Source: Treponema sp. (lineage in GTDB: Bacteria > Spirochaetota > Spirochaetia > Treponematales > UBA12059). From it: 25,440 bases of DNA. The stretch spans positions 1-25,440 of the forward strand of contig JAAYUR010000104.1 in assembly GCA_012517645.1 (NCBI GenBank), given 5' to 3'. A program made the position numbers and the translations under genes. Below are positions 1 through 25,440 of this stretch, piece after piece (position 1 is the first letter of the stretch; the number at the start of each line of letters is the position of its first letter). Under the pieces are notes generated by a model. That model searched no databases, was not told where the DNA came from, and saw only the letters and a list, made by a program, of their open reading frames with translations.

Positions 1-833
1 AGCCCGGCTCCGGGCATCGTGCCCCAGCCGGGACAACCGGGCAGGTCGCCAGCCCTGAGATGGGCTTCCTGTCCGTCCTCGCCGAAGGTCCGGAAGGAAC
101 CCAGGGAGCCGTGGATCCGGTAGTGATGTCCCGGATCCGGGGCAAGACAGCCCGCGTGCAGGATGATTCTGCGCGAACCGCCCCTTAGCACGACGTGGAA
201 CCAGTCGTCCACCCGGGCCCCGGGTCTCTGGGCCGCGACGTCCGCCAGCACCCATTCGAAAGGGCCGAATAGCCGGAGAGCCTGGTCGAAGAGGTGCGGA
301 CCCAGGTCCCACAGAAGCCCGGAACCCGGACCGGGGCGCTCTTTCCATCGGTCCTGGACGGAAGGGCGGAATCGTTCCCAGCGGAATTCGGCTTCCGATA
401 TATCCCCTAGGCCTCGGTCCTTTAGAATCCTTTCCAGGGTACGGAAGTCGGCGTCCCAGCGGCGGTTGTGGAAGATCTGCAGGGGTTTGCCGCAGGATTC
501 GGAGAGGCGGACCAGGGTCTCCCCCTCCTGGACGCTCGATGCGAAGGGTTTCTCAAGGACTACCGCCAGTCCTGCTTCCAAGGCCGCCCGGGCGTGTGCG
601 GCATGCAGGCCGCTGGGAGTGGCGACCACCGCGAGATCCAGGCCCGGAAGGCGGAAGAGTTCCTCCGCGGTTCGAACGATCCGAACCCCAGGTAGGTCCT
701 TTCGGGCCTCTTCGCATCGGCTTCCGGCGGCCACCGCGGAAAGTTCATACTCCCGGGGCAGGGATCGGAGAAGGGGGATGTGGAAGGTCCTTCCGGCGAG
801 GCCGTAGCCCGCCAGCCCGACGGCATAGCTCAT
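1..833 (-). CDS. Gfo/Idh/MocA family oxidoreductase (YdgJ/IolW-like), runs off the left edge of the window
   Basis: Translated by hand; absent from the ORF track because it has no stop in the window. ATG at 833 overlaps the upstream TGA (830-832). MSYAVGLAGYGLAGRTFH (GxGxxG Rossmann), VVLEKPF, FHNRRWDADF and DLGPHLFDQAL are typical family motifs. Confidence 0.9.
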   Translation of the reverse strand, partial: MSYAVGLAGYGLAGRTFHIPLLRSLPREYELSAVAAGSRCEEARKDLPGVRIVRTAEELFRLPGLDLAVVATPSGLHAAHARAALEAGLAVVLEKPFASSVQEGETLVRLSESCGKPLQIFHNRRWDADFRTLERILKDRGLGDISEAEFRWERFRPSVQDRWKERPGPGSGLLWDLGPHLFDQALRLFGPFEWVLADVAAQRPGARVDDWFHVVLRGGSRRIILHAGCLAPDPGHHYRIHGSLGSFRTFGEDGQEAHLRAGDLPGCPGWGTMPGAG

Positions 834-2431
834 GGTTCCTCCAGGGCTTCCCGGGATTCCCGGATCCTTCGCCTCCAATCCAGGGTTTCGGCCAATAGGC
901 GGTTGCGGATATCCGGTGTCAGTTCCCGAACCCGTTCCCTGTCGGGAAACCAGGAATGGATCCAGTCACACTCCGAAACTCGGGCAGCCAGGTCTCCCTT
1001 CCCTGCAAGGGCGGAACGGAGCTCCTCCAGCCTATCCGCCTCGCGATCCAGGAAGTCCGCCGCCGCGACCCGGAGCTCTTCCCGCGGCACGACCCGGCCC
1101 AGGGGCGGGGGACCCGGTACGCGGTCCAGGGTCCGCTCTCGGTCGAGGCGTCCGGAAGCATCCTGCAGGGAGAGACGGGGAATACCCAGGGGCAATCCCG
1201 ATCTCCGGATGTCGAAGACCCGGGGATCCCCGTGGACCTCTCCGGCCAGAAGGGAGGCGTAGGTTTCCATCAGGATGCCCGGGCCTCCGGGGATCCCATT
1301 TCCCCCGCTGGAAGCAGGCCAGGCGGCGTTCCACTGGCTACGGGCTTTGTAGAGCCGGTCTTCCCGGAAGGAATCCGACAGTAAAGCCGGGGAGCCCTTT
1401 GCATGGGTGGAACCGGGGGGGAAGGAAAAGTCCAGTCCCGTCAAGAAAAGCAGGCTCGTGGTCAACCTTCGGGCGAGGTGGACGGCCAGAACCCCGACGG
1501 ACCCGAGGGGCGGAACCGAGCAGGCGGGAAGGGGAATGCGTTCCAACCGGTCGACCAACCCGAGGGTTTCGAATCGGGTGCGGGTCAGGATCTTGGGTCC
1601 TCGGACCGCCCGGAATACGGAGGGGTGGGATGTAAGGTCCGCGAAGACCGGTATCTCGATCTCGCCGGCGGGAAGGAAGTCCTTTAGGTTGTATACCTGC
1701 CCCTCCAGGCAGACGACGGCATCGGGGATGATGCCCCTCAGGACAAGGGGACCCAGGGCGGTGTCGCAGGCGAGAACGCGGATCCGCCTTCGCTCGGAAC
1801 GCAGCCAGTCACAGGAGGTGTCCAGGCTCGGCCCCGCGCCGCAGACCGCTACCGGTCCGTCCCAGGGGACCGGTTCCCGGATATCCGCGTCCGCGAGGCG
1901 TGCCATGTTCCGGATGATGTTCCGAACCCAGAGCCGTCCCATCCGGACCAGGGTCATCCGATTTCGCCAGAAACGGTTGAGTTCCGCCTCGAGGGCCTGA
2001 AGCGCGGTATCGTAGCTTTCCGGATGCAGGACCCGGCCCCCCGAGAGGCGCACCTCCACGACCCTCCGGAAGGCACCCGGGTAGGGGAGCAGCCCTTCGA
2101 AGGAGAGCGGCGAATCCAGGAACCGGAACCGGGGATGGCCCAGGATCTCCGGGGGCAGGCGGGACCTGGACAGCTCGGCGAGGGCGGGGTCCGCCTCCAC
2201 AGCCAGGACCGCGCTGGACGCGGGTATCCGTTCCAGAAGGGATCGGATTCCGTAGCCCAGCAGGGGGGACGGCAGGAAGTACAGGGTGTTCGGAAGGGGT
2301 TCCAGGTCCCGGACAATCCGCTCCGGGCTCTCCTGGGGCGCCACCCGGGAATACAGGGAACGCCCTCGGTATTCCACGGAAAAGCCTCCCCGGGCCGCTC
2401 GCGCGACGCGGGGAAGCGATTCCTCGGGCAT
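830..2431 (-). CDS. DUF115 / motility-associated factor (Maf, MAF_flag10)-like protein
   Basis: Motif VAVCGAGPSLD...VLACDTAL...GIIPDAVV...LTGLDFSF, about 533 aa. ATG at 2431 overlaps the upstream stop (TGATG); an in-frame GTG at 2434 is an alternative start. Confidence 0.75.
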   Translation of the reverse strand: MPEESLPRVARAARGGFSVEYRGRSLYSRVAPQESPERIVRDLEPLPNTLYFLPSPLLGYGIRSLLERIPASSAVLAVEADPALAELSRSRLPPEILGHPRFRFLDSPLSFEGLLPYPGAFRRVVEVRLSGGRVLHPESYDTALQALEAELNRFWRNRMTLVRMGRLWVRNIIRNMARLADADIREPVPWDGPVAVCGAGPSLDTSCDWLRSERRRIRVLACDTALGPLVLRGIIPDAVVCLEGQVYNLKDFLPAGEIEIPVFADLTSHPSVFRAVRGPKILTRTRFETLGLVDRLERIPLPACSVPPLGSVGVLAVHLARRLTTSLLFLTGLDFSFPPGSTHAKGSPALLSDSFREDRLYKARSQWNAAWPASSGGNGIPGGPGILMETYASLLAGEVHGDPRVFDIRRSGLPLGIPRLSLQDASGRLDRERTLDRVPGPPPLGRVVPREELRVAAADFLDREADRLEELRSALAGKGDLAARVSECDWIHSWFPDRERVRELTPDIRNRLLAETLDWRRRIRESREALEEP

Positions 2432-3966
2432 CACTCGTTCCGGAAGATTTGGAAGAAGGCGGTCGAGAAATTATCCTTCAACTCCGGGCTGGCCAGGAAC
2501 TTGTCGTACAGCTCGATCTCCCGGGCCTGGGCGAAGAGGTAGGGATAGTAAAACTCTATAAGCTGAACCCCCGAATCGTCGGCGGGCCGGATTTCCTTGA
2601 CCCGGAGAACGACGGCCGCATCCTTCAGAAGAACGGGTTCCGAGACCGCTCCGGCTCCCAAGGAGAAGGCCGAGGTCATGAACTTTTCGCTGGTCGAGGC
2701 GCCTTCAAGCCCTTCACCGGACAGCTTGCGGAACAGGGCGGCGGATCCGCCGGAGAAGGGTTCCCCGTATGCAAGGGGGAAGGGTCCCGCCTGGCGGACG
2801 GTCAGTCCGTACGAGCTCGCCGCGGAAGTGAAGCCTCGGGCGGCGGCATCCACGGCAAAGTCCTTTCCCCGGAGGACCGCGGCGTCCTCGATCTTTCCGC
2901 GTTCCCACTTGTTCATATATTCCCAGACCGCCTTGAGGGTGTCGGAGGAGTTGAAGTCGGGTTCCACGGCCGGAGCCTCCGCCCGGAAAAAGGCCCAGGA
3001 CCCCGCGGCGGTCTTGAACACCGGAGAAATCTCTCCGGCCTTCAAGGACAGGAGGGTTTGCGCGTCCTGGGCTTGGGCCAGCTCGGCTTCCAGTTCGTAG
3101 CCCCATCGGGATCCCGAGGCTCCGCCCTTTTCGGCCCAGGCGTCCTTGGAATGGGCCTTGGCCGCTTCCTCGAAGGACTGCGATCCCTGCTTGACCGCGG
3201 CCAATATGGTTCCGGCCTCTTTTTCGTCGTTCAGGGTGATCCGGGAGAGGTCGATCCTTCGGAACTTAGCCGGGTTGTCCCGTCCGAATGCGGCTTTCTG
3301 CTCGTCCGAAAAGGCGGAGAAGGGTAGGACTACATACTCGATGACCCGCTCTTCCCGGGCCATGGACTGGATGAAAGCGATCTCCCGGGAACTGGGCCGC
3401 AGGGAAAGGGCGTCCTCCAGGATGTAGTTTTTCAGGATCTCCTCTCTCAGGGAAGTGCGAATGGCCAGCTTCCGGGCTTCGGAGGTTTCCCTATACCGCT
3501 CAAGGGAAAACTTTCCTTCCTCCTGAAAATCCGGGGCTTCCAGAATGGCCTCGTTCAGACGGTCCTCGGATACGGTGATACCGGCCTTGCGGGCCTCGTG
3601 CAGCAGGGCCGTATGGACAACCGTCCGGTCGAAGGCTCCCTTCCAGACCTGGAAGGCGAAGAACTGGTTGCCCGACTGATCGTATCCGTATGACTTGAGC
3701 TGGTCGTTGATGGCCTGCACCTGGCGGGCCATGTACCCGCCCTGCTCGTACCGGATCGGCGTGCCCGCGTAGGTTCCGAAATCCGGTAGACGGCCGACAT
3801 CGGAGGGACCCCGGGCGGAGGGTACGAAGATAAAGGCGACCACCACGATCACAAGAATGATGATGGTTCCTACGTAGACGAAGGTATTTCGCCCGGTTCC
3901 AGGCTTCTCCTTGGTCTGCTTGGGCGTTTGCTGGGGTGTCGGTTCTTTCTGCTTGGGAGATGACAT
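2431..3966 (-). CDS. SurA/PpiD-like peptidylprolyl isomerase/chaperone with N-terminal membrane anchor
   Basis: 511 aa. Hydrophobic segment YVGTIIILVIVVVAFIF, SurA-N-like region (LLHEARKAGITVSEDRLNEAI...F.EEGKFSLERY), rotamase-like SFEEAAKAHSKD...GG...GW and LKAGEISPVF. GA-rich RBS before the ATG. Confidence 0.8.
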   Translation of the reverse strand: MSSPKQKEPTPQQTPKQTKEKPGTGRNTFVYVGTIIILVIVVVAFIFVPSARGPSDVGRLPDFGTYAGTPIRYEQGGYMARQVQAINDQLKSYGYDQSGNQFFAFQVWKGAFDRTVVHTALLHEARKAGITVSEDRLNEAILEAPDFQEEGKFSLERYRETSEARKLAIRTSLREEILKNYILEDALSLRPSSREIAFIQSMAREERVIEYVVLPFSAFSDEQKAAFGRDNPAKFRRIDLSRITLNDEKEAGTILAAVKQGSQSFEEAAKAHSKDAWAEKGGASGSRWGYELEAELAQAQDAQTLLSLKAGEISPVFKTAAGSWAFFRAEAPAVEPDFNSSDTLKAVWEYMNKWERGKIEDAAVLRGKDFAVDAAARGFTSAASSYGLTVRQAGPFPLAYGEPFSGGSAALFRKLSGEGLEGASTSEKFMTSAFSLGAGAVSEPVLLKDAAVVLRVKEIRPADDSGVQLIEFYYPYLFAQAREIELYDKFLASPELKDNFSTAFFQIFRNE

Positions 3967-4074
3967 GGCTTCCTTCCCTAGAGATGATCGTGAATCGTAT
4001 CCCGCGGCGCCTTGGATCGAAGGAAGGGTATGGGAATTCCATCCCGGAGATGGAGGCCGCAGCGGGGCCGAAGC

Positions 4075-4103
4075 AAAATACCACGTCCCCCGGGCCTCGT
4101 CAA
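4075..4103 (-). promoter_or_regulatory. sigma70-like promoter for the SurA/PpiD-like gene
   Basis: Minus strand TTGACG (4103-4098), 17 nt spacer, TATTTT (4080-4075), with an extended TGn just upstream of the -10. Confidence 0.7.
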
Positions 4104-4128
4104 TACGCGGCGGTTCGGGAACCGCTCC

Positions 4129-6342
4129 CTATTTCGCGTAAAACGCGTAACCCTTTTTTGTGGAATGCTTTATTGTGTACATGGCGGAGTCCGCGCAGTG
4201 AAGCAGGGCCTCAAGGGAATCTCCGTCGTCCGGGAAGATCGAGATGCCCAGGGAGGCTCCGATTCTGCAGGATTCCCCCATCAACTCGAAGGGGGCGTCG
4301 CATACGGCCAGTACCTTCCGGGCCGCGGATTCTACATCCGCCTTTCCTCGGACGTGGTTCAGGACCGCGACGAACTCGTCGCCTCCCACCCGGGAGACGG
4401 TGTCCGAGGCCCGGAGCACGGACTGAAGGCGCTCGGATATCTCGACCAAGACGCGGTCCCCGGTGAGGTGTCCGAACTTGTCGTTGATGGGTTTGAAATC
4501 GTCCAGGTCCACGTAGAGAATGCCCACCTTGGATCCCGACCGGCGGGCGAGGTCGAAGCTCTTCCGCAGGAGCTCGAACAAAAGTCGCCGGTTGGGCAGG
4601 CCCGTCAAGCTGTCGTGGTTGGCCAGGTAGCTGATCTGGTGGGTCGCCCGTTCGAGCTGCTCCTTTTCCCTCTGGAGTTCCCGATTGAGCTCCTCCAACC
4701 GGTCATGGATCAGGGAATTCTCCACCGCGATGGCCACGAAGGGCGCAAGGGCGACCAGGAAACGAAGGTGCTGCTCGGTATAGGATTCCTTGTTGTAGCT
4801 CTGGACCGTCATGACTCCGATGACCTTTTTTTCGATAGAAAGGGGCAGGTAGATGAAGGAGAGCCCGGGCTTGCCCAGGAAAAACTTGGGCTCTCCCTGC
4901 AGGTAGTTCCGGTATTCCGCGTTCAGGTCCCGGATGAAGACGGGTTGATCCTGGCGGATGCACCAGGCCGCGAAGCTCCTCTTGGGATCCAGGGGTACGG
5001 ATTCCCGGGGGATGCGCCGTCCGTCCTGGATGTACGCGGCGTACTTGAGGCTTTTCGAAGCCTGATCGTACAGGGCTATGGCGAAGAGATCGGTAACAAG
5101 CAGGCCGCGAAGGCTGTCGTACAGGGTGGAGACCACGGTCTCCATGTCCAGGCTGGAGGTGATGCGCTGGCCGATCTCGGAGATCGTAAGCATCTGGCGG
5201 TTCATCTGCTCCAGGCTTTCCGTTTTCTCCTTGAGCTCTATATTGCGGAGCCGGTATATCTCGGCCTCCCGCTGGGTTCTTTCCACCTCGTACTGGATCT
5301 GTACATCCTTGATTTTCCGGGTAGTATCCTCGTTCTGGATTTCCCGTTCATGCCGGACGAAACGGCGGAAGTACTCCAGGGCGGTCTTGTAATCTCCCTT
5401 CCGCTCATGGGTCTCCGCGAGGCGTTCGTAGGCCGCGTAATAGAGGGCCTTCGCGTGGATCTCTTCGCTGGTCCGAGCGGCCCGCTCCAGGACTTCCTGC
5501 GCCTCTCCCAGGGAACCCCGGTCGATAAGGAGGGAGCCCAGATCCAGCAGGGCCTCGATAATCTCGCGCCGGCTTTTCGTGCCCTCCGCGAGGGCGATGG
5601 CTTTTCGGAACCGCTCCTCCGCGGTGGTCAGGTTGCCCAAGCCCCGGGAAATCCTGCCCAGCACGTCCCATGCGGATGCGACGACCACCCGTTCGCTCTC
5701 CGATTCCGCCAGCTCCAGCGCCTTTCGGATGAACTCCTCGGCAAGGTCATAGTTCTCCAGCCTCGTGAAGGACTTCCCGATGTTCAGCAGGATGTTGGCT
5801 TTTTGCTCGGTGTTCTTCTCCTCGGGGATGATATCGTAGGCCTTAAGGAAATAATCGAGGGCTTCCTTGTAGTTTCCCAGGTCGGCACATACTTCCCCGA
5901 TGTTGTTGAGGGTCGAGGCCTCCCGCCCGCGGAAGCCGTGTCGGCGGGCTTCGTCCAAACTCTGGGTGTAGTAGTCCAAGGCCCGCTCGTACCGGGACAT
6001 GTTGTGGGAGAGCACGCCTAGGCCGTTCAAGGCTTTCGAACGGCCCACGGGATCGTCCAGGTCCCGGTAGAGCTCCAGGGCCTTCTCGAATGCGATCCGG
6101 GCTTCCTCGTTGTTCCCCAGATAGGAATGGCACCAGGCGATGTTCAGTTGGGCGTAGGCGGTTCCCTCCCGGTACCCGATCCGCTCTGCATCCGCAAGGA
6201 TGTTCCGGGCCTGGGACAAGGCGGCCTCGAAATTGTCGAACATCTGGTTCCAGACGCGGTCGTTCAGTTCGTCGATCCGGGCGGCAACCGGCCGCGGTTC
6301 CTTCGGATTCGCTCCGTTCCCGGGTTTCGTGCGGGTCGTCAT
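4129..6342 (-). CDS. TPR-GAF-GGDEF diguanylate cyclase
   Basis: 737 aa. N-terminal TPR repeats (ALNGLGVLSHNMSRYERALDYY, TLNNIGEVCADLGNYKEALDYF), GAF region (FIYLPLSIEKKVIGVMTVQS), HDSLTGLPNRR, DLDDFKPINDKFGHLTGD, and RASD-x5-GGDEF (intact I-site and A-site). ATGA overlap with the upstream gene. Confidence 0.92.
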   Translation of the reverse strand: MTTRTKPGNGANPKEPRPVAARIDELNDRVWNQMFDNFEAALSQARNILADAERIGYREGTAYAQLNIAWCHSYLGNNEEARIAFEKALELYRDLDDPVGRSKALNGLGVLSHNMSRYERALDYYTQSLDEARRHGFRGREASTLNNIGEVCADLGNYKEALDYFLKAYDIIPEEKNTEQKANILLNIGKSFTRLENYDLAEEFIRKALELAESESERVVVASAWDVLGRISRGLGNLTTAEERFRKAIALAEGTKSRREIIEALLDLGSLLIDRGSLGEAQEVLERAARTSEEIHAKALYYAAYERLAETHERKGDYKTALEYFRRFVRHEREIQNEDTTRKIKDVQIQYEVERTQREAEIYRLRNIELKEKTESLEQMNRQMLTISEIGQRITSSLDMETVVSTLYDSLRGLLVTDLFAIALYDQASKSLKYAAYIQDGRRIPRESVPLDPKRSFAAWCIRQDQPVFIRDLNAEYRNYLQGEPKFFLGKPGLSFIYLPLSIEKKVIGVMTVQSYNKESYTEQHLRFLVALAPFVAIAVENSLIHDRLEELNRELQREKEQLERATHQISYLANHDSLTGLPNRRLLFELLRKSFDLARRSGSKVGILYVDLDDFKPINDKFGHLTGDRVLVEISERLQSVLRASDTVSRVGGDEFVAVLNHVRGKADVESAARKVLAVCDAPFELMGESCRIGASLGISIFPDDGDSLEALLHCADSAMYTIKHSTKKGYAFYAK

Positions 6343-7094
6343 GGTGCTCTCCGGAGGGAATCCCGAAGATCCTCGGACAAGGGGATCCAGACACCCTCCC
6401 GGGCTATCTCCGCGGGTCCAAAATTGGCCTTATAGTCCATGACCCGGGAACCGGGCACCCAGAAGCCCAGATAGTACCAACGTTTCCCGAGCTCCCGGGA
6501 AAGCTGGATTTCCCGGAGGACGGAGAACGTCCCCAGGCTCAACCCGCGGGCTTCCGCCGTCCAGGCGAAATAGATCGAGGAGAGTCCGTCGGGAAGGACG
6601 TCGAGATACCCGTTCCCCGCCAGGGTCCAACCCTCCCCCGACGGCAGGAAATACTCGGTAACCGCTACGGAACCCAAGGGCGAATCTACCAGGAAGCCGT
6701 AGTAGGAGAGGGCGGAGTTCTCGGGATCGTGGACCTTCCCGTGGCGGTCCCGGCAGTAGTCCTCGTAGAGCCGGAACCGGTCCTCCCGGAATCCGAAGCC
6801 CGTGTCGTCGAACTTGAACGCGGTCCGGCTGTTCCTGCGGGCGACCCTGCGTTGGGACTTCGTCGGCTCGAACCTCTCCGCATCGATCCGTATGGGAATG
6901 CAGCGATCGCAGCCTTCGCAGATCGTGCGGTAGAAGGAGGTTCCGCTTCGCCGGAAGCCCTTGGCCAGGAGGGACTCGTAGGCGGCCGGCGGGAGTTCCC
7001 GGAGGGAGAATTCGGCCACCCTCCAGGATGGTGCCCCGGTCAGGTAGGGGCAGGGTCCGTAGGTGAGTTCCCGGAGAGGGATGGACATGGTCAC
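6339..7094 (-). CDS. ate: Arginyl-tRNA-protein transferase family (bacterial Bpt-type Asp/Glu leucyltransferase)
   Basis: CPYL, GFRRSG..FYR..C..C..CIPIRI, FEPTKSQRR, YLDVLPDGLSSIYF, SLGTFSVLREI, WYYLGFWV...MDYK. Start is GTG at 7094 or ATG at 7088. Confidence 0.9.
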   Translation of the reverse strand: MTMSIPLRELTYGPCPYLTGAPSWRVAEFSLRELPPAAYESLLAKGFRRSGTSFYRTICEGCDRCIPIRIDAERFEPTKSQRRVARRNSRTAFKFDDTGFGFREDRFRLYEDYCRDRHGKVHDPENSALSYYGFLVDSPLGSVAVTEYFLPSGEGWTLAGNGYLDVLPDGLSSIYFAWTAEARGLSLGTFSVLREIQLSRELGKRWYYLGFWVPGSRVMDYKANFGPAEIAREGVWIPLSEDLRDSLRRAP

Positions 7095-7095
7095 G

Positions 7096-7299
7096 TTAGA
7101 GATCCGGCTCTTGGGTTTCCGGCCCGTAATCCGGGGCGTTCTCCGCCAGGTATTCCAGGGCGTCCTGCGCGATCCGTTGAGCGTGCTCGTACCAGATGGC
7201 GTAGAGCTCCTTGGTCACCGTCTTGGGAAAGGGAGCCCCCTGGAGTTCGCTGGCCAGGGCCTTGAGCACGGCAAACCCGTCGTCGCGCATGTCGCGCAT
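7096..7299 (-). CDS. Small hypothetical protein (64-67 aa, predicted helical)
   Basis: Fills the gap between the M16C stop and the ate start (4 nt and 1 nt gaps). AAGGAG upstream; composition looks like a real protein. The second ATG (7290) has better SD spacing. Confidence 0.7.
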   Translation of the reverse strand: MRDMRDDGFAVLKALASELQGAPFPKTVTKELYAIWYEHAQRIAQDALEYLAENAPDYGPETQEPDL

Positions 7300-7303
7300 C
7301 TCC

Positions 7304-10252
7304 TTACAGCTGGAGTTGACGCACGGACAATTCCGGATGCGTCCGTTTCATCAATTCTATATCATCCCCGTGGGAAATCAATACCTCCGTCCTTTCCTTC
7401 CAGCCCGCAAGGAGGCGTCGTGCCGCGTCCCTCAAATCGTTCCGGGTCAATCCCAAGAGATCTTCCCGTTTTTTCCTGCGCATCTCGTCGGTAACGCGGA
7501 ACAGCTCCCTCTTGAAATCGATGAAGCCCTTCTCTTCGGGCATCATGGGCCGGAGGTCCCGTCCCGCCGCCCCCACGACGGCCCGTTCCAGGATGTCCGG
7601 GGCCGGTCCGTCCCCGGCCACGGATTCCAGCGCCCCGCGGTACGCCTCCAGGGAGGCGTTCGGGGCGGGGTCTCGATAGGAGGAGAAGCTGAAGGTGGAT
7701 TCCGACCCGTCCGTCCAGGCGGAAGCCCCGTATGCCCCTCCCTTGACCCGGATTTCGTCCCATAGGAAGCCCGTCGAAAGAAGGTGCCCCAGGGCTTGCT
7801 CGTGGGCGAAGCCCGGGGTGCCGATGGCGGAGGCCCGCAGGCTCACCGCGCTGAAACCCACCTGGGTCGGCAGGGACCAGGCCTCGTACCGGGACGGGGG
7901 GAAGGCCCGGGGAGCCGAATCCTCGCCGGGGTTCCCGAGGCTGTAGCCCTGGACGGAGCCCCCTGGAATGAGGGCCAGAGCCGACTCTACGGCCCGAACC
8001 GCGGGCTGCATGGCTTCCGGATCCGCGGTTAGGTTCACCCGGAGACCCTGCCGGACGACGATCGACCGTAAAAGGCCGGAAAGCCTATCGGCCAGGGCGT
8101 CGATTCCCGAATCCGATCGAAGCTCGGCGAGGGCGAGGAACTGGGACAACCCTCGCCAGCGCTCTTCGATCCCCTGGGCTCTGGAGAAGAGGGCGGCCGC
8201 CCGGGAGGACGCGAAGGAGCTGCCCGAGGGGATGATGGCGGAGGTCATGTCGTTGGCTAGTTCCGCGAGCAGGTCCGAAAGGCGCTTGCGGTCCGAGAAA
8301 TCCGGTTCCGTCATCAGGGGAAGGACAAGGGCCAGCGCGGAGGACAGCCTGCTTTCCAAGGCCTTCAGCCGGAAGATCATCCATGCGGAGGCGGAGTCCG
8401 AGGTGCCTCCGGCGGGCGTAGACGCCTGGAGGAGGACGTGGAACCCCCCGGCTCTTCGCGCCAACTCCCGGGAAACGTCCGCGTAGGAGCGGCCCGAAAG
8501 TCCGGCTCCGGATACGAAGCGGGCGAGCAGGGGCAGGAGGTCCAGGCCGTACTCCGGCAGGTCCTTCAGGGGGAAGGCGAAGTCCGTGTATACGATACCG
8601 TTCGTGAAGATCGGATGGAGGGAAGCCGATACCCCCGCCGTCTCCACGGACTCCCGGGGGATGATCTCGATATCCCGGGGAATATCCGACCTCCTGAGCA
8701 GGGGAATCGTGTCCCGGGCTTCCCGGCCCTCCCCGGATTCCTGGGACTCCCTCAGCCCCGCGGCGGTCCGGCGGATCTCCTCCTTCTGAGCCTCGGATAG
8801 ACTCCCTTCCAGGGCGTCCAAGGCGGCCCTGTGTTTCGCCCGCTGGGTCTCCGCCAAGGCCGGGTCGGGGTAGACCGTTACGGCGGCGCGGTGAGGGTTC
8901 TCAAGTATCCAGGTCCGGAGCCGTTCCTCCAGGTAGCGGGGTTCGGTTTCCATGCGGCGCCGGAGTTCGGCCAGAGGGGCTTCGAAGGAGAGGGTTTGAT
9001 CCGGGGTTCTCCCGTGGAGCCAGCCCCGGATGGCCCGGGACAGGAGCCTGAGGCCGTAGGTTCCTCCTCCCCGACGTATCTCCCGGGAGGAGAACTCGAT
9101 GGAATGGAAGGCGGCCTCCAGCAGGTCCCGGGGAATGCCCTCCCGGACCAGGGACTCCACGGTCCGTAGAATTAGGTTCTCGATCTCTGGTTCCCGTCCC
9201 CGCTCGACTCCCCGGAGTCCGGCGGAAAAGAGGGCCTGGCGAAGGCCGGTATCCAGGCCGCTATGGGGGGATAAGTCTTCCCCCAGGCCGGATTCCAAGA
9301 GAGCGTGCGCCAGGGGGGCACCGTCGGATCCCAGGAGGACTTCCCCCAGGACCTCCAGGGTCAGGTTGTCCACGCTCTCCTCGGGAGGGACGGTCAGCCA
9401 GGAGACCAGGGTCGTCGTGCGGGCTTCCGTCCCCTCCTCCGCCGGGAAGGGGAAGGAGGCCCGGACCGGCTCGGTGAACCGGGCTTGAAGGGGAATCTCC
9501 GTATCCGGCTCCCGCCGGACGTACCCGGAGAGGAATCGTTCTTCCAGGAACCCGAGCTGCCGTTCCGTGGGGATGGATCCGTGCAGGAAGATCCGGCAGT
9601 TGGACGGGTGGTAGTTCTTCTCCCAGAAGGAGCGGAAGGCCTCGTAGGTCAGATTCGGTATCCTCTCGGGATCTCCGCCGGAATCCGCGTGGTAGGGGTG
9701 CCCCGGAGAAAAGATCGTCTGGTAGGTCCGGGTGGCGATCAGGCTGTCGGGACTGGAGTAATCTCCCCTCATTTCGTTGTATACCACGCCCTTGCGGTCC
9801 AGTTTCCCGTCCGGGCCGTACTCGAGGTGGTGGGCTTCCTGAAGGAAGATGTCCGGGGTGATCCGGGGCCGGAAGACCGCGTCCCCGTACACGTCCAGGA
9901 GGTTGAAGTAGTCCGCCTCCACCGTGGACGCCGCAGGATAGAGGGTCTTGTCCGGGTAGGTGAGGGCGTTCAGGAAGGTGGCCAAGGTGCCCCGGGCCAG
10001 GGAGATGAAGGCGTCCTTCACGGGAAAGCGCTCGGAGCCGCACAGCACCGAGTGCTCCACGATGTGGGCCACCCCCGTTCCGTCCGGACTCGGCGTTCGG
10101 AAGCAGAAGGCGAAGGTGTTCTCCTCGTCGTCGGACCGGAGATGGAAGACCTCGCAGCCCGTCGCGCGATGGCGGAGATACACACCGAAGGAACGATACT
10201 CGGGCACAGGAAACTCGGAGAGGGTTTCGAAGGCGGGGTGGTAGGTTGTCAT
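7304..10252 (-). CDS. M16C insulinase-family metallopeptidase (presequence protease-like)
   Basis: 982 aa. Inverted zincin HIVEH (GVAHIVEHSVLCGSERFPVKD), FLNALTYPDKTLYP, GVVYNEMRG, DSGGDP, IRVKGGAYG, FSSYRDP. Confidence 0.93.
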   Translation of the reverse strand: MTTYHPAFETLSEFPVPEYRSFGVYLRHRATGCEVFHLRSDDEENTFAFCFRTPSPDGTGVAHIVEHSVLCGSERFPVKDAFISLARGTLATFLNALTYPDKTLYPAASTVEADYFNLLDVYGDAVFRPRITPDIFLQEAHHLEYGPDGKLDRKGVVYNEMRGDYSSPDSLIATRTYQTIFSPGHPYHADSGGDPERIPNLTYEAFRSFWEKNYHPSNCRIFLHGSIPTERQLGFLEERFLSGYVRREPDTEIPLQARFTEPVRASFPFPAEEGTEARTTTLVSWLTVPPEESVDNLTLEVLGEVLLGSDGAPLAHALLESGLGEDLSPHSGLDTGLRQALFSAGLRGVERGREPEIENLILRTVESLVREGIPRDLLEAAFHSIEFSSREIRRGGGTYGLRLLSRAIRGWLHGRTPDQTLSFEAPLAELRRRMETEPRYLEERLRTWILENPHRAAVTVYPDPALAETQRAKHRAALDALEGSLSEAQKEEIRRTAAGLRESQESGEGREARDTIPLLRRSDIPRDIEIIPRESVETAGVSASLHPIFTNGIVYTDFAFPLKDLPEYGLDLLPLLARFVSGAGLSGRSYADVSRELARRAGGFHVLLQASTPAGGTSDSASAWMIFRLKALESRLSSALALVLPLMTEPDFSDRKRLSDLLAELANDMTSAIIPSGSSFASSRAAALFSRAQGIEERWRGLSQFLALAELRSDSGIDALADRLSGLLRSIVVRQGLRVNLTADPEAMQPAVRAVESALALIPGGSVQGYSLGNPGEDSAPRAFPPSRYEAWSLPTQVGFSAVSLRASAIGTPGFAHEQALGHLLSTGFLWDEIRVKGGAYGASAWTDGSESTFSFSSYRDPAPNASLEAYRGALESVAGDGPAPDILERAVVGAAGRDLRPMMPEEKGFIDFKRELFRVTDEMRRKKREDLLGLTRNDLRDAARRLLAGWKERTEVLISHGDDIELMKRTHPELSVRQLQL

Positions 10253-10258
10253 GGGTAG

Positions 10259-10287
10259 AAGATGGAGGCTGGAGGGGAGAGAGTCAA
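10259..10287 (-). promoter_or_regulatory. sigma70-like promoter, probably leaderless, for the M16C gene
   Basis: Minus strand TTGACT (10287-10282), 17 nt, CATCTT (10264-10259), 6 nt, then ATG at 10252. No SD; the upstream sequence is pyrimidine-rich. Confidence 0.55.
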
Positions 10288-10297
10288 GCCGGAAGTA

Positions 10298-10417
10298 GTG
10301 AACCCTGGACAGTGGGCAGTAAACGGAAGCGGCATAATGAACGCGCCTGGGGTGTACGCCTCACCGAAGATATCGGACGCGCTCGGCCCCCGTTTCCGGC
10401 CACTGTTTACTGTCCAC
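10298..10417. repeat. Heptamer-arm inverted element, copy A
   Basis: Left arm gtgaacc ctggaca gtgggca gtaaacg (10298-10325), 71 bp spacer, right arm cggccac tgtttac tgtccac (10397-10417, reverse orientation). Confidence 0.8.
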
Positions 10418-10943
10418 TATGCACATACACGATCTTGTCCTCCCCGGCCTCCTCCCAGCGGGCCAGTACGAAGAGGAGATCGGACAGGCGGTTCATGTAT
10501 TTCCGAAGCGCGGGAGACACCTCGGACTCCCGGGCCAGGGTGAGTATGCGGCGTTCCGCCCTTCGGGCGACGGTTCGGGCGATGTCGAGCTTCGCGGACT
10601 GCACGGTGGAACCCGGGACGACGAAGCCCTTCAAGCCCAGCCGGCCTTCGAAGCGCTCCACGTACCCGAAGAGCCGCTCCTCGTCCCCCGGCAGTACGGG
10701 ATCCGTGAAGGGCTTCCCCCGGGAGGCCAGCTCCCCCGCAGCCCGGAAGAGGTCCCGCTGGATCTCCTCGAGGATGGATAGGGTTTCAGGCCGCTTGACC
10801 CAGTGCTTGGCCTCCCCCAGGAAGCTGGACAGCTCGTCCACGGTGCCGTAGGCTTCCACGCGCACATCGTCCTTGCGAACCCTCTCTCCGGACCATAGGT
10901 CCGTGAGACCCCCGTCTCCGGTCTTGGTCGAAATGGTGCTCAT
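10407..10943 (-). CDS. pduO: ATP:cob(I)alamin adenosyltransferase, PduO type
   Basis: 178 aa. ISTKTGDGGLT, RVEAYGTVDELSS, ARTVARRAER, YMNRLSDLLFVLAR. Confidence 0.92.
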   Translation of the reverse strand: MSTISTKTGDGGLTDLWSGERVRKDDVRVEAYGTVDELSSFLGEAKHWVKRPETLSILEEIQRDLFRAAGELASRGKPFTDPVLPGDEERLFGYVERFEGRLGLKGFVVPGSTVQSAKLDIARTVARRAERRILTLARESEVSPALRKYMNRLSDLLFVLARWEEAGEDKIVYVHSGQ

Positions 10944-10946
10944 CCT

Positions 10947-12173
10947 TCAGTCCACCAGGTCCTCGTCGCCTTCCAGCGACAACTCCCCGTCCTCCCAACG
11001 CTGTTTGAACCAGGCGAGGAACTCGCGGGTTCCCTTTTCCACATCCTCCCGGCGTTGGGCTCCCAGGATCTCGTACTCCTCCTGGATGATGAGACGCCGG
11101 GTCTGGGAAACGTTCTGGAAGATCTTGTCCCGGAAGGCGGCGCTCTTGCCCTTCAGGACCAGGGCGATCTCTCGCTCCGAGAGGTCCCTCAGGCGCTTCT
11201 GCACCTCCCGATCCGGCACCCGCAGGATGTCGTCCAGGGTGAACAGCCGCTCCCGGATGGAATCCGAGAGGTCCCGATTGTCCTCTTCCAGGTTGTTCAG
11301 GATGGTCTCTTCCAGGTTCGAGTCCACATGGCGCAGGATGTTCGCCAAGGCCGAGCGGCCGTCCACCTCCTCGGTGGCGGAATGCCCGATGCGGCGGATC
11401 TTTTCCCGGATGCCCTCTTCCATGCGGCGAAGGACCTCGGGATCCACCTTTTCCAGCCGGGCTATGCGGCGGACGACCTCGGTGCGGACGGGATCCCCGA
11501 GGCTCACGATCACGGCGCTGGCAAGCCGGGGTTCCAGGTAGGGCAGCAGGACGCTCATGACCTCCGGAGACTCGTTTCGAAGGAGGGCGACAAGCTCCTT
11601 GGGATCGAAGTCGTTCAGGAACTGGAAGGGCTTTGCGGACTCGGGAACCGCTTTTCGGAGGAGTTCCCGGGCCTTGTCGTCCCCGAATGCGGCGGCCAAC
11701 ATCCGCTGGGCGGTTTCCGCTCCGCCTTCGATGGACGCGCCCTGGGTTTTTACGAGCCATCCGAACTCCGTAAGGATCTCGTTGGCCTCGATGGTGTCTA
11801 TCCGGTCTATGCCGGCGATGGCCCGGGAAACCCGCTCGATCTCGTCGGGCTTCATGTGACGGATGACCTTGGCGGCCTCCTCCTGGCCGAGGAGGAGCAA
11901 AAACTTGGCGGCCTTCTCTATGCCGGGCACGCCCGTCTTGAGGAGGGCCTCGGCCTTTTCCGCCCCGAAGTCCGCGGTAGGCCGGGGAGAGGAAGAGGGT
12001 TCCCCTCGGGATTCCTTCGTTCCCTTCCCGCCGACGGTCTTGGATGTTCCCGTTCTCTTGCGTCGGTCCGCCGGGCGGGACGGCTCGGGAGACTCGGATC
12101 CTCCCGGGGGGGACGGGGAGGCGGGACCCGGTTTCCCGCGGTAGGCTTTTTCCAGTCTATCTTTCATGTTCAT
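10947..12173 (-). CDS. fliG: FliG-family flagellar motor switch protein, divergent orphan paralogue
   Basis: GIEKAAKFLLLLGQEEAAKVIRHM..DEIERVSRAIA, KPFQFL, LFTLDDI, REIALVLKG, KIFQNVSQTR. The track's TTG start (12212) coincides with a -35 box, so ATG 12173 or 12167 is preferred. Confidence 0.85.
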   Translation of the reverse strand: MNMKDRLEKAYRGKPGPASPSPPGGSESPEPSRPADRRKRTGTSKTVGGKGTKESRGEPSSSPRPTADFGAEKAEALLKTGVPGIEKAAKFLLLLGQEEAAKVIRHMKPDEIERVSRAIAGIDRIDTIEANEILTEFGWLVKTQGASIEGGAETAQRMLAAAFGDDKARELLRKAVPESAKPFQFLNDFDPKELVALLRNESPEVMSVLLPYLEPRLASAVIVSLGDPVRTEVVRRIARLEKVDPEVLRRMEEGIREKIRRIGHSATEEVDGRSALANILRHVDSNLEETILNNLEEDNRDLSDSIRERLFTLDDILRVPDREVQKRLRDLSEREIALVLKGKSAAFRDKIFQNVSQTRRLIIQEEYEILGAQRREDVEKGTREFLAWFKQRWEDGELSLEGDEDLVD

Positions 12174-12183
12174 ATCGAATCCC

Positions 12184-12212
12184 ATAGTATACGGGGCTTG
12201 CCGAGCGGTCAA
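12184..12212 (-). promoter_or_regulatory. sigma70-like promoter for fliG-pduO
   Basis: Minus strand TTGACC (12212-12207), 17 nt, TACTAT (12189-12184). Confidence 0.65.
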
Positions 12213-12239
12213 TGAGACGGGTCGACATGCTGCGGTCCA

Positions 12240-13307
12240 CTATGGGAAGGGTCGATTCTCGAGTCGGGCTCGAAGTTCCCCGGCCATGGCCTCGGGGAGG
12301 GGCAGGGGATCCCGGAATCTGGGCCGGTCCGGTTTCCCTTCCGCGTCCCCGACGTTCAGGGTTCCGTTTCCGGCGGTCTCCGCGAGATGCGGAGGCGCGA
12401 AGCGGCCGCGCAGTCCTTCCAGCACGGCCCGGACCACGCCGGAGGCCTCGGTTTCCGCGGCTTCGCAGAGCTCGAAGAACCCTTCCCGCCGCTCGGCCCC
12501 TCCCGTGCAGGGGTGGACCCAGGTCCGGCCCCCTTCGGCGGCCCAGTCCACGCTCCGGTCGAAGGCCACAGGGTATAGGACCGAGACGATCCGCAGGCCC
12601 TGGGGCCCCCGGAGGTGTCTCAGGAATTCCGAATCCTGTCCCGGTCCCCCGGGGCTCAAGGCCGTCACCGAGGGATTCGTAAGCTGAAGGAAGCGGCGGG
12701 TATCCGCCAGGGCGTTCGCGATCCGGGAAGGCAGGCGGGGGTCTCCGGCGGTCTCCGAGGGGTAGGCCCGCCGGAGGGCGGCGGTCATGCGGGCCGGGAA
12801 TTCCTGCGGGAGATCCTCCTCGGGCACCAGCATCGCCCGAGCGTCGAAGGAGGATACCGGCGTTCCGGTCCTCCGTTCCCAGAGCAGGACGTCCAGTATC
12901 CGTTCCAGGAAGGCGTGGCAGCCCCGGAACCGGTCCGTCTCGGGCTTCCCCGGCTCGGTCCATCCGGAGCCGTGGACGATGTAGGGATGGGCGGCCCTGT
13001 CCAGGGCTCCATGGGTCGCGAATCCCAACAGGAAAGCCGCCCACGGGGAGTACGGATCTCCGTCGTCCCGGACCCAGGCATCCAGCATCCCCTCCAGGAG
13101 GCGGCCGTAGCCCCTCCTATGGACCAGGACGCCGTAGTGGAGGGCCAGAGGGCGGGTCCGCTGGCTGTGATAGAAGATGTCCGGTCCCTGGCAGCCCAGG
13201 CGGAAGACGGGACCGAGGGGGCCGGAGAGCAGGATCCGGGCTTGACCGGGATCCGCACGGATCAGGGCCGCTTCCCCCGTCAGGGCGTGGGCGATCTGGG
13301 AGGGCAT
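12240..13307 (-). CDS. Zinc-dependent phospholipase C family-like protein
   Basis: MPSQIAH at the N-terminus, LGCQGPDIFYH, FLLGFATHGALDRAAHPYI, HAFLERILD match the metal-ligand pattern of the family. ATG 13307 is preferred over the track start 13382, which lies in the divergent promoter region. Confidence 0.7.
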   Translation of the reverse strand: MPSQIAHALTGEAALIRADPGQARILLSGPLGPVFRLGCQGPDIFYHSQRTRPLALHYGVLVHRRGYGRLLEGMLDAWVRDDGDPYSPWAAFLLGFATHGALDRAAHPYIVHGSGWTEPGKPETDRFRGCHAFLERILDVLLWERRTGTPVSSFDARAMLVPEEDLPQEFPARMTAALRRAYPSETAGDPRLPSRIANALADTRRFLQLTNPSVTALSPGGPGQDSEFLRHLRGPQGLRIVSVLYPVAFDRSVDWAAEGGRTWVHPCTGGAERREGFFELCEAAETEASGVVRAVLEGLRGRFAPPHLAETAGNGTLNVGDAEGKPDRPRFRDPLPLPEAMAGELRARLENRPFP

Positions 13308-13315
13308 ATACGTAG

Positions 13316-13344
13316 AAAATACTCCGGGACCTCGTTCCATGGAA
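13316..13344 (-). promoter_or_regulatory. Possible promoter for the PLC-like gene (near-leaderless)
   Basis: Minus strand TTCCAT (13344-13339), 17 nt, TATTTT (13321-13316), 8 nt before ATG 13307; no SD. Confidence 0.4.
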
Positions 13345-13353
13345 GGTCCTTCG

Positions 13354-13382
13354 TTGGCTTTTTTCGAGAAACCAAGTATCAT
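13354..13382 (+). promoter_or_regulatory. sigma70-like promoter for htrA
   Basis: TTGGCT (13354-59), 17 nt, TATCAT (13377-82), followed by a GGAGG RBS and ATG 13403. Confidence 0.65.
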
Positions 13383-13402
13383 GATATCCGGAGGAGATCC
13401 CT

Positions 13403-14665
13403 ATGAGGCTCTATTCCCGCGGACAGGTCGTGTTGTTCTCGGTTTGTTCCTTCGCCGTGGCCTTGCTGGCAGCCTTCGGTCTCGGATTGCTGCGTCTTCC
13501 GGTCCCCGGGAAACCCGCGGCAGGTGACGCGGCCCCCGCCTCCCTGGAGAGGTACGACACCCGCGCTCCGGCCGTCCCGTCCGAGCCCGGCGTCATCTCG
13601 TCCCCCCACATCCTTACCGCCGACACCTTACAGGAGTACACCCAGGACGAGCGGGAAAACATCAGCGTCTACGAGAGACTCAACTCCGGGGTGGTCAACA
13701 TCACGACCGAAGTCGTCTCCATCAACTATTTTCTGGAACCCGTTCCCAGCGCAGGCGGATCCGGTTCCGGGTCCATCATCGATCCGGCGGGCTATGTCCT
13801 GACCAACTACCACGTGGTCAAGGACGCTTTCAAGGTGTACGTAAATCTCTCGGACGGAAGCCGGTACGAGGGAAAGGTGCAGGGCACCGACGAGGAGAAC
13901 GACCTGGCGGTCCTTAAGTTCGATCCCCCCAAGGACCGAAGGCTTACGGTCATCCCCTACGGAGACTCCTCGGGGCTCCGGGTCGGTCAGAAGGTGCTCG
14001 CGATCGGCAACCCCTTCGGCCTGGAGCGCACCCTTACCCGGGGTATCGTCTCCGGGATCGGCCGTCCCGTCCAGCAGGATTCCAAAACCATCATCCGGGA
14101 CATGATCCAGACCGACGCGTCCATCAACCCCGGTAACTCCGGAGGTCCTCTGCTCAATTCCCGGGGGGAGATGATCGGCATCAACACCATGATCTATTCC
14201 CCCTCGGGGGGCTCCGTGGGAGTGGGCTTCGCCGTGCCCGTGAACACCGCCAAGCGGGTCGTGCCGGACCTCATCCGGTACGGCATGGTCAAGCGGGGAT
14301 GGATCGACATCACCGCGATCCAGCTCTTCCCCGCCCTGGTGGAGTTCATGAAGGAACGGGGATACCCCGTGCCGGTGGAGCAGGGCCTCCTGGTCTCCCA
14401 AGCCCGGCGGAACGGGAACGCCGACCGCGCGGGTATCCGGGGCGGTTCGACCCCCGCCCGGTATTACTCCAGCGTGTTCTACGTCGGCGGGGACATCATC
14501 ACCGCCGTCGCGGGCAAGAAGGTGGCCAGCATCGCGGACCTATATTCCGCGCTGGAGGACACCAAGCCCGGGCAGGAGGTGGAGGTGGAGTACTTCCGTT
14601 CCGGCAGGAAGCTCACCGTCAAGCTTGCCCTCTCGGACCGCGCGGATTACAGGAAGCAGGAGTAG
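13403..14665 (+). CDS. htrA: HtrA/DegP-family trypsin-like serine protease with one PDZ domain
   Basis: 420 aa. N-terminal hydrophobic anchor, GSGSII, LTNYHVV (His), DLAVLK (Asp), IQTDASINPGNSGGPLL (Ser), C-terminal PDZ (GDIITAV). Confidence 0.93.
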   Translation: MRLYSRGQVVLFSVCSFAVALLAAFGLGLLRLPVPGKPAAGDAAPASLERYDTRAPAVPSEPGVISSPHILTADTLQEYTQDERENISVYERLNSGVVNITTEVVSINYFLEPVPSAGGSGSGSIIDPAGYVLTNYHVVKDAFKVYVNLSDGSRYEGKVQGTDEENDLAVLKFDPPKDRRLTVIPYGDSSGLRVGQKVLAIGNPFGLERTLTRGIVSGIGRPVQQDSKTIIRDMIQTDASINPGNSGGPLLNSRGEMIGINTMIYSPSGGSVGVGFAVPVNTAKRVVPDLIRYGMVKRGWIDITAIQLFPALVEFMKERGYPVPVEQGLLVSQARRNGNADRAGIRGGSTPARYYSSVFYVGGDIITAVAGKKVASIADLYSALEDTKPGQEVEVEYFRSGRKLTVKLALSDRADYRKQE

Positions 14666-14691
14666 GCCGCGGGAAGCGCCTACCGGGACTC

Positions 14692-14763
14692 ACCACGGAG
14701 CTCACGGAGAGCACGGAGCCGGACGTACCGCGTAATTTCGGACGGGACAGGATAGACAGGATA
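14692..14763 (+). repeat. Two 9-mer tandem repeat tracts between htrA and uvrB
   Basis: accacggag ctcacggag agcacggag (14692-14718) and gacaggata gacaggata (14746-14763). Confidence 0.8.
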
Positions 14764-14771
14764 GGGAGAGG

Positions 14772-14813
14772 ATGAAACCATTTAAGGTAGTCGCGCCCTA
14801 CGGTCCGGCCGGA
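14772..14813 (+). repeat. Synonymously diverged duplicate of uvrB codons 1-14; opens a 43-aa ORF 14772-14903
   Basis: ATGAAACCATTTAAGGTAGTCGCGCCCTACGGTCCGGCCGGA versus uvrB 14890-14931 ATGAAGCCGTTTAAGGTAGTCGCACCCTACGGCCCCGCGGGC: 35/42 nt identical and the same peptide, MKPFKVVAPYGPAG. Confidence 0.9.
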
Positions 14814-14889
14814 GTATCGCACGCCGCGGAAGCGGCGCCGTACAATCCGATTCCCCGCGATCCGGCCGCGGGGCCGCGCGAGGGATTCC

Positions 14890-16881
<1,992 letters not shown>

Positions 16882-16882
16882 C

Positions 16883-19156
16883 ATGGGGGAAACTCAGGAA
16901 CGGGTAGGACGGATGTCCGGGCGGTTCGGATCCTGGTACCTGGATCCGAAGGAGGTGGAGGGCGCCCGCATGAGCGCCCGGCTCCACCCCTACGACAAGC
17001 TCTTCTCCCCGATCCGGGTCAACCGGCTGGAGATCAAGAACCGGATCGTCCTTGCGCCCATGGGCAATTTCAGCATGGCCGAGGAGACGGGACGCCCTAG
17101 CTCCCGGATGGCGGAGTATTTCGCCGCCCGGGCGGCCGGGGGCGCGGGGCTTCTGACCTCCGGCCTCGTCCCGGTGAGCCACGGCATAGATCCCAGCGTG
17201 ACGGAGCCCGACGGCTTGTCCTATTTCCCCCGCATAGACCGGAGCCGCACGAATTTCGCGGGGTGGCGGGAGATCGCCTCCCGGTGCCGGGAGCATGGGG
17301 CTCGGTTTTTCATCCAGCTCACCCCGGGCCTTGGGCGGGTCGGCTCTCCGGAATGCCTGGTCACAAAGCGCCGACTCCCGGTTTCGGCATCCTGGAATCC
17401 CAACTTCTACATGCCCCTCGTCCCGTGCCGGCCCCTCTCGGACCGGGAGCTCCGGAGGATCGTGCGAAGGACCGGGCAGGCCGCGGCGGACGCCAAGGCC
17501 GCGGGGATCGACGGAGTCTACCTCCACGGCCACGAGGGGTATCTCCTGGAGCAGCTCTCCAACCGGGCCTTCAACCGGAGGAGGCTCGGGGCCTTCTCGG
17601 ACTGGAAGGCCTTCGGCACGGCCCTGGTGCGGGAGATCCGCGGGCGAACCGGGGACGAGTATCCCATCATGTACCGGATCGATCTATCCCTGGCCCTGGC
17701 GGAGACCTACGGGGACCGGATGCGGACGGTTCCCCGGCTCCGGCGTTTTGCGGGGGAGCGGGGCGCCGAGGAAACCCTGGATCTCCTGGAATCCTTGGTT
17801 GCCGCGGGCGTGGACCTGGTGGACGTGGACCTGGGCTGTTACGACAACTGGTGGCTGCCCCATCCACCGGGACCCATGCCCCCCGGCTGCTACCTGGACG
17901 CGGCGCGGATCGTGAAAGAACATTTTGAAAGGAAAGGCATACGCTCGAACGCGGGGCTGCAGGTTCCCGTGGTGGCGGTCGGAAAGCTCGGCTTCCCGGA
18001 CCTGGCGGAGCGCGCCCTCCGGGACGGGGCCTGCGACATGGTGATGCTGGGCCGACCCCTGCTGGCGGATCCCGAGTGGCCGAACAAGGCCTTCGCGGGC
18101 CGGGTCGATCGGATTCGGCCCTGCATCGGTGACCAGGAAGGCTGCCTGGGCGAGCTGGTGGAAGGCGGCCGGCCCTGCTGCGCCGTCAACCCCCGTACCG
18201 GCTTCGAGGACCGTTTGAACGGCTCGGAGCTCTCACCGGCACGCCGGCCGGGCAGGATAGCCGTGGTCGGGGCCGGTCCGGCGGGCGTCACCGCAGCCCT
18301 GGCGGCCTCCAGAAGGGGTCACCGGGTCACTCTGTTCGAGGCCCGCCGGGGGATCGGTGGGATGCTCGTGCCCGGGTCCCGTCCGGCGATCAAGTTCGAG
18401 GTGGCGAACTACCTGGAATGGCTTCAACGGGAGGTCGAGGGCGCTCGGGACGAAGGGAACCTAGCCCTGGAACTCGGCCGGGCTCCCACGGCGGCGGAGC
18501 TCAAATCCGGCGGCTATGACGCGATCGTCGTCGCCACAGGTTCCCGTCCGGTCCGGCCGGCTGTGCCCGGAATCGACGACCCCCGGGTCGTGCAGGCCGT
18601 CGACCTTCTGCGGGAACCGGAACGGGCTCGGGGTGTCCGACGGGCCGTGGTCGTAGGCGGCGGGACCGTGGGCTGCGAAACCGCCCTCTGGCTTGCCCGG
18701 GAGCTGGGAGTTCGGGAGCTCAGCCTGGTCGAGATGCTGCCCCGCCTGATGCCGGGCGTCTGCACCGCCAACCGCGGCTGGTTGATCCATTACATGGAGG
18801 AGGCGGGTGTCCGGCTTTGGAACTGCGCGCGGCTCGCCGAGGTCCGGAACGGCGAGGTTCGGGTAATCCGGAACGTCTCCCGCACCGTGCCGGATCCCCG
18901 GGTGACCTGGGAGCCCCTCCTGCCGGAGAACGTGCCCAATCCCTTCGCCCGCCGGATCCGGGTGGAGGAGCGCGAGGAGACCCTCGGGGCGGATATCGTT
19001 GTCCTTGCCGCGGGTGCCCGGCCTGAGGACGGGCTGTACAAGGAGTGCGTCGCGGCCTGCGCGGCCCCTCTGATACGGAACGTCGGGGACTCCCACAAGC
19101 CCGGGCGCGTCCTGGAAGCCGTCCGTTCGGGGTACGCGGCGGGTACTACCGTCTAG
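16883..19156 (+). CDS. NADH:flavin oxidoreductase (OYE barrel + Fe-S + FAD domain), 2-enoate reductase-like
   Basis: LFSPIRVNRLEIKNRIVLAPM, DGVYLHGHEGYLLEQL, LGRPLLADPEWPNK, PCIGDQEGC...CAVNP, VVGAGPAG, VVVGGGTVGCETA. Start uncertain (16883, 16913 or 16970). Confidence 0.88.
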   Translation: MGETQERVGRMSGRFGSWYLDPKEVEGARMSARLHPYDKLFSPIRVNRLEIKNRIVLAPMGNFSMAEETGRPSSRMAEYFAARAAGGAGLLTSGLVPVSHGIDPSVTEPDGLSYFPRIDRSRTNFAGWREIASRCREHGARFFIQLTPGLGRVGSPECLVTKRRLPVSASWNPNFYMPLVPCRPLSDRELRRIVRRTGQAAADAKAAGIDGVYLHGHEGYLLEQLSNRAFNRRRLGAFSDWKAFGTALVREIRGRTGDEYPIMYRIDLSLALAETYGDRMRTVPRLRRFAGERGAEETLDLLESLVAAGVDLVDVDLGCYDNWWLPHPPGPMPPGCYLDAARIVKEHFERKGIRSNAGLQVPVVAVGKLGFPDLAERALRDGACDMVMLGRPLLADPEWPNKAFAGRVDRIRPCIGDQEGCLGELVEGGRPCCAVNPRTGFEDRLNGSELSPARRPGRIAVVGAGPAGVTAALAASRRGHRVTLFEARRGIGGMLVPGSRPAIKFEVANYLEWLQREVEGARDEGNLALELGRAPTAAELKSGGYDAIVVATGSRPVRPAVPGIDDPRVVQAVDLLREPERARGVRRAVVVGGGTVGCETALWLARELGVRELSLVEMLPRLMPGVCTANRGWLIHYMEEAGVRLWNCARLAEVRNGEVRVIRNVSRTVPDPRVTWEPLLPENVPNPFARRIRVEEREETLGADIVVLAAGARPEDGLYKECVAACAAPLIRNVGDSHKPGRVLEAVRSGYAAGTTV

Positions 19157-19210
19157 CGGTCCCTCGGGGATACGTAGATCCGCGGAGGGTTCCGGTACGG
19201 CGCGCCGGGG

Positions 19211-21493
19211 TCATGCCTTGCCCGTTCGAACCATCTCCAGGTTTTTCCGGTACGTCGGAGAATCCGGAGCCAGGAGCACCGCGGTCTCCAGGAGGCGCTC
19301 CGAACGCTCCCGGTCGCCCAGGCGGAAACTGGCCAGTCCGAGCATGTTGAGCACCCGGGGATCCTCGGGGCGCTGGGCGCGGATCTCTTCCAGGAGTATG
19401 GACGCGGATCGTGCGTCCCCGGACTTGAGCAGGCGGCCGGCGCGGTCGAACCGGGCGGCCCAGTCTCCAGTCCGGGCTATGGCGGCGGTGGCTTCCGTGC
19501 GATACCCCAAGAATTGCGCCAGGAGCGCGGCCCGGTCGTCCGTCCGCGCGGCGCCCCGGCTGAAGGCGTCCACGTCGTCCATGAGCCCCTGGATGAAGTC
19601 CTCGGGTTTTGAGTCCCGGTTTCCCCGGACATACTCCATCAGACGGCCGTACTCGTAGAAATCGCCGTCCGGATCCCGGGCCTCCACGATGCCGTCGGTG
19701 AACATGAGCAGGAAATCCCCCGGCTCCATCCGGGTCCTGCCTTCCTCGAAGGCGAAATCCCCGCTGATTCCCAGGAGCTGTCCTCCCGCCACATCGAGCT
19801 TCTCGATGGTGCGGTCCTTCCGCACCAGCAGGACCGGGGGATGGCCGGCGTTCGAATAGGTCAGGGAGCCGTCCACCACGTCCAAAACGAGGTAGAACGC
19901 CGAGAGATAGTAGGTTTCCCCGCCGATGATCTCGTGGATCTCCTGGTTGACGGCCCTGCAGACTTCCGCGGGACCGTACCCGAGGCCCGCCTGGGTGCGG
20001 AAGGCGACCTTGGCCATGGCGGCCACCAGGGCCGCGGCCATGCCGTGGCCGGAAACATCCGCGATCAGCAGGGCGTAGCGGCGGCCGTCGATGGGAAGGA
20101 CGTCGTAGAGGTCCCCGCCCACCGCCTGCATGGCCACATACCGGCATCCGAACCTAAGCTCCGGAGCCGCAGGCAGGTCGACGGCCTGGGGGATGGTTTT
20201 CCTCTGGACCACCTCCGCCATCTGCATCTCCTTCTCCATTTGGAGGTTCCGTGCGGTCAGCTCCTTGTTCGCATGGTCCAGCTGGCGGGTCCTGTCCTCG
20301 ACCATCCTCTCCAGATTCTTGGAATAGTCTTCGATCTCCTTTCGCTGACCTTCGATGCGGGCGATGTTCTCCTTGAGGGATGCGGCGACCTGGTTGAAGA
20401 AGTCTCCGAGTTCCCCGAACTCGTCGCGGCTTTTTATCTGCACGTGCCAGGAAAGGTTGCCCTTGGCCAGCTCGATGGCTCCCCGCTTGAGCGCTTCGAT
20501 GGGCGCCGAGATCGCCCGGGCTTCCGCCAGGGCGAAGAGAACGGCCAGCAGGATGGCGGCTCCGAGGATGCCCAGGAGGGTCCCGTAGAACTCCAGCACC
20601 GGCCGCGCGATGTCCGAGTACTTCCCGTAGGTGACTACGGTCCAACTGGTGCGGGGAATGCGGCGGGCCGCCCAGTAGAGGTTCTTGCTTCGGTTGCGGC
20701 TCCAGGTCTCCGGGGTGCCCAGGATGGCCTCGTTCATGGCCGCCAGGGGGGTGCCGGGAGAGAAGATGTTTCCCGCCGGATCGTCCAATTTCAGGACGAG
20801 GGATTTGTCCTCGTGGGTTATGAAGGAGCCTTTCGCGTCGATGAGGTAGGTCTTCGACGAGGGCGTGTACTTTTGGACGGAAACAACCTCCGTCAGCCTG
20901 GAAATGTACATGTCCAGGGCAAGCACTCCCAGGAGTTTGCCGCTTTCATCCCGGACCGAGCGGGAGAGGGACACGACGATTTCCTTGGTGTTGGCGTCGA
21001 TGTAGGGATCGCTCATCACGGCCTGGTCCTCGTCCCGGGCCCGGACGAACCAGGGGCGGGACGGCCAGACGAAATCGGGCTCTGGGTTCCACTCGTCCGC
21101 ATCCACGTAATAGCCCCCGTTGGCGGTCCGGGTGACCCCGTCCTTGACGGAGGTGAACCGGGGATCGAAGGCCTCGGTCCCGTAGTAGATCCAGGCGACA
21201 TCCGGCTCCTCCCGAGTCTTGGCGATCAGGATGTCCAAGAGAGCCTCGGGGTTGTTCCGGTTTTGGAGCACCGAGTGCTTCAGGGTTTCCAGAATCTGGA
21301 ATTTATCCCCCAGCCAGGTCTCGAAATCCTTCGCCAGGATGCTCGTGTCCCGGCCGATGTTCCCGACCACGGCCCGTTCGACTGTGCCGACCAAGGTGAA
21401 GGAGACCAAGATCCCGATGCCCACGGTGATGACCGCGAACAGGAGGACGAGGGTTAGAAAGATGCGGGTACCTATGGGAAGGCGGACAGCCAT
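19211..21493 (-). CDS. Membrane sensor PP2C/SpoIIE-family phosphatase (TM-dCache-TM-HAMP-coiled coil-PP2C-TPR)
   Basis: Two TM segments, Cache motifs RPWFVRA and SDPYIDANT, HAMP (SRDEFGELGDFFN), PP2C motifs VGGDLYD, IADVSGHG, YSNAGHPP, FTDGIVEA, DDRAALL, then a TPR-like tail. ATG 21493 has a GGGAG RBS. Confidence 0.9.
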   Translation of the reverse strand: MAVRLPIGTRIFLTLVLLFAVITVGIGILVSFTLVGTVERAVVGNIGRDTSILAKDFETWLGDKFQILETLKHSVLQNRNNPEALLDILIAKTREEPDVAWIYYGTEAFDPRFTSVKDGVTRTANGGYYVDADEWNPEPDFVWPSRPWFVRARDEDQAVMSDPYIDANTKEIVVSLSRSVRDESGKLLGVLALDMYISRLTEVVSVQKYTPSSKTYLIDAKGSFITHEDKSLVLKLDDPAGNIFSPGTPLAAMNEAILGTPETWSRNRSKNLYWAARRIPRTSWTVVTYGKYSDIARPVLEFYGTLLGILGAAILLAVLFALAEARAISAPIEALKRGAIELAKGNLSWHVQIKSRDEFGELGDFFNQVAASLKENIARIEGQRKEIEDYSKNLERMVEDRTRQLDHANKELTARNLQMEKEMQMAEVVQRKTIPQAVDLPAAPELRFGCRYVAMQAVGGDLYDVLPIDGRRYALLIADVSGHGMAAALVAAMAKVAFRTQAGLGYGPAEVCRAVNQEIHEIIGGETYYLSAFYLVLDVVDGSLTYSNAGHPPVLLVRKDRTIEKLDVAGGQLLGISGDFAFEEGRTRMEPGDFLLMFTDGIVEARDPDGDFYEYGRLMEYVRGNRDSKPEDFIQGLMDDVDAFSRGAARTDDRAALLAQFLGYRTEATAAIARTGDWAARFDRAGRLLKSGDARSASILLEEIRAQRPEDPRVLNMLGLASFRLGDRERSERLLETAVLLAPDSPTYRKNLEMVRTGKA

Positions 21494-21528
21494 GGCGGAC
21501 TCCCTATGGAACACTGGTATCGGGAGGG

Positions 21529-21537
21529 ATTATAGCA
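21529..21537 (-). promoter_or_regulatory. Extended -10 promoter for the PP2C gene
   Basis: Minus strand TGcTATAAT (21537-21529), 35 nt upstream of the ATG. No -35 consensus; that position is occupied by the heptamer arm. Confidence 0.65.
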
Positions 21538-21541
21538 TACT

Positions 21542-21663
21542 GTGGACGGTGGACGGTGAACTGTGAACGGAAATGAAAAAACAGGGCGGTTGCCCTGCAT
21601 CCCTGGGGAGTCGATCGTGTCTGTGCGCATAATCGGCGCTTTCGAGCACCGTCCAACGTCCAC
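21542..21663. repeat. Heptamer-arm inverted element, copy B
   Basis: Left arm gtggacg gtggacg gtgaact gtgaacg (21542-69), 73 bp spacer, right arm cgagcac (degenerate) cgtccaa cgtccac (21643-63). Confidence 0.75.
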
Positions 21664-21676
21664 CGAAGGAGCCCCC

Positions 21677-22873
21677 ATGCCGTTCCCTCCCTTCTCCCGC
21701 CGCATTCCCGCCCCCCGGGAACCCAACGCCCTGGGGCGGGCCCTGGCCGAAGCCCGGGCTGCGGGCTGCCGGGTGATCAACCTAGCCGAGAGCAACCCGA
21801 CCCGCACGGGGGCGGCCCTGCCGGCGGATCGGGTCCTGGGCGCCGTTTCCCTGCCCGCCTGCCTATCCTACGAGCCGGATCCCCGGGGCCTTCCCGCCGC
21901 CCGGGACGCCGTCGCAGCCTGGTACGCCTCCCAAGGCGCTGCGGTCGCATCCGAGGACATCTTCCTGGCCGCCAGCACCTCCGAGGCGTACGGATGGCTC
22001 TTCAAGCTCCTCGCCGACCCGGGGGACGCCGTCCTGGTGCCCAAGCCAGGGTATCCGTTGTTCGAGTACCTGGCCGGCCTCGAGAACGTCGAAGCCGTCC
22101 CGTACACCCTGGAATACAGCCACCCCGGGGGTTGGCGGGTCGACCTGGACGCCCTGGAGTCCGCCGTACGGAGCCGGCTCCCTAAGGCCGTCATCCTCAT
22201 CCACCCCAACAATCCGACGGGTTCCTATATCCGGGCCTCGGAACGGCCTCGAATCCTGGGGCTGTGTCGGGAGGCCGGGGCGGCCGTCATCGCGGACGAG
22301 GTCTTTCTGCCCTATCCCCTGGACGACCCGGGGGAGGAGACCTTCGCGGGGGAGCGGGACCTGCCCTGCTTCGTCCTCAACGGTTTCTCCAAGCTCCTTG
22401 GGCTGCCCCAGATGAAGCTGGGCTGGATCGTCCTGGCGGGCCCCTCCGGGTATCGTGGGGAGGCGGCCGCGCGTCTTGAGATCATCGCGGACACCTACCT
22501 TTCCGCGGGAGCCCCCATCCTGAACGCCGCCCCGGAGCTACTCCCCCTGGCTTCCGGATTCACGAAGGAGCTTCGGCGGCGGCTCTCGACAAATCTCGCC
22601 GGGCTTCGGGGTCTCATGGAGGGGGAGGGGAGCCCCTACCGGGTGCTCCGGTGTTCCGGCGGCTGGACGGCGGTCCTGGAGGTGCCCCGGATCCTGTCCG
22701 AGGAGGACCTCGTCCTGGGGCTTCTACGGGAAGAAGGGGTCTTCGCCCATCCTGGGTACTTCTTCGACTTCCCCCGGGAGGCCTTCCTGGCCCTGAGCCT
22801 TCTGCCGAGGACGGAAGATTTTCAGGAAGGTGTCCAGCGCCTGCGCAGGTACTTGGACGGGCTTTTGAAGTAG
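21677..22873 (+). CDS. PLP-dependent aminotransferase, class I/II
   Basis: LADPGDAVLVPKPGYPLFEYL, IHPNNPTG, IADEVF, NGFSKLLGLPQMKLGW (PLP lysine). ATG 21677 follows AAGGAG, giving 398 aa. Confidence 0.9.
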   Translation: MPFPPFSRRIPAPREPNALGRALAEARAAGCRVINLAESNPTRTGAALPADRVLGAVSLPACLSYEPDPRGLPAARDAVAAWYASQGAAVASEDIFLAASTSEAYGWLFKLLADPGDAVLVPKPGYPLFEYLAGLENVEAVPYTLEYSHPGGWRVDLDALESAVRSRLPKAVILIHPNNPTGSYIRASERPRILGLCREAGAAVIADEVFLPYPLDDPGEETFAGERDLPCFVLNGFSKLLGLPQMKLGWIVLAGPSGYRGEAAARLEIIADTYLSAGAPILNAAPELLPLASGFTKELRRRLSTNLAGLRGLMEGEGSPYRVLRCSGGWTAVLEVPRILSEEDLVLGLLREEGVFAHPGYFFDFPREAFLALSLLPRTEDFQEGVQRLRRYLDGLLK

Positions 22874-22978
22874 AACCCGGGCCGGCGCGGGGATGCGGAC
22901 CTGGCCGAGGATCGGCGGGCCGCGGGAGGCGCGCGCCCCGGGCCTGGGGAACGGGCTTCGGGCCGGGGATCGGGACGC

Positions 22979-23007
22979 TTGCCCACGTACCGCCCGGTCG
23001 ATACTAT
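22979..23007 (+). promoter_or_regulatory. sigma70-like promoter for folD-folE2
   Basis: TTGCCC (22979-84), 17 nt, TACTAT (23002-07). The track's TTG start is this -35 box. Confidence 0.65.
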
Positions 23008-23071
23008 ACTCCTCAAGGAAACGGGGGTTGTCCAAGAATGCATCGAATCCCCCGCCGCCCGGGGAGGTCCC

Positions 23072-23944
23072 ATGGCTGCTGAGATCATCGACGGAAAGGC
23101 CTTGGCCGCATCGATACGGGAAAGCGTGAAAAAGCGGGCGTCCGCCCTTGCGGCCCGGGGCGTGGTGCCCGGCTTGGCGGTCATCCTGGTCGGCGAGGAC
23201 CCGGCCAGCGTTTCCTACGTCACCTCCAAGGAGAAAGCCTGCGAGGAGGCGGGGATGCGGAGCTTCGAGCGACGTCTGCCTGCCTCCACCCCCCAGGCCG
23301 AGCTGGTGTCCCTGGTGGAATCCTTCAACAGGGATCCTGCGGTCCACGGGATCCTGGTCCAGCTTCCCCTGCCGAGGCACATCGACGAGGACGCCGTCAT
23401 CGCGGCCATCTCCCCGGAAAAGGACGTGGACGGCTTCACCCCCGTGAACGTGGGACGGATGATCCTGGAGCAGCCCTGCTTTCTTCCCTGCACCCCCCAC
23501 GGCATCATTCGCTTGGTCGATCGAGCGGGGGTTCCCACCCGGGGCGCCCACGTGGTCATCGTAGGGCGGTCCAACATCGTGGGCAAGCCCCTGGCCAACT
23601 TATTCATCCGCAAGGAGCTCAACTCCACGGTGACCGTCTGCCATACGGGAACCAAGGACCTGGCCGAGCATACCCGCCGGGCGGATATCCTGATCGCCTG
23701 CGCCGGCCGGCCCCGCCTCGTCACCGGGGACATGATCAAGCCCGGGGCCTGCGTTATCGACGTGGGGGTCAACCGGGTGGAGGATCCTGGCGCGTCCAAG
23801 GGCTACCGCCTTGTGGGGGACGTGGATTTCGAATCCGCCCTGCCGGTCGCGGGCTCCATCACCCCCGTGCCCGGGGGTGTCGGTCCCATGACCATAGCCA
23901 TGCTCCTTTCCAACACTGTGGAATCCGCGGAGCGGACCGCCTAG
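23072..23944 (+). CDS. folD: Bifunctional methylenetetrahydrofolate dehydrogenase/cyclohydrolase
   Basis: [72 protein letters not shown]; 290 aa. Confidence 0.97.
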
Positions 23945-23947
23945 AGC

Positions 23948-24721
23948 ATGATCGACATCCAGTCCATGCGGGACGAACGCCGCATCCCCATCCAGAAGGT
24001 CGGAGTCAAGGGCCTCCGGTACCCCATCATGCTCCGGGACAAGGAGCATGGAACCCAGTGGACCACCGCGGTCGCCAACCTCTACGCGGATCTCCCCCAC
24101 GATTTCAAGGGCACCCACATGAGCCGCTTCATCGAGGTCTTCAACGCCCATCGGGAGGACCTGTCCATGCCCAGGTTCCTCGGGATGTTGGGGGAGATCC
24201 GGCAGGCCCTGGACGCGGAGACCGCCTACTCGGACATACATTTCCCCTACTTCATCGAAAAGGCGGCTCCCGTTTCCGGCGCCAAGAGCGTGATGAGCTA
24301 CGACTGCGTCTATTCCGGCCGCGTATCCGACGAGGCCCGGTCCTTCCGGGTTTCCGTCGCGGTCCCCGTTCAGACCGTATGCCCCTGCTCAAAGGCGATA
24401 AGCGCCCAGGGGGCCCACAACCAGCGCGGGATCGTGACGGCGACGGTCGAGGTAGGTCCCTTTTTCTGGCTCGAGGACCTCATTTCGGTGATCGAGTCCG
24501 CCGCATCCTGCGGAGTCTACACCCTTCTCAAGCGGGACGATGAAAAGTACGTCACCGAGAAGGCCTTCGACAATCCCCGATTCGTGGAAGACGTCGTCCG
24601 GGACGCCCTCCGGAACATTGCGGGCATGGGGATCTTCAAGGGCTTTTCCGTGGAGGCGGAGAATTTCGAGAGCATCCACAACCACAGCGCGTACGCGTAT
24701 GTGGAATACGGTAAACAGTGA
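23948..24721 (+). CDS. folE2: GTP cyclohydrolase I type B
   Basis: 257 aa. IPIQKVGVKGLRYP, KGTHMSRF, VCPCSK, GAHNQRG, NPRFVEDVVR, ENFESIHNHSAYA. Confidence 0.95.
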   Translation: MIDIQSMRDERRIPIQKVGVKGLRYPIMLRDKEHGTQWTTAVANLYADLPHDFKGTHMSRFIEVFNAHREDLSMPRFLGMLGEIRQALDAETAYSDIHFPYFIEKAAPVSGAKSVMSYDCVYSGRVSDEARSFRVSVAVPVQTVCPCSKAISAQGAHNQRGIVTATVEVGPFFWLEDLISVIESAASCGVYTLLKRDDEKYVTEKAFDNPRFVEDVVRDALRNIAGMGIFKGFSVEAENFESIHNHSAYAYVEYGKQ

Positions 24722-24860
24722 ACGGTGGACGGTAGACGGATGTGTTTCGGCAGCTGACGGAATCGTCAGAGGCTATGGCGGGAATCGGCGGCGGTCCCTT
24801 TGTTTCATTTCCGTCCAGGGTCCACTGTTCACCGTCCACTGTTCACTGTTCACTGTCCAC
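24711..24860. repeat. Heptamer-arm inverted element, copy C
   Basis: Left arm gtaaaca gtgaacg gtggacg gtagacg (24711-38), 73 bp spacer, right arm cgtccag ggtccac tgttcac cgtccac tgttcac tgttcac tgtccac (24812-60). Confidence 0.88.
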
Positions 24861-24875
24861 CTCAAGGAGCCTCCC

Positions 24876-25440
24876 ATGCCCTTCAATCGAGTTTCCCGGG
24901 TCGACGACCTGGTTCCGGTGCGGCGCGCGATCGTGTCGGTCTACGACAAGGCCGGGCTCGAACTCCTCGCCTCGGGGCTCGTCGAGGCTTGCCCGGGCAT
25001 CCGCGTCTATTCCACCGGGGGCACCCTGAAGGTCCTCCGGGACATCCTGGACGTCCGGGGGGAGGCCGTACTCGTGCCTATGGAAGCCTACACCGGCCAG
25101 CCCGAGATGAAGGGCGGCCTCGTGAAGACCCTGGATTGGAAGATCTACCTGGGCCTTCTGGCCGAACCCTACGACACGGAGCATCGCGCGGATCTGGAAC
25201 GGTTGGGCGCCGTATCCTTCGACCTGGTGGTGGGGAACCTGTATCCCTTCCGGACCGTCGCATCCTCCCGGGTGCCCTTCGAGACGGTCCGACAGAACAT
25301 CGACATCGGAGGCCCCTGCATGCTTCGGGCCGCGGCCAAGAACTTCCTCCGGGTCGCGGCCGTCTGCGACCCGGAGGATTACACGGAGATCCTGGGCGAA
25401 CTCCGCCGGACCGGGGGAAGCCTGTGTCTTGCCAGCCGGG
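24876..25440 (+). CDS. purH: PurH-type IMP cyclohydrolase (MGS-like) domain, runs off the right edge of the window
   Basis: Translated by hand: MPFNRVSRVDDLVPVRRAIVSVYDKAG...YSTGGT...GGLVKTLDWKIY...DLVVGNLYPF...NIDIGGPCMLRAAAKN. AAGGAG RBS. Confidence 0.88.
   Translation, partial: MPFNRVSRVDDLVPVRRAIVSVYDKAGLELLASGLVEACPGIRVYSTGGTLKVLRDILDVRGEAVLVPMEAYTGQPEMKGGLVKTLDWKIYLGLLAEPYDTEHRADLERLGAVSFDLVVGNLYPFRTVASSRVPFETVRQNIDIGGPCMLRAAAKNFLRVAAVCDPEDYTEILGELRRTGGSLCLASR

Follow-up and report, generated by a model that had tools for sequence, protein, structure and literature searches.

A genus-restricted family of heptamer-armed imperfect palindromes in the gene gaps of an uncultured Treponema

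Many bacterial phyla are rich in tandem heptamer repeats, on whose function there is no agreement; these include the STRR of cyanobacteria, the GGGAATC arrays of Xanthomonas, the elements of Geobacter and the stems of intervening sequences in rRNA. The STRR of filamentous cyanobacteria and the four-heptanucleotide elements of Geobacter metallireducens (PMC2700814) are dispersed tandem heptamers, often with four or five units, and some of them occur as strand-switching pairs. The GGGAATC arrays of Xanthomonas were found to prefer four units and to occur as convergent pairs, 70-75 in each genome (Rehm et al. 2015, PMC4692102). They are mostly intergenic and mostly transcribed, lie near or overlap a stop codon, and persist from one species to another while the number of units changes (PMC4692102). 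The 23S intervening sequence of Coxiella burnetii contains a 28-bp stem, within which RNase III cuts, and, at its 5′ end, tandem GACAGAT heptamers that differ in number from strain to strain (Warrier et al. 2016, PMC4990558). The Correia/NEMIS hairpins of Neisseria have been proposed to be RNase III targets and the ERIC elements alter the stability of the flanking mRNA (Delihas 2008, PMC2229807).

The window analysed here is a whole stretch of 25,440 nt of Treponema sp. (contig JAAYUR010000104.1). It was found to contain three copies, A, B and C, of a family of imperfect palindromes, each about 126 bp long, that is restricted to one genus. The original prediction had placed four heptamers, a spacer and inverted heptamers at the three loci, and coordinates as well as anatomy proved correct on re-check. 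In forward-strand positions the parts are:

10298-10325, left arm of element A, four heptamers (GTGAACC CTGGACA GTGGGCA GTAAACG), partner of 10397-10417
10326-10396, core of element A, 71 nt
10397-10417, right arm of element A, three heptamers, inverted
21542-21569, left arm of element B, four heptamers, identical in G002 and G003
21570-21642, core of element B, 73 nt
21643-21663, right arm of element B, three inverted units: CGAGCAC (innermost, degenerate), CGTCCAA and CGTCCAC
24711-24738, left arm of element C, four heptamers
24739-24811, core of element C, 73 nt
24812-24860, right arm of element C, seven heptamers, inverted

The right arm of element A was found to contain the TAA stop (10407-10409) of a cobalamin adenosyltransferase gene (10407-10943, minus strand). 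The orthologous cores of element A in the species G002 and G003 were also 71 nt long, with identity of 66-69%. The left arm of element B lies 27 nt from the start of a gene for a SpoIIE-type phosphatase (19211-21514, minus strand), and the start codon of an aminotransferase gene is present at 21677, 13 nt past the right arm. The number of units in this right arm was three in G004, five in G003 and seven in G002. The second unit of the left arm of element C, GTGAACG, contained the TGA stop of folE2 (24719-24721), and the start codon of a purH-like gene was found at 24877, 16 nt past the right arm. The right arm of element C contained one unit fewer in other metagenome contigs of the same species and four to five units in other species, and the orthologous cores of element C were 71-73 nt long with identity of 56-83%.

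In the 3.09-Mb genome (G000, 93% complete), GTGRACNGTGRACNGTGRAC with at most one mismatch was found 141 times, against no match for the reversed pattern, and GTGRACN arrays of at least two units numbered 200, against 16 in the reversed genome. The arrays formed 55 convergent pairs and a single divergent pair, and 90 were unpaired. Four units (28 bp) was the commonest array size, found in 60 of 111 arrays; with these four-unit arrays and the 55 convergent pairs the family shows the inverted tandem-heptamer arms and the stem of about 28 bp of the heptamer-armed hairpin class. Whole elements ranged from 113 to 150 bp, with inverted arms of 21-49 bp. Spacer lengths of 70 nt (n = 12), 71 nt (n = 11), 73 nt (n = 4), 68 nt (n = 4) and 69 nt (n = 2) accounted for 33 of the 55 convergent pairs, so that the peak expected near 72 bp was present; most of the other spacers were about 7 or 14 nt longer, the inner unit being degenerate there. 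The census thus bore out the expectation of many dispersed copies of a non-autonomous hairpin family.

The spacers had been described as mostly unrelated in sequence, which was wrong. They share the palindromic consensus GAAGTG..CAG..GCGGC..ACGC-nnnn-GCGT..GCCGC..CTG..CACTTC, and the mean pairwise identity of the cores was 0.45 against 0.29 for shuffles. The cores of 70-71 nt derive from one palindromic master, and equal length is therefore expected by descent alone.

The elements were found in gaps between ordinary genes, housekeeping genes included, of every orientation. Divergent (n = 8) and convergent (n = 11) gaps were near background expectation, so the family is not specific to operon junctions or to 3′ ends. 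An element usually occupies the entire gap, so that the TGA or TAA of the upstream gene falls within one arm and the next gene begins 14-45 nt past the other. Of 53 stop-codon ends, 33 lay inside an arm (at -4, -11 or -18), and most start codons were found 6-45 nt outside. The elements also supply final codons and stop codons of real genes, which matters for annotation, as does the breakage of contigs. Many contigs of this genome terminate in an arm, short-read assemblies being broken by the elements. Intrinsic terminators were considered and rejected, with no T run after any arm and as many terminator-like sites as in shuffles. The only such site in the elements, a hairpin with a T run on the minus strand (21581-21598), lies inside the core of element B and is no feature of the family.

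The family with the 70-nt core was restricted to one genus of uncultured bacteria from sludge and occurred in five of its six species. Four of these had at least about 50-70 copies per genome each, the fifth about 12. The GTGRACN pattern was present in four of five congeners, in none of 19 genomes of the other genera of the family and in one genome of another family. The covariance-model matches listed for the five species all spanned 97-99 nt, and matches outside the genus were weak, arm-driven and variable in length. The GTGRAC heptamer itself recurs as hairpin arms in many phyla, and other arm families of the same genus contain variable loops.

Elements were retained at orthologous sites in G002, G003 and G004, mostly with both arms, and loci A, B and C are common to four species, so these insertions are old. 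Between species, identity was 0.84-0.92 in the arms, 0.71 in the core and 0.81-0.86 in the coding flanks, and the third codon positions of folE2 showed 0.70-0.73; the core thus drifts as fast as synonymous sites do, but indels in it are nearly absent. The arms grow or shrink by multiples of 7 nt, the unit number varying between strains and between species, and their outer boundaries of the arms fade into degenerate units. A decay series was observed, with a core-less form consisting of arms only at the G001 ortholog of copy C146 and a half element at locus A of G004. At 13 orthologous gaps the sister species G001 contained differently armed hairpins in eight, with arms of GTGAATNN, GGACTCA or CACGGAGNN in place of the GTGRAC of G000, and two gaps were empty. 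Some of the anticipated polymorphism of filled and empty sites was seen, at two sites of 13, where either insertion or loss would account for the difference. Remnants resembling GTGRAC were still present beside the stop codons at loci A and B of G001.

Whole elements folded better than shuffles (z -2.6, -3.9 and -5.3, the first value for element A), whereas the cores alone folded no better than shuffles, from z -0.6 for the unstructured core of element A to z -1.0 for that of element B. The elements are probably old, now immobile palindromes of MITE/REP-like kind, members of the heptamer-armed hairpin class, whose published relatives are the Xanthomonas GGGAATC pairs and the stem of the Coxiella 23S intervening sequence; their arms would serve as a double-stranded RNA stem. 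When an element is transcribed together with its neighbours, the arms would pair as a stem of at least 28 bp that RNase III may cut or that may block exonucleases; processing or protection of the stem would separate the two flanking messages or stabilise them differentially. A need for the arms to pair in register would maintain them and limit indels in the core. Among the low-depth assembled metatranscriptome contigs, no contig bridging an element was found. The strand of the flanking genes did not surpass the other strand in folding energy (16 of 25, p = 0.6). Compensatory change at variable arm positions was at the level of shuffles, with 75.7% of cells paired against 73.8%, and A-C mismatches were about as frequent there as G-U pairs.

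It is possible, though on balance unlikely, that the family is a neutral relic, a dead selfish palindrome with arms homogenised by slippage and a length inherited from the master copy. Evolution of the core at the synonymous rate, the lack of covariation and of recent copies, the decay series with its 90 unpaired arrays and the outward fading of the arm edges are all consistent with this, and the conservation of the arms could arise with no selection at all, if slippage during replication keeps the array homogeneous. Against it, the arms match coding DNA in conservation though silent sites differ by about 30%, both arms persist at most orthologous sites, and the re-occupation of eight of 13 gaps in G001 by other-armed hairpins is hard to square with neutrality. 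The cores are also nearly free of indels (0-2 nt between species) against an indel of 71 nt in the single alignable ordinary spacer nearby, a comparison of eight non-independent ortholog pairs with one control spacer. The few indels may hint at the geometric constraint on the spacer that had been proposed, but shared descent already predicts its length.

The arm sequence and the core length are retained while the core sequence drifts, which points to a reader of the arms and of the distance between them. It would also fit a rather doubtful alternative, in which a trans-acting protein binds GTGRAC on both arms at the DNA level and the fixed core of 70-71 bp sets the geometry between two bound arrays. 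The protein could be Avd-like, with a four-helix bundle, or a factor of the nucleoid or of recombination. The conservation of GTGRAC itself rather than of pairing alone, with a mismatched register of the arms tolerated, fits such binding, as do the lack of strand bias in folding energy, the preference for four units of a heptamer unable to form a G-quadruplex, and the use of the same heptamer in many phyla. The claim that four-helix-bundle genes lie beside such arms was borne out in sister species: genes of PF05635 were flanked by such hairpins in G003, G001, G005 and G025. However, no PF05635 gene was found in G000, G002 or G004 (89-93% complete), each with more than 50 copies, and no candidate binding protein was found. 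The 7-bp period is also out of step with the DNA helical repeat, and the loops of the other arm families of the genus are variable.

The differently armed hairpins in the same gaps of the sister species suggest selection for a hairpin at the junction, or replacement in place. It is conceivable, if speculative, that gene junctions in this genus are long-lived "hairpin slots" in which the interior of the resident hairpin is replaceable by a hairpin of another arm family. If so, existing hairpins would be the target of some homing or conversion mechanism, comparable to intervening sequences replacing rRNA tetraloops, and there would be a trans-acting system that reads heptamer arrays across many phyla.

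The mobile cassette of the original prediction was upheld as a non-autonomous hairpin family, not as one that is mobile now. It is improbable that gene-less elements are currently moved in trans by an autonomous form carrying a PF05635 gene or another enzyme, although copy number among congeners spans 0, about 12 and about 70 and two sites filled in G000 are empty in G001. No pair of copies exceeded 75% core identity except alleles and a duplicate in an rRNA operon, and loci A, B and C are too widely shared to be recent. The absence of a transposase and of target-site duplication was confirmed in the genome: PF01797, the Y1 (IS200/IS605-like) RAYT transposase, had no match in G000, the control genomes giving matches; no array pair enclosed a transposase in G000; and only five of 55 flank pairs shared at least 2 nt, fewer than shuffled partners (about 15%). 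An autonomous copy enclosing an ORF was sought in vain in this genome; the only genes enclosed by arrays, one for an Fpg glycosylase and one with a cyclase domain, each lie between two separate elements. A PF05635 ORF within the loop, as in the 23S intervening sequences, was not found in G000. Mobility is favoured by the PF05635 genes of G005 and G025, which are situated within inverted heptamer arrays, and by that of G003 (L186), on either side of which is a complete GTGRAC element with a 70-nt core; the G003 gene is not within an element, however, and is bracketed as the two genes of G000 are. PF05635 (Avd/S23p family) proteins are not known to have catalytic activity.

The fixed length and the conserved boxes GCGGC and ACGC-nnnn-GCGT would suit a core that is a structured non-coding RNA or riboswitch-like domain on a long stem. 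This reading, which the original prediction had raised as a stem with a fixed-size loop domain, is very improbable and largely refuted already: the cores fold as shuffles do, covariation is at shuffle level (core halves from one copy pair hardly better than halves from different copies), the cores evolve at the neutral rate, the consensus is palindromic with both strands scoring alike, and Rfam 15 matched nothing in the window at gathering scores and gave nothing meaningful at E up to 1 in ten copies. G-quadruplexes, as proposed for the heptamers of Xanthomonas and Nostoc, can be dismissed despite the shared four-unit preference, convergent pairs and stop-codon overlap (PMC4692102), since GTGGACN, GTGAACN and the complementary arm contain at most GG, so that four G-tracts cannot form and the quadruplex reading is inapplicable to this family; the recurrence of these traits in a unit incapable of quadruplexes counts against quadruplexes as their general explanation.

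Heptamer-armed hairpins are a class that has hardly been described; the GTGRACN family belongs to it, is specific to its lineage and provides a clean comparative case for heptamer repeats. Its elements end in inverted repeats and measure less than about 200 bp, as do classical MITEs; the latter are A+T-rich with TA ends and target duplications, whereas the GTGRACN elements are G+C-rich with tandem-repeat arms, fuzzy outer ends and no duplication. Like Correia/NEMIS, ERIC, RUP and REP/REPIN, they are intergenic, many-copied long stem-loops in the size range of 100-200 bp; REPINs depend on the RAYT (Y1) transposase, and none was found for the GTGRACN elements. The STRR and the Geobacter metallireducens heptamers have other units and other hosts, with no palindromic core of fixed length described. 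With the Coxiella intervening sequence, and similar S23p-bearing ones, the elements share an inverted-repeat stem of about 28 bp, heptamers varying in number between strains and the lack of a transposase, but the Coxiella sequence is situated in a helix of the 23S rRNA and has a PF05635 ORF, whereas the GTGRACN elements are found between protein-coding genes and have no ORF. The Xanthomonas arrays resemble them in the preference for four units, convergent pairs, overlap with stop codons and retention between species, and differ in the unit, GGGAATC, and in the spacer, for which PMC4692102 reports neither a fixed length nor a common core, whereas the GTGRACN core is a palindromic consensus of 70-71 nt.

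The GTGRACN repeat is ancient, non-autonomous and palindromic, lies between genes and belongs to the heptamer-armed class; its core is specific to the family and fixed in length. The three loci of the window, designated A, B and C, were found to match the original prediction in anatomy and position, each containing two inverted arms around a core.

Repeat elements of the window
10298-10325: element A, left arm of four GTGRACN-like heptamers
71 nt between the arms: element A, core
10397-10417: element A, right arm of three inverted units
21542-21569: element B, left arm of four units
73 nt between the arms: element B, core
21643-21663: element B, right arm of three inverted units, the innermost degenerate
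24711-24738: element C, left arm of four units
73 nt between the arms: element C, core
24812-24860: element C, right arm of seven inverted units

The genome containing the window (G000) is a 3.09-Mb draft of 554 contigs with 65% G+C, 93% complete and 5% contaminated, and the metagenome runs covering most of the window were from wastewater, sludge and bioreactor sources, those with 77-86% of its sampled words being wastewater and sludge samples. Three tandem GTGRACN units with at most one mismatch were found 141 times in G000 whereas the reversed pattern was not found, and our own census gave 200 arrays of at least two units compared with 16 in the reversed genome. Array pairs no more than 130 nt apart were convergent, that is, facing as inverted arms of one hairpin, in 55 cases, divergent in one and on the same strand in four; the copies expected genome-wide are present in number. 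The commonest array size was four units (60 of the 111 arrays with three or more). The core between convergent arrays was found to be 70 nt long in 12 cases, 71 nt in 11, 73 nt in four, 68 nt in four and 69 nt in two, these lengths forming the peak predicted near 72 bp, and most other spacers were longer by about 7 or 14 nt, at sites of inner-unit decay. The real copy number is higher because the arm repeat breaks the assembly, as indicated by 18 unpaired arrays located no more than 200 nt from where a contig ends.

A covariance model trained on 19 copies, with 150 candidates scored per genome so that the counts are lower bounds, gave at least 116 matches in G000 with both strands counted; the corresponding minima in four congeners were 139, 136, 103 and 23. 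Every listed match spanned 97-99 nt, corresponding to two inner units per side and a 69-71-nt core. A rare long-core variant with GTGGAC arms was present at C23:470-674 of G000, its core of about 170 nt containing its own outer stem, GGAGGAGCCGGG / CCCGGCTCCTTC, and two further array pairs had spacers of 216 and 237 nt.

The GTGRACN pattern was present in four of the five other species of the genus. The 19 genomes representing other genera of the family all lacked it, and beyond the family it was found in a single genome, from another family within the order. The covariance model gave no matches in the fifth congener or in a neighbouring genus and only weak matches, of 85-121 nt, in the other-family genome. 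A cross-phylum scan for four tandem units, made on one genome per species and without a control pattern, gave at least 119 stretches in many phyla; the matches listed included Gemmatimonadota, Acidobacteriota, Bacteroidota, Cyanobacteriota and Chloroflexota, and many of them were convergent pairs with loops of 12 to about 110 nt and at most 45 bits. The arm design is thus widespread and the 70-nt core family genus-specific.

The cores had been taken as mostly unrelated, which was contradicted by a palindromic consensus, derived position by position from the cores of 70 and 71 nt and near-identical on both strands, GAAGTG..C.CAG...GCGGC....ACG(C)-nnnn-(G)CGT....GCCGC...CTG.....CACTTC, and by a mean pairwise identity of 0.45 among equal-length cores against 0.29 in shuffled controls. 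The family accordingly descends from a single palindromic master sequence some 126 bp long, and an equal core length is to be expected from this descent. The copies are old; core pairs above 75% identity were found in two cases in all, an allelic contig pair and a pair with 5S-like flanks. The former (C532:2370-2495 and C541:136-261) represents allelic contigs of two strains with cores 89% and flanks about 98% identical, a gene end at TAG in the left flank and a gene start, MIELTQLSGK..., FlbD-like by eye, in the right flank. The latter (C27:79-195 and C279:79-188) shares an identical first 78 nt, by eye a 5S rRNA 3′ end and a T run, followed by elements with cores 99% identical, past which the contigs diverge; this arrangement shows that two or more rRNA operons have an element at their end.

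Elements A, B and C were found at the same junctions in the congeners G002 and G003, and B and C also in G004, where locus A has lost its left arm; G005 was left out at locus A, its orthologs ending at contig breaks. Over eight comparisons, identity was 0.84-0.92 in the arms, 0.71 in the cores and 0.81-0.86 in the coding flanks, and it was 0.70-0.73 at the third codon positions of folE2, so that the core has drifted at about the silent rate with the arms kept. Arm length shifts by whole units between species, and the right arm of C was one unit shorter in same-species contigs from other samples, with an identical core and left arm. Core indels across the eight comparisons were 0-2 nt, whereas the single alignable ordinary spacer (22873 to about 23110), which had no anchor in G003 or G004, contained gaps of 71 nt and 7 nt against G002. 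This comparison gives a weak but real indication that core length may be under constraint; the geometric constraint originally proposed is retained to that extent, but the shared length by itself is accounted for by descent.

The original prediction also offered an RNA domain of fixed size as the core. Whole elements were found to fold better than dinucleotide shuffles (z of -2.6, -3.9 and -5.3) and the three window cores alone no better (z of -0.6, -1.0 and -1.0). An RNAalifold run on the aligned copies returned no structure, and a relaxed alignment fold gave a single long hairpin, which was then tested for covariation: 75.7% of its cells were paired compared with 73.8% after shuffling of partners between copies, and double-sided pair changes were at the level of shuffles. 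The left half of a core paired slightly better with its own right half (-25.5 kcal/mol) than with those of other copies (-24.0 kcal/mol). Folding on the strand of the flanking genes showed no advantage over the complementary strand (16 of 25, p = 0.6), and the elements had no match in Rfam. The core is not a structured loop domain, and a compensating RNA domain was rejected, copy-specific complementarity being absent in both the covariation and the own-versus-cross pairing tests. Some assembled contigs from three metatranscriptome runs, which held 6-7% of the sampled words, joined arm positions of different copies at a depth of about 9-19, where repeated words and DNA carry-over are confounders.

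Genes were called by a simple GC3-based caller that recovered the window genes, with Pfam used for domains. Gaps with elements were co-directional in 25 cases, convergent in 11 and divergent in eight, roughly the background proportions. Among the 53 gene ends facing an element by their stop, 33 had the stop codon within the arm, at -4, -11, -18 or -25, supplied by GTGAAC (TGA) or GTAAAC (TAA), and a further 14 had it no more than 25 nt outside. Whichever arm a ribosome enters, it meets GTGRAC; since 7 is not divisible by 3, an arm provides a stop in every frame, whatever the side of entry. The starts of genes were mostly 6-45 nt past the other arm, so that the hairpin occupies the gap and only the ribosome-binding site remains.

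Gene features at the window elements
10407-10409: stop of the cobalamin adenosyltransferase gene, within the right arm of A
24719-24721: stop of folE2, within the left arm of C
Site of B: between the divergent starts of SpoIIE-type phosphatase and aminotransferase genes

No T run was found after any arm, and terminator-like sites were no commoner than in shuffles. A single terminator-like hairpin in the core of B (21581-21598, minus strand; GCAGGGCAACCGCCCTGT, then TTTTTCATTT) was not conserved in G002 or G004. The block AAGGAGCC(C/T)CCC-ATG-CCN-TTC (ribosome-binding site, ATG, CCN, TTC) follows both B and C (21657-21685 and 24855-24884); it was rejected as part of the element because the congener G001 retains it behind differently armed hairpins, and it thus belongs to the genes. 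Just past the right end of the window, in other metagenome contigs of the same species (L189:2422-3774), the purH-like gene after C was called as two ORFs of 224 aa and 418 aa, about 150 nt apart, the intervening DNA being G+C-rich and without heptamers.

The silent-site distance of G001 equals that of the other congeners. In 820 kb of its genome 17 orthologous sites were compared, 13 of which contain a paired element in G000; the filled and empty sites that had been anticipated were found in part, two of the 13 being empty in G001 (C233 and C439 of G000) but eight being occupied by hairpins whose arms are other tandem repeats and whose cores are unrelated. The remainder were one alignable same-family core (C93), one arms-only hairpin without a core (C146) and one partial element. 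The other arms were GTGAATNN octamers, GGACTCA-type heptamers and CACGGAGNN nonamers. G001 retained, at A and B, degenerate GTGRAC/GTGAAT-like units that adjoin the stop codons and lie outside these newer arms, which fits an exchange of the inner part of an older element; separate insertions into the few gaps that tolerate them would be the alternative. The loop of the GTGAAT-armed family of G001 varies from 12 to 75 nt, so that fixed length is a trait of the GTGRACN 70-nt-core family and not of the class.

A second tandem-repeat element type, distinct from GTGRACN, was found at 14690-14775 of the window, with three copies of CACGGAGNN (14694-14719) followed, after about 27 nt, by two to three copies of GACAGGATA (14746-14770). 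The orthologous gap of G001 contained a complete hairpin with 9-mer arms, GACAGGATG / CATCTTGTN, so that the window contains the left half only; for each type of 9-mer, TRF detected about 20-25 arrays in G000. By BLAST against G001, the window from 14772 on aligns to the start of uvrB (14772-14931), and the long window ORF begins at 14890 in a different frame, consistent with a duplication of the first 14 uvrB codons 118 bp upstream. The downstream junction of uvrB is a filled/empty site in the reverse direction, being 1 nt in the window (16874-16885) and containing about 60 extra nt in G001 (C14), with a G+C-rich hairpin of -33 kcal/mol.

As originally stated, neither a transposase nor a target-site duplication was found, by a search for Y1 (IS200/IS605-like, RAYT included) genes in G000 and by comparison of the flanks at element ends; towards the outside, the arms grade into degenerate units with no sharp stop. 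The suggested ORF-bearing autonomous form was not encountered in G000, where two array sets 800-1000 nt apart proved to be pairs of complete elements flanking genes for an Fpg glycosylase and a cyclase-domain protein. Genes of the four-helix-bundle family PF05635 (S23p/Avd-like) were absent from G000 and present in G001, G003 (three), G005 and a further compared genome, G025. One G003 gene was flanked by two complete GTGRAC elements with 70-nt cores, and its G001 counterpart, upstream of the same neighbour gene, had a short GTGAAT-armed hairpin on each side; the PF05635 genes of G005 and G025 were found within inverted (GGGAATA)n and (GGGTGAG)n arrays. The association originally mentioned is thus real in the genus, but no PF05635 gene was found in three species that each have over 50 copies of the element.

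By analogy with known repeats, the element would most likely act at gene junctions as a stem of double-stranded RNA. A DNA-level reader that recognises the arms is a live alternative, as is a neutral relic. Among systems bearing on the stem reading, the 23S intervening sequence of Coxiella contains a 28-bp stem cut by RNase III and, at its 5′ end, tandem heptamers of strain-variable number (PMC4990558), and for the long-hairpin repeats Correia/NEMIS and ERIC an influence on flanking mRNA has been proposed or demonstrated (PMC2229807). In Geobacter metallireducens, families with four to five heptanucleotides in tandem are annotated as putative regulatory sites (PMC2700814). The GGGAATC arrays of Xanthomonas, interpreted as quadruplex formers, were reported with a four-unit preference, 70-75 convergent pairs, stop-codon overlap and retention between species (PMC4692102). 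The GTGRACN family resembles them in all four of these traits and differs in that its unit is incapable of forming a quadruplex.
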